Source of the DNA: Escherichia coli
GTDB lineage: Bacteria > Pseudomonadota > Gammaproteobacteria > Enterobacterales > Enterobacteriaceae
NCBI RefSeq assembly: GCF_003334315.1
Contig: NZ_QOWR01000065.1
Length of the DNA stretch: 24,206 nt
Direction: 5' to 3' (one strand)
Shown here: piece by piece, positions 1 through 24,206 of the stretch
Layout: each line of letters opens with the position of its first letter
How positions within the stretch are numbered: the first letter of the stretch is position 1
Translations under genes and position numbers: made by a program
Notes under the pieces: model-generated
Told to the model about the DNA's origin: nothing
Databases searched by the model: none
What the model saw: the letters and a program-made list of their open reading frames with translations, nothing else

Positions 1-109
1 CTTTTCAAAAGGGTATTTTGGCTTTGACATATTAGGGGCTATTCCATTTCATCGTCCAACAAAATGGGTGCAGTACATACTCGTTGGAAATCAACACAGG
101 AGGCTGGGA

Positions 110-262
110 ATGCCGCAGAAATATAGATTACTTTCTTTAATAGTGATTTGTTTCACGCTTTTATTTTTCACCTGGATGATAAGAGATTCACTGTGTGAAT
201 TGCATATTAAACAGGAGAGTTATGAGCTGGCGGCGTTTTTAGCCTGCAAATTGAAAGAGTAA
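110..262 (+). CDS. hokA: Hok/Gef-family type I toxin, 50 aa small membrane peptide
   Basis: The 50-aa translation MPQKYRLLSLIVICFTLLFFTWMIRDSLCELHIKQESYELAAFLACKLKE is a typical Hok toxin. AGGAGG lies at 98-103, 6 nt before the ATG at 110. The ORF track extends this frame upstream to a GTG at 68. Adjacency to cspA matches the K-12 layout. Confidence 0.8.
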   Translation: MPQKYRLLSLIVICFTLLFFTWMIRDSLCELHIKQESYELAAFLACKLKE

Positions 263-270
263 GAGTCTTC

Positions 271-290
271 GGCGGGAAATTATTCCCGCC
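271..290 (+). terminator. Perfect hairpin after hokA stop (GGCGGGAA-ATTA-TTCCCGCC); possible terminator or fold-back element
   Basis: 8-bp perfect inverted repeat read directly from the sequence. The downstream tract is only weakly T-rich, so terminator function is uncertain. Confidence 0.35.
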
Positions 291-392
291 TTACTTACGG
301 CGTTGCGCATTCTCATTGCACCCAAATTTATTCTTCACAAAAATAATAATAGATTTTATTACGCGATCGATTATTTATTTCCTGAAAACAAA

Positions 393-419
393 TAAAAAAA
401 TCCCCGCCAAATGGCAGGG
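393..419 (-). terminator. Rho-independent terminator of cspA
   Basis: On the minus strand, CCCUGCCA-UU-UGGCGGGG forms an 8-bp stem with one G-U pair, followed by a run of seven U. It sits about 30 nt downstream of the cspA stop. Confidence 0.7.
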
Positions 420-448
420 ATCTTAGATTCTGTGCTTTTAAGCAGAGA

Positions 449-661
449 TTACAGGCTGGTTACGTTACCAGCTGCCGGGCCTTTAGCGCCGCTTTCGATG
501 GTGAAGGACACTTTCTGACCTTCGTCCAGAGATTTGTAACCATCGTTCTGGATAGCAGAGAAGTGTACGAACACATCTTTAGAGCCATCGTCAGGAGTGA
601 TGAAGCCGAAGCCTTTGTCAGCGTTGAACCATTTTACGATACCAGTCATTTTACCGGACAT
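449..661 (-). CDS. cspA: Major cold-shock protein CspA, 70 aa
   Basis: Translation [70 protein letters not shown] carries the cold-shock domain RNP motifs KGFGFI and VFVHF. Full-length ORF. Confidence 0.97.
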
Positions 662-803
662 AGTGTATTACCTTTAATAATTAAGTGTGCCTTTCGGCGA
701 TATGGCGTGCTTTACAGATTTTGAAGCGTTAAAGGAATGTGCACTACGAGGGGTATCAACGATAACTCTTGAAGGGACTTGCCTTACTACACTGCTTTAA
801 TGG

Positions 804-814
804 TCTGTACGTCA
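804..814 (-). promoter_or_regulatory. cspA 5'-UTR cold box (TGACGTACAGA on the coding strand)
   Basis: Exact 11-nt cold-box motif at the 5' end of a roughly 160-nt leader upstream of cspA. The cold box is an established feature of the cspA leader. Confidence 0.7.
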
Positions 815-828
815 AACCGTTGATGTGC

Positions 829-880
829 ATTAAGCCACGCATTGGCGGGTGATGCAACAATTATTTTTCATATTTATGAT
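829..880 (-). promoter_or_regulatory. cspA promoter: -35 TTGCAT, 17-bp spacer, -10 CTTAAT, AT-rich UP-like tract upstream
   Basis: Minus-strand reading gives TTGCAT (852-857), a 17-bp spacer, and CTTAAT (829-834). The tract 858-880 reads CATAAATATGAAAAATAATTG. The predicted start near 822 gives a leader of about 160 nt. Confidence 0.6.
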
Positions 881-941
881 TAATCGGTTGGAAAACGGTC
901 CTGTCATCAGGACCGTAAACAGCAATAAAGTGGATAAAAGT

Positions 942-1232
942 CTATTCCATCAACTGCTTACTTAATGCCGGGTTGGCTTGAATCAAACGCATCAATTTTA
1001 GTTCGGCACTTGAAGGCTTCACGCGTCTGGATTCCCATTCCTTTACCATGGCGACTGATACGCCCAAAACCCGGGCGAAATCATCGATTTTTAATCCTGT
1101 CCCTTTTCGTAACTGCTCAATTTCGGTACAGGACGTTGTTCTGTGCGTCAGGGTAATTTTCTGCGTTTCATCTTTAAAAACAATCTGTTCCAGGCTGCTC
1201 AACAGCTCATGCATTGGATCTTTATATTCCAT
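942..1232 (-). CDS. yiaG: XRE-family helix-turn-helix transcriptional regulator YiaG, 96 aa
   Basis: Full-length 96-aa ORF with an HTH region (LGVSVAMVKEWESRR). Position between cspA and yiaF matches K-12. Confidence 0.85.
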   Translation of the reverse strand: MEYKDPMHELLSSLEQIVFKDETQKITLTHRTTSCTEIEQLRKGTGLKIDDFARVLGVSVAMVKEWESRRVKPSSAELKLMRLIQANPALSKQLME

Positions 1233-1665
1233 TGAAAACTCCTCAAATCACACTGCGGGATCGTGAATTGCATCGAAGCTCATTAAGAATAGTCGGGAAA
1301 AGCAGACACAGCGGGGTGAAGTCAGGGCATGCTCTGGCTATGATTCGATTCAGCCTGTCATTTAGCGTGACTTATAGCCACCTAACGATCTGATAAATGC
1401 CGATATATCTCTTACCACTCCTGTTTTGTAAAGATTTCGAAAATCTAACCTTCTGCGAAGGCGTAAATCTCTGGCTACAAAAAAGGCAACGGCACTATCA
1501 TTTTTTAACAATGAAACAACAAATTAACCTTGTTTCATTTTCTCCATGATTTTACCAGGAAGATTACGTAGAAAGGGTATCCTGCAAGCCTGTCCTGGAC
1601 TATCCTTGTCACGTCAGACACGCGTGTGTCGTTGTGCGCTTTTTTTGGGTGAAAGGAGTAAGAAA

Positions 1666-2376
1666 ATGGCGACAGGAAAGTCCTGCTCTCGCTGGTTTGC
1701 GCCTCTTGCGGCGTTATTAATGGTAGTTAGCCTGAGTGGGTGTTTTGATAAAGAAGGCGATCAGCGTAAAGCGTTTATCGACTTCCTGCAGAATACAGTG
1801 ATGCGTAGCGGTGAACGTCTACCAACCCTGACTGCCGATCAGAAAAAACAGTTTGGTCCTTTTGTCTCTGATTACGCGATTCTGTATGGTTATTCTCAGC
1901 AGGTGAATCAGGCGATGGATTCCGGTCTGCGCCCGGTTGTAGACAGCGTTAACGCAATTCGCGTACCGCAGGATTACGTTACGCAAAGCGGTCCGCTGCG
2001 TGAAATGAATGGTTCGCTGGGTGTGCTGGCGCAACAACTGCAAAATGCGAAGTTGCAGGCCGATGCTGCGCACTCTGCGCTAAAACAGAGTGATGACCTG
2101 AAACCGGTCTTTGATCAGGCATTCACCAAAGTGGTAACGACGCCAGCTGATGCATTGCAACCGTTGATTCCGGCGGCACAAACTTTCACGCAACAACTGG
2201 TGATGGTTGGAGACTACATTGCCCAACAAGGTACTCAGGTGAGCTTTGTCGCAAATGGCATCCAGTTCCCGACTTCACAGCAGGCAAGTGAATATAACAA
2301 ACTGATTGCGCCATTACCGGCACAGCATCAGGCGTTTAATCAGGCCTGGACTACAGCAGTTACTGCAACCCAATAA
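1666..2376 (+). CDS. yiaF: Lipoprotein YiaF (DUF3053 family), 236 aa
   Basis: AAGGAG at 1653-1658 precedes the ATG at 1666. The N-terminus MATGKSCSRWFAPLAALLMVVSLSGC has a signal peptide and an LSGC lipobox. The ORF-track start at 1546 is an in-frame upstream extension without an RBS. Confidence 0.85.
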   Translation: MATGKSCSRWFAPLAALLMVVSLSGCFDKEGDQRKAFIDFLQNTVMRSGERLPTLTADQKKQFGPFVSDYAILYGYSQQVNQAMDSGLRPVVDSVNAIRVPQDYVTQSGPLREMNGSLGVLAQQLQNAKLQADAAHSALKQSDDLKPVFDQAFTKVVTTPADALQPLIPAAQTFTQQLVMVGDYIAQQGTQVSFVANGIQFPTSQQASEYNKLIAPLPAQHQAFNQAWTTAVTATQ

Positions 2377-2382
2377 AGAGTA

Positions 2383-2407
2383 AAAGCCCGAGCGATTATC
2401 GGGCTTT
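2383..2407. terminator. Bidirectional hairpin terminator between convergent yiaF and ghrB
   Basis: AAAGCCCGA-GCGATTA-TCGGGCTTT is a perfect 9-bp stem with A/T-rich flanks on both strands. A second hairpin GTCGCGG-CTTA-GTCCGCGAC follows at about 2417-2440. Confidence 0.65.
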
Positions 2408-2425
2408 ACTCCACGCAGTCGCGGC

Positions 2426-3400
2426 TTAGTCCGCGACGTGCGGATTCACACAGTTCTTCTCAACCTTTCCTTGTAACGCATCAATCAAATTATCCACGGC
2501 ACAGGCGGCCATGCCATAACGCGTCTCATGGGTGGCAGATCCAATATGCGGTACTGCGACGACGTTGGCCATTGAGAGCAACGGCGAATCTACGGACAGT
2601 GGCTCTTGTTCGAAGACATCCAGCCCGGCAGCGTGAATTTCGCCTTTCTGCAATGCTGCGATCAGTGCATTTTCGTCAACCACCGGGCCACGTCCGGCAT
2701 TAATGAAAATGGCGGAGGATTTCATTTTGGCGAATTGTTCTGCGCCAAACAGATGATGCGTCTCATCAGTTAACGGCAGGATCAGGCAAACGAAATCTGA
2801 CTCTTGTAACAGAGTATCCAAATCGCAGTAGCGGGCGTTGAAGCGTTCTTCTGCTTCTTTATGGTGGCGGCGCGCGTTATAGAGGATGGGCATGTTGAAG
2901 CCAAAGTGCGCACGTTGTGCCAGCGCCATGCCGATCCGTCCCATCCCGACAATGCCCAGTGTTTTATGGTGAACGTCAGTGCCGTACCAGTCCGGGCCTA
3001 TGCTCGCGGTCCATTCGCCTGCTTTTACCCGTTCTGCTACCTCCACAACCCGACGAGCGGTAGACAACACCAGCGCCATCAGCGTATCGGCGACGGTTTC
3101 TGTTAATACGGTTGGCGTGTGCATCAGCAGAATTTTTCGGGCGGTAAGCGCATCGACATCAAAATTGTCATAGCCGACGGAGATCGTTGATGTGGCACGC
3201 AGTTTCGGCATTTTTTCCAGCAATGCGGCATTTACATTCTCGTTTGAACCCAGTAAACCTTCAGCTTCGGCAAAAATTGCTGCATTTTGTTCGACGGTTT
3301 GTGGGCTGAGGTTTGCCACCTGGTGAACGGTGAAATGCTCTTGCAGGCGTTGCAGTAAATCATCAGGTAAGGCTTTGTAGAGGATAACGGACGGCTTCAT
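2426..3400 (-). CDS. ghrB: Glyoxylate/hydroxypyruvate reductase B (2-ketogluconate reductase), D-isomer 2-hydroxyacid dehydrogenase family, 324 aa
   Basis: The NAD-binding motif [16 protein letters not shown] and catalytic region are recognisable. Start set at MKPSVILYK (3400) with GGAGAG upstream; the ORF track begins 4 codons earlier. Confidence 0.9.
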
Positions 3401-3467
3401 GCTTCTCTCCATTCACTGATAAGGCGATCACCTTAGCCTGAAATATGATGAAGGAAAACTGAAGAAT

Positions 3468-3493
3468 GCCAGGTGATTTCTGCATCACCTGGC
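3468..3493 (-). terminator. Terminator hairpin downstream of yiaD
   Basis: Perfect 10-bp inverted repeat GCCAGGTGAT-TTCTGC-ATCACCTGGC, followed on the minus strand by a T-rich tract (ATTCTTCAGTTTTCC). Confidence 0.6.
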
Positions 3494-3503
3494 ATGAAAG
3501 GGA

Positions 3504-4163
3504 TTACAGCGGGCTTAAGGTAATTTCTACACGGCGGTTTTGCGCCTTACCTTCTGCGGTGCTGTTGCTGGCGATTGGGTTAGCCGGGCCAAGGCCCTGA
3601 GTACGGATGCGGCTGGCGTCCACGCCCTGGGTGATCAACGCGCTGGCAACGGAATCCGCACGTTGCTGGGAGAGACGCATGTTCAGGTCGTGACCACCCG
3701 TGCTGTCGGTATAACCAATCACGTTAACCGCCGTTTTCGGATACTCTTTCAGTACCATTGCCACGCCGGTCAGGGTGTTAGCGCCCGCCGGTTTCAGGGT
3801 CGCGCTGCTGCTGTCGAAGGTCACATTGTTCGGCATATTGAGGATAATGTTATCCCCGCTGCGGGTTACGCTAACACCAGTGCCGCGCATTTTGTCGCGC
3901 AGCTTCGCTTCCTGCACATCCATGTAATAACCAACGCCGCCGCCCAGAGCTGCGCCTGCTGCTGCGCCAATCAGCGCGCCTTTACCGCGATCTTTCTTCG
4001 AAGAAGAGAGCGCACCAATACCCGCGCCCACGAGAGAGCCCAGACCTGCGCCGATAGCAGATTTACCTGCTTCGCGTTCGCCGGTGTAAGGGTTAGTTGT
4101 GCAGCCAGATACCGCCAGAGCGCCACTCACTACGGCGGCAATAAGATAAACACGTTTCTTCAT
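3504..4163 (-). CDS. yiaD: OmpA-family peptidoglycan-associated lipoprotein YiaD, 219 aa
   Basis: Signal peptide with lipobox (LAVSGC), a glycine-rich segment, and a C-terminal OmpA-like domain (NMRLSQQRADSV, NRRVEI). Confidence 0.88.
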   Translation of the reverse strand: MKKRVYLIAAVVSGALAVSGCTTNPYTGEREAGKSAIGAGLGSLVGAGIGALSSSKKDRGKGALIGAAAGAALGGGVGYYMDVQEAKLRDKMRGTGVSVTRSGDNIILNMPNNVTFDSSSATLKPAGANTLTGVAMVLKEYPKTAVNVIGYTDSTGGHDLNMRLSQQRADSVASALITQGVDASRIRTQGLGPANPIASNSTAEGKAQNRRVEITLSPL

Positions 4164-4315
4164 TGTTAATCCTTAATAACCTTTTTATTCTTTGCCACGG
4201 GTTCCGTGGCGGGAGATTATGCCGCGTGAACATGAAGATTATTCCTGGGAATACTCGGAAATTTGTAAGTAATATTTAACTGCTCAATACATCTAACCTT
4301 TCAGGAGTCTTCGGT

Positions 4316-6649
4316 TTGGCCAACTCATCCTCACGATATTCCGTTCTGACTGCCGCCCATTGGGGGCCCATGCTGGTTGAAACCGACGGCGAAACCGTGT
4401 TTAGCTCGCGTGGCGCGTTAGCCACAGGAATGGAAAACTCCTTGCAGAGCGCGGTTCGCGACCAGGTTCACAGCAATACGCGGGTACGATTTCCAATGGT
4501 GCGAAAAGGCTTTCTTGCGTCACCGGAAAACCCGCAAGGCATTCGTGGGCAGGATGAATTTGTTCGCGTGAGTTGGGATGAGGCGCTGGATCTTATTCAC
4601 CAACAACATAAACGCATTCGTGAGGCTTATGGTCCGGCATCGATTTTTGCTGGTTCCTACGGCTGGCGTTCAAACGGCGTGCTGCATAAGGCCTCGACAT
4701 TATTACAACGCTATATGGCGCTGGCAGGCGGTTATACCGGGCATCTGGGGGATTATTCGACCGGCGCGGCACAGGCGATCATGCCGTATGTCGTGGGTGG
4801 TAGTGAAGTTTATCAACAGCAGACCAGTTGGCCGCTGGTGCTGGAACATAGCGATGTCGTGGTGCTGTGGAGTGCTAACCCACTCAATACGCTGAAAATT
4901 GCGTGGAATGCATCCGATGAGCAGGGGCTTTCTTACTTTTCTGCACTGCGTGACAGCGGGAAAAAGCTGATCTGCATTGATCCAATGCGATCGGAAACCG
5001 TCGATTTCTTTGGCGATAAAATGGAGTGGGTGGCACCGCACATGGGCACCGATGTTGCGCTGATGCTGGGGATCGCCCATACGCTGGTGGAAAATGGTTG
5101 GCACGACGAAGCGTTTCTGGCGCGTTGCACCACAGGTTATGCCGTCTTCGCTTCTTATTTGCTGGGCGAGAGTGACGGAATAGCGAAAACCGCCGAATGG
5201 GCAGCAGAGATTTGTGGTGTTGGCGCAGCGAAAATCCGCGAGCTGGCGGCTATTTTCCACCAAAATACCACCATGCTGATGGCAGGCTGGGGAATGCAGC
5301 GCCAACAGTTTGGTGAGCAAAAACACTGGATGATCGTCACGCTGGCAGCAATGTTGGGGCAAATCGGCACACCCGGCGGCGGTTTTGGTCTTTCTTACCA
5401 TTTTGCCAATGGTGGTAACCCCACGCGGCGTTCTGCGGTGCTCTCTTCCATGCAGGGCAGCTTGCCGGGTGGCTGCGATGCGGTGGATAAAATCCCTGTT
5501 GCCCGCATTGTTGAAGCACTGGAAAACCCTGGTGGCGCATATCAACACAACGGTATGAACCGACATTTCCCGGATATTCGTTTTATCTGGTGGGCGGGTG
5601 GTGCCAACTTTACTCATCATCAGGATACCAATCGCCTGATCCGTGCCGGGCAAAAACCGGAGCTGGTGGTGATCTCTGAATGCTTCTGGACGGCGGCGGC
5701 AAAACACGCGGATATCGTTCTGCCTGCGACTACCTCTTTTGAGCGTAATGATCTCACCATGACCGGTGATTACAGTAATCAGCATCTGGTGCCGATGAAG
5801 CAAGTGGTGCCGCCACGCTATGAAGCGCGTAATGATTTTGATGTTTTTGCCGAGTTAAGTGAACGCTGGGAGAAGGGCGGTTATGCACGTTTTACGGAAG
5901 GAAAAAGTGAGCTGCAATGGCTGGAAACGTTTTATAACGTTGCCCGACAGCGCGGGGCAAGCCAGCAGGTTGAATTGCCGCCATTTGCTGAGTTCTGGCA
6001 AGCCAACCAGTTAATTGAGATGCCGGAAAACCCGGACAGCGAGCGGTTTATTCGCTTCGCTGATTTTTGCCGCGATCCGCTGGCGCATCCGTTAAAAACC
6101 GCCAGCGGCAAGATTGAAATCTTCTCACAGCGTATTGCCGATTACGGTTACCCGGATTGCCCTGGGCATCCAATGTGGCTGGAGCCGGACGAATGGCAGG
6201 GCAATGCCGAACCAGAACAGTTGCAGGTACTTTCTGCCCATCCGGCGCACCGCCTGCACAGCCAGCTGAATTACAGTTCTCTGCGCGAATTGTACGCGGT
6301 GGCAAATCGTGAGCCTGTCACCATTCATCCTGACGATGCCCAGGAGCGCGGCATACAAGATGGCGATACTGTTCGGTTGTGGAACGCACGCGGGCAAATT
6401 CTTGCCGGAGCGGTCATTAGCGAGGGAATTAAACCTGGCGTGATTTGCATTCACGAAGGGGCATGGCCGGATCTGGATTTAACCGCTGACGGTATTTGTA
6501 AAAACGGCGCAGTGAACGTGCTGACCAAAGATCTCCCCAGCTCGCGGCTGGGGAATGGCTGTGCGGGTAATACGGCGCTGGCATGGCTGGAAAAATACAA
6601 CGGTCCGGAACTGACACTTACAGCGTTTGAACCACCGGCCAGCTCATAA
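4316..6649 (+). CDS. bisC: Biotin sulfoxide reductase, molybdopterin oxidoreductase of the DMSO reductase family, 777 aa
   Basis: Long ORF with molybdopterin oxidoreductase features. The apparent start is TTG at 4316, with CAGGAG at 4302-4307. Length matches K-12 BisC. Confidence 0.9.
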
Positions 6650-7058
6650 TCCATGTGGGTAGTTGGGTTTCATCCTGCCATGCGCAATCGACAATGTGAA
6701 AACCCTGTGCCTGGTAAAAATTTATCGCCGGTTGATTTTTTTGATAAACCTCCAGCATCAGGTGGGGATGGCGCTGCTGCACATACTGCATCAGCGCCTT
6801 ACCAATACCGCGCCTGACGGCCTTCGGTGCGACAAACATCGCTGCCAGAAATCGGCCTTCCATAATGCTGACAAAACCGAGAAGCTTACCGTCTTCTTCC
6901 CAGACCCAGTTTTGCGCGTTGGCAAGATAGGCATCCCGCACCAGCGGAATGCAGTCACGCCAGTAATTCGCTTTTATAAAGGGATGCCCCCAGGTTGTAC
7001 TTTCCAGCCACAGTTCGAGGATCGCGGGGAGTTCTGAACGTTGCGCTTCCCGAATCAT
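6618..7058 (-). CDS. yiaC: GNAT-family N-acetyltransferase YiaC, 146 aa
   Basis: Full-length 146-aa ORF with an acetyl-CoA-binding motif (RRGIGKALM). Its 3' end overlaps the 3' end of bisC by 32 bp in convergent orientation. Confidence 0.85.
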
Positions 7059-7618
7059 GGTTTATTTCCCGGATAGCAACAGCAGCCAACCACATGATCA
7101 TTCACCAGCCCACATGCCTGCATAAAGGAGTAACAGATTGTGGTGCCGACAAACTTAAAACCACGTTTTTTCAGTGCCTTAGATAGGGCGTCGGAGGCGG
7201 ACGTAGATGTGGGAATTTCGCTCAACGTTGTGGCTTGTGTCACCTGTGGCTGATGATTTACAAACGACCAGACAAAGTCGACAAACGGTTCGCCGTTCTG
7301 TTCCATTTGCAGGTACGCCCGCGCATTACCAATAATTGCCTGAATTTTCCCTCGATGGCGGATAATCCCGGCGTCCTGTACCAGTCTTTCGACATCCTCT
7401 TCCTGCATTGCTGCGACCTTCACCGGATCGAACTGATGAAAGCAGGCGCGATAGTTTTCGCGTTTTTTGAGGACGGTGATCCACGATAATCCAGCCTGCT
7501 GCCCTTCAAGGCAGATCATTTCGAACAGTTTTTTACTGTCAGTTTCAGGCACGCCCCACTCATTATCATGGTAGGCAATATAAAGCGGGTCCTGACTCAC
7601 CCAGCCGCAACGTTCCAT
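7055..7618 (-). CDS. tag: DNA-3-methyladenine glycosylase I, 187 aa
   Basis: Start set at MERCGWVSQDPLYIAYHDNEWG to give the 187-aa product; the ORF-track start at 7855 is an upstream extension. The tag stop overlaps the yiaC start in an ATGA junction (7055-7058), suggesting translational coupling. Confidence 0.9.
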   Translation of the reverse strand: MERCGWVSQDPLYIAYHDNEWGVPETDSKKLFEMICLEGQQAGLSWITVLKKRENYRACFHQFDPVKVAAMQEEDVERLVQDAGIIRHRGKIQAIIGNARAYLQMEQNGEPFVDFVWSFVNHQPQVTQATTLSEIPTSTSASDALSKALKKRGFKFVGTTICYSFMQACGLVNDHVVGCCCYPGNKP

Positions 7619-7775
7619 ACTTTCCCTCGCTATGTACCCGATCGTAAAAATTTCAGCCGCTTTTCTTGACGCATCGGTGAAAAAGTCAATATTTAATACA
7701 GGGCTACTATGCCCGATATCCTTCATACAATGACAATAATATTGCCGAATTCGGCTCTTCCCTGGAGTCGTGTTA

Positions 7776-8474
7776 ATGATCATAAAAAAAAGCGGTGGTC
7801 GCTGGCAGCTAAGCCTGCTGGCGAGCGTGGTAATCAGTGCCTTTTTTCTCAACACAGCTTACGCCTGGCAACAAGAATATATCGTTGATACGCAACCCGG
7901 ACATTCCACAGAGCGTTACACCTGGGATAGTGATCATCAACCTGATTACAACGATATTTTGTCGCAACGTATTCAAAGTAGCCAAAGGGCGCTGGGACTG
8001 GAAGTCAATCTGGCAGAAGAAACCCCTGTGGATGTGACCAGCAGTATGAGTATGGGCTGGAATTTTCCTTTATATGAACAGGTTACAACCGGCCCGGTCG
8101 CGGCATTACATTACGATGGCACAACCACCTCGATGTATAACGAGTTTGGCGACAGTACTACCACGCTGACCGATCCGTTATGGCATGCCAGCGTGAGTAC
8201 CTTAGGCTGGCGTGTTGACTCCCGGCTTGGCGATCTCCGACCCTGGGCGCAAATCAGCTATAACCAGCAATTTGGCGAGAATATCTGGAAGGCGCAATCA
8301 GGCCTGAGCCGGATGACGGCGACAAACCAGAACGGCAACTGGCTGGATGTCACCGTAGGCGCTGATATGTTGCTCAATCAAAATATTGCCGCCTATGCCG
8401 CGCTAACTCAGGCAGAAAATACCACTAATAATAGCGACTATCTGTATACGATGGGGGTTAGCGCCAGATTTTAA
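7776..8474 (+). CDS. yhjY: Conserved outer-membrane beta-barrel (autotransporter-like) protein YhjY, 232 aa
   Basis: GGAG at 7764-7767 precedes the ATG at 7776. N-terminal signal peptide ending AYA and a C-terminal aromatic residue (ARF). Position matches K-12. Confidence 0.8.
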   Translation: MIIKKSGGRWQLSLLASVVISAFFLNTAYAWQQEYIVDTQPGHSTERYTWDSDHQPDYNDILSQRIQSSQRALGLEVNLAEETPVDVTSSMSMGWNFPLYEQVTTGPVAALHYDGTTTSMYNEFGDSTTTLTDPLWHASVSTLGWRVDSRLGDLRPWAQISYNQQFGENIWKAQSGLSRMTATNQNGNWLDVTVGADMLLNQNIAAYAALTQAENTTNNSDYLYTMGVSARF

Positions 8475-8588
8475 CGTAACAGTCACAATTGAAACCATTA
8501 AATAACAATAGTTGTGGCGATAGTGGGTGCTAACTTACCAAATAATAAATTTGGTGAATAATTGTCGCGTCATTCATTCCTGAACTAA

Positions 8589-8619
8589 GGCATTTCATTC
8601 CGTTCTGATGGCATTTCAT
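8589..8619 (+). promoter_or_regulatory. YpdB response-regulator binding site in the yhjX promoter: two direct repeats GGCATTTCAT separated by 11 bp
   Basis: Exact repeats at 8589-8598 and 8610-8619, read directly, 84-114 bp upstream of the yhjX start. This matches my recollection of the published YpdB motif. Confidence 0.65.
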
Positions 8620-8702
8620 GCCGTTTTTCCCCAGGCATAAAGTGCACTTCGTTATGGTTGTCGGCAGAGATTTTTCCTTTTTATTACTGCAGGAATACTG
8701 CC

Positions 8703-9911
8703 ATGACACCTTCAAATTATCAGCGTACCCGCTGGCTGACACTCATCGGTACTATCATTACCCAGTTTGCGCTGGGGTCGGTTTATACCTGGAGCCTGTT
8801 TAATGGCGCGCTTTCCGCCAAGCTGGATGCGCCGGTAAGCCAGGTCGCTTTCTCTTTCGGCTTGTTAAGTCTGGGGCTGGCAATTTCGTCTTCTGTTGCG
8901 GGCAAATTACAGGAACGTTTTGGCGTTAAACGCGTCACCATGGCTTCCGGCATTTTGCTGGGATTAGGCTTCTTCCTGACAGCGCATTCTGACAACCTGA
9001 TGATGCTGTGGTTAAGCGCCGGTGTGCTGGTGGGACTGGCAGATGGCGCGGGTTATCTGCTGACGCTCTCTAACTGTGTGAAGTGGTTCCCGGAGCGTAA
9101 AGGTCTGATCTCCGCGTTCGCTATCGGTTCTTATGGTCTGGGTAGCCTGGGTTTCAAATTTATCGACACGCAGCTGCTGGAAACGGTCGGTCTGGAAAAA
9201 ACCTTTGTGATTTGGGGAGCGATTGCGCTGTTGATGATTGTTTTCGGCGCAACGTTAATGAAAGACGCACCAAAACAGGAAGTGAAAACCAGCAATGGTG
9301 TGGTGGAGAAAGATTACACGCTGGCAGAGTCGATGCGTAAACCGCAGTACTGGATGTTAGCGGTAATGTTCCTGACCGCCTGCATGAGCGGCCTGTACGT
9401 GATTGGGGTAGCGAAAGATATCGCCCAAAGTCTGGCACACCTTGATGTGGTTTCCGCAGCCAATGCAGTCACTGTTATTTCCATCGCCAACCTTTCAGGT
9501 CGTCTGGTGCTGGGTATTCTGTCTGACAAAATCGCCCGTATCCGTGTTATTACCATTGGTCAGGTGATATCGCTGGTGGGTATGGCGGCCCTGCTGTTTG
9601 CACCATTGAATGCAGTGACGTTCTTTGCAGCGATTGCCTGCGTGGCATTTAACTTTGGCGGCACTATTACCGTCTTTCCGTCACTGGTCAGTGAGTTCTT
9701 TGGCCTCAATAACCTGGCGAAAAACTACGGTGTGATTTATCTCGGTTTCGGTATCGGTAGCATTTGTGGTTCGATTATCGCCTCACTGTTTGGCGGCTTC
9801 TATGTGACCTTCTACGTGATTTTCGCCCTGCTGATTCTGTCATTGGCGCTTTCTACGACGATTCGTCAGCCAGAGCAGAAAATGTTGCGTGAGGCGCATG
9901 GCTCCCTTTAA
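8703..9911 (+). CDS. yhjX: Major-facilitator-superfamily transporter YhjX (pyruvate-inducible), 402 aa
   Basis: Twelve hydrophobic segments typical of MFS. Start set at MTPSNYQRTRWLTL (8703); the ORF track begins 15 codons earlier. Confidence 0.88.
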   Translation: MTPSNYQRTRWLTLIGTIITQFALGSVYTWSLFNGALSAKLDAPVSQVAFSFGLLSLGLAISSSVAGKLQERFGVKRVTMASGILLGLGFFLTAHSDNLMMLWLSAGVLVGLADGAGYLLTLSNCVKWFPERKGLISAFAIGSYGLGSLGFKFIDTQLLETVGLEKTFVIWGAIALLMIVFGATLMKDAPKQEVKTSNGVVEKDYTLAESMRKPQYWMLAVMFLTACMSGLYVIGVAKDIAQSLAHLDVVSAANAVTVISIANLSGRLVLGILSDKIARIRVITIGQVISLVGMAALLFAPLNAVTFFAAIACVAFNFGGTITVFPSLVSEFFGLNNLAKNYGVIYLGFGIGSICGSIIASLFGGFYVTFYVIFALLILSLALSTTIRQPEQKMLREAHGSL

Positions 9912-9995
9912 TGCTCAGCCGCGAGCTACTGGGCTTCAGCTTCCGTGTGCATCAAACGCATCAACGAAATGTATAAACAATGACTCGTAAAATTT

Positions 9996-10018
9996 GGGCC
10001 AATTAACTGGCCCTTTTT
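9996..10018 (+). terminator. Rho-independent terminator of yhjX
   Basis: GGGCCA-ATTAAC-TGGCCC is a perfect 6-bp stem followed by TTTTT, about 85 nt after the stop. Confidence 0.65.
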
Positions 10019-10234
10019 ACTGCTTTTTGTAACGCTAAAGTCTCTTTTCAAACTTGCATTTTTGTAAATTTGTGCTTCATGCACACTCTTTCCCCACACT
10101 TTTTCCCTTTGCTGTGGTCTACTTATTCGCGCGTGTAGATTTTACTTATCTGACTACCTCCGCACTTTTTCCCTGCCGGGCCTGAAAAGCCACTAAGCAG
10201 GGTGTTATCACCTGTTTGTCCAGGGTTTGTTTGC

Positions 10235-11926
10235 ATGAGATACATCAAATCGATTACACAGCAGAAGCTGAGCTTTTTGCTTGCAATCTATATTGGCCTT
10301 TTTATGAATGGCGCGGTTTTTTACCGCCGCTTCGGCAGCTATGCGCACGATTTTACCGTCTGGAAAGGCATTTCTGCTGTTGTTGAACTGGCCGCCACCG
10401 TACTGGTGACCTTCTTTTTACTACGTCTTCTTTCGCTGTTTGGCCGCCGCAGCTGGCGTATTCTGGCATCGCTGGTGGTGCTCTTTTCCGCAGGTGCCAG
10501 CTATTACATGACCTTCCTTAATGTGGTCATTGGTTATGGCATCATCGCTTCCGTCATGACCACCGATATCGACCTGTCAAAAGAAGTTGTTGGTCTGAAC
10601 TTTATTCTCTGGTTAATCGCCGTTAGTGCATTGCCTCTTATCCTTATCTGGAATAACCGCTGTCGCTACACCTTGCTCCGACAACTGCGAACCCCAGGGC
10701 AGCGTATTCGCAGCCTGGCGGTCGTCGTACTGGCGGGTATTATGGTTTGGGCACCGATTCGTTTGCTGGATATCCAGCAGAAGAAAGTGGAGAGGGCGAC
10801 CGGCGTTGATTTGCCGAGTTATGGCGGTGTCGTAGCGAACTCTTATCTGCCATCAAACTGGCTTTCTGCGTTGGGGCTGTATGCCTGGGCGCGGGTCGAT
10901 GAATCTTCCGATAATAATTCATTGCTTAATCCGGCGAAGAAATTCACTTATCAGGCACCGCAAAACGTTGATGACACTTATGTCGTGTTTATCATCGGTG
11001 AAACCACGCGTTGGGACCATATGGGTATTTTCGGCTATGAGCGTAATACCACGCCGAAACTGGCCCAGGAGAAAAATCTGGCGGCGTTCCGTGGTTACTC
11101 CTGTGATACCGCAACCAAACTCTCACTGCGTTGCATGTTTGTACGTCAGGGGGGCGCGGAAGATAATCCGCAGCGCACATTAAAAGAACAGAACATTTTC
11201 GCGGTTCTGAAGCAGTTAGGATTCAGTTCTGACCTCTACGCTATGCAGAGCGAAATGTGGTTCTACAGCAACACGATGGCGGACAACATTGCTTATCGTG
11301 AGCAGATTGGTGCGGAGCCACGTAATCGTGGCAAGCCGGTAGATGATATGTTGCTGGTAGACGAAATGCAGCAATCGCTAGGGCGCAACCCGGATGGTAA
11401 GCATCTGATCATTCTGCATACCAAAGGTTCGCATTTTAACTACACCCAGCGTTATCCGCGTAGCTTCGCGCAGTGGAAGCCGGAATGTATTGGTGTTGAT
11501 AGCGGCTGTACCAAAGCGCAGATGATCAACTCCTATGACAACTCGGTGACCTATGTGGATCACTTTATCTCCAGCGTGATTGATCAGGTTCGCGATAAGA
11601 AAGCGATTGTGTTCTACGCAGCTGACCACGGTGAGTCAATTAATGAACGCGAGCACCTGCACGGCACGCCGCGTGAACTGGCACCGCCGGAGCAGTTCCG
11701 CGTACCGATGATGGTCTGGATGTCAGATAAATATCTGGAAAATCCGGCCAATGCGCAGGCGTTTGCGCAGCTGAAAAAAGAAGCCGACATGAAAGTGCCA
11801 CGCCGTCACGTAGAGCTGTACGATACCATCATGGGTTGTCTTGGCTATACTTCACCGGATGGTGGAATTAACGAAAACAACAACTGGTGTCACATCCCGC
11901 AGGCAAAAGAGGCAGCGGCTAACTAA
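10235..11926 (+). CDS. eptB: Kdo2-lipid A phosphoethanolamine transferase (sulfatase/alkaline-phosphatase superfamily), 563 aa
   Basis: N-terminal transmembrane segments followed by a periplasmic sulfatase-like domain. Start set at [10 protein letters not shown] (10235). Confidence 0.9.
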
Positions 11927-11976
11927 GCGGCCTGCTGACTTTCTCGCCGATCAAAAGGCATTTTGCTATTAAGGGA

Positions 11977-12005
11977 TTGACGAGGGCGTATCTGCGCAGT
12001 AAGAT
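11977..12005 (+). promoter_or_regulatory. proK promoter: -35 TTGACG, 17-bp spacer, -10 TAAGAT, GC-rich discriminator
   Basis: TTGACG at 11977-11982 and TAAGAT at 12000-12005, followed by GCGCCCC. A GC-rich discriminator is typical of stringently controlled stable-RNA promoters. The mature tRNA 5' end is 13 nt downstream. Confidence 0.55.
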
Positions 12006-12017
12006 GCGCCCCGCATT

Positions 12018-12351
<334 letters not shown>

Positions 12352-12352
12352 C

Positions 12353-12438
12353 GTAGGCCTGATAAGACGCGTCAGCGTCGCATCAGGCAAATGTGCCGGC
12401 CATTGTCGGATGCGGCGCGACCGCCTTATTCGACCTAC
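12353..12438. repeat. REP elements (BIME-like pair of palindromic units)
   Basis: GTAGGCCTGATAAGACGCGTCAGCGTCGCATCAGGC, followed by a degenerate unit ending GCGGCGCGACCGCCTTATTCGACCTAC. Both resemble E. coli REP palindromes. Confidence 0.6.
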
Positions 12439-12803
12439 ACGACACACATTTCCCTGCCAAATTTGCGCCCCATATCTCACTATCCATTAACGGATTTGTG
12501 ACAGAAACCATTGTCTTTTTTTATATTTGCTTAAATCTTTTTTTGCGTTACTTATGGCTGGCCCTGGCATTTTCCGCTGTGCGTTTTAGCGTTCATGGTA
12601 TTAATCGCTCAGATATCCACCTTTTCCTCAGATTTTTTTCATTAAATGCATAAAACTTAATCACCAAATGTTGCTAAATATTAAGCTGATTGTTCTGGTC
12701 ATGTTGGAGTAGCACAAATTTCTCTGCTGCAAATAGCTGTTTGAAGTTTTTTTAATCTTTGTTTGTGGATTCTCACCGTTGGTGTAAATCCCGGTTGGCT
12801 GTA

Positions 12804-12840
12804 TTGACGTTTTCACATTCTGTTGACAGATTGTAGGTCA
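12804..12840 (+). promoter_or_regulatory. Putative dppA promoter (-35 TTGACG, weak -10), giving a leader of about 165 nt
   Basis: TTGACG at 12804-12809 with a weak -10 (CAGATT) 17 bp downstream. Position matches my recollection of a long dppA leader. Weak sequence evidence only. Confidence 0.3.
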
Positions 12841-12972
12841 CGAGGGGCATTTTATGGAGGATCCGCACTGTTACACTGATGTTAATTAGTACGGCATCCC
12901 CACCTCATAACGTTGACCCGACCGGGCAAAAAACAAAAAAGGTCAGGCAGCGACAACCCACTGCAAAGGGTT

Positions 12973-12997
12973 AAAACAACAAACATCACAATTGGAG
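12973..12997 (+). promoter_or_regulatory. C/A-rich element next to the dppA Shine-Dalgarno; likely GcvB sRNA target site
   Basis: AAAACAACAAACATCACAA (12973-12991) lies immediately upstream of GGAG (12994-12997). GcvB is known to pair with C/A-rich elements in dppA and opp leaders. Confidence 0.5.
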
Positions 12998-13004
12998 CAG
13001 AATA

Positions 13005-14612
13005 ATGCGTATTTCCTTGAAAAAGTCAGGGATGCTGAAGCTTGGTCTCAGCCTGGTGGCTATGACCGTCGCAGCAAGTGTTCAGGCTAAAACTCTGGTT
13101 TATTGCTCAGAAGGATCTCCGGAAGGGTTTAACCCGCAGCTGTTTACCTCCGGCACCACCTATGACGCCTCTTCCGTCCCGCTTTATAACCGTCTGGTTG
13201 AATTTAAAATCGGCACCACCGAAGTGATCCCGGGCCTCGCTGAAAAGTGGGAAGTCAGCGAAGACGGTAAAACCTATACCTTCCATCTGCGTAAAGGTGT
13301 GAAGTGGCACGACAATAAAGAATTCAAACCGACGCGTGAACTGAACGCCGATGATGTGGTGTTCTCGTTCGATCGTCAGAAAAACGCGCAAAACCCGTAC
13401 CATAAAGTTTCTGGCGGCAGCTACGAATACTTCGAAGGCATGGGCTTGCCAGAGCTGATCAGTGAAGTGAAAAAGGTGGACGACAACACCGTTCAGTTTG
13501 TGCTGACTCGCCCGGAAGCGCCGTTCCTCGCTGACCTGGCAATGGACTTCGCCTCTATTCTGTCAAAAGAATATGCTGATGCGATGATGAAAGCCGGTAC
13601 ACCGGAAAAACTGGACCTCAACCCAATCGGAACCGGTCCGTTCCAGTTACAGCAGTATCAAAAAGATTCCCGTATCCGCTACAAAGCGTTTGATGGCTAC
13701 TGGGGCACCAAACCGCAGATCGATACGCTGGTTTTCTCTATTACCCCTGACGCTTCCGTGCGTTACGCGAAATTGCAGAAGAATGAATGCCAGGTGATGC
13801 CGTACCCGAACCCGGCAGATATCGCTCGCATGAAGCAGGATAAATCCATCAATCTGATGGAAATGCCGGGGCTGAACGTCGGTTATCTCTCGTATAACGT
13901 GCAGAAAAAACCACTCGATGACGTGAAAGTTCGCCAGGCTCTGACCTACGCGGTGAACAAAGACGCGATCATCAAAGCGGTTTATCAGGGCGCGGGCGTA
14001 TCAGCGAAAAACCTGATCCCGCCAACCATGTGGGGCTATAACGACGACGTTCAGGACTACACCTACGATCCTGAAAAAGCGAAAGCCTTGCTGAAAGAAG
14101 CGGGTCTGGAAAAAGGTTTCTCCATCGACCTGTGGGCGATGCCGGTACAACGTCCGTATAACCCGAACGCTCGCCGCATGGCGGAGATGATTCAGGCAGA
14201 CTGGGCGAAAGTCGGCGTGCAGGCCAAAATTGTCACCTACGAATGGGGTGAGTACCTCAAGCGTGCGAAAGATGGCGAGCACCAGACGGTAATGATGGGC
14301 TGGACTGGCGATAACGGGGATCCGGATAACTTCTTCGCCACCCTGTTCAGCTGCGCCGCCTCTGAACAAGGCTCCAACTACTCAAAATGGTGCTACAAAC
14401 CGTTTGAAGATCTGATTCAACCGGCGCGTGCTACCGACGACCACAATAAACGCGTTGAACTGTACAAACAAGCGCAGGTGGTGATGCACGATCAGGCTCC
14501 GGCACTGATCATCGCTCACTCCACCGTGTTTGAACCGGTACGTAAAGAAGTTAAAGGCTATGTGGTTGATCCATTAGGCAAACATCACTTCGAAAACGTC
14601 TCTATCGAATAA
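13005..14612 (+). CDS. dppA: Periplasmic dipeptide-binding protein of the dipeptide ABC transporter, 535 aa
   Basis: Full-length ORF with signal peptide (MRISLKKSGMLKLGLSLVAMTVAASVQA) and solute-binding protein family 5 features. First gene of dppABCDF. Confidence 0.97.
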   Translation: MRISLKKSGMLKLGLSLVAMTVAASVQAKTLVYCSEGSPEGFNPQLFTSGTTYDASSVPLYNRLVEFKIGTTEVIPGLAEKWEVSEDGKTYTFHLRKGVKWHDNKEFKPTRELNADDVVFSFDRQKNAQNPYHKVSGGSYEYFEGMGLPELISEVKKVDDNTVQFVLTRPEAPFLADLAMDFASILSKEYADAMMKAGTPEKLDLNPIGTGPFQLQQYQKDSRIRYKAFDGYWGTKPQIDTLVFSITPDASVRYAKLQKNECQVMPYPNPADIARMKQDKSINLMEMPGLNVGYLSYNVQKKPLDDVKVRQALTYAVNKDAIIKAVYQGAGVSAKNLIPPTMWGYNDDVQDYTYDPEKAKALLKEAGLEKGFSIDLWAMPVQRPYNPNARRMAEMIQADWAKVGVQAKIVTYEWGEYLKRAKDGEHQTVMMGWTGDNGDPDNFFATLFSCAASEQGSNYSKWCYKPFEDLIQPARATDDHNKRVELYKQAQVVMHDQAPALIIAHSTVFEPVRKEVKGYVVDPLGKHHFENVSIE

Positions 14613-14648
14613 TTAAAAGCCATACAAGACTGATGGCAAAGGCAAAAA

Positions 14649-14820
14649 TGCCTGATGCGCTCCGCTTATCAGGCCTACGAAAATTCTGCAATGTATTGAA
14701 TTTGCACGATTTTGTAGGCCGGATAAGGCGTTAACGCCGCATCCGGCATAAACAAAGCGCACTTTGTCAACAATCTGTATACCCGGTGGCGCTGTGCCTC
14801 TGCGTGCAGCGCCATCCGGC
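14649..14820. repeat. BIME: cluster of about three REP palindromic units between dppA and dppB
   Basis: TGCCTGATGCGCTCCGCTTATCAGGCCTAC (about 14649-14687), GTAGGCCGGATAAGGCGTTAACGCCGCATCCGGCA (14714-14748), and CCGGTGGCGCTGTGCCTCTGCGTGCAGCGCCATCCGGC (14782-14820). Confidence 0.75.
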
Positions 14821-14919
14821 AGCAATACTTCATTCCCTGTCCGATAAGGGCGGGAATTGATTTGTGAGCAATACAGACACGCAGTTCCAGGCTGCGGGTC
14901 ACTATAGAGAATCCGGGTT

Positions 14920-15939
14920 ATGTTGCAGTTTATTCTCCGACGTTTGGGACTCGTCATCCCCACGTTTATCGGTATTACCCTTCTCACATTTGCCTTTGTC
15001 CACATGATCCCGGGCGATCCGGTGATGATCATGGCGGGCGAACGTGGGATCTCCCCAGAGCGTCACGCGCAGCTGCTGGCTGAACTCGGCTTAGATAAAC
15101 CGATGTGGCAGCAGTATCTCCATTACATTTGGGGCGTTATGCATGGCGATCTAGGCATTTCAATGAAAAGCCGCATCCCGGTTTGGGAAGAGTTCGTGCC
15201 GCGCTTCCAGGCCACGCTGGAACTTGGCGTCTGCGCGATGATTTTTGCTACGGCAGTCGGTATTCCGGTCGGCGTGCTGGCTGCGGTTAAACGCGGTTCC
15301 ATTTTCGATCACACAGCGGTTGGCCTGGCGCTGACAGGTTATTCAATGCCTATCTTCTGGTGGGGCATGATGCTGATCATGCTGGTTTCGGTGCACTGGA
15401 ACCTGACGCCCGTCTCCGGTCGCGTGAGCGATATGGTGTTCCTCGATGACTCCAATCCGTTAACCGGTTTTATGCTAATCGACACCGCCATCTGGGGTGA
15501 AGACGGCAACTTTATCGATGCCGTCGCCCATATGATCTTGCCTGCCATTGTGCTGGGTACTATTCCGCTGGCGGTCATTGTGCGTATGACACGCTCCTCG
15601 ATGCTGGAAGTGCTGGGCGAGGATTACATCCGCACCGCGCGCGCCAAAGGGCTAACCCGCATGCGGGTGATTATCGTCCATGCGCTGCGTAACGCGATGC
15701 TGCCGGTGGTGACCGTTATCGGCCTGCAGGTGGGAACATTGCTGGCGGGGGCGATTCTGACCGAAACCATCTTCTCGTGGCCCGGTCTGGGACGCTGGTT
15801 GATTGACGCACTGCAACGCCGCGACTATCCGGTAGTGCAGGGCGGCGTATTGCTGGTGGCGACGATGATTATCCTCGTCAACTTGCTGGTCGATCTGCTG
15901 TACGGCGTGGTGAACCCGCGTATTCGTCATAAGAAGTAA
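14920..15939 (+). CDS. dppB: Dipeptide ABC transporter permease, 339 aa
   Basis: Multi-pass membrane protein of the ABC permease family in conserved operon position. Confidence 0.95.
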   Translation: MLQFILRRLGLVIPTFIGITLLTFAFVHMIPGDPVMIMAGERGISPERHAQLLAELGLDKPMWQQYLHYIWGVMHGDLGISMKSRIPVWEEFVPRFQATLELGVCAMIFATAVGIPVGVLAAVKRGSIFDHTAVGLALTGYSMPIFWWGMMLIMLVSVHWNLTPVSGRVSDMVFLDDSNPLTGFMLIDTAIWGEDGNFIDAVAHMILPAIVLGTIPLAVIVRMTRSSMLEVLGEDYIRTARAKGLTRMRVIIVHALRNAMLPVVTVIGLQVGTLLAGAILTETIFSWPGLGRWLIDALQRRDYPVVQGGVLLVATMIILVNLLVDLLYGVVNPRIRHKK

Positions 15940-15948
15940 GGGGACATC

Positions 15949-16851
15949 ATGTCACAGGTTACTGAAAATAAAGTGATTAGCGCACCGGTGCCGATGACCC
16001 CGTTACAGGAGTTCTGGCACTATTTTAAACGCAACAAAGGCGCGGTCGTCGGGCTGGTTTACGTCGTCATCGTGCTGTTCATCGCGATCTTTGCCAACTG
16101 GATTGCACCCTATAACCCGGCGGAACAGTTCCGCGATGCACTGCTCGCCCCGCCAGCCTGGCAGGAAGGCGGCAGCATGGCGCACTTGCTGGGCACCGAT
16201 GACGTAGGCCGTGATGTGCTGTCGCGCCTGATGTACGGTGCGCGCCTGTCGCTGCTGGTTGGCTGTCTGGTAGTTGTGTTATCGCTGATTATGGGCGTTA
16301 TTCTCGGCCTGATCGCCGGTTACTTTGGCGGCCTGGTCGATAACATCATTATGCGCGTGGTCGATATCATGCTGGCGCTGCCAAGTCTGCTGCTGGCGCT
16401 GGTGCTGGTGGCAATTTTCGGCCCGTCGATTGGTAACGCCGCGCTGGCACTGACCTTCGTTGCCTTGCCGCACTATGTGCGCTTAACCCGCGCCGCCGTG
16501 CTGGTGGAAGTTAACCGCGATTACGTCACCGCGTCTCGCGTGGCGGGTGCCGGGGCGATGCGTCAGATGTTTATTAACATCTTCCCGAACTGCCTTGCGC
16601 CGCTGATTGTTCAGGCGTCGCTCGGTTTCTCTAACGCCATTCTCGATATGGCTGCTCTTGGTTTCCTCGGCATGGGGGCACAGCCGCCAACGCCTGAGTG
16701 GGGCACCATGCTCTCCGACGTGTTGCAGTTCGCGCAAAGCGCCTGGTGGGTCGTGACCTTCCCGGGTCTGGCGATCCTGCTGACGGTGCTGGCATTTAAC
16801 CTGATGGGTGACGGTCTGCGTGACGCGCTCGATCCCAAACTGAAGCAGTAA
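15949..16851 (+). CDS. dppC: Dipeptide ABC transporter permease, 300 aa
   Basis: ABC permease with membrane-spanning segments, starting 10 bp after the dppB stop. Confidence 0.95.
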
Positions 16852-16861
16852 GAGGTTCGAG

Positions 16862-17845
16862 ATGGCGTTATTAAATGTAGATAAATTATCGGTGCATTTC
16901 GGCGACGAAAGCGCGCCGTTCCGCGCCGTAGACCGCATCAGCTACAGCGTAAAACAGGGCGAAGTGGTCGGGATTGTGGGTGAGTCCGGCTCCGGTAAGT
17001 CGGTCAGTTCACTGGCGATTATGGGGCTGATTGATTATCCGGGCCGCGTAATGGCAGAAAAACTGGAGTTTAACGGCCAGGATTTGCAGCGTATCTCAGA
17101 AAAAGAGCGCCGCAACCTGGTGGGTGCCGAAGTGGCGATGATCTTCCAGGACCCGATGACCAGCCTTAACCCGTGCTACACCGTGGGTTTCCAGATTATG
17201 GAAGCGATTAAGGTGCATCAGGGCGGCAACAAAAGTACCCGCCGTCAGCGAGCGATTGACCTGCTGAATCAGGTCGGTATTCCCGATCCGGCATCGCGTC
17301 TGGATGTTTACCCGCATCAGCTTTCCGGCGGCATGAGCCAGCGCGTGATGATCGCCATGGCGATTGCCTGTCGGCCAAAACTGCTGATTGCCGATGAACC
17401 GACCACCGCGCTGGACGTGACCATTCAGGCGCAAATCATCGAACTACTGCTGGAGCTACAGCAGAAAGAGAACATGGCGCTGGTGTTAATTACCCATGAC
17501 CTGGCGCTGGTGGCGGAAGCGGCACATAAAATCATCGTGATGTATGCAGGCCAGGTGGTGGAAACCGGTGATGCGCACGCCATCTTCCATGCGCCGCGTC
17601 ACCCGTATACTCAGGCATTGCTGCGTGCGCTGCCAGAATTTGCTCAGGACAAAGAACGTCTGGCGTCGTTGCCAGGTGTCGTTCCCGGCAAGTACGACCG
17701 CCCGAACGGCTGCCTGCTTAACCCGCGCTGCCCCTATGCCACTGACAGATGTCGCGCTGAAGAACCGGCGCTGAATATGCTCGCTGACGGGCGTCAGTCC
17801 AAATGCCATTACCCACTTGATGATGCCGGGAGGCCGACACTATGA
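16862..17845 (+). CDS. dppD: Dipeptide ABC transporter ATP-binding protein, 327 aa
   Basis: Walker [12 protein letters not shown] signature LSGGMSQR, Walker [13 protein letters not shown], and a C-terminal oligopeptide-transporter ATPase extension. Confidence 0.95.
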
Positions 17846-18846
17846 GTACGCAAGAGGCCACCCTGCAACAACCGCTGTTGCAGGCTATCGACCTGAAAAA
17901 ACATTATCCGGTGAAGAAAGGCATGTTCGCGCCGGAACGTCTGGTTAAAGCGCTGGATGGCGTTTCGTTTAACCTTGAACGTGGCAAAACGCTGGCAGTA
18001 GTGGGCGAATCTGGCTGCGGTAAATCGACCCTCGGTCGGTTGCTGACGATGATTGAAATGCCCACCGGTGGCGAGCTGTATTACCAGGGGCAGGATCTGC
18101 TTAAGCACGATCCGCAGGCGCAGAAGCTGCGTCGGCAGAAAATCCAGATCGTCTTCCAGAACCCTTACGGTTCGCTGAATCCGCGTAAAAAAGTCGGGCA
18201 AATTCTTGAAGAGCCGCTGCTGATCAACACCAGCTTAAGCAAAGAACAGCGTCGGGAAAAAGCCCTGTCGATGATGGCGAAAGTCGGCCTGAAAACCGAG
18301 CACTATGACCGCTATCCGCATATGTTCTCCGGCGGTCAGCGTCAGCGTATCGCCATCGCCCGTGGTCTGATGCTCGACCCGGATGTGGTGATTGCCGATG
18401 AACCGGTTTCCGCGCTGGATGTTTCAGTGCGCGCGCAGGTGCTGAATCTGATGATGGATTTGCAGCAGGAGTTGGGGCTGTCTTATGTCTTTATCTCCCA
18501 CGACCTGTCGGTGGTGGAGCACATTGCTGATGAAGTGATGGTGATGTACCTGGGCCGCTGCGTGGAGAAGGGAACGAAAGACCAAATCTTCAATAACCCG
18601 CGCCATCCGTACACTCAGGCGCTACTTTCCGCGACGCCGCGCCTGAACCCGGACGATCGCCGCGAGCGCATCAAGCTCAGCGGTGAACTACCAAGCCCAC
18701 TGAATCCACCGCCGGGTTGCGCCTTCAACGCCCGCTGTCGTCGGCGCTTCGGCCCCTGCACCCAGTTGCAGCCGCAGCTAAAAGACTACGGCGGTCAACT
18801 GGTAGCTTGTTTTGCTGTTGATCAGGATGAAAATCCGCAGCGTTAA
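17842..18846 (+). CDS. dppF: Dipeptide ABC transporter ATP-binding protein, 334 aa
   Basis: Walker [10 protein letters not shown], signature FSGGQRQR, Walker [17 protein letters not shown] start/stop overlap with dppD. Confidence 0.95.
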
Positions 18847-18852
18847 CTCACA

Positions 18853-18877
18853 AAACCGGGGCCATGCGCTCCGGTTT
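18853..18877. terminator. Hairpin between convergent dppF and yhjV (AAACCGG-11 nt loop-CCGGTTT)
   Basis: 7-bp inverted repeat read from the sequence. It overlaps the yhjV stop codon. No strong U-tract, so it may be a weak or bidirectional terminator. Confidence 0.4.
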
Positions 18878-20147
18878 ACTCAATCAGCTTCAACAGTGGC
18901 GACAAGCATAGCAAAATGCCGTACAGCAGAATCAGCCAGGCTTTAAATCCGCGAAGTTTTTCCAGTTGTGCGACTTTATAGATCAGGAAAAACGGAATGA
19001 GGCACGACACAATACCATATAACGGGCTTCCCAACTGAAAGAACACCAGCACCGATACACGAAACGAAACCCAAATCGTCAACGTAATGACGATAAAAGC
19101 GCAGATCGCCAGAGTCAGCACGCGTGAGTTAATTTTCTTGGTATCAATAATTCGGCTTAACAGATTGAGAATAATGCCTTTAATGGCCTCGTGGAAACCG
19201 AGATAAATGCCAAAGAATGCGGTCAGTACGGCAAAGATATTAAGCACCGTAGAGGTGATATGAATGATATGCCCAGGGATCACCTGCGCGGCCAGCGCCA
19301 GTGCTGAGATATTTTGTTCAAAGGCAGAAACGGCTTCTTCGTGGCTAATTGAGAAGGTAAACGAAAAGGCAAAAAACAGGATCACCGCGATGAGCGTGAT
19401 ATAACTAATTCGGTGGGTACGCAGCGCGAGCCGGGTTGCCAGTACTTTATCCGCTTCCCGTTTACGATAGGCAATATTCATTGGGTTAAGTACCTGAATA
19501 AATACTGCAGAAAAGAAGCAAAATGGAATGGTAAGCAAGACATCGCGGAAAAAGACGGAGGCTTGCGGGAAGGCGGTTATATTGGCGAAATTCCAGTGCG
19601 GGATCATCGCAAAACCGAACACGACAATAATCCCTACTTTGACCACCACCATTGGCCCGGAAATCTTAAACAGTAATCGTTCACCACCAGACGCAATCGC
19701 CACCAGTACGGCGAAAATAGCGACTTTATAAAGTAGAGATTGTGAAAGATCGGCATCGGTTAAACCGAAGGTTTTCAGGTACGAGGCGCTGTCGAAAACC
19801 ACGGAGAGAGAGTAGATAAAAATCCCGTGGATAATCATCAAAAAGTAGATAACCCCGAGGAAAATTCCCCAGTTCTTCCCCAGGTAATGACTGATAATAT
19901 CGGTGTAGTCATTACAGGAATCGCTTTCAGAAAGGGTTTTTAAATAAATGTCCTGCACTACCCAGGTGGCAGGATAAGCAATGATCGCTGCGGTAATAAA
20001 TACCCAAATTCCCTTCAAGCCAATTTGTACTGGCATCAGCACGGTTCCGGCACCAATCGCCATGCCTATGCATAATAAAACCCAGCCGAAGTCGTAGCGT
20101 GTAAACGGCAATTTCTGATTGTGTTTCGATAGTGTGTTGTGCTGCAT
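18876..20147 (-). CDS. yhjV: Putative amino-acid permease YhjV (hydroxy/aromatic amino acid permease family), 423 aa
   Basis: Polytopic membrane protein. Start set at [22 protein letters not shown] (20147), with an AGGA-containing RBS upstream; the ORF track begins 21 codons earlier. Confidence 0.85.
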
Positions 20148-20506
20148 AAAGTCCTGTCCAGAAAGAAGTCGGCCTCGCAAAAATGAATAAACCCAGTTTC
20201 TCTTGCGCAACAGGTGGAGAAGTCGAATACGCAGTATGTAAAAAATGAGGCAACAGATTCACTGGGGAGGTCGCGAGGAGGCGCAATTCTACAAAATTGC
20301 GCATTTCACTACCAGTCTGGAGTCAGCCCGGATATGAACTGCAACTATTGCAAATAAAGAAATTAAGCTGGAAGGCATCGCGCAATGAGGAAGATTGCCG
20401 GGTGCTGACAGTAAAAAGCAATCGTAGAATCAGCGGCAAGCCGGAAAGGTTCCGGTGAGGCGCAATGTTGCGGGGGCTTTATCCCTGGTGGCATTGGTTG
20501 CTGGAG

Positions 20507-20574
20507 AGAGAAAACCCCCGCACGTTGCAGGTATGCACCTGACAACACCACGGGGGCTAATCTTGACTCTAGAC
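20507..20574 (-). ncRNA. rdlD: Rdl antisense RNA, antitoxin of the ldrD type I toxin-antitoxin pair
   Basis: The minus strand reads GTCTAGAGTCAAGATTAGCCCCCGTGG...GCGGGGGTTTTCTCT, a stem-loop ending in a U-tract, upstream of and antisense to the ldrD leader. Ends are approximate. Confidence 0.6.
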
Positions 20575-20622
20575 CACTCAAGAATAGCCGCGAAACGTTG
20601 TCATTACAACACAGGCGGCTAT

Positions 20623-20730
20623 ATGACGTTCGCAGAGCTGGGCATGGCCTTCTGGCATGATTTAGCGGCTCCGGTCATTGCTGGCATTCTTGCCAGTATG
20701 ATCGTGAACTGGCTGAATAAGCGGAAGTAA
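20623..20730 (+). CDS. ldrD: Ldr-family type I toxin, 35-aa membrane peptide
   Basis: MTFAELGMAFWHDLAAPVIAGILASMIVNWLNKRK is a full-length Ldr peptide. It is the C-terminal part of the 91-aa ORF 20455-20730 in the track. Confidence 0.85.
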   Translation: MTFAELGMAFWHDLAAPVIAGILASMIVNWLNKRK

Positions 20731-20780
20731 CGTGTCATGCGGGCGTCAGGCTGCCGTAATGGCAATTTGCGCCCGGATCA

Positions 20781-20811
20781 GGCCGCAGAGGTTAAACTCT
20801 GCGGCCTTTTT
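20781..20811 (+). terminator. Rho-independent terminator after ldrD
   Basis: GGCCGCAGAG-GTTAAA-CTCTGCGGCC is a perfect 10-bp stem followed by TTTTT. It lies 6 bp from the bcsG stop on the opposite strand. Confidence 0.75.
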
Positions 20812-20816
20812 AGTGC

Positions 20817-22496
20817 TTACTGCGGGTAAGGCACCCAGTCGCCGCCGTTCAGGCGAACGTACGGTTTATCCTGGTATTGAATAACTACTGCATTTGAGTT
20901 CTCGGAGACCGGTGCTGTTTGTGGCAACCCACTGGTGAGTTTTTTCCAGTCAACATTGTCTTCGGTGAAAATCTTGCCATCAAGAACGCGAACCACCAGA
21001 TCGGAGATAGCCAGGAAGCTGCTCGGTTGGTCGATGACAATCGGTGCCCCCTGATGTGGTGCCTTCATGCCGAAGAATTTCACCCCAACGGGGACGTCTG
21101 TGATAGACGGGCTAGGGATATCACGTAGGCCAGATACCTGCATTCTGTCGCCCTTCAGCGCGCCGCCGTGTTCCGGCACCACGACCACCATCACTTTACG
21201 ACCCGATTTCTCCAGTTCAGTAAAGAAGGCGTCCAGTTCATCAAAGAATTTCTGCGCCCGCGCTTTGTAATCCGCTGTTTTGCTGACCCCCGGATAATGG
21301 TTGCCGTCATGCAGTGGAAGCGTGTTGTAGAACGTGGCACTACGGCTGTTTTTATCTTTTTCGGTAACGTCCAGCCAGCGGTTAAGCACGGCGGTATCGT
21401 CATAAACCGGCGAACCATCAAAGCCCAGCAAAATAACCGGCAGATTTGTTTGATCCATCAATTCAGTCTGCATGCCGCCATTTTCGCGAACTTCTTTCAA
21501 AAAACCGCCGAACTGGCCGTTATGTCCCATCATCAGGTGCTGGGTAAAGCCCAGTTTCGAAAGGTTATCAAACAGATAGCAGTCGTTATTTGCCGGTTGA
21601 TACAGATTAGTGTGCGAAGTCTGCCCGCAGCTGGCGCGCAGTAAACGGATCGCCGCCGGGCCACTGTAGGAGGTGGCGGAGTTAAAGTTCTTGAACTCAA
21701 TATCGAAATGCGACCACAGTGGATGCGACATCAACCCGGCGGCTTCTATATCCGACCAGGAAAGCGAACAGATGTTAATCACCAGTAGTTCAAATGGCTG
21801 AGCATCAGCGGGCAGCGAAGACGGGAAGGTCGATTTACGTTTCGCCTCCGCGTTATAGAAATTATTCAGCCAGGCGTTAAGGTTCGCCGTTGTTGGCGGT
21901 GCAGTTTGTGCGGGCATATCACCCACTACCGGTGCGCCACCCGTCGCCGCAACGGTTGCCGCTGCGTTACCACCCGTCGTTGTTACAGTGGTCGTCGGTT
22001 GTCCGGCTGGCCACAAGGAGAAACTTGGTCCCGCCAGGGTAAGTACGTTCAGCCATAGCAGTATGGCAACCACAAAAACAGTAATGCGAATCCATTGTGA
22101 CAGGAATAACCAGGCCACTAATAAAACAAAAATGGCCCCAATCATCTGCCAGTTAATAAAGCGTGTGACAAGGTCGATTAAATAATCGGTACTGAACCCC
22201 GCCACCTGCGAACCCTGGCTCATTATGCTTTCCGGGCCAGGCAACCAGGTGTCATGCCAGAACAAAGCAAAGCCGATCGGCAGGGCAATCCAGTGGCGCA
22301 AGCGATGCAGGCTGTAGCGCGGAATGGGCATCAGCAGAAACGCGGCAAACACCAAATTGAGGAGCGGATGGAAGTTAAGATATCCCGCCCACAACAGGCC
22401 GAACTTAACCAGAAAATAGAAGTTCCAGCCGGAAAGGCCGCGCCAGTATTGCCAGAGGGAAGAAGGCATGGCGGTATTTTGCGTAAATTGAGTCAT
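20817..22496 (-). CDS. bcsG: Cellulose phosphoethanolamine transferase BcsG, 559 aa
   Basis: N-terminal transmembrane region and a C-terminal alkaline-phosphatase-like domain. ATGA overlap with the bcsF stop. Confidence 0.9.
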
Positions 22497-22684
22497 TTTT
22501 TGGTTGCCCTGGCTTTTTCCGTGCGGCGTAACGTCCCGGCCGGTTTAACATAACGAGGTTTAGCAAAGAACAAACGTAAGGTGTCGCGAATGCGTCGCAA
22601 AGAGTGCCGCGCCAGATAGCCCAGCGGGAAAAATATCAGTGCGCAAACGACAATAATTTCAATGATATCGCTGATGGTCATCAT
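22493..22684 (-). CDS. bcsF: Small membrane protein BcsF, 63 aa
   Basis: 63-aa peptide with a single transmembrane segment, bracketed by ATGA overlaps with bcsE and bcsG. Confidence 0.85.
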
Positions 22685-23753
22685 GATGAGCGCTCCACAG
22701 CATCATCTAACAGTCGCATGGGTTCTGGTATTCGTCGCCAGTGGCGACCATCGTGCTCGGCATTGATGACCGGTTTAGAACTTTGCGTTAAAGGCAGCGG
22801 CATGCCCCATTGTTCTGGGGCAAGCAAGCGCATCTGCACCAGCTCGGCACTGATTTGATCATCTTCAAACCAGACCATACGGTTTGAGAAAATGTCGCCA
22901 GTAGGCAATGGGAAAATATGATTCAACGCGGTATCCAGATCGTTAATCCGACAGAATGAGAGAAACAGCACCAGCCGATTACCGCCAATGGTCATGATAT
23001 CGCCGGTACGGTTAGGGCGACACAGCGTCAGGGCTTGTTCAACGCGGATACCCGGTACCGGACGTAGGGCAACCAGAACGCCTTTACCGTGGGCAGGTAA
23101 TAGAGGGTTATTCATCATGTTGTTGACGGCATTACAGAACACATCCCACTTCTGGAAACCACGCAGTTTGAGCGGCTGGGTCATTGACAGCAAGGTAGTG
23201 ATATCTTCCGGCACATAGCGACTAAACTTCTGCCCTTGCACGCTTTCGATCATCGTCAGACAACGGGAGAGTGGCGCATTCCACGGAATAACCATATTTG
23301 CACCGCAGGCCAATAACAAACGTTCATCGGTGGCGCGCAGGCTAGCGGTATTTTCCCGCACGAGGATTTTCATCGCACTACCGCGCTGGCGACGCAGGGT
23401 ATGAATGCTGCGGGCCAGTGGCTCGATTTGCGCATTTTGCTGTAAAGAAAAGACCACCGTCGCCGCCTGAGCGGTACGGGCTTCATTGAACAGGACTTCG
23501 TTATTGTTGAACAGTTGCCAGTGTTCCGATAGCGGCGGCGCACCTTCCAGTACAGCAACATTACTCAGAATGCGTTTTTCGTCGCTGCGTGGTTGGATCT
23601 CCGCCTCTTCGCTTTGAACTAATGTCCAGATACCATTTTGTTGCTGAACGCTAAGCTGCTGACGGGCGCTGACCCCTTTTTCGTTGCACCAGAAGGCAAT
23701 ATCCAGCAAATGTTGGTCACCCTGAAAACGCAAACTGGCAAGACCAAAAAGTG
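22681..23753 (-). pseudogene. bcsE: bcsE truncated by IS1: only the C-terminal 350 codons of the roughly 523-aa protein remain
   Basis: The reading frame continues without a start codon up to the IS1 terminus at 23754. The ORF-track M at 23733 is a TTG inside the native frame (...LFGLASLRFQGDQHLLD...). The 5' part of the gene must lie beyond the IS1 copy, outside the window. Confidence 0.85.
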
Positions 23754-24206
23754 GGTAATGACTCCAACTTATTGATAGTGTTTTATGTTCAGATAATGCC
23801 CGATGACTTTGTCATGCAGCTCCACCGATTTTGAGAACGACAGCGACTTCCGTCCCAGCCGTGCCAGGTGCTGCCTCAGATTCAGGTTATGCCGCTCAAT
23901 TCGCTGCGTATATCGCTTGCTGATTACGTGCAGCTTTCCCTTCAGGCGGGATTCATACAGCGGCCAGCCATCCGTCATCCATATCACCACGTCAAAGGGT
24001 GACAGCAGGCTCATAAGACGCCCCAGCGTCGCCATAGTGCGTTCACCGAATACGTGCGCAACAACCGTCTTCCGGAGCCTGTCATACGCGTAAAACAGCC
24101 AGCGCTGGCGCGATTTAGCCCCGACATAGCCCCACTGTTCGTCCATTTCCGCGCAGACGATGACGTCACTGCCCGGCTGTATGCGCGAGGTTACCGACTG
24201 CGGCCT
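23754..24206 (-). mobile_element. IS1 insertion sequence, partial (window ends inside the element)
   Basis: The terminal inverted repeat GGTAATGACTCCAACTTATTGATAGTGTTTTATGTTCAGATAATGCCCGATGAC starts exactly at 23754, and the adjacent ORF encodes IS1 InsB. About 453 of 768 bp are visible. Confidence 0.95.
23769..24206 (-). CDS. insB: IS1 transposase InsB (5' end beyond window)
   Basis: Translation [48 protein letters not shown]...[15 protein letters not shown] matches IS1 InsB. The frame stays open to the window edge. Confidence 0.9.

Follow-up and report, generated by a model that had tools for sequence, protein, structure and literature searches.

An intact hokA reading frame in a K-12-type Escherichia coli locus whose regulatory region is disrupted by IS150 and an adjoining deletion

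The window analysed here (the whole stretch of 24,206 nucleotides from E. coli contig NZ_QOWR01000065.1) opens on what we read, with a probability of about 0.93, as a K-12-type hokA/sokA type I toxin-antitoxin locus that is silent and, though its regulatory region has been destroyed, still has its toxin ORF and 3' RNA elements. The hokA promoter and the 5' tac element have been moved away, mokA has lost its start, and sokA, cut in two, is without its promoter; the locus would therefore be silent and the toxin ORF an orphan. The hokA/mokA'/IS150/sokA' arrangement of K-12 is itself already known, from literature going back to 1999, and it is annotated in the reference genome.

Methods

Window positions 1-700 were used as a query against 5,426 complete E. 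coli genomes, a set biased to laboratory and clinical lineages. Allele counts in the same 5,426 genomes were obtained with junction-specific queries of 80 nt (coverage of at least 80%) and are approximate. The loci aligned were those of a K-12 derivative (L001), of the IS-free strains EC67 (L002), O157:H7 F8092B (L003) and ECOR29 (L007), and of an R1-type plasmid (L010).

The positions of the sokA promoter and of the SokA 5' end were taken from the alignment with the R1-type locus, in which the same columns hold TTGCGC and TATCCT with 17 nt between them; these we take to be the sok promoter of R1. The IS-free hokA mRNA was folded from the EC67 sequence (L002, positions 1384-1748).

Results

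The toxin gene

The ORF list and direct reading give, at 110-262 on the plus strand, a 50-aa hokA ORF (MPQKYRLLSLIVICFTLLFFTWMIRDSLCELHIKQESYELAAFLACKLKE) with an intact coding sequence. Its product belongs to the Hok/Gef family of small hydrophobic toxins, since it matches Pfam HOK_GEF (PF01848, E = 1.6e-21, model positions 1-42 of 42) and the HokA equivalog NF007290 of NCBIfam (129.7 bits, cut-off 89). A Shine-Dalgarno (SD) sequence, AGGAGG, is read directly at 98-103 (plus strand), 6 nt 5' of the ATG; at this place EC67, O157:H7 and ECOR29 have AGGGGG. One protein accession, WP_001135732.1, is common to the window and to the IS-free strain EC67. The first-pass annotation, made from the letters alone, was thus right about a 50-aa Hok ORF with a strong SD at 110-262, and its description of hokA as intact holds for the coding sequence but not for the regulatory region, which has been destroyed by IS150 and a deletion.

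The translation initiation region (101-116, plus strand: from the final 3 nt of the SD through the spacer and the AUG to 4 nt beyond) has a predicted anti-SD partner at 231-246 on the same strand. The predicted helix between the two is 16 bp long and arises on folding the full-length IS-free mRNA as well as the truncated K-12 remnant. As the initiation region is paired in both folds, a read-through RNA is predicted to be untranslatable without mok-coupled ribosomes.

On the opposite strand, MG1655 annotation (b4793) and the ORF list place ysaE, the annotated gene of a 23-aa small protein, at 239-310 (minus strand), antisense to the last hokA codons and spanning the hairpin at 271-290 that is described below.

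The IS150 end and the upstream frame

Positions 1-77 are the terminal 77 bp of IS150, an IS3-family element (minus strand), namely the inverted-repeat end adjoining insJ, according to MG1655 identity and genome comparison. The terminal inverted repeat and the insJ start (ATG at 30-28, minus strand, within this end) are the same as in annotated IS150, and the repeat, in plus-strand reading, ends ...CGTCCAACAAAATGGGTGCAGTACA at position 77. Direct reading of the window start gives cttttcaaaagggtattttggctttgacat...cgtccaacaaaatgggtgcagtaca, directly followed by tactcgttggaaatcaacacaggaggctgggaATG. The query of positions 1-700 was matched in all 5,426 of the 5,426 genomes: wherever coverage was full, an IS150 transposase is annotated under the match; in IS-free E. 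coli genomes the match begins only at position 78; and plasmid-borne IS150 copies match exactly 1-77/78, at 100% identity. The full 1443-bp element, with the repeats TGTACTGCACCC and TGTACTGACCCC, was read in the K-12 derivative. It had been supposed that the upstream part of the locus was cut off by the edge of the window; the decisive IS150 end lies inside it.

This end also accounts for the in-frame upstream extension that had been noticed for hokA. The extension (68-109, plus strand) is a chimera of 10 nt of IS150 repeat that carry the GTG (68-77) and 32 nt of mokA remnant (78-109). As had been stated, the hokA frame is open upstream to GTG 68, which is the first start codon in that frame, and it remains stop-free back to window position 2; in K-12 DNA it is open for 42 codons 5' of the hokA ATG, to 17 nt past the window edge. 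The frame is open back into IS150 by chance: 14 stop-free codons upstream of hokA have a chance expectation of about 50% and are not unusual. No SD was found upstream of GTG 68 (CGTCCAACAAAATGG), and the regulatory value implied for the extension falls away, as it consists of an IS150 repeat fused to a truncated mokA.

Window positions 1-2009 are base-for-base identical to MG1655, the annotation of which places hokA (b4455) at 3720448-3720600 (window 110-262), the mokA pseudogene (b4647) at 3720448-3720632 (window 78-262), IS150 (insJK) at 3720633-3722075 (ending at window 77) and the sokA pseudogene (b4614) at 3722077-3722111 (beyond the window). The MG1655 locus has the same IS150 junction, the same mokA truncation and the same hokA CDS, with no difference within the locus.

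Loss of the mokA start and, by homology, of the sokA promoter

Downstream of IS150, a mokA pseudogene remnant of 185 nt occupies 78-262 (plus strand; MG1655 b4647) in the frame of hokA and with the same stop. It lacks the SD, the ATG and the first 9-10 codons; a complete mok leader ORF would carry an SD and a start codon of its own, and the window holds only this 3' part. In IS-free alleles, a 70-codon mokA ORF (MHRHHKVSLLLVGNQHRGLG-MPQK...) is in frame with hokA; its SD (GAGG) and ATG are kept in EC67 (L002, 1462-1475) and are absent from the window. Translation from the mokA ATG of EC67 (L002, 1473-1685) would yield HokA with an N-terminal extension, 70 aa in all.

Of the sokA promoter, a putative remnant, the -35-like TTGATT at 94-89 (minus strand), can be placed in the window by alignment to the R1-type locus. 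The -10 (TAACCT, minus strand, in IS-free alleles) and the SokA 5' end lie in the missing segment, as placed by R1 homology. The last 35 nt of sokA lie beyond IS150 and outside the window, and MG1655 annotation has sokA as a pseudogene. In the window, no promoter-bearing gene was found for an antisense Sok RNA that overlaps the mok initiation region.

Altogether 38-39 bp are missing by comparison with IS-free strains, and they held the mokA SD and ATG as well as the sokA -10 and the SokA 5' end (the last two by R1 homology). The IS-free allele reads ...ctataaatcaaagtGAGGcccctctATGcatagacaccataaggttagcctcttactcgttggaaatc... across the missing segment, with GAGGCCCCTCTATGCATAGACACCATAAGGTTAGCCTCT as the extra segment. 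The 3-bp target-site duplication is absent at the K-12-type IS150 (flanks ...caaagtt-IS150-tactcgttgg...), and this, together with the 38-39 missing bp, fits a deletion next to IS150.

The hokA promoter region and the mRNA 5' end (GGGTGCTTGAGA) were located at 1040-1067 of the K-12 derivative locus (L001), beyond the 1443-bp IS150 and thus about 1.44 kb away; GGGTGCTTGAGA is found at 1056 with TAGAAT upstream, and IS150 stands between both and hokA. No hok promoter and 5' tac contiguous with hok were found in the window. The Rfam family RF01794 (hok leader, from +1 to the hok AUG) scores 120 bits on the IS-free allele, 70 bits on K-12 and 67 bits on NCTC 86, and has no match in window positions 1-440 even at E <= 10. 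A scan of the window at Rfam gathering thresholds gave no hok/sok match, and with permissive settings Rfam matched nothing in 1-440 but the cspA 3' end, apart from matches at chance level.

The first-pass annotation had asked whether this copy keeps the mok/sok elements and had called for a check for an IS element or a deletion upstream. Both are present: the IS150 insertion and the deletion remove the hok promoter and the sok region, and the alignment to IS-free and R1-type loci indicates that the mokA start and the sokA -10 and 5' end are gone and that promoter and tac are displaced.

Could the locus still be expressed?

A transcript leaving IS150 might still run into hokA, with the 64-aa extended HokA from GTG 68 serving as a substitute for mok or as a longer toxin isoform. 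The frame that is open from inside IS150 through hokA, the TTGACA hexamer at 24-29 facing hokA and the strong hokA SD speak for such expression. A candidate outward promoter at the IS150 end (TTGACA at 24-29, a 17-nt spacer and TTTCAT) was rejected, as it fails the consensus scan of 1-700. That scan detected no promoter-like site in 1-700, the candidate -10 TTTCAT included; moreover, GTG 68 has no SD, and the hokA initiation region stays paired in the predicted fold. The arrangement is also stable in about 1,660 genomes although no SokA could neutralise such expression, and the K-12 locus is treated as non-functional in the literature (PMC6733600, PMC7232551). We regard continued expression as very improbable and retain the reading of a silent locus; read-through from IS150 or from glyS could give some hokA RNA.

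The surviving 3' RNA elements

Directly 3' of hokA, at 271-290 (plus strand), fold prediction and alignment to the R1-type locus identify a perfect 8-bp GC-rich hairpin with a 4-nt loop, of which the arms are GGCGGGAA (271-278) and TTCCCGCC (283-290) on either side of atta. It has a centroid energy of -15.1 kcal/mol, and of 200 shuffled sequences 1 folds equally well (z = -2.5). It aligns with the R1-type GGCGGGCgcagGCCCGCC, position and sequence being conserved, with a compensatory change from C:G to A:T. In R1, mutations that break the terminal stem abolish Tr-hok mRNA (PMC9841398). By analogy, the most likely reading of the hairpin is a stem-loop that protects the 3' terminus of a processed hokA mRNA, homologous to that of R1 Tr hok; the processing of the hokA RNA would likewise follow the R1 model.

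The fold-back inhibitory (fbi) box is a separate element, TCTCATTGCACCC, at 311-323 (plus strand), which is complementary to the mRNA 5' end GGGTGCTTGAGA (tac). The predicted fold of the IS-free mRNA is closed (MFE -137 kcal/mol, z = -8.0), with nt 1-6 (GGGUGC) predicted to pair with 358-363 (GCACCC) and nt 8-12 with 351-355. The two elements co-vary between loci (GGCGC/GCGCC in R1, GGGUGC/GCACCC in hokA), and a long-range tac/fbi stem has been described for R1 (PMC9841398). In K-12-type genomes, the tac partner of fbi lies beyond IS150.

The perfect 8-bp hairpin reported after the hokA stop was thus found at 271-290, but it is not the fold-back element that it had been called: it is a purely local helix without complementarity to the 5' end, it matches the R1 terminal stem-loop, and fbi lies at 311-323. 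That the hairpin is instead a plain intrinsic terminator of hokA, or fold-back element after all, is unlikely. It is GC-rich and adjoins the hokA stop, and in IS-free alleles, with the tail TTTCTTAC, the scan calls it terminator-like; with the tail found in the window, TTACTTAC, it is not called. Since fbi lies about 20 nt downstream of the hairpin and pairs with the mRNA 5' end, the full-length RNA must pass the hairpin, and in R1 the homologous hairpin ends the processed mRNA as its terminal stem and shields it from 3' exonucleases.

In ECOR29 (L007, 735-830), TTA replaces the TAA stop of hokA, which lengthens the ORF by 28 codons across the hairpin and fbi; PGAP has it as a pseudogene.

IS150 in the hokA leader across E. 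coli genomes

By approximate count, the K-12-type right junction is present in 1,663 genomes (~31% of the 5,426) and the left junction in 1,644, and the segment that is deleted in K-12 is present in 3,775. Two subsets of these 3,775 carry IS150 at another site: about 924 genomes have it in the opposite orientation at ...caAAG^TGAGG..., with a clean AAG duplication, and 95 have it in the K-12 orientation at the same AAG site, with no deletion. Roughly half of the 5,426 complete genomes, in a set biased as stated above, therefore have IS150 in the hokA leader, through at least three distinct events within 2 bp. The AAG target adjoins the mokA SD on its upstream side, and the K-12-type IS150, with its 38-39-bp deletion, lies 2 bp away. 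Copies in the leader were delimited at 598-2040 in locus L006, at 360-1802 in L011 and L012, and at 1135-2577 in L001 and L005. As to the leader itself, the most common class is the ECOR29-type allele, which occurs in about 2,495 genomes and over 80 nt is 92.5% identical to that of EC67.

NCTC 86 (L004, 1495-1510) carries no IS150 but a scar of 45-46 bp (caaagt/tggaaatc), which removes the mokA start together with the sokA promoter and 5' end and rejoins the hokA promoter and tac to hokA, with neither mok nor sok. The scar looks as if a K-12-type allele had imprecisely lost its IS150, together with 8 bp, via a GTT microhomology. The 80-nt query for this junction returned a figure of 172, which gives no usable count of the allele, since the two flanks of IS-free alleles are merged as one place.

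The absence of both the segment and IS150 from NCTC 86 is what one would expect if the 38-bp gap were allelic variation of the leader and not a deletion linked to IS150. The segment is present, however, in about 3,775 genomes of divergent alleles and in the R1-type homologue; the K-12-type junction has no duplication, whereas the other IS150 insertions, 2 bp away, keep the segment and a clean AAG duplication; and the NCTC 86 junction resembles a loss of IS150 from a K-12-type allele. Allelic variation of this kind is hardly credible, and a deletion next to IS150 remains our reading of the gap.

The rest of the window

Over its whole length the window shows 361 positional mismatches to MG1655, which are accounted for by about 30 SNPs together with an IS1 insertion at its far end. 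The SNPs are scattered in 2010-22325, with clusters at 2010-2412 and 20718-21466. The IS1 end (about 23755-24206, GGTAATGACTCCAACTTATTGATAG...) is inserted in bcsE and absent from MG1655, and holds a transposase fragment that matches the NCBIfam IS1 equivalent at 139.8 bits. The possibility that the window is MG1655 itself is ruled out by the roughly 30 SNPs and the IS1 in bcsE; it comes from a close K-12 relative. Bracketing of the window by IS150 and IS1 is what the breakage of a contig at repeats would produce.

A second type I toxin-antitoxin locus is formed by the ldrD toxin gene (20623-20730, plus strand) and the rdlD antitoxin RNA (20509-20574, minus strand, Rfam 87 bits). As had been remarked, and as Rfam and annotation confirm, the window holds both hokA and ldrD/rdlD; they are about 20 kb apart, and no functional link between them was found here.

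Next to hokA, the full cspA mRNA thermoregulator was detected at 394-821 (minus strand, 500.8 bits), and in 1-700 no terminator-like site was found other than that of cspA at 397-424, which faces hokA. In the dppA-eptB-yhjX intergenic regions (12018-12435 and 14671-14713), Rfam detected tRNA-Pro (proK), RtT repeat RNA, naRNA4 (a REP-derived nucleoid-associated RNA) and ES036.

Discussion

The R1 hok/sok (parB) system, the type I paradigm, has the same order of elements as IS-free hokA loci (tac, mok initiation region, sok promoter region, hok, terminal stem-loop and fbi), and both toxins belong to the Hok/Gef family. The two differ in that mok is out of frame with hok in the R1-type copy (ATGs 56 nt apart), whereas mokA shares the frame of hokA (60 nt apart). 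R1 is an intact system that brings about post-segregational killing; the copy in the window lacks all the upstream elements. With the IS-free loci, the window shares the SD region, the 3' hairpin, fbi and the neighbours glyS and cspA, as well as, in the case of EC67, the same HokA protein; unlike the window, these loci have a contiguous promoter, tac, mokA SD and ATG, and sokA promoter and 5' end.

In an intact locus (EC67, O157:H7, ECOR29), the promoter would yield an mRNA of about 365 nt starting at GGGUGCUUGAGA, of which the 5' tac would pair with the 3' fbi and so hold the RNA closed and inert. By analogy with R1 (PMC9841398), slow trimming of the 3' end to the GC hairpin would open the RNA, and translation of Hok would depend on that of mok, here the leader ORF mokA with its own GAGG SD and with an in-frame ATG 60 nt upstream of hokA. 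The SokA antisense RNA, made from a promoter inside the mokA-hokA leader, would pair with the mokA initiation region, leading to cleavage by RNase III. In the allele of the window, we infer that hokA would have no transcript of its own, that translation coupled to mok would be lacking and that SokA would not be made; in any read-through RNA, the hokA SD and AUG would still be buried in the predicted 16-bp helix.

In PMC6733600 and PMC7232551 (both citing Pedersen & Gerdes 1999), hokA, hokC and hokE of K-12 are described as inactivated by insertion elements near the toxin ORF. The hokC (gef) and hokE loci carry IS186. There an IS element lies near, but outside, the toxin ORF (PMC6733600), which is the same kind of event as at hokA with another IS and at other loci. 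HokA amplified from laboratory-strain DNA (MG1655 or LR27) has served as a toxic control and is toxic when over-expressed, and the IS-free chromosomal hokA of E. coli C is reported not to mediate post-segregational killing (bioRxiv 10.1101/2025.08.07.668861); an 'intact' locus is therefore not necessarily an 'active' one.

The bases just upstream of the mokA SD may tentatively be proposed as a sequence- or structure-specific hotspot of IS150 integration, although we hold this to be less likely than the contrary. If it were true, IS150 could recognise a feature of the hok/sok leader, or the loss of hokA/sokA regulation could have been selected repeatedly. Hok/sok loci have been reported to lie near insertion hotspots of mobile elements in E. 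coli and Klebsiella (bioRxiv 10.1101/527788); the general form of the proposal is already on record, and at most the detail at the level of the site might be new.

For the reading of such loci, this means that a toxin-antitoxin locus cannot be taken to work because its Hok ORF is intact and has a strong SD, and that 77 bases at the edge of a window can suffice to recognise the end of an IS. Beyond annotation, this copy carries little weight; the wider interest lies at the population level, in the presence of IS150 in about half of the complete genomes, a picture that agrees with the earlier reports of hok/sok loci as insertion hotspots.

Follow-up and report, generated by a model that had tools for sequence, protein, structure and literature searches.

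The cold-inducible csp paralogues of Escherichia coli are transcribed with long leaders of 145-160 nt and carry a conserved cold box (PMC6719143). For cspA, the leader has been given as 160 nt (PMC6386945) or 159 nt (PMC6719143) and the whole transcript as 428 nt (PMC9947658). This mRNA acts as a thermosensor (PMC6386945, PMC9947658): cspA RNAs shorter than 190 nt adopt the same fold at all temperatures, and the folding pathways diverge in longer RNA (PMC6386945). The first ~9 codons of cspA form part of the element that allows translation in the cold (PMC6386945). The literature further describes a promoter that works both at 37°C and in the cold and an mRNA that is cleaved by RNase E.

We analyzed positions 804 to 880 of a 24,206-nucleotide stretch of E. 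coli DNA (contig NZ_QOWR01000065.1 of assembly GCF_003334315.1; hereafter the window), in which a sequence-only reading had recognized the cspA control region. Our results support the conclusion that this segment holds, on the minus strand, the promoter, start site, and cold box of cspA, and none of them speaks against it. The sole substantial open reading frame (ORF) adjoining it runs from 661 to 449 on the minus strand, and 804-880 is therefore to be read on that strand. This ORF is the cspA coding sequence (449..661, minus; ATG at 661; 70 amino acids plus stop), and it scored 172.2 bits against the NCBIfam CspA model NF007679, whose cut-off is 130. It lies inside a match to Rfam family RF01766, the cspA thermoregulator, a model that represents the whole 428-nt cspA transcript. 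The match is full length (model positions 1-428 of 428; window 821->394, minus strand) and scores 500.8 bits (gathering score, 78; E = 1.1e-141). In a base-by-base comparison, window positions 1..2009 were 100% identical to E. coli K-12 MG1655, and the gene order (IS150 end, hokA, ysaE, cspA, yiaG, yiaF, ghrB) is that of K-12. A 581-bp query comprising cspA and its upstream region likewise showed 100% identity to MG1655 and is present as a single copy in 5,423 of 5,426 complete E. coli genomes; positions 802-885 (84 bp) are identical in 4,337 of the 5,423. With K-12 identity, a full-length RF01766 match, and K-12 neighbors, the claim that the locus is intact was confirmed. All four cspA control-region features are present, on the minus strand only, a strand that the sequence-only reading had left unstated.

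The segment is the cspA promoter and cold box of K-12, familiar from textbooks and without a single change, and as such already known; given this identity, anything novel would bear on cspA biology generally. It serves as a landmark, marking the cspA locus as intact and the same as in K-12 and fixing both the strand (minus) and the position at which the transcript is expected to begin (821/820). We regard as nearly certain the explanation as a whole, namely, a K-12-type cspA promoter, start, and cold box whose cold induction is mainly post-transcriptional. The locus, motif positions, predicted hairpins, and conservation come from the present analysis, and the functional steps are drawn from the literature or inferred.

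In many RefSeq/PGAP E. coli genomes, one MG1655 assembly among them, this gene (449-661) carries the label [quoted passage not shown] although it is cspA. CspA scored 124 bits against the CspE equivalog model NF049933 (cut-off, 120), and the error probably arises because CspA passes the cut-offs of both the CspA and the CspE models.

From 884 to 802, the minus strand reads ATTAATCATAAATATGAAAAATAATTG-TTGCAT-CACCCGCCAATGCG-TGG-CTTAAT-GCACATCAAC-GGTTTGACGTACAGACC. The -35 hexamer TTGCAT (857-852, minus) agrees with TTGACA at 3 of 6 positions, and the -10 hexamer CTTAAT (834-829, minus), which lacks the A at hexamer position 2, agrees with TATAAT at 4 of 6. Between them lies a 17-bp spacer (851-835, minus), within the 16- to 18-bp range, at whose 3' end stands the extended -10 motif TGn (TGG; 837-835, minus) with TG at -15/-14. 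The arrangement TTGCAT-N17-CTTAAT (857..829, minus) is unique in the window. The core hexamers match only 7 of 12 consensus positions, and 842 sites in the window match at least equally well. When TG at -15/-14 was required, the 842 sites fell to 48, and when an A+T content of 85% or more was required of the upstream tract as well, the cspA site alone was left. A generic sigma-70 consensus scan of the window did not call the cspA promoter, because CTTAAT has no A in the second hexamer position, and returned one unrelated plus-strand site, in yiaG. The sequence-only reading had described a near-consensus promoter, a description that does not fit hexamers matching at 3/6 and 4/6 positions and a site to which the generic scan is blind. 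The cspA promoter is instead distinctive through its weak core combined with an extended -10 motif and an upstream (UP) tract, and the common misconception that it is a strong consensus promoter is corrected accordingly. The extended -10 motif is reportedly critical for this promoter, as Phadtare & Severinov are said to have concluded in 2005. The spacer also contains CCAAT at 841-845 (minus), which we take to be the Y-box core once proposed as a DNA target of CspA; the commonest E. coli single-nucleotide polymorphism (SNP; 846 G->A) adjoins it.

The -10 hexamer CTTAAT ends 7-8 nt from the start at 821/820, a start transferred from the literature. This distance, together with the missing position-2 A for which the scan rejected CTTAAT, could be explained by a different register, in which the functional -10 element is TAATGC (832..827) and the TG at 837-836 is not a classical extended -10 motif. 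TAATGC falls exactly at -12..-7 from start 820, with the canonical T-12/A-11, and across 46 orthologue sequences (see below) TTAAT is invariant and the next GC is at least 90% conserved, so that this register is conserved like CTTAAT. Yet TAATGC agrees with TATAAT at 2 of 6 positions, is without the conserved final T, and would need a 19-bp spacer to TTGCAT. Moreover, the TG never varies and stands exactly as far from CTTAAT/GTTAAT as an extended -10 motif should, and the shifted register conflicts with the reported importance of TGn. We consider it very unlikely. It is a long shot at best that the invariant TTAATGC, the lack of a position-2 A, and the long 7- to 8-nt discriminator reflect not a plain extended -10 promoter but an unusual open-complex register that would help it to go on firing in the cold. 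We retain CTTAAT, preceded by TGn, as the -10 element.

The third component of the promoter is the UP element, an A+T-rich tract (ATTAATCATAAATATGAAAAATAATTG; 884-858, minus) directly upstream of the -35 hexamer. Its A+T content is 89%, compared with 48.6% for the window, and 11 of ~24,000 27-mers are as A+T-rich (top 0.05%); the AT-rich upstream tract noted by the sequence-only reading was thus borne out. The cspA promoter is said to require its UP element, a result attributed to Mitta et al. in 1997. Against the proximal UP subsite consensus, which we take to be AAAAAARNR, the cspA tract is a partial match (~6 of 8 specified positions). By analogy, it would be an element of the kind generally bound by the RNA polymerase alpha C-terminal domain.

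Some 10 bp upstream of the UP tract lies what is presumably the terminator of yiaG (891-916, minus). This intrinsic-terminator-like hairpin, ACGGUCCUG-AUGA-CAGGACCGU (895..916, minus), is followed by UUUU at 894..891; it has a perfect 9-bp stem and a predicted energy of -15.5 kcal/mol (z = -3.4; none of 200 shuffled sequences was equally stable), and it is partly conserved among orthologues. With a T run of just 4 bases, it escaped the terminator scan. The hairpin is context, outside the cspA promoter, and the cspA transcription unit is bounded by two terminators, that of yiaG upstream and its own downstream. YiaG itself (942-1232, minus) is a helix-turn-helix (HTH) protein encoded directly upstream of cspA; it resembles MqsA-family type II antitoxins at 43 bits (cut-off, 61.8) and NadS at 37 bits (cut-off, 60), both below threshold.

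Transferred from K-12 on the strength of sequence identity, the transcription start is expected at 821 (A) or 820 (A) on the minus strand, corresponding to 3,719,889 or 3,719,890 of NC_000913.3 and giving a leader of 160 or 159 nt. The leader measured from the RF01766 start at 821 to the ATG at 661 is 160 nt (662..821, minus, as delimited by Rfam and by the paralogue and orthologue alignments), within the range of ~145-160 nt for a long 5' untranslated region (UTR), and the orthologues would have leaders of 155-164 nt if the start is homologous. The sequence-only reading's figure of roughly 160 nt is therefore right in length, by Rfam (160) and by the published values (159/160), although most of the leader lies beyond 804-880.

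The cold box, TGACGTACAGA, is exact at 814-804 (minus), corresponding to +7/+8 to +17/+18, in agreement with the sequence-only reading, and no second exact copy occurs in the window. Its 11-nt wording is, we assume, that of Jiang/Fang/Inouye. The cold box has been implicated in the shut-off of cspA once Csp proteins accumulate, according to work from the Inouye laboratory. It is predicted to form a 5'-proximal stem-loop, GGUUUG-ACGUA-CAGACC (818-802, minus), with a 6-bp stem and a 5-nt loop. The calculated energy is -6.4 kcal/mol (z = -2.6), the pairing probability in the predicted fold of the full-length mRNA is 0.97-0.99, and the same helix appears in the RF01766 consensus. This stem-loop reportedly stabilizes the mRNA at low temperature, a finding ascribed to Xia et al. 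in 2002.

At one mismatch or fewer, 3 cold-box matches were found in the window, the true one counted, against 0.16 expected by chance. The two others match at 10 of 11 positions: TGACGCACAGA at 1140-1150 (minus), within the yiaG coding sequence on the cspA strand, and TGACGTACAAA at 11138-11148 (minus), antisense to eptB. Visual inspection showed no complementary arms on either side of the yiaG copy, and both matches are probably due to chance. The yiaG match (1150..1140) could be a second functional Csp target, a weaker alternative to the idea of an unusual open-complex register.

The conservation of these elements was assessed with an orthologue scan that used one genome per species and a degenerate coding-sequence pattern, which avoids bias to upstream motifs. 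The scan yielded 49 loci from Citrobacter, Salmonella, Klebsiella, Raoultella, Kluyvera, Enterobacter, and other genera; the 45 with enough upstream sequence, together with the window, gave 46 distinct sequences. Invariant in these 46 Enterobacteriaceae sequences are TTGC of the -35 hexamer, the TG, TTAAT of the -10 hexamer, and the GGTTTG and ACAGAC arms. The spacer, by comparison, takes 39 different forms, 36 sequences having one of 17 bp and 10 having one of 18 bp, and the median A+T content of the UP tract is 77%. The first base of the -10 hexamer is G in 40 sequences and C in 6, making the Escherichia CTTAAT a minority form. The cold box is exact in 26 of the 46 and differs elsewhere by 1-3 changes, mostly in the loop. 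Five of the six stem pairs are unchanged in every orthologue with both bases (one sequence is gapped at 803), and the closing G-C pair is lost (G-A) in 4 sequences. No compensatory changes in the near-invariant stem occurred among the 46 sequences, and because the stem is essentially invariant, covariation speaks neither for nor against the hairpin. Within the species, the three variant E. coli genomes sampled carry changes in the spacer (846, 849, and 850) or in the distal upstream tract and none in the -35 hexamer, TGn, -10 hexamer, start site, or cold box. Such conservation is the hallmark of a genuine promoter with a constrained RNA 5' end behind it.

Conservation also bears on the simplest objection to the assignment, namely, that the motifs arose by chance or form part of a plus-strand feature such as the short ORF at 849..965(+). 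Similarity of the hexamers alone is indeed unremarkable, given 842 comparable sites in the window, and short ORFs overlap 804-880 on both strands. However, the cold box is both exact and unique where ~0.16 matches would be expected by chance even at one mismatch, the E value of the RF01766 match (1.1e-141) leaves little room for coincidence, and the conservation of 804-880 follows the promoter and RNA elements, not codons. The objection thus seems to us vanishingly improbable. No gene is annotated at 804-880 among the E. coli records listed; this, together with the conservation pattern, rules out the plus-strand and short-ORF readings.

The sequence-only reading had also called the segment a complete control region. 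It is not, because the published thermosensor needs 803..~632, including the start of the coding sequence: the leader down to 662, the Shine-Dalgarno sequence, and the first codons all lie outside 804-880. Downstream of the segment, on the minus strand, the alignments identify a conserved leader block, GCCGAAAGGCACA (698..686), followed by the Shine-Dalgarno sequence AAGG (674..671) in the leader and by the "downstream box" region, ATGACTGGTATCGT (649..636), within the first ~9 codons of cspA. The transcript ends at the cspA intrinsic terminator (394..424, minus; hairpin, 424..397), which was found by the terminator scan and has a predicted fold of -19.0 kcal/mol (z = -4.9); the RF01766 match ends at 394.

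These elements can be assembled into a model that follows the published account of K-12 cspA. Promoter strength would come, as published work attributes it, from the extended -10 TGn and the AT-rich UP element despite the weak TTGCAT and CTTAAT hexamers, and cspA would therefore be transcribed at 37°C as in the cold. Initiation at 821/820 would yield a 428-nt mRNA with a 160/159-nt leader. At 37°C, this mRNA would be extremely unstable, with its leader paired with the coding region; in the cold, it would be stabilized, with a contribution from the 5' cold-box stem-loop, and would keep a fold that leaves the ribosome-binding region more exposed. Cold induction would thus be mainly post-transcriptional, and the role of 804-880 would be to provide constitutive strong initiation and a 5'-terminal hairpin. 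Given the identity to K-12 cspA, we infer that expression is cold induced here as well.

The competing view is that cold induction is driven mainly by the 804-880 promoter, through cold-specific activation of transcription. The element is widely known as a "cold-shock promoter" and serves in cold-inducible vectors (PMC9800685), and cspA transcription in the cold is reported in the literature to rise by up to ~three-fold. Such a rise is small, however, beside the induction seen and beside the shift in mRNA half-life, from ~12 s at 37°C to a stable mRNA in the cold (literature). Furthermore, translation in the cold (15°C) in vitro needs the 5' UTR and first codons (PMC6386945), and CspA is abundant at 37°C too, in early exponential growth (PMC6386945). 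We find this view highly improbable. Under the mainly post-transcriptional model that we prefer, most of the cold specificity is encoded downstream, from 803 to ~632, and not in 804-880.

RNAs of 25, 160, 187, and 428 nt were folded, each at 37, 15, and 10°C. In equilibrium ViennaRNA folding of the full-length mRNA, the Shine-Dalgarno sequence and AUG were paired at all three temperatures, whereas the published switch depends on the folding pathway; for that reason, thermodynamic prediction is the wrong tool for the thermosensor, and this step of the model is taken wholly from the literature. The fragments of 160 and 187 nt can also form a long-range helix that, at equilibrium, competes with the cold-box hairpin.

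Several features elsewhere in the window were recorded. At its start, positions 1-310 hold the last ~30 bases of IS150 and then the hokA/mokA type I toxin locus and ysaE, as in K-12 MG1655. At its other end, an IS1 element extends from 23754 to the end of the window (24206), with the terminal repeat GGTAATGACTCC, and interrupts bcsE relative to K-12; an ORF at 23769-24146 (minus) is a fragment of its transposase (128 bits against NF033558). Owing to this IS1, the whole window gives many plasmid and multi-copy BLAST matches. Relative to MG1655, the first 20.7 kb contain only 13 SNPs, of which 7 cluster in or just downstream of yiaF (2010-2412), and 17 more lie between 20718 and 22999 (ldrD-bcsG); this patchiness looks like small recombination patches in a K-12-like background. 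Rfam also identified an RtT-like element (12129-12262) that closely follows tRNA-Pro (12018-12094), the REP-derived naRNA4 (12356-12435, minus), ES036 (14671-14713, minus) between dppA and dppB, and the rdlD antitoxin RNA (20509-20574, minus), which adjoins the ldrD toxin gene (20623-20730).

The closest described system is K-12 cspA itself (b3556; coding sequence at 3,720,049-3,720,261 of NC_000913.3), whose sequence is the same as that of the window over the whole locus and whose neighbors, yiaG upstream and ysaE, hokA, and IS150 downstream, are the same as well; the window differs from MG1655 outside the cspA locus, by scattered SNPs and the IS1 insertion in bcsE. A wider comparison is provided by an alignment of -260..+45 of cspA with K-12 cspB, cspG, and cspI, in which mean column identity is ~69%. 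All three paralogues have in common with cspA the AAAATAA-TTGC sequence that joins the proximal UP tract to the -35 hexamer, the extended -10 arrangement TG-n-NTTAAT, and, farther downstream, the GCCGAAAGGC block and the first codons. Their -10 hexamer is GTTAAT, in contrast to CTTAAT in cspA. The cold box GGTTTGA..ACAGAC is common to cspA, cspB, and cspG, with the center reading ACGTA in cspA, AAGAA in cspB, and AAAGA in cspG, whereas most of it is missing from cspI in this alignment. Beyond the csp family, the cspA promoter resembles the sigma-70 promoters with UP elements and extended -10 motifs (e.g., the rrnB P1 class) in that it likewise offsets weak hexamers with TGn and an A+T-rich tract.

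Follow-up and report, generated by a model that had tools for sequence, protein, structure and literature searches.

The palindrome and T-run upstream of yiaF in Escherichia coli as a possible 5′-leader stem-loop

Genes and features at the locus

The window is the whole stretch of DNA analysed, 24,206 nucleotides of Escherichia coli (NCBI RefSeq assembly GCF_003334315.1, contig NZ_QOWR01000065.1), and according to the list of open reading frames and the RefSeq annotation it covers the cspA-yiaG-yiaF-ghrB-yiaD region. The element described here is located just 5′ of yiaF, within the 433-bp spacer that separates yiaF from the divergent yiaG. Pfam PF11254 was found on the homologues of yiaF. Genes and features are listed in Table 1.

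Table 1. Genes and sequence features of the yiaF region, with positions given in the window.
Feature	Position	Strand	Remarks
cspA	449-661	-	ORF list, RefSeq
yiaG	942-1232	-	ORF list, RefSeq; XRE-type HTH gene, divergent from yiaF
-35-position hexamer TATCCT	1578-1583	+	TATCTT in most genera; 17-bp spacer; poor match to TTGACA
Predicted -10 CTATCCTT	1600-1607	+	sigmaS-like; hexamer TATCCT at 1601-1606, C at -13 and C at -8
Predicted transcription start	1611-1613	+	Most likely G1613, 7 nt after the -10; placed from the conserved -10
Leader hairpin A	1617-1630	+	GACAC 1617-1621, loop GCGU 1622-1625, GUGUC 1626-1630; -6.2 kcal/mol
10-bp DNA palindrome ACACGCGTGT	1618-1627	no strand	Read directly in the sequence
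Near-invariant UGCGC	1635-1639	+	T, G and G invariant, both C at least 90% (57 leaders); no proven partner
GCGC	1636-1639	+	Read directly
U7 tract (T7)	1640-1646	+	U-rich spacer between hairpin A and the Shine-Dalgarno sequence; read directly
Predicted weak SD-occluding hairpin	1635-1660	+	1635-1637 and 1639-1644 pair with 1651-1656 and 1658-1660; about -5.2 kcal/mol
Shine-Dalgarno (SD) AAGGAG of yiaF	1653-1658	+	7 nt upstream of the ATG; AGGAG invariant among 57 leaders
yiaF CDS	1666-2376	+	236-aa DUF3053 lipoprotein; start ATG 1666-1668; RefSeq annotates from the same ATG
ghrB	2426-3412	-	ORF list, RefSeq
yiaD	3504-4163	-	ORF list, RefSeq

The region was singled out by an earlier sequence-only reading, which noted a perfect 10-bp palindrome at 1619-1628 and a GCGC motif followed by seven T residues just upstream of the yiaF start, and suggested an operator, an attenuator-like structure or a terminator for transcription entering from upstream. 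The palindrome is present, but its position is 1618-1627, and the GCGC motif and T7 are found as described, at 1636-1646. The element had been thought to end about 20 nt before the SD; its end is in fact 6 nt from the SD, and the ATG at 1666 follows after 19 nt. An explanation of the segment as coding sequence, in which an in-frame ATG at 1546 would begin the old 276-aa ORF, was rejected, as the upstream part of this ORF contains indels and is not conserved.

Conservation of the segment upstream of yiaF

The yiaF loci compared were 80 from Enterobacteriaceae, one per species, together with 8 more distant loci; covariation and leader statistics refer to 57 distinct leaders. Approximately 90 bp immediately 5′ of the yiaF ATG (about 1577-1668) are conserved in the 80 Enterobacteriaceae loci, and the sequence farther upstream is variable. 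Within the species, 1590-1668 is identical in 5306 of the 5420 genomes of E. coli. In about 25 loci there is no yiaG within 1.5 kb upstream, and the block is just as well conserved in them, indicating that it belongs to yiaF. Conservation had been proposed as a check on the element, and the comparison bears it out, with one stem in the block showing compensatory changes. The sequence-only reading would have given the element up had the yiaF transcription start mapped downstream of it with no conservation; the element is conserved, and the predicted start lies upstream.

The U-tract is T-rich in all Enterobacteriaceae leaders, with interruptions in Citrobacter/Salmonella (GCGCATTTTT, AUUUUU) and Kosakonia (TTTTAT), and is absent from Rosenbergiella, CwR94 and a metagenomic locus with 50% identity.

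Neither the palindrome nor the T-run is unusual as a class. Perfect 10-bp palindromes number 20 in the window, where dinucleotide shuffles give 28.7 ± 5.5, and runs of T7 or A7 number 9, where shuffles give 8.9 ± 4.6, so both occur at chance frequency. The exact 10-mer ACACGCGTGT has an expectation of 0.03, which makes it as rare as any other chosen 10-mer. The feature that exceeds chance is the conservation. Folding of the E. coli region as a single sequence gave energies no better than those of shuffled sequences (z = +0.07, -0.10 and +0.40). A repeated extragenic element of the REP type does not fit the copy number, with the sequence found in a median of one place per E. coli genome and a maximum of two. 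No relevant Rfam match to the leader was found at the gathering score, nor at E ≤ 10 in searches of 1233-1720, and a literature search by sequence string returned nothing relevant to the element.

Predicted promoter and transcription start of yiaF

The most invariant stretch of the block is ACTATCCTTGT (1599-1609). It includes the predicted -10, in which ACTAT, C and T are invariant in the 57 distinct leaders. The -35 position falls in a conserved GGTATCYTG block, where the hexamer TATCYT lies exactly 23 nt upstream of the -10, corresponding to a 17-bp spacer. This combined -35/-10 pattern occurs once in the window, against an expectation of 0. The motif ACTATYCTT is kept in Shimwellia, Mangrovibacter, Erwinia, CwR94 and metagenomic loci with protein identities of 50-71%, and the 23-nt register is retained in Erwinia, CwR94 and a metagenomic locus. 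Rosenbergiella has the -10 CTCTATTCT in the arrangement TTGGCG-N17-TATTCT.

A decamer of like type, GACTATTCTT, is found on the minus strand upstream of yiaG (1285-1294), and the yiaG promoter serves as a sigmaS-specific reporter (PMC5116933). Given the conserved -10 and the similar decamer at this sigmaS-specific promoter, 1600-1607 can be read as a sigmaS-type -10, and the yiaF promoter is most likely a conserved, -35-poor promoter of the sigmaS type. Its resemblance to known promoters of this kind (KCTAYRCTT-like, with C at -13) includes the invariant C(-13), C(-8), T(-7) and T(-6) of CTATCCTT, a weak -35 and the same type of decamer upstream of yiaG. However, the likeness concerns the promoter adjoining the element and not the palindrome itself, and sigmaS dependence of yiaF is a prediction. 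From the position of the conserved -10, transcription is predicted to start near 1613, which would give a leader of approximately 53 nt. Readings of CTGGACTATCCTTGT as a sigma54, sigmaE or sigma32 promoter were rejected on sequence only, because the spacings do not fit when judged by eye against the consensus sequences: GG-N9-G is found and not GG-N10-GC, the spacer is 11 nt and not 16 nt, and CCCC is absent from the sequence.

A conserved stem-loop near the start of the predicted leader

Near the start of the predicted leader is a small stem-loop, hairpin A, whose conserved form is GGCAC-N4-GUGCC and whose E. coli version is GACAC-GCGU-GUGUC. Over the 57 distinct leaders, 95.8% of cells in the stem are paired. 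The first pair is GC in 53 leaders, GU in 2 and AU in 2, and the second is GC in 36, GU in 12 and AU in 7. The A-U form is found in Escherichia, Phytobacter massiliensis and Klebsiella grimontii, and G.U intermediates occur in Citrobacter, Salmonella (including Salmonella arizonae) and Klebsiella/Raoultella. As G.U pairs are possible only in RNA of the + strand, the register of hairpin A makes sense only as + strand RNA. Cells in which both partners have changed number 9, against 3.1 ± 1.4 in shuffles, and none of 500 shuffles reached 9; this control ignores phylogeny, and related sequences can exceed it without any structure. When the partner strand was slid to other registers, 18-71% of cells paired, against 92% for the hairpin A register.

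Variation within Escherichia is in the loop (GCGT, GCAT, ACGT), which leaves the stem intact and destroys or shifts the 10-bp DNA palindrome. The dyad is broken within Escherichia (ACACGCATGT, ACACACGTGT) and again in Citrobacter/Salmonella (CACGCGGGTG, CACGCAGGTG). An unrelated 8-bp hairpin occupies the position of hairpin A in Atlantibacter, and a different hairpin, GAGGCGGC/GCCGCCCUC, is found there in Erwinia. The stem is thus kept as a structure and not as a sequence. The selected object is the RNA stem, which is offset by one from the palindrome, and the 10-bp DNA palindrome is an incidental by-product of hairpin A, its CG-rich loop and a GT repeat. Folded as RNA, the palindrome register itself has an energy of +0.5 kcal/mol. 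The stem of hairpin A is only 5 bp, and RNAalifold yields a weak consensus energy of -1.25 to -3.3 kcal/mol.

Operator and absence of a separate function

These data bear on two of the rival explanations. A DNA operator would require a dimeric regulator, for example the divergent XRE-type YiaG, to bind the inverted repeat at about +5 to +18 and block transcription. The classical position for a repressor is indeed just downstream of a promoter, as here, and an HTH gene, yiaG, is adjacent and divergent in E. coli. However, it is not the 10-bp dyad that is conserved but the different register GGCAC-N4-GTGCC, which as a DNA site would have short half-sites of 5 bp around a 4-bp spacer. The 12 leaders with the asymmetric pair GGCAC/GTGTC form a G.U pair in RNA, but in DNA they have a mismatched half-site, and the block is just as well conserved in the approximately 25 loci where yiaG is not upstream. 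With the dyad broken in Escherichia and in Citrobacter/Salmonella, and the hairpin register kept, including in the 12 G.U leaders, the operator that had been suggested is most improbable.

The other explanation is that the hairpin and T-run have no separate function and are kept only because they lie between a constrained promoter and a constrained ribosome-binding site, in which case the apparent covariation would stem from phylogeny and the composition of the GT repeat. Palindromes and T-runs at chance frequency, fold energies that are not unusual, an alifold energy close to zero and a shuffle control uncorrected for relatedness are all consistent with this. Yet the changes from GC through GU to AU arose independently in at least 3 lineages, Escherichia varies in the loop alone, Atlantibacter and Erwinia have a different hairpin at the same place, and the slid-partner controls pair far less well (18-71% against 92%). 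Absence of a function is therefore decidedly doubtful.

Terminator and attenuator

A terminator for transcription arriving from upstream does not fit the gene arrangement. E. coli and most genera examined have a divergent gene upstream of yiaF. In Shimwellia, Erwinia and CwR94 the upstream gene is co-directional, and there a canonical terminator separate from the element is found ahead of the yiaF promoter. In either case a terminator for incoming transcription is unnecessary at the element, and this suggestion is not supported.

An attenuator could act on transcripts that begin at the yiaF promoter. It would consist of an outer helix, (A)GCGU/GCGC(U), formed around hairpin A and followed by the U-tract, and would make up a promoter-proximal intrinsic terminator at which a fraction of transcripts stop approximately 35 nt after initiation. 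Read-through would be set by a factor, for which Csp-type antiterminators, NusA/NusG or temperature are candidates. The run of at least 4-5 U immediately downstream that is characteristic of terminators is present, as the U7 at 1640-1646. A two-part hairpin ending directly at U6-7 is the minimum-energy fold of the first ∼40 nt in most other genera, with energies of -13 to -18 kcal/mol in, for example, Enterobacter, Klebsiella and Pseudocitrobacter (z of -1 to -2). Erwinia has a strong GC hairpin followed by UUUGCUU, and both UGCGC and the T-run are strongly conserved. In E. coli, a consensus scan calls a terminator-like site, GCGTGTG-TCGT-TGTGCGC (1622-1639) followed by T7. The stem of this site, GCGUGUG/UGUGCGC, consists of 3 G-C and 4 G.T pairs. 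It was rejected as a terminator: its energy is -3.2 kcal/mol, 274 of 500 shuffles are as good, and registers slid by +2 or -2 match equally well because of the GT repeat.

The E. coli leader also lacks a stable GC-rich stem within 0-2 nt of the U-tract, as hairpin A ends 9 nt before the U-run. For comparison, the neighbouring terminators of cspA and yiaF/ghrB have energies of -22 to -24 kcal/mol. The outer helix is 88% paired but has 0 compensatory changes, and its two outer pairs are unpaired in 12-15 of the 57 leaders. In Escherichia it is only 3 bp (CGU 1612-1614/GCG) and contributes just -0.3 kcal/mol, and, depending on the exact start, its 5′ arm may not be part of the transcript. In Citrobacter/Salmonella the first position of the T-run is not a T. 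An antiterminator structure or a leader peptide would not fit upstream, where only ∼4-5 nt lie between the predicted start and hairpin A and no upstream ORF is conserved.

The yiaF leader resembles the intrinsic and 5′-UTR terminators catalogued by Term-seq (Adams et al. 2021, PMC7815308) in having a hairpin and then U7 in a 5′ UTR, and in Enterobacter, Klebsiella and Pseudocitrobacter the hairpin (-13 to -18 kcal/mol) abuts the U-run. It differs in that the E. coli stem beside the U-run is either 3 bp or G.U-rich (-0.3 or -3.2 kcal/mol) and without covariation. The Term-seq tables for LB at OD 0.4, LB at OD 2.0 and M63 (PMC7815308) list the terminator of cspA and contain no 3′ end at MG1655 3718900-3719199, the position of the U-tract; this is weak evidence, as the tables give dominant ends only, and so short an RNA (∼35 nt), made from a gene of low expression, might escape detection. 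Northern blots detect yiaF mRNA as a full-length, monocistronic transcript (PMC3598666). Of the attenuator-like structure that had been suggested, the conserved RNA hairpin in the leader stands, and the terminator function is unconvincing, the terminator stems being without covariation and weak in E. coli. Attenuation at this site is accordingly judged unlikely.

Pairing of the U-run with the Shine-Dalgarno sequence

Control of translation would take a different form. UGCGC and the U-run (1635-1644) could pair with the SD region GAAAGGAGUA (1651-1660), and, in folds that take in coding sequence, CGUCA at the 5′ end (1612-1616) with UGGCG at the start codon (1667-1671), to give a closed initiation region that would be melted by temperature, as in a fourU element, or by a trans-acting factor. 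The SD hairpin is part of both the MFE and the centroid structure of the E. coli leader, where the pairing probability of the SD is 0.86, and folding of the Enterobacter and Kluyvera leaders likewise predicts the U-run:SD pairing. Conservation of the partner GGAGUA is at least 90%, also at the UA that follows the SD, and a distant metagenomic relative with CCCUUUUUU in place of GCGCUUUUUU can still pair with AAGGAG. For the 5′ end and the AUG region, 95% of cells can pair, with C-to-U and A-to-G changes that preserve the pairing. Both pairings are retained in more than 90% of cells, but through one-sided changes only, with no compensatory changes.

Any U-run beside a purine-rich SD will, however, be predicted to pair with it. 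When the part upstream was shuffled, the SD pairing probability was 0.61 ± 0.22, with 15% of shuffles as high as E. coli, and only 2 of the 57 leaders stand out from their shuffles at the ≤0.05 level. Citrobacter, Salmonella, Kosakonia, Yokenella and Atlantibacter have a low SD pairing probability (0.1-0.5). Warming from 15 °C to 45 °C is predicted to lower the probability only from 0.90 to 0.74. FourU thermometers of the Salmonella agsA type are similar in that the yiaF leader is short and has a first hairpin followed by a second, weak hairpin rich in A-U and G.U pairs, in which the U-run is predicted to pair with the SD. They differ from yiaF, where the pairing is indistinct from shuffles, is absent in several genera and melts only gradually by prediction, and no Rfam family, FourU included, matched the leader at E ≤ 10. 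The yiaF gene is not a known heat-shock gene. Translational control of this kind is quite unlikely, and the U-run:SD pairing in E. coli, as predicted by folding, is a possibility and not a finding.

The UGCGC motif has alternative partners, as it can close the outer helix with CGU 1612-1614 or pair with GAGUA 1656-1660. Pairing of UGCGC-U7 with the 5′ end of MicA was also rejected, as a chance match. The duplex energy, calculated with a MicA sequence verified by BLAST and Rfam, is -13.8 kcal/mol, a value reached by 35% of leaders after shuffling and by 31% of background windows.

A leader stem-loop as the favoured explanation

In E. coli, the element is neither an efficient intrinsic terminator nor a protein operator. 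The explanation favoured here, tentatively and with a probability of roughly 45%, is that the palindrome and T-run are part of an ordinary 5′-leader stem-loop of the yiaF mRNA, followed by a U-rich spacer before the SD. Transcription would start near G1613 from a sigmaS-type promoter with the -10 CTATCCTT, producing a leader of ∼53 nt, and 4-5 nt into the transcript the RNA would fold into the stem-loop GACAC-GCGU-GUGUC (1617-1630). Located so close to the 5′ end, the stem-loop would most likely shield it from 5′-end-dependent decay by RppH/RNase E in the manner of ompA, and may also organise the translation-initiation region. U-rich stretches just upstream of an SD typically aid binding of 30S and S1, and the U7 tract could be such a spacer, while being able to pair weakly with the SD. 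The sequence and its conservation, the covariation of hairpin A and the weakness of the terminator stems were shown, and the transcription start, the use of sigmaS and the roles in stabilisation and translation are inferred.

Stem-loops of the ompA type, located at the 5′ terminus, protect enterobacterial mRNAs from 5′-end-dependent decay by RppH/RNase E. The yiaF hairpin is similarly small, conserved and a few nt from the predicted 5′ end of an mRNA for an envelope protein, with a stem that is kept by compensatory changes and replaced elsewhere by other hairpins. By contrast, ompA has two hairpins in a far longer leader of about 130 nt; the stem in yiaF is only 5 bp, 4-5 unpaired nt precede it if the predicted start is correct, and its stabilising effect is predicted. 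Over the range of predicted starts (1611-1613), the 5′ overhang would be 4-6 nt; one of 4-5 nt is borderline for protection from RNase E, and the argument from 5′ proximity becomes weaker if yiaF transcription starts farther upstream or downstream than predicted.

The near-invariant UGCGC and the U-run go unexplained by a stabilising role alone.

Implications for yiaF

The significance of the element beyond annotation is small. The likely yiaF promoter is placed, and a leader of ∼53 nt with one stem-loop supported by covariation is defined, which is useful for the design of yiaF fusions and for the study of a Cpx-induced lipoprotein linked to biofilm formation and colonisation. The case also illustrates that a palindrome and T-run spotted by eye can be an RNA hairpin in another register, and not an operator or a terminator.

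It is quite improbable that the hairpin and U-tract together form a conserved conditional riboregulator of this Cpx-induced lipoprotein, behind a promoter that looks to be of the sigmaS type. Such a regulator could be a promoter-proximal terminator that is read through under stress, or an initiation region closed by the U-run:SD and 5′ end:AUG pairings and opened by temperature or a trans-acting factor, and it could be present across the Enterobacteriaceae and partly decayed in Escherichia. If one of these minority readings were true, yiaF would have one more small leader-based control element in the envelope-stress network, a class of element that is already well known.

Two published observations concern the regulation of yiaF, though neither has a direct bearing on the hairpin: yiaF is induced 5.9-fold through CpxR (PMC2731931), and RpoH holoenzyme binds somewhere in the yiaG/yiaF spacer in genomic SELEX (PMC5493296). 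In a search for CpxR boxes, the best match in E. coli was 8/10, at 1428-1442, outside the element, and a minority of genera have 9/10 matches around -190 to -200.

Putative promoter motifs of yiaG and yiaF

The divergent yiaG and yiaF genes are each preceded by a GACTATYCTT decamer (Table), and the two copies are arranged back to back with ∼310 bp between them. Judged by sequence, both resemble a sigmaS-type -10 element, and the yiaG promoter is known as a sigmaS-specific reporter (PMC5116933).

The spacer also includes a GTAAA-N5-CGAAA sequence (1428-1442) in which 8 of the 10 consensus bases for CpxR are present, and some Citrobacter, Kosakonia and Enterobacter loci carry CpxR-like boxes with a 9/10 match at about -190 to -200. 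A terminator-like hairpin on the minus strand (1448-1462) adjoins the GTAAA-N5-CGAAA box.

The yiaF leader

The predicted 5′-end of the yiaF mRNA, CGUCA (1612-1616), would be able to pair with UGGCG at the start codon (1667-1671). This pairing is retained in 95% of cells (56 distinct leaders) via C-to-U and A-to-G changes only, double changes being impossible because the 3′ side is coding. In the more distant Erwinia sp. locus L087, the yiaF leader starts with a hairpin, GAGGCGGC-GCAU-GCCGCCCUC, followed by UUUGCUU (∼520-560 of that locus). It is much stronger than the enterobacterial hairpin (in E. coli GACAC-GCGU-GUGUC, 1617-1630), to which its sequence is unrelated.

An ATG at 1546 is in frame with yiaF and would give a 276-aa ORF, the length of an older yiaF annotation. 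However, indels between genera show that the extension (1546-1665) is not conserved, and it was therefore rejected as coding sequence.

Transcript ends and other RNA elements

Published Term-seq data place an RNA 3′-end at ∼1250 on the minus strand (MG1655 3719460 +), within the yiaG leader and 18 nt 5′ of the yiaG ORF. Published data also map a BCM-sensitive (Rho) termination region to ∼2033 on the minus strand (MG1655 3718677 +), opposite to yiaF, which implies antisense transcription within that gene. The strong hairpin that the convergent yiaF and ghrB genes have in common, located between them, is probably a bidirectional terminator. RNA matches in the window were accepted at the Rfam gathering score.

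Table. Motifs and RNA elements in the window
Feature	Position	Strand	Basis
cspA thermoregulator	394-821	-	Rfam
GACTATYCTT decamer upstream of yiaG	1285-1294	-	sequence
GACTATYCTT decamer upstream of yiaF	1598-1607	+	sequence
yiaF/ghrB hairpin	2383-2407	both	-22 kcal/mol on either strand
tRNA then RtT RNA	12018-12262	+	Rfam
naRNA4	12356-12435	-	Rfam
ES036	14671-14713	-	Rfam
rdlD antitoxin RNA	20509-20574	-	Rfam
-10-like motif GGCTATTCTT immediately upstream of rdlD	20580-20589	-	sequence

An ORF at 68-262 on the plus strand has HokA toxin sequence at its end, and a K-12-like RefSeq record has hokA and the small gene ysaE annotated beside cspA.

Follow-up and report, generated by a model that had tools for sequence, protein, structure and literature searches.

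Convergent genes that overlap at their 3′ ends form a common class in bacteria: the Escherichia coli reference genome holds 663 overlapping adjacent pairs, 75 of them convergent (PMC4161906), and among convergent overlaps longer than 4 nt one relative frame, 'phase 1', is favoured (bioRxiv 10.1101/2025.11.07.687268). Classical excludons also bring opposing transcripts together, using long untranslated regions or antisense RNAs that span the neighbouring gene and give opposing expression. Rho can end transcription that continues antisense into a convergent gene, and about half of the mapped E. coli Rho regions lie antisense to genes. Within operons, the stop of one gene may overlap the start of the next in an ATGA junction.

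The 3′ ends of bisC and yiaC compare most closely with the first of these systems. They belong to two real genes that share 32 nt in the favoured phase, and the pair, conserved from genome to genome, is among the ~75 of its kind in E. coli; its overlap exceeds the very common 4-nt type, but nothing essential differs. The locus also has features of an excludon (overlapping convergent transcripts, a duplex cut by RNase III and an entry in a published excludome), yet the overlap lies in the coding 3′ ends, the extent of antisense transcription is limited by Rho and the duplex is rare. We consider it probable (roughly 80%) that the two genes form a real but ordinary tail-to-tail coding overlap, in which RNA pairing is a by-product and not a regulatory device. 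The overlap is already annotated and catalogued, as an ordinary member of a common class.

The analysed stretch of 24,206 nt (the window) maps to E. coli K-12 MG1655 at 100% identity, and NC_000913.3 was used as the coordinate reference. The genes and their junctions are as follows.

4316..6649, plus strand: bisC coding sequence, biotin/methionine sulfoxide reductase, 777 amino acids (open reading frame listing and RefSeq)
6618..7058, minus strand: yiaC coding sequence, GNAT lysine N-acetyltransferase, 146 amino acids (open reading frame listing and RefSeq)
7055..7618, minus strand: tag coding sequence, 3-methyladenine DNA glycosylase I, upstream member of the tag-yiaC pair (RefSeq)
6618..6649, both strands: convergent overlap of the bisC and yiaC coding sequences, 32 nt, both TAA stops included
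7055..7058, minus strand: ATGA junction of the tag stop and yiaC start (from the sequence)

In RefSeq, yiaC occupies 3713652-3714092 (+) and bisC 3714061-3716394 (−) of NC_000913.3. Together with the open reading frame listing, these coordinates bear out the original prediction that the two genes share their last 32 nt, with no intergenic region. The sequence pairs codon positions 1-1, 2-3 and 3-2 and the overlap length is 2 mod 3, which corresponds to 'phase 1'. At the other end of bisC, the start codon is TTG (4316-4318), on whose coordinate the listing and RefSeq agree. The overlap region is present at ≥95% identity in 5,422 of 5,426 complete E. coli genomes. Stops are sparse in the three antisense frames of bisC: each has 13-27 in ~777 codons, the gaps between them have a median of 18-36 codons, and 70-77% of these gaps span at least 10 codons. 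The three possible frames give a convergent overlap of 6, 32 or 199 nt, so that a length of 32 nt is unremarkable once the genes abut. What exceeds chance is the conservation of the overlap across genera, not its length.

This conservation was observed in a set comprising the window and 12 other loci (13 aligned), which represent at least seven further named genera or species, together with a metagenome contig. A search of genome contigs with YiaC returned five Escherichia-genus loci only, and the wider taxa were reached through protein matches and the contigs that encode them. All 12 other loci have an overlap of either 32 or 38 nt. The 32-nt form occurs in the five other Escherichia-genus loci, E. 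albertii and E. whittamii among them, and also in Salmonella, Citrobacter amalonaticus, Enterobacter ludwigii and Pseudescherichia. In Kosakonia, Lelliottia and the metagenome contig, TCA stands in place of the yiaC stop, the frame is two codons longer, giving an overlap of 38 nt.

A more distant locus (L016), with a YiaC that is 44% identical, was compared over positions 3001-4972 with window positions 3504-7058. Here tag and yiaC are adjacent through a 4-nt GTGA junction (3001-3004), and downstream of yiaC come a 550-nt spacer and then, on the same strand, a gene for a 2-hydroxyacid dehydrogenase; neither bisC nor yiaD is present. Because this locus has the tag-yiaC pair without bisC, the pair appears, from this single outgroup, to be older than its adjacency to bisC. 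The dehydrogenase belongs to the family of E. coli ghrB, and in E. coli bisC and yiaD sit between yiaC and ghrB, which points to an insertion of bisC-yiaD at this place, or else to its loss in the outgroup. A candidate outgroup for BisC itself (P0151) was rejected, being a TorZ-type paralogue that adjoins a pentahaem cytochrome gene.

Both reading frames are real protein-coding genes, and the ends of the two proteins map onto the overlap as follows.

6611..6637, plus strand: codons of the conserved BisC C-terminal element L766-P774 (LTLTAFEPP), facing the YiaC tail and stop
6638..6649, plus strand: variable BisC tail A775-S777 and stop codon, facing the conserved YiaC residues I137-W140
6639..6662, minus strand: codons of the last YiaC β-strand, residues 133-140, with M138 and W140 nearly invariant in the family
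6618..6638, minus strand: non-conserved coil tail of YiaC, P141-L146, and stop codon (alignment and model)

Residues 7-775 of the 777 in BisC match solved DMSO/TMAO reductases (E = 1e-278), the alignments ending at residue 774-775, and a run of 10 residues near this end matches 'VTVTVFDTPK', residues 769-778 of the 780-residue chain 1EU1. Since BisC-family proteins, distant ones too, nearly always end three to four residues past the motif TAF.PP, the position of the bisC stop is, judging from these alignments, ancestral for the enzyme family; the last three residues are variable (A[S/N][S/A/P]). YiaC is a GNAT protein for which a search of 1.84 billion representative proteins returned 2,713 homologues. 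For 58 of 70 single-domain homologues the match to YiaC ends at residue 140-141, and the median tail beyond the W140 equivalent is 6 residues long (interquartile range 4-10), as against 6 in YiaC itself. M138 and W140 are nearly invariant, and the family alignment holds no conserved motif after W140. An AlphaFold2 model built from the homologue alignment is confident overall (mean pLDDT 96.9), with a final predicted strand at 133-140 and residues 141-146 as coil (pLDDT ~69). Two ideas about this tail were set aside: that YiaC is unusually extended into bisC, given that its tail length equals the family median, and that a 'WQDQ' likeness between the outgroup and enteric YiaC tails is more than chance, there being no family motif past W140.

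The conserved cores of the two proteins abut without overlapping, with BisC ending at 6637 (P774) and YiaC at 6639 (W140). Positions 6618-6638 hold BisC core facing the YiaC tail and stop, and 6639-6649 hold YiaC core facing the BisC tail and stop. As the cores do not overlap, the arrangement should cost the proteins almost nothing; with tails that look dispensable in alignment and model, the overlap would come at little cost to either.

Within the overlap, silent sites are under constraint in both genes. Across the 13 loci, third positions of yiaC were variable at 2 of 10 sites within the overlap versus 117 of 128 outside it (Fisher p = 1e-6), and those of bisC at 6 of 10 versus 84 of 88 (p = 0.003); with related, non-independent sequences and ~10 sites per class, these p-values are indicative only. 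Most variation in the overlap falls on third positions of bisC, which are second positions of yiaC, and this accounts for the variable YiaC tail (P/Q/R, V/A, V/D/G and L/P/R) that faces a near-fixed BisC TAF[D/E]PP. As any earlier stop would cost BisC or YiaC a conserved terminal strand, a point mutation should not be able to resolve the overlap. Persistence of the overlap could thus be explained without invoking a function, on the reasoning that a simple earlier stop would truncate a conserved strand.

Coordinates, conservation, dual constraint and core boundaries are direct observations of the present analysis; for the RNA, the double-stranded product, the Rho region and the excludon listing are taken from publications and were placed on the window.

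6630..6652, both strands: p19-captured 21-bp RNase III product of bisC and yiaC transcripts (PMC7373196 Table S3)
6533..6555, minus strand: putative terminator-like hairpin within bisC, UCCCCAGC-CGCGA-GCUGGGGA, then GAUCUUUGGU, 63 nt 3′ of the yiaC stop
6366, minus strand: reported Rho termination peak for yiaC-strand transcription, antisense to bisC; coarse position (PMC7815308 Supplementary file 2)

The claim that the two genes converge with no intergenic terminator needs amending. There is indeed no intergenic region, but Rho terminates yiaC-strand transcription ~250 nt into antisense bisC, and 6555..6533 holds a weak terminator-like hairpin. In Adams et al. (PMC7815308, Supplementary file 2), the Rho region has position 3714344; it is on the yiaC strand and antisense to bisC, with 90/23 reads upstream/downstream without bicyclomycin and 60/112 with it (score 7.3, p = 5.5e-14). 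This site corresponds to window position 6366 (−), ~250 nt past the yiaC stop, and is coarse because 800-nt windows were used to compute it. Between 6617 and 6368, C outnumbers G in every 50-nt bin of the minus-strand RNA (C/G 1.17-1.89), after which the ratio falls to 0.87, as expected for a Rho loading tract. With bicyclomycin-sensitive read-through inside bisC after a C-rich tract of ~250 nt, the yiaC strand is a typical case of Rho termination antisense to a convergent gene, and no difference is apparent. The Term-seq data of the same study contain no 3′ ends for yiaC, bisC or tag, which low expression may explain. For bisC, scanning and folding revealed no convincing terminator, and the published datasets covered gave no mRNA 3′ end; an Rfam scan of 5500-8000 at E ≤ 1 returned no match.

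Published data also support, at a low level, the earlier idea that antisense 3′ ends lead to RNase III cutting. In the p19 capture data of PMC7373196 (Table S3, sheet 'E 21-bp', 1,225 duplexes), a duplex labelled 'bisC yiaC' consists of AUUAUGAGCUGGCCGGUGGUU (184 reads, 2.16 RPM) paired with CCACCGGCCAGCUCAUAAUCC (90 reads, 1.06 RPM). Its placement at 6630-6652, through mapping to NC_000913.3, means that bisC mRNA reaches at least 3 nt past its own stop, and the duplex indicates that in vivo the bisC and yiaC RNAs form a double strand that RNase III cuts. It stands near the bottom of the table, in which other duplexes reach ~1000 RPM. ExcludonFinder (PMC12288877), which uses overlapping coverage as its criterion, counts yiaC-bisC as one of 165 convergent excludons present in half or more of 58 MG1655 transcriptomes. 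Such a call is almost automatic where coding sequences overlap, as overlapping coverage follows trivially if both full coding sequences are transcribed.

Several other readings of the locus were weighed. An annotation artefact, in which one gene truly ends or starts elsewhere, deserves next to no credence: long annotated overlaps in prokaryotes are frequently erroneous, but errors dominate only above 60 nt (PMC2478687), well beyond the length found here, and a convergent overlap hinges on stop codons alone. Both stops are the first in frame for their gene, so that no alternative end can abolish the overlap. The BisC and YiaC C-termini moreover fit their families in position and length, and the arrangement recurs in the 12 other loci; we regard this reading as effectively refuted already. 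Somewhat more room is left for the hairpin at 6555..6533 as an intrinsic terminator or 3′-protecting stem-loop of tag-yiaC, which would fix the antisense overlap at ~90-120 nt, but this too is unlikely. The hairpin has 8-9 bp with 6 G-C pairs and a U-containing tail, passes a lax promoter/terminator scan and is conserved across the 13 loci (92% of cells paired, with one compensatory C-G to G-C change, against at most 63% in slid controls). Its U-tract (GAUCUUUGGU) is however poor, folding downstream of the stops is not significant (z-scores −0.38 on the yiaC side, which includes the hairpin region, and −0.63), and covariation barely exceeds that of shuffles (13/500). Since the arms code for LPS and LGN of BisC, coding constraint can explain their conservation; hairpin and T-run are both lost in Pseudescherichia. 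The lack of a Term-seq end for yiaC or bisC and the bicyclomycin sensitivity of read-through (PMC7815308) also speak against a terminator here.

A functional excludon is less probable again. Convergent transcription and RNase III would then make bisC and tag-yiaC mutually antagonistic, and the overlap would be conserved for that reason. The listing among the 165 MG1655 excludons, an RNase III product exactly within the overlap, yiaC-strand transcription that runs ~250 nt into antisense bisC and conservation across genera all agree with this. The duplex, though, reaches only 2.2/1.1 RPM (184/90 reads) where others approach ~1000, the listing criterion is nearly automatic for overlapping coding sequences, Rho restricts the antisense extent, and the literature found on this pair contains no report of opposing expression of bisC and tag-yiaC. 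The two reading frames fully account for both the conservation and the lowered silent-site variation, although a regulatory RNA function could also yield long retention of the overlap and reduced silent variation in bisC. Least expected among the functional readings is a coding-sequence excludon under selection of its own, with RNase III-cut, Rho-tuned pairing that balances BisC against Tag-YiaC; if this were true, the balance would lie between repair of oxidised methionine/biotin by BisC and the DNA-repair/protein-acylation pair Tag-YiaC.

For the ordinary coding overlap that we favour, the following course of events is proposed. In a common ancestor of Escherichia, Salmonella, Citrobacter, Enterobacter and Kosakonia, bisC would have become the immediate downstream neighbour of tag-yiaC, and the overlap would have been locked in since then. 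The YiaC strand ends at W140, leaving a six-residue unstructured tail that is read antisense to BisC TAFEPP, and the variable last three residues and stop of BisC face the conserved I-M-S-W of YiaC. Transcription of tag-yiaC passes the yiaC stop into antisense bisC and is ended by Rho ~250 nt downstream, and bisC and yiaC RNAs pair over at least the overlap, with occasional RNase III cuts. This pairing is most likely a low-level by-product with no regulatory function. The locus may then serve as a clean textbook case in which, for two unrelated genes, the disposable tail of each lies over the essential last strand of the other at near-zero cost, and it would illustrate why overlaps of this kind can outlast the divergence of genera with no function of their own. 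It also calls for caution, as regulation does not follow from a conserved overlap, an excludon listing or a rare RNase III product taken on its own.

The ATGA junction between tag and yiaC, likewise predicted, was confirmed in the sequence: the tag stop TGA (7057..7055) overlaps the yiaC ATG (7058..7056), as in other ATGA operon junctions. Four of the six Escherichia-genus sequences have this form (the window and L002-L004, which include E. albertii). It differs elsewhere, with a 1-nt tag/yiaC overlap at position 4001 in two Escherichia species (E. whittamii, L005, and Escherichia sp. E1V33, L006), an overlap of 20-23 nt (~4001-4023) in Salmonella, Citrobacter, Enterobacter, Lelliottia, Kosakonia and Pseudescherichia (L007-L013), and GTGA in the outgroup. 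Tag has 192-193 amino acids in the genera with 20-23-nt overlaps versus 187 in E. coli. By this comparison of sequences, the junction is remodelled among enteric bacteria. Translational coupling of yiaC to tag through ATGA is something that we only infer from the shape of the junction.

Further signals were noted around the locus. A second p19-captured RNase III duplex lies at ~5520-5543 (U00096.2 3713189-3713212; 261 and 170 reads), inside bisC and ~1.1 kb from its 3′ end, and implies antisense RNA well beyond the Rho region, from either read-through or an internal antisense promoter. An inverted repeat inside yiaC (6765-6803; 17-nt arms, 82% complementary, 5-nt loop, without a U-tract) lies on the path of any bisC read-through. 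On the minus strand, a conserved run (GCGCCGTTTTT) at 6501-6514 lies ~20 nt beyond the hairpin tail; its opposite strand encodes BisC K-N-G-A, and its T5 run is kept in 12 of the 13 loci. This run might add to termination or pausing on the yiaC strand, or might simply reflect coding constraint. The Term-seq data of Adams et al. (PMC7815308) place the primary 3′ end of yiaD at 3717247 (window ~3463, −), 41 nt past the yiaD stop and after a clear hairpin. They also contain a strong eptB-internal 3′ end at 3710464 (window ~10246, +), just inside the eptB start, in keeping with the premature termination by Rho that the study describes for eptB.

Follow-up and report, generated by a model that had tools for sequence, protein, structure and literature searches.

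Operators recognized by LytTR response regulators have been described in several bacteria. Those of AgrA from Staphylococcus aureus (P2 and P3), ComE, PlnC and VirR share an architecture of two repeats of 9-11 nt, placed 11-13 nt apart and located 5' of the -35 element (PMC4847170), but they display no common consensus sequence and are associated with quorum-sensing peptides as inputs, rather than with pyruvate. A pyruvate-responsive LytS/LytTR system has likewise been characterized in Bacillus subtilis, where the LytT boxes of the pftAB (ysbAB) promoter are involved in the induction of a single pyruvate-transporter operon (PMC5626966). The LytT site consists of two 13-nt boxes lying 8 nt apart, that is, with the same 21-bp period as the operator studied here, a likeness that we take from the published description (PMC5626966), and its authors pointed out the similarity between the YpdB site and that of LytT (Charbonnier et al., 2017; PMC5626966). 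In Escherichia coli, the paralogous LytTR regulator BtsR (YehT) also belongs to the pyruvate-sensing network and its operator, in the btsT (yjiY) promoter, is likewise made of direct repeats located 5' of a transporter gene; nevertheless, its boxes are of the ACCGCTTA type and are not bound by YpdB, for which they served as a no-binding control (PMC4847170).

The closest described system is the YpdB site in the yhjX promoter (PyhjX) of E. coli K-12. The inducer of the YpdA/YpdB pair, currently annotated as PyrS/PyrR, is extracellular pyruvate, with a threshold of ~600 µM, and yhjX, reported as the sole direct target of YpdB (PMC4847170), is upregulated 678-fold by 3 mM pyruvate (PMC7660256). 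The published YpdB motif is a direct repeat of GGCATTTCAT (PMC4847170), with site A corresponding to the upstream repeat and site B to the downstream one, as defined by mutated oligonucleotides (Table 1, PMC4847170). In SPR experiments, the phospho-mimetic variant YpdB-D53E bound to PyhjX with two kinetic components, displaying KD values of 1.2 nM and 21 nM, and only two binding events were resolved in the interaction maps; inactivation of site A led to the loss of all YpdB-D53E binding, and a single binding event remained upon inactivation of site B (PMC4847170). A sequential 'AB-BA' model was derived from the binding kinetics of the site mutants, according to which site A is the high-affinity, nucleating site, and site B, with lower affinity and fast on/off rates, is filled cooperatively after A; furthermore, the nucleotides flanking the repeats affect expression in vivo (PMC4847170).

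In this study, we analyzed a stretch of 24,206 nt from E. coli (contig NZ_QOWR01000065.1), hereafter the window, in which a sequence-only reading had pointed out a pair of direct repeats upstream of yhjX and had interpreted them as the pyruvate-responsive operator of YpdB. The reading was right in what it observed and in how it interpreted it, although this operator was already known in detail; its recovery constitutes evidence that real operators are recognizable from raw sequence, and adds no new biology. Taken together, our results indicate that these repeats are almost certainly the YpdB (PyrR) operator that activates yhjX upon pyruvate. What is added to the published K-12 site is descriptive only, namely a 13-nt conserved unit, a third in-register unit and a set of natural variants.

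Identity of the repeat pair with the published YpdB operator

The two copies of GGCATTTCAT are located on the + strand, at positions 8589-8598 and 8610-8619, as determined by direct reading and by exact-pattern searches, and the local order (5' to 3') is CTGAACTAA GGCATTTCAT TCCGTTCTGAT GGCATTTCAT GCCGTTTTT. The spacer between them is 11 nt and the start-to-start distance is 21 nt; because the ATG of yhjX is at 8703, the pair spans -114 to -84 relative to the start codon. The sequence-only reading had described two exact 10-bp repeats, 21 bp apart, lying 84-114 bp 5' of yhjX, and these values hold exactly. Repeats of 10 nt with an 11-nt spacer also agree with the definition of a LytTR operator. 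The likeness between the two units extends beyond the decamer, with 15 of 16 positions conserved when they are written as GGCATTTCAT[T/G]CCGTT, and 16 of 21 across the full unit. The pair was listed neither by Tandem Repeats Finder nor by a general repeat search run with three settings, misses that we discount as an effect of filtering because the exact copies are plainly present in the sequence.

Positions 8566-8623 (+ strand) match base for base, over 58 of 58 nt, the yhjX promoter oligonucleotide used for YpdB binding once its G/C clamps are removed (Table 1, PMC4847170), an oligonucleotide that includes every base protected from DNase I (Behr, Heermann and Jung, 2016; PMC4847170, Table 1). 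The promoter-distal repeat of the window (8589-8598, + strand) corresponds to the published site A and the promoter-proximal repeat (8610-8619, + strand) to site B. The comparison with the published footprint that the sequence-only reading had proposed thus resulted in a complete match, and its proposal of a YpdB operator agrees with the literature in motif and spacing. With respect to the K-12 site, locus, sequence, motif, spacing and target gene are the same, and no difference was found. When overlaid on the window, the protected region continues for 23 nt beyond site A on the upstream side, but for only 4 nt beyond site B on the downstream side. The primary DNase I footprint of YpdB at the yhjX promoter is reportedly that obtained by Fried, Behr and Jung in 2013.

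Locus, target gene and regulator genes

The genes of the window are arranged in the order hokA-cspA region-yiaG-yiaF-ghrB-yiaD-bisC-yiaC-tag-yhjY-yhjX-eptB-proK-dppABCDF-yhjV-ldrD-bcsGFE. Over the 10 kb compared (4710-14710), the window displays 99.94% identity to E. coli K-12 MG1655. The two sequences do not differ within the 245 nt surrounding the repeats (~120 nt to either side), and in MG1655 the repeats are found at 3,712,091-3,712,121 on the complementary strand. The region was identified between yhjY and yhjX in 5,423 of 5,426 complete E. coli genomes. The regulated target, yhjX (8703-9911, + strand), encodes a protein of 402 aa, which both annotation and profile matches (TIGR00890, 478.5 bits; NF049980, 342 bits) support; by the former profile, YhjX belongs to the oxalate/formate antiporter family of MFS transporters.

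The genes of the kinase and of the regulator had been stated to be absent from the window and, in agreement with this, tblastn searches with the YpdA and YpdB proteins of MG1655 gave nothing below E = 1. In MG1655, pyrS/pyrR (ypdA/ypdB) are located at 2.4987-2.5011 Mb and yhjX at 3.71 Mb; reading across from this strain, the genome of the window is expected to encode the cognate LytS/LytTR pair.

Organization of the yhjX promoter

An alignment of 20 enterobacterial yhjX promoters was used to delimit conserved elements. These promoters were chosen by exact match to both 10-mers, and therefore only the remaining columns and the position of the repeats constitute independent evidence. The 3' flanks of the repeats are invariant in 20 of 20 promoters, TCC following site A and GCC following site B; as judged from these columns, the conserved unit is 13 nt long, GGCATTTCAT[T/G]CC, and corresponds in the window to 8589-8601 and 8610-8622. 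Further downstream, a conserved block of the form CTTCG-n-TAT-n-GT contains the -10-like hexamer TATGGT, in which T1, A2, T3 and T6 do not vary between genera. On the basis of this alignment, the predicted -10 hexamer would lie at 8653-8658 (+ strand), with transcription probably starting near 8664-8666. No good -35 was found for this promoter, as expected for an activator-dependent one, and a simple consensus promoter scanner did not call a yhjX promoter at the predicted -10. Were transcription to start near 8665, site B would span about -55 to -46 and site A would be found at about -76 to -67, which would be a typical placement for LytTR regulators. The Shine-Dalgarno region CAGGAA (8690-8695, + strand) is 8 nt 5' of the ATG, and its AGGA is invariant in the alignment.

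Other candidate elements in the region were discarded. A sigma-70-like site called by the scanner, TTACCA-16-AATAAT (8535-8562), was rejected as the yhjX promoter because the operator lies downstream of it and because it is not conserved in Citrobacter. The GGCAT at 8634-8638, considered as a fourth half-site, lies 24 nt from site B, which does not fit the register, and is unconserved, and an inverted repeat with arms at 8576-8588 and 8684-8696 was treated as coincidental, since one arm lies 5' of the inferred transcription start. An Rfam scan of positions 8350-8800 for known RNAs gave only two sub-threshold chance matches (E = 0.7).

Separately, a block located ~55 nt 5' of site A, GATAGTGGGTGCTAAC (8519-8534), is shared by Escherichia, Citrobacter and Raoultella, and not by Intestinirhabdus; neither a known site, nor a promoter call, nor an Rfam match was found that would explain it. 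In Escherichia and Citrobacter the 5' neighbor is yhjY, and in Raoultella this place is taken by a more distant homologue (44% identity); therefore this block could belong to either gene.

A third unit in register with sites A and B

The sequence CGTCATTCATTCC (8568-8580, + strand) begins exactly 21 nt 5' of site A and lies within the published DNase I-protected region. It is identical to site A at 8 of 13 positions, with TTCATTCC common to both, and its first five positions depart from the consensus. This led us to consider the operator as an array of three units with a 21-bp period (starting at 8568, 8589 and 8610), the third and degenerate one being contacted by YpdB or by the alpha subunit of RNA polymerase, an arrangement that we regard as rather doubtful, albeit worth stating. 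It is favored by the columns of the alignment that were free of selection, as CATTCATTCC (8571-8580) shows no variation among the 20 promoters despite lying outside the search pattern, and by the combination of exact register and shared core with site A. The asymmetry of the protected region, with 23 nt on the 5' side of site A versus 4 nt on the 3' side of site B, points in the same direction, as does the influence of flanking nucleotides on in vivo expression (PMC4847170). Conversely, two binding events only are seen in the SPR interaction maps (PMC4847170), and the first half of the putative unit is unlike the consensus. Moreover, since inactivation of site A abolishes all binding, the third unit would be unable to bind alone. 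In any case, a three-unit array extends the published two-site model and does not replace it.

Natural variants of the operator in E. coli

The version of the footprint found in the window is present in 3,600 of the 5,426 complete E. coli genomes. A second version, carried by 1,627 of them (~30%), combines a C-to-A change at 8568 with the replacement of G by T at 8589, where site A begins, so that this site reads TGCATTTCAT. The uropathogenic strain UTI89 harbors TGCATTTCAT at site A, yet induction of the native yhjX transcript persists in this strain and depends on btsS and ypdB (PMC9765748). The persistence of YpdB-dependent induction with this variant leads to two considerations: the first G of site A seems to be dispensable in vivo, and only some lineages carry the exact 10-bp repeat. 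A joint reading, in which CGTCATTCATTCC would be a functional contact for YpdB or RNA polymerase and site A could do without its first G, is offered tentatively, as we find it improbable as a whole; if true, it would represent a modest revision of the two-site 'AB-BA' model.

A more drastic variant was found in E. coli DX6 (NZ_CP126345.1), in which an IS1 element is inserted within site B (window-equivalent positions 8609-8617) and is accompanied by a 9-bp target duplication, TGGCATTTC. As a result, site A is parted from an intact site B and from the promoter by about 0.78 kb. This insertion constitutes a natural disruption of the operator, which is predicted to abolish YpdB-dependent induction. 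For the LytTR field, the site A variant and the operator split by IS1 represent ready-made tests of the published binding model. IS1 was also observed in the 3' end of yhjY in several strains, including E. coli CP131_Sichuan (428-1251 of its locus), with the downstream yhjX operator intact.

Proposed activation of yhjX and identity of the binding regulator

The first steps of the mechanism that we propose are established by published work: extracellular pyruvate stimulates the LytS-type kinase YpdA (PyrS), leading to the activation of YpdB, and a first activated monomer binds to site A (8589-8598) with high affinity, followed by a second one that binds to site B (8610-8619) in a cooperative and transient manner. 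The next steps are our proposal. Because the repeat starts are 21 bp apart, both monomers would share one face of the helix, immediately 5' of the promoter with its weak -35, from where the proximal YpdB may recruit RNA polymerase to the -10 at about 8653-8658. Fast release from site B would then give rise to a pulse of yhjX transcription, with site B being cleared first and site A afterward, in keeping with the 'AB-BA' sequence.

The main binder could in principle be another regulator, such as the paralogous LytTR regulator BtsR (YehT), an alternative motivated by strain UTI89, where induction of yhjX depends on the non-cognate pair BtsS-YpdB (PMC9765748). However, the DNA-binding partner in that strain is still YpdB (PMC9765748); the BtsR operator in PyjiY is different, with ACCGCTTA and ACCACTCA as repeats, and YpdB-D53E did not bind to the PyjiY fragment employed as control DNA (PMC4847170). 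We therefore consider a regulator other than YpdB to be very improbable at this operator.

Statistical weight and conservation of the repeat pair

In dinucleotide shuffles of the window, exact 10-mer pairs are expected 0.95 times per window at spacings of 10-40 nt, and 0.03 times at a spacing of 21. The pair of GGCATTTCAT with N11 spacing is unique in the window even when up to 3 mismatches are allowed, and was obtained in none of 100 shuffles. On the other hand, the window contains 3 further exact 10-mer pairs, all of them within coding DNA. An exact 10-mer pair is statistically unremarkable by itself and hence weak evidence, and therefore the case rests on promoter context, conservation and literature: what makes this pair real is that it lies in the promoter region, that it is kept exactly from genus to genus amid diverging flanks, and that it is identical to the published site. 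That the pair might be a functionless chance duplicate in AT-rich intergenic DNA deserves practically no credence, for even if such 10-mer pairs arise about once per shuffled window and three others occur in coding DNA, this one is kept exactly and at the same position 5' of yhjX orthologues in four genera whose adjoining columns vary, it is identical to a biochemically defined site, and the published binding and mutational data in effect refute the idea.

The search for the N11-spaced repeat in other genomes, also proposed by the sequence-only reading, was carried out as an exact-pattern scan of GGCATTTCAT-N11-GGCATTTCAT on one genome per species, covering ~100,000 species. It yielded 30 matches, distributed as 19 enterobacterial, 4 from Limosilactobacillus and 7 unrelated. 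The enterobacterial matches correspond to E. coli, E. albertii, E. whittamii, two Escherichia sp., twelve Citrobacter, Intestinirhabdus alba and a Raoultella sp.; each of these genomes has a single match, which faces and lies directly 5' of a gene whose product is 88-99% identical to YhjX. The seven unrelated matches were set aside as tandem repeats on the basis of their flanks, in which the motif recurs in tandem, in GC-rich or AT-rich runs; they come from unrelated phyla. Within E. coli, the 60-nt footprint was found at a minimum of 95% identity in 5,396 of the 5,426 complete genomes, in a median of one place and never on plasmids. A comparison of more distant YhjX promoters has already been published (PMC5552118).

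Occurrence of the same boxes at Limosilactobacillus lrgAB loci

In four Limosilactobacillus species, among them Limosilactobacillus vaginalis (4427-4457 of its locus), the exact GGCATTTCAT-N11-GGCATTTCAT is located between genes encoding a LytS-like kinase and a LytR-like regulator, and lrgA-lrgB-ldh. Compared along its entire length, the LytR-like regulator shares 36% identity with YpdB. These boxes fit the published likeness between the YpdB and LytT sites and hence represent a further example of it, with no new principle; for the LytTR field, the exact reuse of the boxes at Limosilactobacillus lytSR-lrgAB loci is a by-product of this analysis. The targets in B. subtilis and Limosilactobacillus are of the LrgA/LrgB type (PftAB) and the regulator genes adjoin them, whereas in E. 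coli the target is the MFS protein YhjX and the regulator genes are 1.2 Mb away.

Other repeats in the window

The remaining exact direct repeats form three pairs of 10-11 nt, located at 16370-16401, 17475-17512 and 21937-21979, with spacings of 21, 27 and 33 nt. The first lies in dppC, the second in dppD and the third in bcsG or bcsF, gene coordinates being approximate beyond 12183. As their number about equals the yield of the shuffles, they are probably chance or codon-level repeats.

A longer repeat was observed downstream of tRNA-Pro (proK), where a stretch of 108 nt is exactly duplicated in direct orientation (12076-12183 and 12244-12351), the copies being 168 nt apart. At the start of each copy is the tRNA 3' end (AATCCTCTATCACCGACCA), after which comes a hairpin resembling a terminator. 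The duplication is also found in K-12, and strain 720632 carries a single copy.

Follow-up and report, generated by a model that had tools for sequence, protein, structure and literature searches.

GcvB is produced under an ample supply of glycine and amino acids. Its action on dppA, known from both E. coli and Salmonella Typhimurium (Sharma et al. 2007; Pulvermacher et al. 2008; Urbanowski et al. 2000), is a textbook example of sRNA repression of nutrient uptake through a C/A-rich enhancer by the ribosome-binding site, and dppA counts as a verified target of the R1 region of GcvB in both organisms, with high RIL-seq, CLASH and MAPS counts (PMC9299463). In Salmonella the dppA target site contains four ACA motifs in 15 nt that are essential for expression; expression dropped more than 100-fold when all four were randomised, and by 96% when the 15-nt segment was deleted (PMC3879156). 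Such ACA enhancers silenced by GcvB are known for yifK and dppA (Yang et al. 2014, PMC3879156), and the locus studied here shares with them four ACA motifs in 15 nt by the Shine-Dalgarno sequence, overlapping the GcvB site; the activity of the enhancer was measured in Salmonella, whereas here it is the layout that is seen, so that the function would carry over by analogy.

Other R1 targets (oppA, gltI, livJ, livK and argT) likewise combine a single-stranded C/A target, pairing with R1 and repression of amino-acid or peptide uptake. The gltI element, about 45 nt upstream of the AUG, is a detached enhancer, whereas the dppA element abuts the Shine-Dalgarno sequence, and direct occlusion is therefore expected. 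The anti-sRNA AgvB of EHEC prophages (Tree et al. 2014, PMC4104026) imitates the C/A-rich site recognised by R1 and is a competitor of dppA mRNA both for GcvB and for the Hfq distal face, but AgvB works as a decoy RNA instead of forming the leader of an mRNA, and it is absent from the DNA analysed here.

We analysed a stretch of 24,206 nt from E. coli (assembly GCF_003334315.1, contig NZ_QOWR01000065.1; hereafter the window), and in particular the noncoding DNA preceding dppA at 12440-13004. This DNA is almost certainly best explained as the dppA regulatory region, comprising a GcvB R1 target that doubles as an ACA enhancer and a 165-nt leader transcribed from a sigma-70 promoter. With its leader identical to that of K-12, the dppA site has the gene, site, C/A target, R1 seed and Hfq dependence of the GcvB-dppA system described above and is that system itself, beyond an analogue. 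We found no substantive difference from it; the E. coli site lacks an exact CACAACA, and a hairpin at 12955-12972 occurs in some genera. The feature is thus an already known GcvB target and ACA enhancer, and its confirmation means that it was recognisable from raw sequence by a first-stage reader, and nothing more. The leads that come out of the analysis are a regulatory map that splits the 165-nt leader from about 345 bp of conserved upstream DNA, a candidate Hfq loop, and a possible further target, yhjV.

Results

Genomic setting of the dppA upstream region

The gene content of the window (eptB, proK, dppABCDF and yhjV) is that of the E. coli chromosome, and a 1.2-kb query across the dppA upstream region was 100% identical to many complete E. 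coli chromosomes. The order eptB, tRNA-Pro, RtT sRNA, dppA is the annotated order in these identical genomes, and likewise in MG1655. The features that frame the noncoding stretch are the following.

12018-12094: tRNA-Pro(CGG), proK (ARAGORN and Rfam)
12129-12262: RtT-like element (Rfam)
12356-12435: REP element, Rfam naRNA4 (Rfam)
13005-14612, + strand: dppA coding sequence, 535 aa, periplasmic dipeptide-binding protein (ORF list and RefSeq annotation of identical genomes)

The REP element directly precedes the stretch at 12440-13004, which extends up to the start codon of dppA. Its GC content, in 200-nt windows over 12400-12999, is 0.345-0.45, versus about 0.5 for the genes that flank it. 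In RefSeq, neither an identical E. coli genome nor MG1655 has an annotated feature between the proK/RtT elements and dppA. A search of 12440-13004 against Rfam returned zero matches even at E<=1, and a known structured RNA was ruled out on that ground. Small proteins were rejected as well: the region has 17 E. coli ORFs with 15 aa or more, each of them intact in at most 8 of 18 other genera, and no frame is preserved across genera; the two uORFs inside the leader, one of 11 aa at 12854 and one of 31 aa at 12879-12974, are intact in 0 of the 18. The initial, sequence-only reading of about 560 bp of AT-rich noncoding DNA before dppA is therefore borne out by the low GC content and by the lack of a conserved ORF or of annotation.

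Upstream of this stretch, the 3′ end of proK, together with a terminator-like hairpin and downstream sequence, is repeated at about 12078-12175 and 12246-12343, with a period of about 168 bp. The RtT RNA spans the stretch between the two proK-end copies, and the REP/naRNA4 element comes next. Since about 700 of 5426 E. coli genomes cover less than 80% of the 1.2-kb query, the copy number of the proK-end repeat appears to vary among E. coli genomes.

The dppA promoter and its 165-nt leader

The promoter and the transcribed leader were located as follows.

12804-12832, + strand: dppA promoter, with -35 TTGACG (12804-12809), a 17-bp spacer, extended -10 TG (12824-12825) and -10 CAGATT (12827-12832); identity 0.90 over 18 genera
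12840-13004, + strand: dppA 5′ untranslated leader, 165 nt, starting at A12840 (published fusion, MG1655 identity, strand-specific structure)
12911-12952, + strand: conserved hairpin with a 17-nt A-rich loop, GGGCAAAAAACAAAAAA (12924-12940) (MFE, unpaired probabilities, RNAalifold)

The promoter is of the sigma-70 type with an extended -10, and its start, A12840, is taken from the design of a published fusion: the E. coli dppA::gfp fusion on the native 5′ UTR begins at -165 (PMC1807950), which corresponds to A12840, 7 nt past the -10 hexamer. A generic promoter scan missed this promoter, because CAGATT matches just 3 of the 6 positions of the -10 hexamer. The core pattern TTGACG-17-TGaCAGATT is nevertheless near-invariant, and the top conserved noncoding block in an alignment of 25 Enterobacteriaceae upstream regions is the promoter itself, TGTATTGACGTTTTCACATTCTGTTGACAGATTGTAGG. 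The promoter motif TTGACAGATTGT was present in 39 fetched loci, with leaders that are almost all 157-179 nt long. The transcription-start supplements for Shigella do not list dppA, and a literature search on the enterobacterial dppA promoter returned nothing relevant.

The position of the transcription start relative to the C/A element had been set in advance as a check on the proposed GcvB site; from the published fusion start at -165 and the promoter, A12840 lies 133 nt upstream of the element. The leader had also been described as long, with room for additional control inputs. Its length has to be corrected from about 560 nt to just 165 nt, while the additional inputs stand: an ACA enhancer and high-affinity binding by Hfq have both been published for dppA of Salmonella.

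Conserved structure in the leader is strand-specific (alifold z = -10.4 on the + strand versus -1.45 on the - strand, column shuffles). RNAalifold on 22 genera gave a 5′ stem and the hairpin with the A-rich loop, and left the C/A element unstructured; the A-rich hairpin contains compensatory pairs, for example A-U in 14 sequences and G-C in 3. In E. coli the A-rich loop carries an (ARN)5 run with one mismatch, which starts at -79 to -76. We infer that the loop at 12924-12940, about 35-60 nt upstream of the GcvB site, is a candidate (ARN)n site for the distal face of Hfq, and put it no higher than that because only about half of the 22 genera have a comparable ARN5 run (at most one mismatch) within or close to the loop. 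Such a site would be consistent with the tight binding of Hfq to the 5′ 166 nt of Salmonella dppA, which it binds about 10 times more tightly than GcvB (PMC4104026).

A short hairpin (12955-12972, AACCC-ACUGCAAA-GGGUU) separates the A-rich hairpin from the C/A element. It is found in the Escherichia/Citrobacter/Kluyvera group and several other genera and is absent in the remaining aligned genera; two genera have insertions of about 50-130 nt at its position.

Conserved DNA upstream of the promoter

Conservation across genera begins abruptly at about 12485-12495 and runs to the start codon. Mean identities to E. coli over 18 genera are given below; for comparison, the value is 0.63 at dppA third codon positions.

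12440-12493: segment following the REP element, 0.36
12494-12530: block 1, 0.73, TTTGTGACA...TTTTTTTATAT
12545-12618: block 2, 0.73, GCATTTTCCGCTGTGCGTTTTAxCGTTC ... GGTATTAATCGCTCAGAT
12709-12734: block 3, 0.78 (measured over 12706-12730), with the inverted repeat AGCA (12711-12714)-N10-TGCT (12725-12728)
12746-12765: block 4, 0.89 (measured over 12745-12765), GTTTTTTTAATCTTTGTTTG, 75-94 bp upstream of the transcription start

Block 2 occurs, always equally far from the ATG, in 13 of 19 Enterobacteriaceae genera. In Erwiniaceae, Yersiniaceae and Hafnia the spacing between block 4 and the ATG is unchanged, and block 3 also occurs in some of their genera (some Yersinia, Serratia and Hafnia). 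E. coli has one copy of the upstream stretch, with an identity of 95% or more in 5423 of 5426 genomes. The inverted repeat of block 3 has its centre some 120 bp before the transcription start and may, judging from its symmetry, be a binding site of a dimeric regulator.

The upstream region has no structure specific to the + strand (alifold z = -2.2 on + and -4.7 on -), and its main helix, which alifold finds on both strands, is the block 3 palindrome. For these reasons we read 12494-12839 as promoter and DNA-level regulatory sequence, and 12436-12493 as an unconserved spacer after the REP element. The conserved DNA at 12494-12800 would then bind transcription factors. Lrp has been reported to affect dppABCDF (PMC4474525); by-eye comparison of the blocks with the consensus sequences of CRP, IHF, Lrp, PhoB, ArcA, Cra and TyrR gave only partial matches, and none was assigned. 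Block 2 contains CTGGCATTTTCCGCTG, which was considered as a sigma-54 promoter and rejected, as its GG-to-GC spacing is 8 and not 10 nt and the GG is unconserved. There is some chance, though we hold it only tentatively, that the four blocks belong to a transcriptional input not yet described, whether in the form of a multi-protein upstream complex or of a second promoter with a leader of about 470 nt.

On another reading, the greater part of the 560 bp would be a very long leader with its promoter at 12498-12527 and its start at about 12534, and the blocks would then act as RNA. The promoter scan did report a sigma-70-like match within block 1, GTGACA (12498-12503)-18-TATATT (12522-12527), which agrees with the consensus at 10 of 12 positions and sits where cross-genus conservation begins, with a nearly invariant -35-like half. 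One such match is, however, expected by chance in the region scanned, the -10-like hexamer ends in a T (position 6) that is unconserved, and the strongest, near-invariant promoter is the one at 12804-12832. The structural evidence also points away from RNA, since the strand-specific signal of the 165-nt leader has no counterpart upstream, where the main helix is a palindrome of the DNA type. We consider the very long leader unlikely and retain the 165-nt leader from A12840.

The C/A-rich element and its conservation

The translation initiation region of dppA contains the following features, with TT at 12992-12993 and the ATG at 13005-13007.

12973-12991, + strand: C/A-rich element AAAACAACAAACATCACAA (= AAAACAACAAACAUCACAA), GcvB R1 target and translational enhancer
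12974-12999, + strand: predicted footprint of the GcvB R1 duplex (-31 to -6 from the AUG), covering the Shine-Dalgarno sequence; the core variant reaches about -10
12994-12997, + strand: Shine-Dalgarno GGAG, 7 nt before the AUG, invariant in both cross-genus alignments

The element had been placed immediately 5′ of the GGAG; its coordinates are correct, but the two are not adjacent, as the TT intervenes. It contains C or A at 18 of 19 nt and carries four ACA motifs (12976-78, 12979-81, 12983-85 and 12988-90) in 15 nt. In the whole window it is the sole 19-nt segment, on either strand, with at least 18 C/A, and mononucleotide shuffles gave 2.1 +/- 3.0 such segments. It also holds the window's only 10-nt perfect Watson-Crick complement to GcvB R1 (12982-12991 with GcvB nt 65-74), where 1.2 are expected. 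By composition and k-mer counts alone the element is therefore not significant, as about 1-2 such sites arise by chance per 24 kb; its significance rests on its position at the dppA start, on its conservation, and on published experiments with the identical sequence. The heptamer CACAACA, the consensus of GcvB R1 targets (Sharma et al. 2011, as quoted in a passage of PMC4104026), does not occur exactly in the dppA site, where AACAACA and AUCACAA each match 6 of 7 positions; this heptamer is a statistical consensus and not a requirement.

To follow the element across species, we retrieved dppA orthologues with a degenerate pattern in the coding sequence (EGFNPQLFT), so that conservation of the leader could not bias their choice, and scored the 50 nt before the start against the R1 of E. 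coli. The 93 Enterobacterales orthologues had medians of 17 of 19 C/A, a 10-nt complement to R1 and 5 ACA motifs, versus medians of 12 of 19, 0 nt and 0 ACA in 16 homologues from outside the order (Burkholderiales, Alphaproteobacteria and others). All three measures differed at p<1e-8, a value that overstates independence because the sequences are related. The C/A-rich stretch beside the GGAG is thus present in the 93 Enterobacterales orthologues and absent from the 16 others. Among 5426 complete E. coli genomes, 5420 have a single copy of the 101 nt that surround the element, with an identity of at least 99%.

Pairing of the leader with GcvB

The gcvB gene does not lie within the window and is annotated in E. 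coli MG1655 at 2942696-2942901; we used the full-length 206-nt MG1655 sequence as the query. When the leader and GcvB were hybridised as whole molecules with RNAduplex, they paired end to end in a way that had no meaning, and this result was discarded. A scan of the window against R1 by raw duplex energy was likewise rejected: GC-rich coding sites dominated it, and the dppA site fell outside the top 20. Raw energy is not a valid discriminator here, because the G/U-rich R1 pairs on paper with any GC-rich site, and we therefore turned to an accessibility-corrected scan and to a comparison of translation initiation regions.

In the corrected scan of full-length GcvB against positions -165 to +100 of the mRNA, each interaction was scored, in the manner of IntaRNA, as the hybrid energy plus the cost of opening both RNAs. 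All 12 of the 12 best interactions fell on 12974-12999 of the target and on nt 56-83 of GcvB, the G/U-rich R1 (commonly placed at about nt 63-90). The best duplex, of about 20 bp, joins 12974-12995 to GcvB 61-83 (hybrid energy -24.9, opening costs 1.1 and 8.5, net -15.3 kcal/mol), and an extended duplex joins 12974-12999 to GcvB 56-83 (hybrid -29.2, net -14.8 kcal/mol). The C/A element is predicted to be single-stranded, with unpaired probabilities of 0.77-0.99 and an opening energy of 1.1 kcal/mol. Among the window's 21 long ORFs, each scored at its most favourable candidate start, dppA ranked first in R1 complementarity, C/A content and duplex energy at the translation start. The prediction of a GcvB-leader duplex, the second check set in advance, therefore came out at the C/A element, with every one of the 12 best interactions on the site and on R1.

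Besides the anatomy of the region, the predicted duplex, the accessibility and the promoter with its conservation, the present analysis establishes identity with K-12: from -165 to codon 14, dppA is identical to that of MG1655, and published K-12 data on GcvB- and Hfq-dependent repression therefore apply directly. A dppA::gfp fusion covering exactly this segment was repressed 3.2-fold by GcvB, 4.9-fold in rne701 and 1.6-fold in an hfq deletion (PMC1807950), and deletion of gcvB raised dppA::lacZ from 103 to 554 units (PMC1557403). In a passage of Tree et al. (PMC4104026), deletion of R1 and footprinting are cited as rigorous proof of direct pairing between GcvB and dppA. GcvB- and Hfq-dependent repression of the leader is thus taken from the literature, as are, from Salmonella, the function of the enhancer and the binding of Hfq to the mRNA, which would hold here by analogy. 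At the level of individual bases, pairing in E. coli dppA is probable, on the prediction made here and on these secondary citations. Together, the predicted duplex, the accessibility and the published repression of the identical K-12 leader uphold the proposal that the C/A element is a repression site of the GcvB type.

The mechanism is almost certainly the following. Transcription starts at A12840 from the extended -10 sigma-70 promoter and gives the 165-nt leader, in which the single-stranded C/A element 5′ of the Shine-Dalgarno sequence has two coupled roles. Its four ACA motifs would boost translation initiation, and the element is also where R1 of the Hfq-dependent GcvB, encoded elsewhere on the chromosome, pairs. 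Spanning about 20 bp from -31 to about -10, and reaching -6 when extended, the duplex would mask both enhancer and Shine-Dalgarno sequence; binding of the 30S subunit would be blocked, and DppA synthesis would be repressed in rich medium. GcvB is said to block 30S binding on dppA in vitro, an observation attributed to Sharma and colleagues in 2007.

The C/A element might instead be a translational enhancer only, its ACA motifs aiding recruitment of 30S or S1, with the GcvB pairing incidental or minor. The losses of more than 100-fold and of 96% in Salmonella (PMC3879156), the identical layout of four ACA motifs in 15 nt here and the high ACA counts in all 93 Enterobacterales orthologues would all fit such a role. 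The same study, and others, nevertheless demonstrate repression of dppA by GcvB through this site, GcvB and Hfq both affect the E. coli fusions (PMC1807950, PMC1557403), and C/A-rich stretches are absent outside Enterobacterales. The two roles are coupled and not alternative, and an enhancer alone is very improbable, so that we keep the element as both enhancer and GcvB target. Least credible of all is that the AT-rich stretch is a non-functional spacer or horizontally acquired, H-NS-silenced DNA, as its GC content of 0.35-0.45, its T-tracts and the REP and RtT repeats just upstream might suggest, because 12494-12839 is 0.7-0.9 identical over 18 genera against 0.63 at third positions, block 4 is kept in other families of the order, the DNA is single-copy and at least 95% identical in all but three of the E. 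coli genomes, and the spacer-like part is just 12436-12493.

Other sites in the window

At the start of yhjV (20147-20122, - strand), which encodes a putative transporter, the sequence reads AUG CAG CAC AAC ACA CUA UCG AAA CAC AAU, and the start was confirmed against MG1655 b3539. An exact R1 consensus heptamer, CACAACA, lies at +7 to +13, and pairing with GcvB nt 68-92 is predicted at -14.3 kcal/mol after correction for accessibility, versus -15.3 for dppA. The segment GACAACACA at the yhjV start is kept in E. albertii. None of the papers covered by our literature search links yhjV to GcvB; on the strength of the predicted pairing, yhjV is a possible unlisted GcvB target.

Three further regions of the window matched Rfam families above the gathering score, all on the - strand: the cspA thermoregulator 5′ UTR at 394-821; ES036 (CssrF) in the dppA-dppB spacer at 14671-14713; and rdlD, the antitoxin RNA of the ldrD/rdlD toxin-antitoxin pair, at 20509-20574.

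Follow-up and report, generated by a model that had tools for sequence, protein, structure and literature searches.

Layered palindromes in the dppA-dppB gap of Escherichia coli: a BIME-1 insertion, a REP-derived hairpin at the mapped transcript end and a candidate RyhB-complementary box

The best explanation of the gap between dppA and dppB in Escherichia coli, and in our judgement a probable one, is that of stacked palindromes of differing ages. A BIME-1 (RIP) element at 14626-14781 would be the youngest layer and most likely a passenger, contributing at most redundant RNA structure or an IHF site. The older layer would be H3, a hairpin fixed in E. coli that appears to be the remnant of a REP doublet, with the two outer arms pairing as one long hairpin, and it is at H3 that the dppA-only RNA would end. 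H3 would block 3'-to-5' exonucleases after termination or cleavage further downstream; the outcome would be a stable, abundant dppA message, with read-through RNA carrying dppBCDF at a lower level and Rho-dependent termination early in dppB adding to the uncoupling. For the barrier step at dpp we infer from analogy with other REP structures, whose role as exonuclease barriers is established (PMC12306157, PMC10100675).

Positions are those of the window, that is, the whole stretch of 24,206 nucleotides that was analysed. The features of the gap and its surroundings were as follows.

394-821, minus strand: cspA thermoregulator (Rfam match)
12018-12091, plus strand: tRNA (Rfam match)
12129-12262, plus strand: RtT RNA (Rfam match)
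12356-12435, minus strand: full-length match to Rfam naRNA4 (CssrE), 69 bits, a REP-based element between the tRNA/RtT region and dppA
14610-14612, plus strand: dppA stop codon TAA (ORF 13005-14612, read from the sequence)
14626-14781, no strand assigned: extended BIME-1 insertion unit, 156 bp (alignment with the O157:H7 empty site)
14650-14674 plus CTAC at 14675-14678, plus strand: REP unit 1, y-type, iREP orientation (sequence, fold, inverted repeats I2/I3, multi-copy)
14675-14902, minus strand: 75-aa GTG ORF, WP_001300936.1, "hypothetical protein" in some RefSeq E. coli genomes
14679-14713, minus strand: L linker of BIME-1 (Rfam ES036 [CssrF] match, IHF-consensus-like site)
GTAG at 14714-14717 plus palindrome 14718-14747, plus strand: REP unit 2, z-type (sequence, fold, naRNA4 half-model match)
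14783-14819, plus strand: H3, the third palindrome, a 15-bp GC-rich hairpin (fold, copy number, alignment with REP doublets)
14821, plus strand: mapped RNA 3' end (Term-seq, Adams et al. 2021; K-12 3705889, minus strand)
14832-14857, plus strand: H4, terminator-like hairpin with a weak U-containing tail, AAUUGAUUUG (terminator scan, fold)
14863-14872, plus strand: conserved box TGTGAGCAAT, complementary to RyhB nt 41-50, at -57 to -48 from the dppB start
14876-14900, plus strand: H5, conserved hairpin located after the box and before the dppB ribosome-binding site (covariance model, fold)
14906-14922, plus strand: conserved purine-rich block for ribosome binding, AGAGAAUCCGGGUU, with the start codon of dppB at 14920 (alignment A3, ORF list)
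15043 (K-12 3705667), plus strand: Rho-termination region inside dppB, 124 nt into the ORF (PMC7815308)
20509-20574, minus strand: rdlD antitoxin RNA (Rfam match)

The cspA thermoregulator, the tRNA, RtT and rdlD are expected K-12 neighbours.

Layout of the gap and the BIME-1 element

The gap measures exactly 307 bp (dppA, 13005-14612; dppB, 14920-15939, both from the ORF list). The window is K-12-type DNA, with a gap 100% identical to that of E. coli K-12 BW25113 (K-12 coordinate = 3720710 minus window position). Folded as RNA, the whole gap reached -124.3 kcal/mol, compared with -90 ± 4.8 kcal/mol for dinucleotide shuffles (z = -7.2), and none of 100 shuffles was equally stable. The structures are real and well above chance, and the stable secondary structure expected by the original prediction on folding the transcript was indeed obtained. 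The individual hairpins rendered -13.2 (REP unit 1), -20.9 (REP unit 2), -27.3 (H3), -14.5 (H4) and -12.7 kcal/mol (H5).

An inverted-repeat search yielded three palindromes within 14649-14820 (I1, I2 and I5). The original prediction had read these as about three REPs filling the gap. Its three palindromes and its 307 bp stand, but the third palindrome does not qualify as a REP, and the final 100 bp (14820-14919) contain no REPs, holding instead two more hairpins and a conserved box. The correct count is two REPs, which form one BIME-1, plus one unique hairpin that is best read as REP derived.

REPs are defined by a conserved GTAG foot, CTAC on the opposite strand, and a BIME-1 is a single REP/iREP pair, made of a y REP and a z1 REP, with a long L linker that is well conserved and frequently has an IHF site (PMC3333891). 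In unit 1, the palindrome GCCTGATGCGCTCCGCTTATCAGGC (14650-14674) is followed by CTAC, and its hairpin (z = -3.5) has one stem mismatch. In unit 2, GTAG precedes the palindrome GCCGGATAAGGCGTTAACGCCGCATCCGGC (14718-14747), whose hairpin gave a z of -4.2 and which matched half of the REP-based Rfam model naRNA4 (38.4 bits); the z1 label of this unit comes from its association with L and does not separate z1 from z2 independently. Both units are imperfect palindromes of the 30- to 40-nt kind, with an internal mismatch or loop, and both have the defining foot. Between the mutually inverted units lies an AT-rich linker of 35 nt, toward which CTAC and GTAG point, and this linker together with the REP foot (14671-14713, minus strand) gave a full-length match to Rfam ES036 of 56.7 bits (gathering score, 37.6).

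Inverted y and z REPs, an L linker identified by ES036 and the lack of tandem repetition are the features of a BIME-1, and the BIME identity given in the original prediction was therefore borne out, specifically as BIME-1/RIP (two inverted REPs plus L). The element shares with the BIME-1 (RIP/RIB) elements of E. coli its REPs, its L linker, its location at the 3' end of a gene and its many copies per genome. There is no essential difference, the unit here reaching past the two REPs to a total of 156 bp and having short inverted termini. The flanking motifs named in the older BIME nomenclature perhaps correspond to this extension. The families ES036, matched over its full length by the L linker plus REP foot, and naRNA4, matched in half by the z REP, are built on repeat units, so that a match to them means "L linker" or "REP" and indicates no locus-specific sRNA. 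A RIP element in the dppA-dppB gap was reportedly noted as early as the sequencing of the operon, in 1994. The repeat is a known, annotated, textbook element, and the other findings on the gap, apart from the RyhB lead, are also known in kind.

The L linker contains an IHF-consensus-like site, ATTCAATACATTG, at 14689-14701 on the minus strand, with one mismatch to the consensus WATCAANNNNTTR. A scan of the window for this consensus gave 25 matches against 21 expected, which is chance level and provides no evidence by itself; only the family context speaks for a putative IHF-type site in L.

A 156-bp insertion unit

The gap of O157:H7 is 150 bp long and lacks exactly 14626-14781, the junction reading GCCATAC followed by CCGG. 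The insertion site lies 13 nt after the dppA stop codon, and the edges of the insertion show ATAC on both sides in K-12 and CATAC in Escherichia albertii. The full gap was carried by 3,249 of 5,426 complete E. coli genomes (∼60%), and the empty junction by about 2,170 to 2,215 of them (∼40%), including O157:H7. The 156-bp unit, which comprises both REPs, gave at least 40 matches in every one of the 5,426 genomes, in accordance with the high repetition of REPs, which number in the hundreds per genome.

Paralogous copies of the 156-bp unit, flanks included, were present, for example, at sinI-adhesin and mog-satP, and were ∼90% identical over the whole unit. They have common termini (CAGAYTG...CAATCTK) and short flanking direct repeats, and these copies define the ends of the unit. 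Two of the loci compared, L083 (1501-1651) and L084 (1501-1656), hold paralogues of the unit with the inverted termini CAGAYTG/CAATCTK. The direct repeats flanking the unit are variable among the three copies compared: GTC, ATC and, at dpp, ATAC or CATAC. From these three copies, the unit resembles a miniature transposable element. A similar behavior is that of REPINs, the REP doublets mobilized by RAYT (TnpA-REP), in which two inverted REPs act as one unit and which also show presence/absence polymorphism, with precise empty sites as found at dpp. The edge repeats, however, vary among the three copies, and mobilization of the unit in this way is putative.

In E. albertii the insertion occupies the same site and is 92.9% identical to that of K-12, the flanking DNA being 95% identical. 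This identity suggests that the insertion may be old, with a precise loss later on in certain lineages. The insertion was absent at the dpp gap in the more distant genera examined.

The operon does not require BIME-1, since ∼40% of the E. coli genomes are precisely without the insertion, and this natural polymorphism suggests that the element is dispensable for expression. Any barrier activity of its REPs would moreover be masked, since H3 lies 3' of BIME-1. BIMEs are said to attenuate transcription, a finding attributed to Espeli and colleagues in 2001, and by analogy with that published attenuation the insertion may not be neutral. A further difference between alleles concerns the distance of the first stem to the stop codon. 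According to a rule attributed to Liang, Rudd and Deutscher (2015) and summarized in PMC12306157, a REP stem that starts less than 16 nt after the stop lowers translation of the upstream gene. In K-12, 37 nt are unpaired after the stop (14613-14649) and the first paired base is 14650, well outside this distance. In the empty-site allele (O157:H7, L002 1192-1245), H3 starts 13 nt after the dppA stop and falls inside the range, and by that analogy the filled and empty alleles might differ in DppA output.

H3 and the boundary of the dppA transcript

H3 consists of the stem 14783-14797 paired with 14804-14819, and is the most stable of the five hairpins of the gap (z = -4.4). Its sequence occurs just once per genome, in 5,422 of the 5,426 E. 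coli genomes. It gave no match to the REP-based Rfam model at an E value of ≤1, and its foot has neither GTAG nor CTAC, being flanked by TATAC and CAGC. For these reasons (a single copy, no GTAG/CTAC, no match to the REP model) H3 is not a member of the REP family, in spite of being an imperfect palindrome. In O157 it carries a C-to-T variant, with the pair kept as G-U.

Leclercia, Citrobacter, Superficieibacter and strain RIT691 have a longer palindrome in the same place and with the same flanks. This palindrome has the form GCCCGGCGGCGCTGYGC...GGCCTAC...GTAGGCC...GCAGCGCCACCCGGCAG, that is, an inverted REP pair. The outer arms of this doublet both align with H3 of E. coli, in which CTCTGCGT replaces the centre of ∼27 nt. 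H3 is thus best read, from an alignment of five sequences on which the deletion scenario rests, as a REP-derived relic of an older REP doublet that would have lost its centre. The name "REPv266b" has been given for dppA (PMC10100675), and the relic status of H3 may be the reason why curated lists carry a "variant" REP at dppA.

Published Term-seq data contain a single curated 3' end in the dppA-dppB gap, at K-12 3705889(-) (Adams et al. 2021, PMC7815308, supplementary file 1). The sequence printed for it is identical to 14771-14831 of the window, which places the end at 14821, 2 nt past the H3 stem. This end has three entries in the file, which itself spans three growth conditions, and the curated table lists none at REP unit 1, REP unit 2 or H4 (PMC7815308). 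In Term-seq, an end made by termination looks the same as one made by processing or trimming. A 3' end at the base of a stem-loop, as expected for an mRNA stabilizer, was found at H3.

The stem-loop that uncouples dppA from the permease genes would then be H3 and not BIME-1, since the sole 3' end of the gap follows H3 by 2 nt. The idea of an uncoupling stem-loop, put forward in the original prediction, is retained in view of the end at 14821; its assignment to the REPs of the BIME is not, the boundary being H3. The arrangement resembles that of the REP stabilizers of malE-malF and hisJ-hisQ, with a palindrome directly after an abundant binding-protein gene and a 3' end at its base, but at dpp the hairpin at the mapped end is a putative single-copy derivative of a REP doublet and not a canonical REP. 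If H3 acts as a stabilizer of this type, the half-life of the dppA mRNA would depend on the hairpin and on PNPase, RNase II or RhlB.

Within dppB, a Rho-termination region was reported at K-12 3705667, with a Rho score of 2.06 and a P value of 3.6e-5 (Adams et al. 2021, supplementary file 2, PMC7815308). A Term-seq 3' end also lies inside dppB, at K-12 3705372, window 15338 (PMC7815308). The Rho region at 15043 and the 3' end at 15338 suggest premature termination within dppB. The same data show a strong 3' end in the dppA leader, at window 12910 (K-12 3707800), 95 nt upstream of the start codon (PMC7815308).

A different role would be one at the DNA level. L would bind IHF and the REPs would bind gyrase or Pol I, so that a BIME-1 at the end of a highly transcribed gene would act as a nucleoid or topology site, which is compatible with RNA roles. 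The IHF-consensus-like site in L points in this direction, as do the IHF sites often found in L (PMC3333891) and the location of RIBs at the 3' ends of transcription units, as described in a reference cited by PMC12306157. However, the match to the IHF consensus by itself is at chance level and the element is absent from 40% of the strains, and we regard this role as doubtful.

The comparison with other species also favours a stem-loop boundary after dppA. In 30 Enterobacterales gaps (109 to 458 nt), the 5' part always held at least one strong hairpin. These hairpins are not homologous, and include REP-type doublets, C-rich/G-rich palindromes and canonical terminators. The 458-nt gap of Brenneria (L032, locus about 1043-1500) holds four tandem copies of a ∼90-nt unit that ends in a canonical terminator, and Pectobacterium (L018, L019) has one canonical terminator directly before the conserved box. 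That hairpins are always present while their sequences are unrelated argues that structure after dppA is selected as such, REPs being merely one way to supply it.

Nearly all relatives have a hairpin of differing sequence just upstream of the conserved box, which in Pectobacterium and Brenneria is a canonical terminator, with a stem followed by UUUUUU. In E. coli the hairpin at this position is H4, which passed a permissive terminator-like scan. H4 could be an intrinsic terminator that leaks and that acts as the main uncoupler, with the end at H3 resulting solely from trimming of H4-terminated RNA. In favour of this, besides the scan match and the shared position, is that the U-containing tail can pair with sequence located upstream of H4. 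Nevertheless, the K-12 stem is followed by a weak tail (AAUUGAUU), the Term-seq table has no 3' end at H4 in K-12, and trimming of RNA terminated at H4 would require exonucleases to get through H4 (-14.5 kcal/mol) before anything else. We consider it unlikely that H4 is the main uncoupler.

The REPs of BIME-1 could themselves be the mRNA stabilizer or attenuator that sets the DppA:DppBCDF ratio, following the malE-malF and hisJ-hisQ model. Both fold stably (-13.2 and -20.9 kcal/mol), REP stabilizers are established and BIME-associated attenuation has been published. Against this, neither REP has a listed Term-seq 3' end, H3 lies downstream and is more stable, the element is absent in other genera, and the E. 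coli genomes of the empty-site class, including O157:H7, lack it precisely while keeping the rest of the gap. This possibility is quite improbable.

That the minus strand encodes the sRNA ES036/CssrF or a 75-aa protein can be virtually dismissed: although the ES036 match is above the gathering score and WP_001300936.1 is annotated on that strand, the match coincides exactly with the multicopy L linker and thus denotes a repeat instead of a gene specific to the locus, a promoter search of 14400-15100 found no promoter-like site, and the ORF crosses the palindromes and the polymorphic insertion, and so would be broken in empty-site strains. Since it extends across this insertion, the GTG ORF is almost certainly spurious. 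Its annotation across the palindromes in some RefSeq genomes agrees with the warning of the original prediction that the units could be mistaken for small ORFs.

The preferred reading of H3 as the boundary has a more general side. At the dpp locus, the structure that bounds the transcript would be a fixed, single-copy relic of a REP doublet, and the recognizable REPs next to it would be recent passengers, which cautions against assigning REP function from position alone. BIME-1 itself matters little, as it is an annotated textbook repeat that is apparently dispensable here.

The dppB leader and the RyhB-complementary box

The 3' part of the gap is conserved as TTTGTGAGCAATACAGAC, a hairpin, and then ACTAnAGAGAATCCGGGTT ATG. 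Among 24 Enterobacterales, TGAGC of the box was invariant and GTGAGCAAT was at least 90% conserved or invariant, while the neighbouring stems varied. The box can form 10 contiguous Watson-Crick pairs with nt 41-50 of RyhB (read from K-12); these nucleotides belong to the core whose capitals in the Rfam consensus denote conservation. The complementarity to RyhB reaches 11 nt in Erwinia and Pectobacterium. The accessibility-corrected energy of the pairing was -11.7 kcal/mol, which makes it the best site in the dppB leader and places it second when both strands of the 24-kb window (48 kb) are ranked together, the sole better site being antisense to dppA. This energy was reached by 4 of 400 shuffles. 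Raw duplex energies, computed without accessibility, were discarded since many sites gave -25 to -35 kcal/mol and there was no discrimination.

The hairpin H5 follows the box. Its covariance model found 26 loci and 10 of 11 pairs were changed on both sides; 87% of the cells were paired, compared with 31 to 43% when the partners were slid, and none of 500 shuffles reached the score, values that come from an alignment fitted to the model, which favours the structure. RNAalifold on a plain MAFFT alignment of dppB leaders returned no pairs, the hairpins being misaligned, and was replaced by the covariance-model alignment. An Rfam search gave no family at the box or at H5. A search for sigma-70-like promoters in 14400-15100 found none, and for this reason an internal dppB promoter in the gap is unsupported.

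Whether the stretch from H3 to dppB constitutes a RyhB-responsive switch separating dppBCDF from dppA is, in our estimation, evenly balanced. The target of RyhB in such a switch would be UGUGAGCAAU (14863-14872), the near-invariant box, which is single-stranded. The box would be present only on the read-through dppABCDF RNA, given that the dppA-only RNA ends at 14821. Under iron limitation the pairing would lower dppBCDF, either through RNase E cleavage or because a standby or enhancer site located 5' of H5 would be lost, and behind H3 the dppA portion would persist like iscR in iscRSUA.

Independent published data fit this proposal. Beauchene 2015 names dppBCDF, without dppA, among the new candidates decreased by RyhB. 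In the Ribo-seq data of Wang 2015, the occupancy of dppA moves the opposite way, like that of the activated targets shiA and cirA; this effect on dppA is weak (p = 0.024) and was not reproduced by a 5' fusion. Both DppD and DppF contain a [4Fe-4S] cluster, which is essential in each. The translations of dppD (16862-17845) and dppF (17842-18846) both end in a four-cysteine motif, C-x5-C-x6-C-xn-C, which matches the [4Fe-4S] ligands reported in the 2025 structure of DppBCDF. The switch would thus follow an iron-sparing logic, with DppD and DppF each needing [4Fe-4S] and DppA needing none.

The precedent is iscRSUA, where RyhB splits the operon behind a strong iscR-iscS intergenic structure by differential degradation. 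The order is the same at dpp: an upstream gene, a strong intergenic structure, a RyhB-complementary site and genes with an Fe-S function. In both cases published data show RyhB lowering the downstream genes, dppBCDF as a candidate. Unlike that of iscRSUA, the dpp site is not located at the ribosome-binding site but at 48 to 57 nt before the start codon, from which a hairpin separates it, and both the pairing and the cleavage at dpp are putative. The RyhB-complementary box is the only part of the locus that could be new. If the proposal is true, the box could explain the published RyhB repression of the dppBCDF candidate, would tie it to the Dpp ATPases as Fe-S proteins, and would provide the second case, after iscRSUA, of sRNA-driven discoordinate control inside an operon.

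Other sRNAs that the literature connects with dpp were considered for the same region. The 5' seed of OmrA/B can form 9 bp (-9.4 kcal/mol) with 14823-14831 (CAAUACUUC), just past the mapped 3' end, but this site was only about ninth in the window, indistinguishable from chance, and was rejected. A compilation lists dppB and dppF under omrA. A GcvB scan of the dppB leader gave nothing notable, and in a network-inference paper dppB-F appear under GcvB alone, by way of their sharing an operon with dppA.

A minor sequence feature completes the description of the leader. The direct repeat AGCAATAC flanks H4, at 14821-14828 and 14867-14874. The mapped RNA 3' end coincides with the first base of the upstream copy, for which other genera show no conservation, and the downstream copy falls within the box complementary to RyhB.

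Follow-up and report, generated by a model that had tools for sequence, protein, structure and literature searches.

How can an antisense RNA silence a toxin messenger without covering its ribosome-binding site? The question is raised by a short interval of the window, the 24,206-nt stretch of Escherichia coli DNA analysed here, in which a small toxin gene and an antisense RNA gene lie side by side. We hold with high confidence, in a judgement that takes in the predicted folding-control steps described below, that this locus is the chromosomal ldrD/rdlD (LDR-D) type I toxin-antitoxin module of E. coli, which is already known. In K-12, overproduction of the LdrD peptide is toxic (PMC4147584, PMC8309996, PMC8406316) and leads to a condensed nucleoid, and the RdlD RNA counteracts it (PMC4147584, PMC8309996). 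RdlD overlaps the long 5′UTR of ldrD, not the ribosome-binding site (PMC4147584, PMC8309996), and has been reported to interfere with translation and to offer no rescue to cells once the peptide has been made (PMC8406316). A 2021 review called the mechanism of RdlD repression unknown (PMC8309996).

The gene order of the window, hokA and cspA followed by dppABCDF, yhjV and bcsGFE, is that of the E. coli chromosome, and the yhjV-ldrD-bcsG synteny is shared with K-12 MG1655, where the order reads bcsG, ldrD (b4453), rdlD (b4454), yhjV; the pair accordingly sits at the orthologous LDR-D position. The K-12 ldrD/rdlD locus (LDR-D; b4453/b4454) was reportedly described by Kawano et al. in 2002. A sequence-only reading of this DNA had placed an ldrD/rdlD pair, known from K-12, in a gap of about 670 bp between yhjV and the cellulose genes, and all of this was borne out by Pfam, Rfam and K-12 synteny, the yhjV-bcsG spacer measuring 669 bp (20148-20816, counted from the annotated start of yhjV). 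The spacer aligns with that of K-12 without gaps at 99% identity over the 669 bp, and there is no base difference at all between the yhjV start and codon 31 of ldrD. Asn32 is encoded by AAT here and by AAC in K-12, a synonymous change, while the few further differences lie in or beside the terminator loop (20777-20815) and affect no defined element. Since identity is base for base upstream of ldrD codon 32, the promoters, the 5′UTR and RdlD are the experimentally studied ones; the flanking genes are those of K-12 LDR-D, and 35-aa peptide, rdlD, 5′UTR and putative promoters are identical to its own. Judged by its sequence, the copy here is an ordinary one, nothing setting it apart from the studied K-12 ldrD/rdlD, and its functional state would be that of K-12, as extrapolated through the 100% identity of the regulatory and RNA-coding sequence (PMC4147584, PMC7373196, PMC8406316). 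The features are collected in Table 1.

Table 1. Features of the ldrD/rdlD locus, in coordinates of the 24,206-nt window
Feature	Position	Strand	Details
Putative ldrD promoter, -10 TAGAAT	20425-20430	+	every aligned LDR unit has TAGAAT or TAGTAT in this place; conservation among copies starts just downstream
Putative ldrD mRNA, ~375 nt	20437-20811	+	5′ end inferred; 3′ end is the T-run of the terminator
Spurious N-terminal extension	20455-20622	+	yields a "91-aa ORF" at 20455-20730
Leader ORF, candidate "ldrX"	20465-20542	+	25 codons, MLRGLYPWWHWLLERENPRTLQVCT; preceded by GGUGAGG
rdlD antitoxin RNA gene, 66 nt	20509-20574	-	5′ single-stranded tail, long hairpin, then U-tract
Putative rdlD promoter	20581-20609	-	-35 TTGTAA (20609-20604), 17-nt spacer, -10 TATTCT (20586-20581)
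ldrD Shine-Dalgarno region, AGGCGGC	20613-20619	+	4-10 nt 5′ of the ATG at 20623
ldrD coding sequence	20623-20730	+	35 aa plus stop (36 codons), ATG at 20623; Pfam PF13940, PDB 5LBJ
Conserved 3′UTR element	20738-20773	+	predicted pairing with the ldrD initiation region (20597-20634) and with 20459-20465
ldrD intrinsic terminator	20780-20811	+	stem 20780-20807 with 11 bp (8 G-C) and a 6-nt loop, then TTTT

The peptide encoded by ldrD, MTFAELGMAFWHDLAAPVIAGILASMIVNWLNKRK, is 100% identical to K-12 LdrD and to chain A of PDB 5LBJ, and it belongs to the Ldr_toxin family by a match to positions 1-35 of the 35 in the PF13940 profile (E 6.9e-27, 93.7 bits). The Fst/Ldr superfamily is characterised by a hydrophobic helix, a PxxxG motif, a conserved Trp and a basic C-terminus (PMC7472228, PMC2887945), and LdrD carries them as a hydrophobic helix, A-P-V-I-A-G (PxxxG), Trp30 and a C-terminal NKRK. 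An NCBIfam search of the peptide returned no match to an Ldr-specific model and only a sub-threshold one to Fst (E 0.039, 13.8 bits, cut-off 26), a weak match that fits the published link of Ldr and Fst in one superfamily (PMC2887945). The 35-aa Ldr ORF with its own strong terminator had been read correctly from the letters, as had its integrity, in that full peptide, antisense hairpin and U-tract are all intact, with no frameshift or stop relative to functional Ldr peptides. Among LDR units, as we call the conserved blocks of this kind, the terminator stem is conserved and its loop variable.

As for the ends of the messenger, the block conserved among the 19 LDR units of the alignment described below opens at CAAGCCGG, at 20437, and the overlap of RdlD with the ldrD 5′UTR, quoted as 136 bp (PMC7967276), is consistent with a putative mRNA start near 20437-20439. 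Position 20455, where the sequence-only reading began the feature, has no biological meaning; the conserved unit begins near 20437, a few bases after TAGAAT. No convincing -35 element was seen upstream of TAGAAT, and a consensus sigma-70 promoter scan of 20100-20900 returned no site, so both promoters are inferred only, from conservation and from hexamers read by hand.

The antitoxin gene is equally well delimited. The match to Rfam model RF01813 spans 20574-20509 and takes in the whole model (positions 1-66 of 66), scoring 87 bits where the gathering score is 50 (E 1.9e-17). K-12 rdlD, when mapped through the alignment, covers 20574-20511 with identical sequence, and K-12 ldrD covers 20623-20730. 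An antisense RNA at 20507-20574 had been predicted; its minus strand and its 5′ end at 20574 stand, while the 3′ end falls at 20509 by Rfam or at 20511 by K-12, not at 20507. The RNA has a predicted folding energy of -29.5 kcal/mol (z = -3.98), which 0 of 200 shuffles reached, and a terminator-like site lies on the minus strand within rdlD (20531-20517, tail GGTTTTCTCT). Its starting G, at 20574, lies 6 nt beyond the -10 TATTCT of a putative promoter, which agrees with the consensus at 8 of 12 positions (the scan threshold being 9) and hardly varies, if at all, among the aligned LDR units. The gene lies opposite the ldrD 5′UTR, its nearest end 49 nt upstream of the ATG, leaving ribosome-binding site and start codon uncovered. 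The Rdl hairpin is kept in all 19 LDR units, 15 of which came from a pattern search in which the Rdl stem was held constant; upper stems are remodelled yet paired, and K. aerogenes shows a compensatory CG to UA change.

The 669-bp spacer, including its non-LDR flank, was found at no less than 80% coverage in 5,394 of 5,426 complete E. coli genomes, and the 379-nt LDR unit in 5,426 of 5,426, each genome having 1-12 such places (median 4), which agrees with the earlier expectation that Ldr copy number varies. In K. aerogenes, two tandem ldr copies lie between dppF and a "predicted inner membrane protein" gene at the position of bcsG. A published analysis concluded that ldr loci are vertically inherited and duplicated within lineages (PMC2887945), and the K. 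aerogenes pair at the equivalent site agrees with that history.

The alignment was started from the window and K-12 LDR-A, -B and -C, to which units from E. whittamii, Escherichia sp. E1V33, another E. coli, Pseudocitrobacter and Citrobacter sedlakii and finally from K. aerogenes, Salmonella and Lelliottia were added, giving 19 LDR units from six genera. A pattern scan of genome contigs gave matches in Escherichia, Citrobacter and Pseudocitrobacter only, together with a likely contaminant contig labelled Bacillus, and the distant copies were taken from a plasmid collection. Several of the source "plasmids" are Mb-sized and others have chromosomal neighbourhoods, so that they look like mislabelled pieces of chromosome. 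The ldr copy of P. vendiensis carries an internal stop codon.

Among the LDR units, conservation is higher in the UTRs than in the coding part: pairwise identity averages 0.90 in the 5′UTR upstream of Rdl, 0.87 in the Rdl overlap and 0.88 in the 3′UTR core, against 0.80 in the ldr coding sequence. Within the codons, identity is 0.73 at position 3 and 0.88 at position 2, the greater variation at position 3 being expected under purifying selection. The only variable patches of the 5′UTR are 20528-20536 and 20567-20577, which are predicted hairpin loops of the mRNA (unpaired probability 1.0 and 0.92) and have as their counterparts in RdlD the apical loop and the unpaired 5′ tail. Antisense RNAs usually first meet their targets through such an arrangement of loop and tail. 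RdlD might first touch the mRNA at the hairpin loops 20533-20536 and 20567-20577, and the variable patches are the likely basis of paralogue specificity in this folding model.

With these elements in place, the course of expression can be proposed. Rightward transcription of ldrD would give a structured mRNA that yields a hydrophobic inner-membrane peptide, whose overproduction would stop growth, whereas rdlD, transcribed leftward from inside the ldrD 5′UTR, would give a hairpin RNA fully complementary to the mRNA over the stretch 49-114 nt ahead of the ldrD ATG. By pairing with the 5′UTR, RdlD would block LdrD synthesis post-transcriptionally, and RNase III would cut the duplex; both steps have been demonstrated in K-12, which has the identical sequence. 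What keeps most transcripts silent may be their own folding. In transcripts cut at 20640, 20680 or 20735, a local hairpin AGCCGC...GCGGCU around GUUGU/ACAAC is predicted to pair the Shine-Dalgarno region before any 3′UTR exists, and it would close the ldrD ribosome-binding site on the nascent transcript. In the finished transcript, the 3′UTR element would take over this role: the minimum-free-energy fold of 20437-20815 pairs 20597-20607, 20614-20620 and 20624-20634 with 20738-20766, and 20459-20465 with 20767-20773. The unpaired probability of the Shine-Dalgarno region stays at 0.15-0.29 at every transcript length folded. Such two-stage closure would leave most transcripts inert, as in hok and aapA1.

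The long-range helices recur in the RNAalifold consensus of 15 LDR units. Standard pairs fill 97.2% of their cells, against 30-52% after shifting the partners by 1-3 columns, a score in which the structure is derived from the same sequences that are used to assess its pairing; 2-3 of 500 shuffle controls reach the helix score, a range in which related sequences can beat shuffles even without structure. The pair 20606/20757 is the sole long-range pair changed on both sides, since 13 of 19 units have AU, whereas C. sedlakii and the two K. aerogenes copies have GC, a single Pseudocitrobacter copy has UA, Lelliottia has GU and Salmonella a gap; many other changes are one-sided and wobble-compatible. 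Helices H3 and H4 of Salmonella and Lelliottia, where indels make the alignment unreliable, were not counted against pairing. Thin as its covariation is, this pattern is suggestive of hok- or aapA1-like control by mRNA folding. RdlD binding might then refold the 5′UTR and close the start of the leader ORF (20465), or cleavage might remove the 5′UTR, and either outcome would deny ribosomes their way of opening the ldrD start. It is possible, if on the unlikely side, that ldr mRNAs are controlled chiefly by their own folding, with activation through processing or refolding and RdlD acting on the 5′UTR route instead of directly at the start site. No description of fold-back control for ldr was found in the accessible literature, and Kawano 2002/2012 and Gerdes and Wagner 2007 may contain one.

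Known systems show what such folding control could share with others. The K-12 ldrA/B/C-rdlA/B/C loci at 27 min have the same architecture, with the 5′UTR, the 3′UTR element and the Rdl and terminator stems nearly identical; they differ in being three tandem copies at another locus, in the Rdl apical loop and 5′ tail, which are unlike those of rdlD, and in their peptides, LdrA and LdrD being 57% identical according to a review (PMC8309996). Like hok/mok/sok of plasmid R1 and chromosomal hok, ldr/rdl combines a stable, highly folded toxin mRNA with an unstable antisense RNA aimed at the 5′ leader and not at the toxin ribosome-binding site, and a leader ORF has been proposed in both; the predicted 3′ element of ldrD, closing the translation start, is like the fold-back inhibition element of hok. 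However, hok and ldr have no sequence or protein homology, Ldr belonging with Fst, the ldrD leader ORF does not overlap the toxin start, and activation by 3′ processing would be a mere possibility for ldrD. A permissive-threshold Rfam search of window positions 1-420 returned no Sok-like RNA beside hokA.

In aapA1/IsoA1 of Helicobacter pylori, the Shine-Dalgarno sequence is sequestered over a long distance in the full-length mRNA (PMC5416894, PMC6733600), as predicted for ldrD, and successive local hairpins are predicted for nascent ldrD RNA as in aapA1. In contrast to RdlD, IsoA1 covers the toxin translation-initiation region directly, and the AapA1 and LdrD peptides are unrelated. Fst (par of pAD1, RNAI-RNAII) and Ldr form one superfamily with a transmembrane helix, a conserved Trp and a charged C-terminus (PMC2887945, PMC7472228), but the Fst antitoxin genes, unlike rdlD, lie across from the toxin gene's 3′ end, and their mode of regulation differs (PMC7472228, PMC2887945).

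The leader ORF may offer another way for RdlD to act at a distance. Gerdes and Wagner proposed that a leader ORF, ldrX, is coupled to ldrD as mok is to hok; the review describing ldrX says that confirmation is still needed (PMC4147584), and later reviews repeat the coupling as fact (PMC8167048; also PMC5416894). In a strict form, LdrD would be translated only together with ldrX and RdlD would work solely by blocking ldrX, which appears rather doubtful. The candidate ORF at 20465-20542 has a good Shine-Dalgarno sequence and overlaps the RdlD target, its last third lying under RdlD, and 12 of the 15 LDR units examined retain both its ATG and its frame of 25 codons. Moreover, when 20509-20574 is held unpaired in silico, mimicking bound RdlD, the leader AUG closes, its unpaired probability falling from 0.56 to 0.03. 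Against strict coupling, the ORF ends 80 nt before the ldrD ATG, so that there is no stop-start overlap, and ORFs that do overlap the ldrD start (e.g. the TTG-initiated 20598-20660) were rejected as coupling ORFs because spacer indels shift their frame between copies. The leader peptide is also not conserved: substitutions are mostly non-synonymous while RNA pairs are preserved, and the exceptions to the kept frame include a frameshift in K-12 LDR-C, a length of 21 codons in two Pseudocitrobacter units and ACG as the start in C. sedlakii. If the leader ORF matters, it would do so by being translated and not by virtue of its peptide.

It is unlikely that RdlD mainly triggers degradation, with a 64-66-bp duplex cut by RNase III and the mRNA destroyed without a separate translation block. 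RNase III-dependent double-stranded RNA of ~21 nt has indeed been captured with p19 within the rdlD/ldrD overlap in K-12, among the most abundant small-RNA clusters (PMC7373196), and a 2025 paper states that type I antitoxins in general remove the active transcript through RNase III cleavage (PMC11997105). Yet in an rnc mutant both RNAs were slightly stabilised, and full-length ldrD gained only slightly in level and half-life (PMC7373196), reviews class Ldr/Rdl under "inhibit protein synthesis" (PMC4147584), and a cut at least 49 nt upstream of the start codon would spare the coding part.

That the locus is a decaying, non-functional remnant whose resemblance to ldrD/rdlD is historical only is very improbable. 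Chromosomal Fst/Ldr systems have no known deletion phenotype (PMC7472228), depolarisation assays showed little or no effect of deleting ldrD or rdlD (PMC11997105), and broken copies such as that of P. vendiensis exist. On the other side, the ORF, Shine-Dalgarno sequence, putative promoters, RdlD hairpin and terminator are intact and identical to the active K-12 locus, the spacer is retained in nearly all complete E. coli genomes and at least one LDR unit in every one of them, and codon position 3 varies more than position 2.

A mechanical ORF finder lists a 91-aa ORF that starts at GTG 20455, because no stop intervenes in the ldrD frame upstream of the true ATG. Apart from this open frame, nothing speaks for the 91-aa product as a real gene product, a reading close to impossible given that the extension has no family match apart from its Ldr part, that its frame is broken in LDR paralogues by spacer indels before the ATG, that curated and automatic annotations and the solved structure use the 35-aa form, and that the region of the extension is taken up by conserved RNA structure and the rdlD gene. 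The in-frame ATG at 20533 was set aside as an alternative start or as ldrX, for it falls within the variable loop, and LDR-A, -B and -C lack it. Many RefSeq genomes have a spacer 100% identical to this one with ldrD annotated in it, and the RefSeq/PGAP genomes inspected call ldrD correctly and omit the rdlD RNA gene. The suspicion that ORF callers miss or mis-call ldrD is thus right for the mechanical list, which gives 91 aa, and wrong for RefSeq/PGAP.

As a finding, the re-identification of a textbook E. coli locus carries little weight. It has some value as a check on annotation, as ORF lists inflate ldrD to 91 aa and RefSeq annotation leaves out rdlD. Beyond this, the predicted pairing of the 3′UTR with the start region across six genera provides a concrete hypothesis, testable by mutation, for how RdlD may repress ldrD at a distance.

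Automatic annotation was found to capture only one partner in the type I toxin-antitoxin pair: in both RefSeq PGAP genomes (L002 and L004, the latter E. coli ET490), the ldrD CDS is present, while an ncRNA feature for the antisense antitoxin RNA rdlD is absent. Both ldrD and rdlD are annotated in the curated K-12 record (L001).

Among the ldr units compared, the copy of Pseudocitrobacter vendiensis (L014) has Trp31 replaced by an internal TAG. In addition, the 5'UTR of the K-12 paralogue LDR-C (L003, 2140-2590) has a 1-nt deletion in a G-run, which shifts the frame of the leader ORF, the small ORF of the 5'UTR, and shortens a predicted stem. The gene adjoining ldrD, yhjV, is split by an IS1A element in E. 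coli ET490 (L004, 19200-20955), while yhjV of the window (18876-20147) is intact.

The window also contains hokA (110-262, + strand), a second type I toxin gene, which encodes 50 aa beginning MPQKYRLLSLIVICFTLLFFTW, and no Sok-like RNA was found near it by Rfam in window 1-420. The terminal part of an IS150 transposase gene adjoins the window start (1-30), as judged by the annotation of a near-identical genome. Within 12018-12262 (+ strand), the tRNA-Pro gene is directly followed by an element matching RtT RNA, which is usually discussed in the setting of the tyrT operon. The ES036/CssrF match falls between dppA and dppB; one RefSeq genome has a 75-aa hypothetical protein annotated there.

Other RNA elements of the window
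Element	Position	Strand	Match
cspA thermoregulator mRNA	394-821	-	full-length, 500.8 bits
tRNA-Pro gene	12018-12091	+	
RtT RNA	12129-12262	+	Rfam, 101 bits
naRNA4/CssrE	12356-12435	-	Rfam, 69 bits
ES036/CssrF	14671-14713	-	Rfam, 56.7 bits

The Rdl pattern was matched exactly in a 503-bp contig labelled 'Bacillus sp.' (L013, coverage 0.66), which almost certainly reflects contamination of the assembly with enterobacterial DNA. Klebsiella aerogenes NCTC10006 (L015, 1676-2262), whose sequence here comes from a 791-kb 'plasmid' record resembling a piece of chromosome, carries two ldr genes in tandem, flanked on one side by dppF and on the other by a 'predicted inner membrane protein' gene in the position of bcsG; the site is the same as that of E. 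coli LDR-D, the K-12 ldrD/rdlD locus, but lacks yhjV. As well, Salmonella enterica Bredeney possesses an Ldr-family gene between yajD and tsx (L016, 1170-1277), a site that differs from both E. coli LDR loci.

Follow-up and report, generated by a model that had tools for sequence, protein, structure and literature searches.

The window, i.e. the whole stretch of 24,206 nucleotides of Escherichia coli DNA analyzed here, very probably carries the product of a recurrent event, in which the right end of an IS1A-type element became joined to nucleotide 500 of the cellulose gene bcsE. Codons 168-523 were left without promoter and start codon, followed by the intact, translationally coupled genes bcsF and bcsG; in other genomes the target was used repeatedly and the inserted IS1 gave rise to adjacent deletions. 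According to the mechanism proposed here, insertion of IS1 into a target of 9 bp would have disrupted bcsE at codon 167, and the inserted element would then generate adjacent deletions that keep the junction with the bcsE remnant (bcsE'), as seen in other genomes. The following features of the window are concerned:

20817..22496, minus strand: bcsG, intact, 559 aa, cellulose phosphoethanolamine transferase (TIGR03368 score 818.7, cut-off 410.2)
22493..22684, minus strand: bcsF, intact, 63 aa (TIGR03493 score 116.4, cut-off 56)
22681..23753, minus strand: bcsE', predicted 5'-truncated pseudogene, gene nt 500-1572 (codons 168-523 and stop)
23745..23753, no strand assigned: 9-bp IS1 target CAAAAAGTG, bcsE nt 500-508, read on the plus strand of the window
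23754..24206, minus strand: right (IRR/insB) end of IS1, IS1A-type, 453 of 768 bp, cut by the window end

The sequence GGTAATGACTCCAACTTATTGAT at 23754-23776 represents, in direct reading, the right inverted repeat of IS1 (about 23 bp), the one end of the element lying in the window; related genomes with complete IS1A copies show an identical right end. The last 145 codons of insB occupy 23772-24206, with the stop codon at 23769-23771, 15 nt inside the IS1 end, and insB reads toward bcsE'-bcsF-bcsG. Translated from the minus strand, 23772-24206 matches the NCBIfam model NF033558 for the IS1 transposase, with coverage of profile positions 82-199 out of 199 (E=1e-40). Repeat and profile match together confirmed the original prediction of a terminal repeat from 23754 and of a transposase co-directed with bcsE'FG. 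Visible in the window are 453 of the 768 bp of the element, insA and the site of the programmed -1 frameshift lying past the window end. All 453 bases are identical to the IS1A copy in bcsE of QL57EC, which is annotated as an intact frameshifted transposase and of which the window shows the insB part only, and the IS1 copies that LR-03, PO06101, Res13 and D72 carry at this junction differ from the window element at one to four positions. Target duplications of a complete IS1 measure 9 bp, in some cases 8 bp. At the identical junction in other genomes IS1 measures 768 bp and is accompanied by the duplication CAAAAAGTG in four genomes and by none in the deletion derivatives.

On the bcsE side of the join the first base kept is nt 500 of the gene, the second base of codon 167, so that the break falls after residue 166/167 and 356 whole codons are kept. 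The interruption of the frame had been foreseen correctly, but was placed at about residue 173, with 350 codons left; these figures trace to the TTG at 23733 (codon 174), which is the earliest in-frame start of bcsE' and is preceded by no obvious ribosome-binding sequence. The minus-strand frame 22684-23751 corresponds to residues 168-523 of BcsE and shows zero amino-acid differences (100% identity) to these residues in K-12. Aligned to positions 168-523 of the 523 positions of profile NF011619 it reaches a score of 821 where the full-length model requires 929, and hence falls outside the full-length equivalog, and it passes the shorter domain model TIGR03369 (413, cut-off 244.65). RefSeq labels bcsE at identical junctions as 'incomplete; missing N-terminus', beside an IS1A transposase. 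In K-12 MG1655 bcsE is uninterrupted at the position of the window junction, in agreement with the reference arrangement given in the original prediction. On sequence grounds, bcsE' is to be regarded as a truncated pseudogene and not as a functional member of its family.

To look for the junction elsewhere, a probe of 120 nt centred on it was compared by BLAST with 5426 complete E. coli genomes, and matches in a single piece were counted. The identical IS1-bcsE join was present in about 22 of the 5426, and both orientations and different IS1 variants were encountered at the site, which contradicts the earlier assumption of a strain-specific insertion. The same result bears on the suspicion that the junction arose in assembly, through a wrong join or a break of the contig in a repeat, as might be thought of a window that stops inside a multi-copy repeat. 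However, the identical junction recurs in about 22 genomes that different laboratories finished independently, and this short part of bcsE, a few dozen bases long, shows further IS1 joins in independent short-read and metagenome contigs, so that an artefact is hardly credible.

The IS1 flanks of representatives were mapped to K-12, the numbering being that of the fetched K-12 reference stretch (locus L008). In the mapped carriers the bcsE-side junction was constant at position 18958 of this stretch, and the far endpoints were the following:

18966: simple insertion of 768 bp with the 9-bp duplication CAAAAAGTG (NT1N31, D72, S1-CAM-01-A)
18176: deletion into bcsR (2017.18.04CC)
18121: deletion into bcsR (LR-03)
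18120: deletion into bcsR (TO6, PK8566)
18090: deletion into bcsR (AF56)
18052: deletion into bcsR (PO06101, J3)
12288: deletion to the bcsB/bcsZ boundary (SCZE5)
10881: deletion into bcsC (one Res13 pig isolate opened; five more have the same junction)

In NT1N31, D72 and S1-CAM-01-A the left and right 9-mers both read CAAAAAGTG in window orientation. A probe for the opposite junction, in which the left end of IS1 is joined to the 5' part of bcsE, was matched only by NT1N31, NT1N34, D72 and S1-CAM-01-A. Simple insertions make up at most four of the about 22 carriers, and all others opened are IS1-adjacent deletions, in which the 5' part of bcsE, the divergent bcsE/bcsR promoter region and a variable stretch of bcsRQABZC are missing. 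Comparison with related genomes had been expected to reveal the target duplication together with the 5' part of bcsE; this holds for the four genomes with simple insertions, but not for the others opened, where deletions were met instead. Adjacent deletions are known to begin precisely at the end of a transposable element and to finish at a variable target (PMC9330008; PMC11708052). The related genomes display a fixed junction at bcsE nt 500, at least eight far ends between bcsR and bcsC, and no duplication, and this union of fixed end, variable endpoint and lack of a duplication is the signature of an IS-promoted adjacent deletion. All of the at least eight distinct deletion endpoints lie toward bcsR-bcsC, in either orientation of IS1, and none lies toward bcsF/bcsG. 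This one-way bias is not predicted by the textbook mechanism of adjacent deletion.

With regard to the window's own continuation, an exact scan for 40 nt of the junction gave no match in the species-representative genomes, and a look-up of the truncated ORF of 350 aa returned only short contigs of at most 3.5 kb, which are not specific for the window junction. We lean toward an IS1-adjacent deletion on the far side in the window strain; a simple insertion that leaves the 5' half of bcsE in place is a reasonable possibility, and an inversion or other rearrangement is improbable. Should one of the common deletions be present there, the window strain would also have lost the promoter of bcsRQABZC and bcsR, or more.

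The genome closest to the window overall is that of QL57EC (3 mismatches in 23.7 kb), where IS1 lies 32 bp further 5' with a duplication of its own, GAAAATTGT. In ET490 bcsE is intact, with 0 mismatches in the 4.1 kb compared directly and 100.0% identity over the whole window. In its flanking haplotype the window comes nearest to Res13 and EH10-18-47, from each of which it is separated by 1 difference in 3 kb, and its combination of haplotype, IS1 allele and junction was matched by no same-junction genome compared. In the proK-dppA spacer Tandem Repeats Finder reported nothing, and a separate repeat search showed a duplication.

The original reading amounts to this: the window holds a private, simple insertion of IS1 which left bcsE in two halves, with the 5' half and its promoter just past the window, and read-through from the transposase expresses bcsE'-bcsF-bcsG. 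Simple insertions with the 9-bp duplication do occur at the exact site in NT1N31, NT1N34, D72 and S1-CAM-01-A, and the simple insertion of QL57EC only 32 bp away, together with the intact locus of ET490, suggests a recent event in the window lineage. However, of the about 22 genomes that share the junction only 4 are of the simple type, the others opened being deletions, and the same insertion recurs in many lineages, which argues against a private event. The reading as a whole is therefore considered rather unlikely. The disruption of bcsE as such stands; the original statement that the gene is split goes further than a window allows which stops 453 bp into IS1, at a junction so seldom occupied by simple insertions.

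Concerning the genes downstream, the 4-nt ATGA overlaps of the bcsE stop with the bcsF start and of the bcsF stop with the bcsG start are both present, bcsF and bcsG are intact, and IS1 separates them from the bcsE promoter, all as originally described; the K-12 annotation of bcsG is likewise 'cellulose phosphoethanolamine transferase'. Read-through could be thought of in view of the common orientation of insB and bcsE'FG, but the claim found no support. A promoter scan of the minus strand from 22300 to 24206, including the junction, revealed no promoter-like site, the insB stop codon lies 15 nt before the IS1 end, and neither a start codon nor a ribosome-binding site precedes codon 174. In addition, IS1 insertions are strongly polar. 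A promoter where IS1 meets bcsE, either outward or hybrid, was considered and rejected, as the -35-like TTGGAG of IS1 is followed by no acceptable -10 at 16-18 nt (judged by eye) and the scan was empty. In other contexts, outward promoters or -35 elements can come from IS1 ends (Prentki 1986, as cited in PMC4287979). Weak outward transcription from IS1 into bcsE'FG may occur. As their native promoter has been either displaced or lost by deletion, and in view of the polarity of IS1, bcsF and bcsG are presumably transcribed weakly at best.

The kept fragment of bcsE covers almost exactly the GIL (REC*-GGDEF*) module binding c-di-GMP and BcsQ, with residues 1-166 of the N-terminal domain absent. 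In PMC7439463 the GIL domain is given as residues 164-474 and BcsE residues 1-217 are described as indispensable for membrane targeting and incorporation into the Bcs macrocomplex; in BcsE without these residues BcsERQ was not brought to the membrane and incorporation into the macrocomplex failed. Even a fragment expressed by read-through would thus be expected to fail. Because the N-terminal domain, needed for membrane targeting and Bcs assembly, is gone or detached, bcsE is presumably non-functional in the window strain. Non-polar deletion of bcsE, bcsF or bcsG each abolishes the cellulose colony morphotype, and the cellulose-negative state of the O104:H4 outbreak strain was explained by a bcsE frameshift (both from PMC4287979). 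From an inactive bcsE and poorly expressed bcsF and bcsG a cellulose deficiency is predicted, and this locus probably provides the window strain with little (pEtN-)cellulose or none.

Comparison of the genomes further indicates that bcsE nt 500-508 constitute a recurrent hot spot of IS1 insertion, with at least four putatively independent events. With a probe made of the bcsE flank and the left end of IS1, the element was detected in opposite orientation at exactly the nucleotide of the window in at least seven genomes. In MB10 this opposite-orientation element is a simple insertion with CAAAAAGTG on both sides, in EH10-18-47 it is accompanied by a deletion into bcsR, and in WP7-S17-ESBL-04 nearly the whole bcsRQABZC operon is deleted. 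Moreover, three classes of IS1 are present at the site among the same-orientation carriers: the first, to which the window belongs, is IS1A-like (0-9 differences per 768 bp); the second (SCZE5, PK8566, AF56) is about 5.5% divergent and has a terminal repeat starting with GGTAGTGAC; the third, the TO6 type, has a different left end. Even the terminal bases differ among the copies, with GGTAATGAC versus GGTAGTGAC and, at the left end, GCAGCATCACC versus GCACCATTACC. From two orientations and three IS1 types that differ in their terminal bases it follows that one target of 9 bp received at least four independent insertions. The junction was found on eight distinct flanking haplotypes of 3 kb.

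Alternatively, a single ancestral IS1 at codon 167 could have been inherited or moved by homologous recombination, with the differences among the IS1 copies produced by gene conversion, in which case no hot spot would exist. Recombination is a property of E. coli, the IS1 of NT1N31 looks mosaic with all its 35 differences in the insB half, and TO6 and PK8566 share one deletion endpoint on two flanking haplotypes; some deletion alleles may indeed have spread by recombination. However, a single origin is hard to reconcile with both orientations at the same 9-bp target, each including simple insertions that bear the same duplication, nor would gene conversion easily yield the differing terminal bases where no more than 4-10 nt of homology is available on the outside. 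Occupied neighbouring sites, some of them in both orientations, argue in the same direction, and we regard a single origin as highly improbable. A related proposal, in which an ancestral IS1 between bcsR and bcsE gave rise to nested deletions that extend by different lengths into bcsE, was rejected, as the PCN061-type IS1 of this intergenic region has its own duplication, AACCTACCA, and the insertions at codon 167 have theirs.

Repeated insertion extends to the surroundings of the target. Within 560 bp 5' of the window junction, IS1 was found in the same orientation in 57 genomes and in the opposite one in 68, raw counts that include shared descent, and by such a raw count about 2% of the finished E. 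coli genomes have IS1 in this 560-bp stretch. Sites 11, 31, 32, 38 and 73 nt (and further) from the window junction are also occupied, some in both orientations; those in the same orientation lie at the following positions of the K-12 stretch:

18927, 18926, 18920, 18885, 18875, 18861, 18747, 19070, 18402: same-orientation IS1 sites near the window junction

Extra junctions were likewise observed in short contigs bearing the truncated ORF, which derive from short-read and metagenome assemblies. Most have an opposite-orientation IS1 11 nt further 5', one has an opposite-orientation IS1 at the exact site, one an IS1 14 nt further 3' and one a 13-nt deletion across the site. In the target itself C and G flank an A/T-rich core (C-AAAAAGT-G), and it adjoins a stretch of 74% A+T. 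IS1 prefers targets with G/C ends in A/T-rich DNA, and the target of the window fits this preference. The consensus for IHF, WATCAANNNNTTR, allowing at most 1 mismatch, was not found within about 150 bp of the target, and an IHF site as the cause of the hot spot was rejected for this reason.

A wider interpretation is put forward tentatively, with somewhat less than even confidence: bcsE nt 500-508 and the approximately 600 bp up to the bcsE/bcsR intergenic region could form a sequence- or structure-directed hot spot of IS1, which would be the usual entry point from which, in commensal and livestock E. coli rich in IS1, the cellulose locus decays stepwise and in one direction. In a first step insertion of IS1 would inactivate bcsE, and in a second step IS1-adjacent deletions would take out bcsR through bcsC, always in that direction. 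If this is true, the one-way decay implies either that expression of BcsRQABZC in the absence of BcsE is selected against or that the choice of targets is strongly biased locally. The recurrence itself could reflect target preference or selection for loss of cellulose. Some carriers already hold a bcsQ stop like that of K-12.

Cellulose and pEtN-cellulose shape the architecture of biofilms and temper curli-driven inflammation. A hot spot that turns off cellulose and then erodes the operon could be part of the reason why natural isolates are patchy in their cellulose phenotype, and the IS1-bcsE junction offers a cheap marker of cellulose loss for PCR or in-silico screening. For annotation, the outcome is a predicted bcsE pseudogene in a strain predicted to be cellulose-deficient, with a bcs locus the remainder of which may be deleted. 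The searched literature yielded no description of IS1 in bcsE (yhjS), and the only paper found with both topics treats IS1 at pga and the bcsE frameshift separately (PMC4287979). Recurrent insertion of IS1 in bcsE and one-way erosion of the operon thus appear undescribed in the literature searched, although they belong to a known kind of phenomenon.

Taken by itself, the feature in the window is an ordinary IS pseudogene, for which 9-bp duplication, polarity and adjacent deletion are already classical. Its nearest counterparts are the IS1-interrupted bcsE pseudogenes in RefSeq, both those with simple insertions (D72, NT1N31, S1-CAM-01-A) and those with deletions (LR-03, TO6, PO06101, Res13), which share the junction, the orientation and the bcsE'-bcsF-bcsG remnant of the window, whereas the window differs from them by its own combination of haplotype and IS1 allele. 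In the classical work on IS1 with gal, lac and pBR322 in the 1970s-80s, regional hot spots in AT-rich DNA, duplications of 9 bp, strong polarity and adjacent deletions were all established. The bcsE site resembles these systems in its G/C-ended 9-bp duplication with an A/T-rich core and in the fixed junction, variable endpoint and missing duplication of the deletion derivatives, but differs from them in having no IHF consensus within about 150 bp and in deletions that run one way whatever the orientation of IS1. Natural cellulose-loss alleles are also known in the premature bcsQ stop of K-12 and the bcsE frameshift of O104:H4 (Richter et al. 2014, PMC4287979). Like them, the window allele is a predicted loss of function in an accessory bcs gene that is expected to abolish cellulose. 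However, those alleles are point or frameshift lesions that keep the structure of the operon, whereas in the window the N-terminal domain and the link to the promoter are lost to a mobile element, and an IS1 allele of this type, unlike the lesions of K-12 and O104:H4, can seed large deletions of bcsRQABZC.

Deletions that start at the IS1 in codon 167 of bcsE ran in one direction only. In the related loci, at least eight distinct deletions from this element were found (L001, L006, L007, L009-L011, L015, L018, L019, L036 and L037), all of which extended toward bcsR-bcsC irrespective of IS1 orientation, and among these at least eight none extended toward bcsF/bcsG. Their endpoints range from 18176 to 8223 in the numbering of the K-12 reference stretch (L008), and the bcsE 5' junction of the codon-167 IS1 was kept in the related genomes in simple insertions only. 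This one-way direction may reflect selection or a bias toward local A+T-rich targets.

The bcs region of related genomes displayed further IS1 copies and lesions, of which the following were located:

L003 3617-4384, IS1 copy in the bcsR-bcsE intergenic region of PCN061
L005 2173-3859, bcsE region with two IS1 copies in VG1046-3E9
L022 3144-3911, IS1 in bcsE of MDK6L1
L004, L012 and L020, each 4809-5561, bcsQ annotated with an internal stop in QL57EC, NT1N31 and PEC209

Another recurrent site lies between bcsR and bcsE, 49-57 bp 5' of the bcsE start codon (K-12 L008 18402-18410), with AACCTACCA as target duplication; it was occupied in the orientation of the window in about 17 genomes, and in further genomes an IS1 of opposite orientation was found at the same distance from the bcsE start. 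In genomes with the intergenic IS1 the upstream DNA is cut off from bcsE, and bcsE itself is intact. Within bcsE, some genomes (VG1046-3E9 and among the ST540 group) carry two IS1 copies (K-12 positions 19070 and 18927) combined with a deletion to bcsC, and the site at 19070 is common to at least eight genomes. The short-read and metagenome set presented additional bcsE lesions (L025 at about 540-575, L026 at 1-35, L028-L034 upstream of the ORF): one contig in which 13 nt (CCGTTCACTTTTT) across the codon-167 IS1 target are deleted, perhaps as the footprint of an excision; one with an IS1 right end 14 nt 3' of the window's junction; and seven with an IS1 left end 11 nt 5' of it.

The bcsE IS1 of MDK6L1 adjoins hokA-IS150-glyS, an order of sequences that indicates an IS1-mediated inversion of a cspA-to-bcsE segment of roughly 23 kb, essentially the same span as the window. 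QL57EC possesses an additional IS1 (L017 92-850) about 180 bp left of the point matching the window start (window 1-300). Besides the IS1 in bcsE, QL57EC, NT1N31 and PEC209 each have an annotated internal stop in bcsQ, as K-12 does, and therefore the cellulose locus of some lineages was already inactive when IS1 arrived.

Further features lie within the window:

12018-12094, tRNA-Pro(CGG)
12076-12183 and 12244-12351, two identical copies of a 108-nt direct repeat
20623-20730, plus strand, 35-aa ORF of the type I toxin gene ldrD, MTFAELGMAFWHDLAAPVIAGILASMIVNWLNKRK

The repeat copies, 168 nt apart with a 60-nt spacer, directly follow the tRNA, each beginning with its final 19 nt and including its terminator hairpin. 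In QL57EC the repeat is single-copy; the LR-03 match over the whole window is 168 bp shorter, a difference in total length. The duplication could be what an integration or excision event left behind at the tRNA, or it could have arisen by slippage. ldrD is situated between bcsG and yhjV, the same arrangement as in K-12; immediately past its 5' end, the region of the rdlD antisense RNA is expected.
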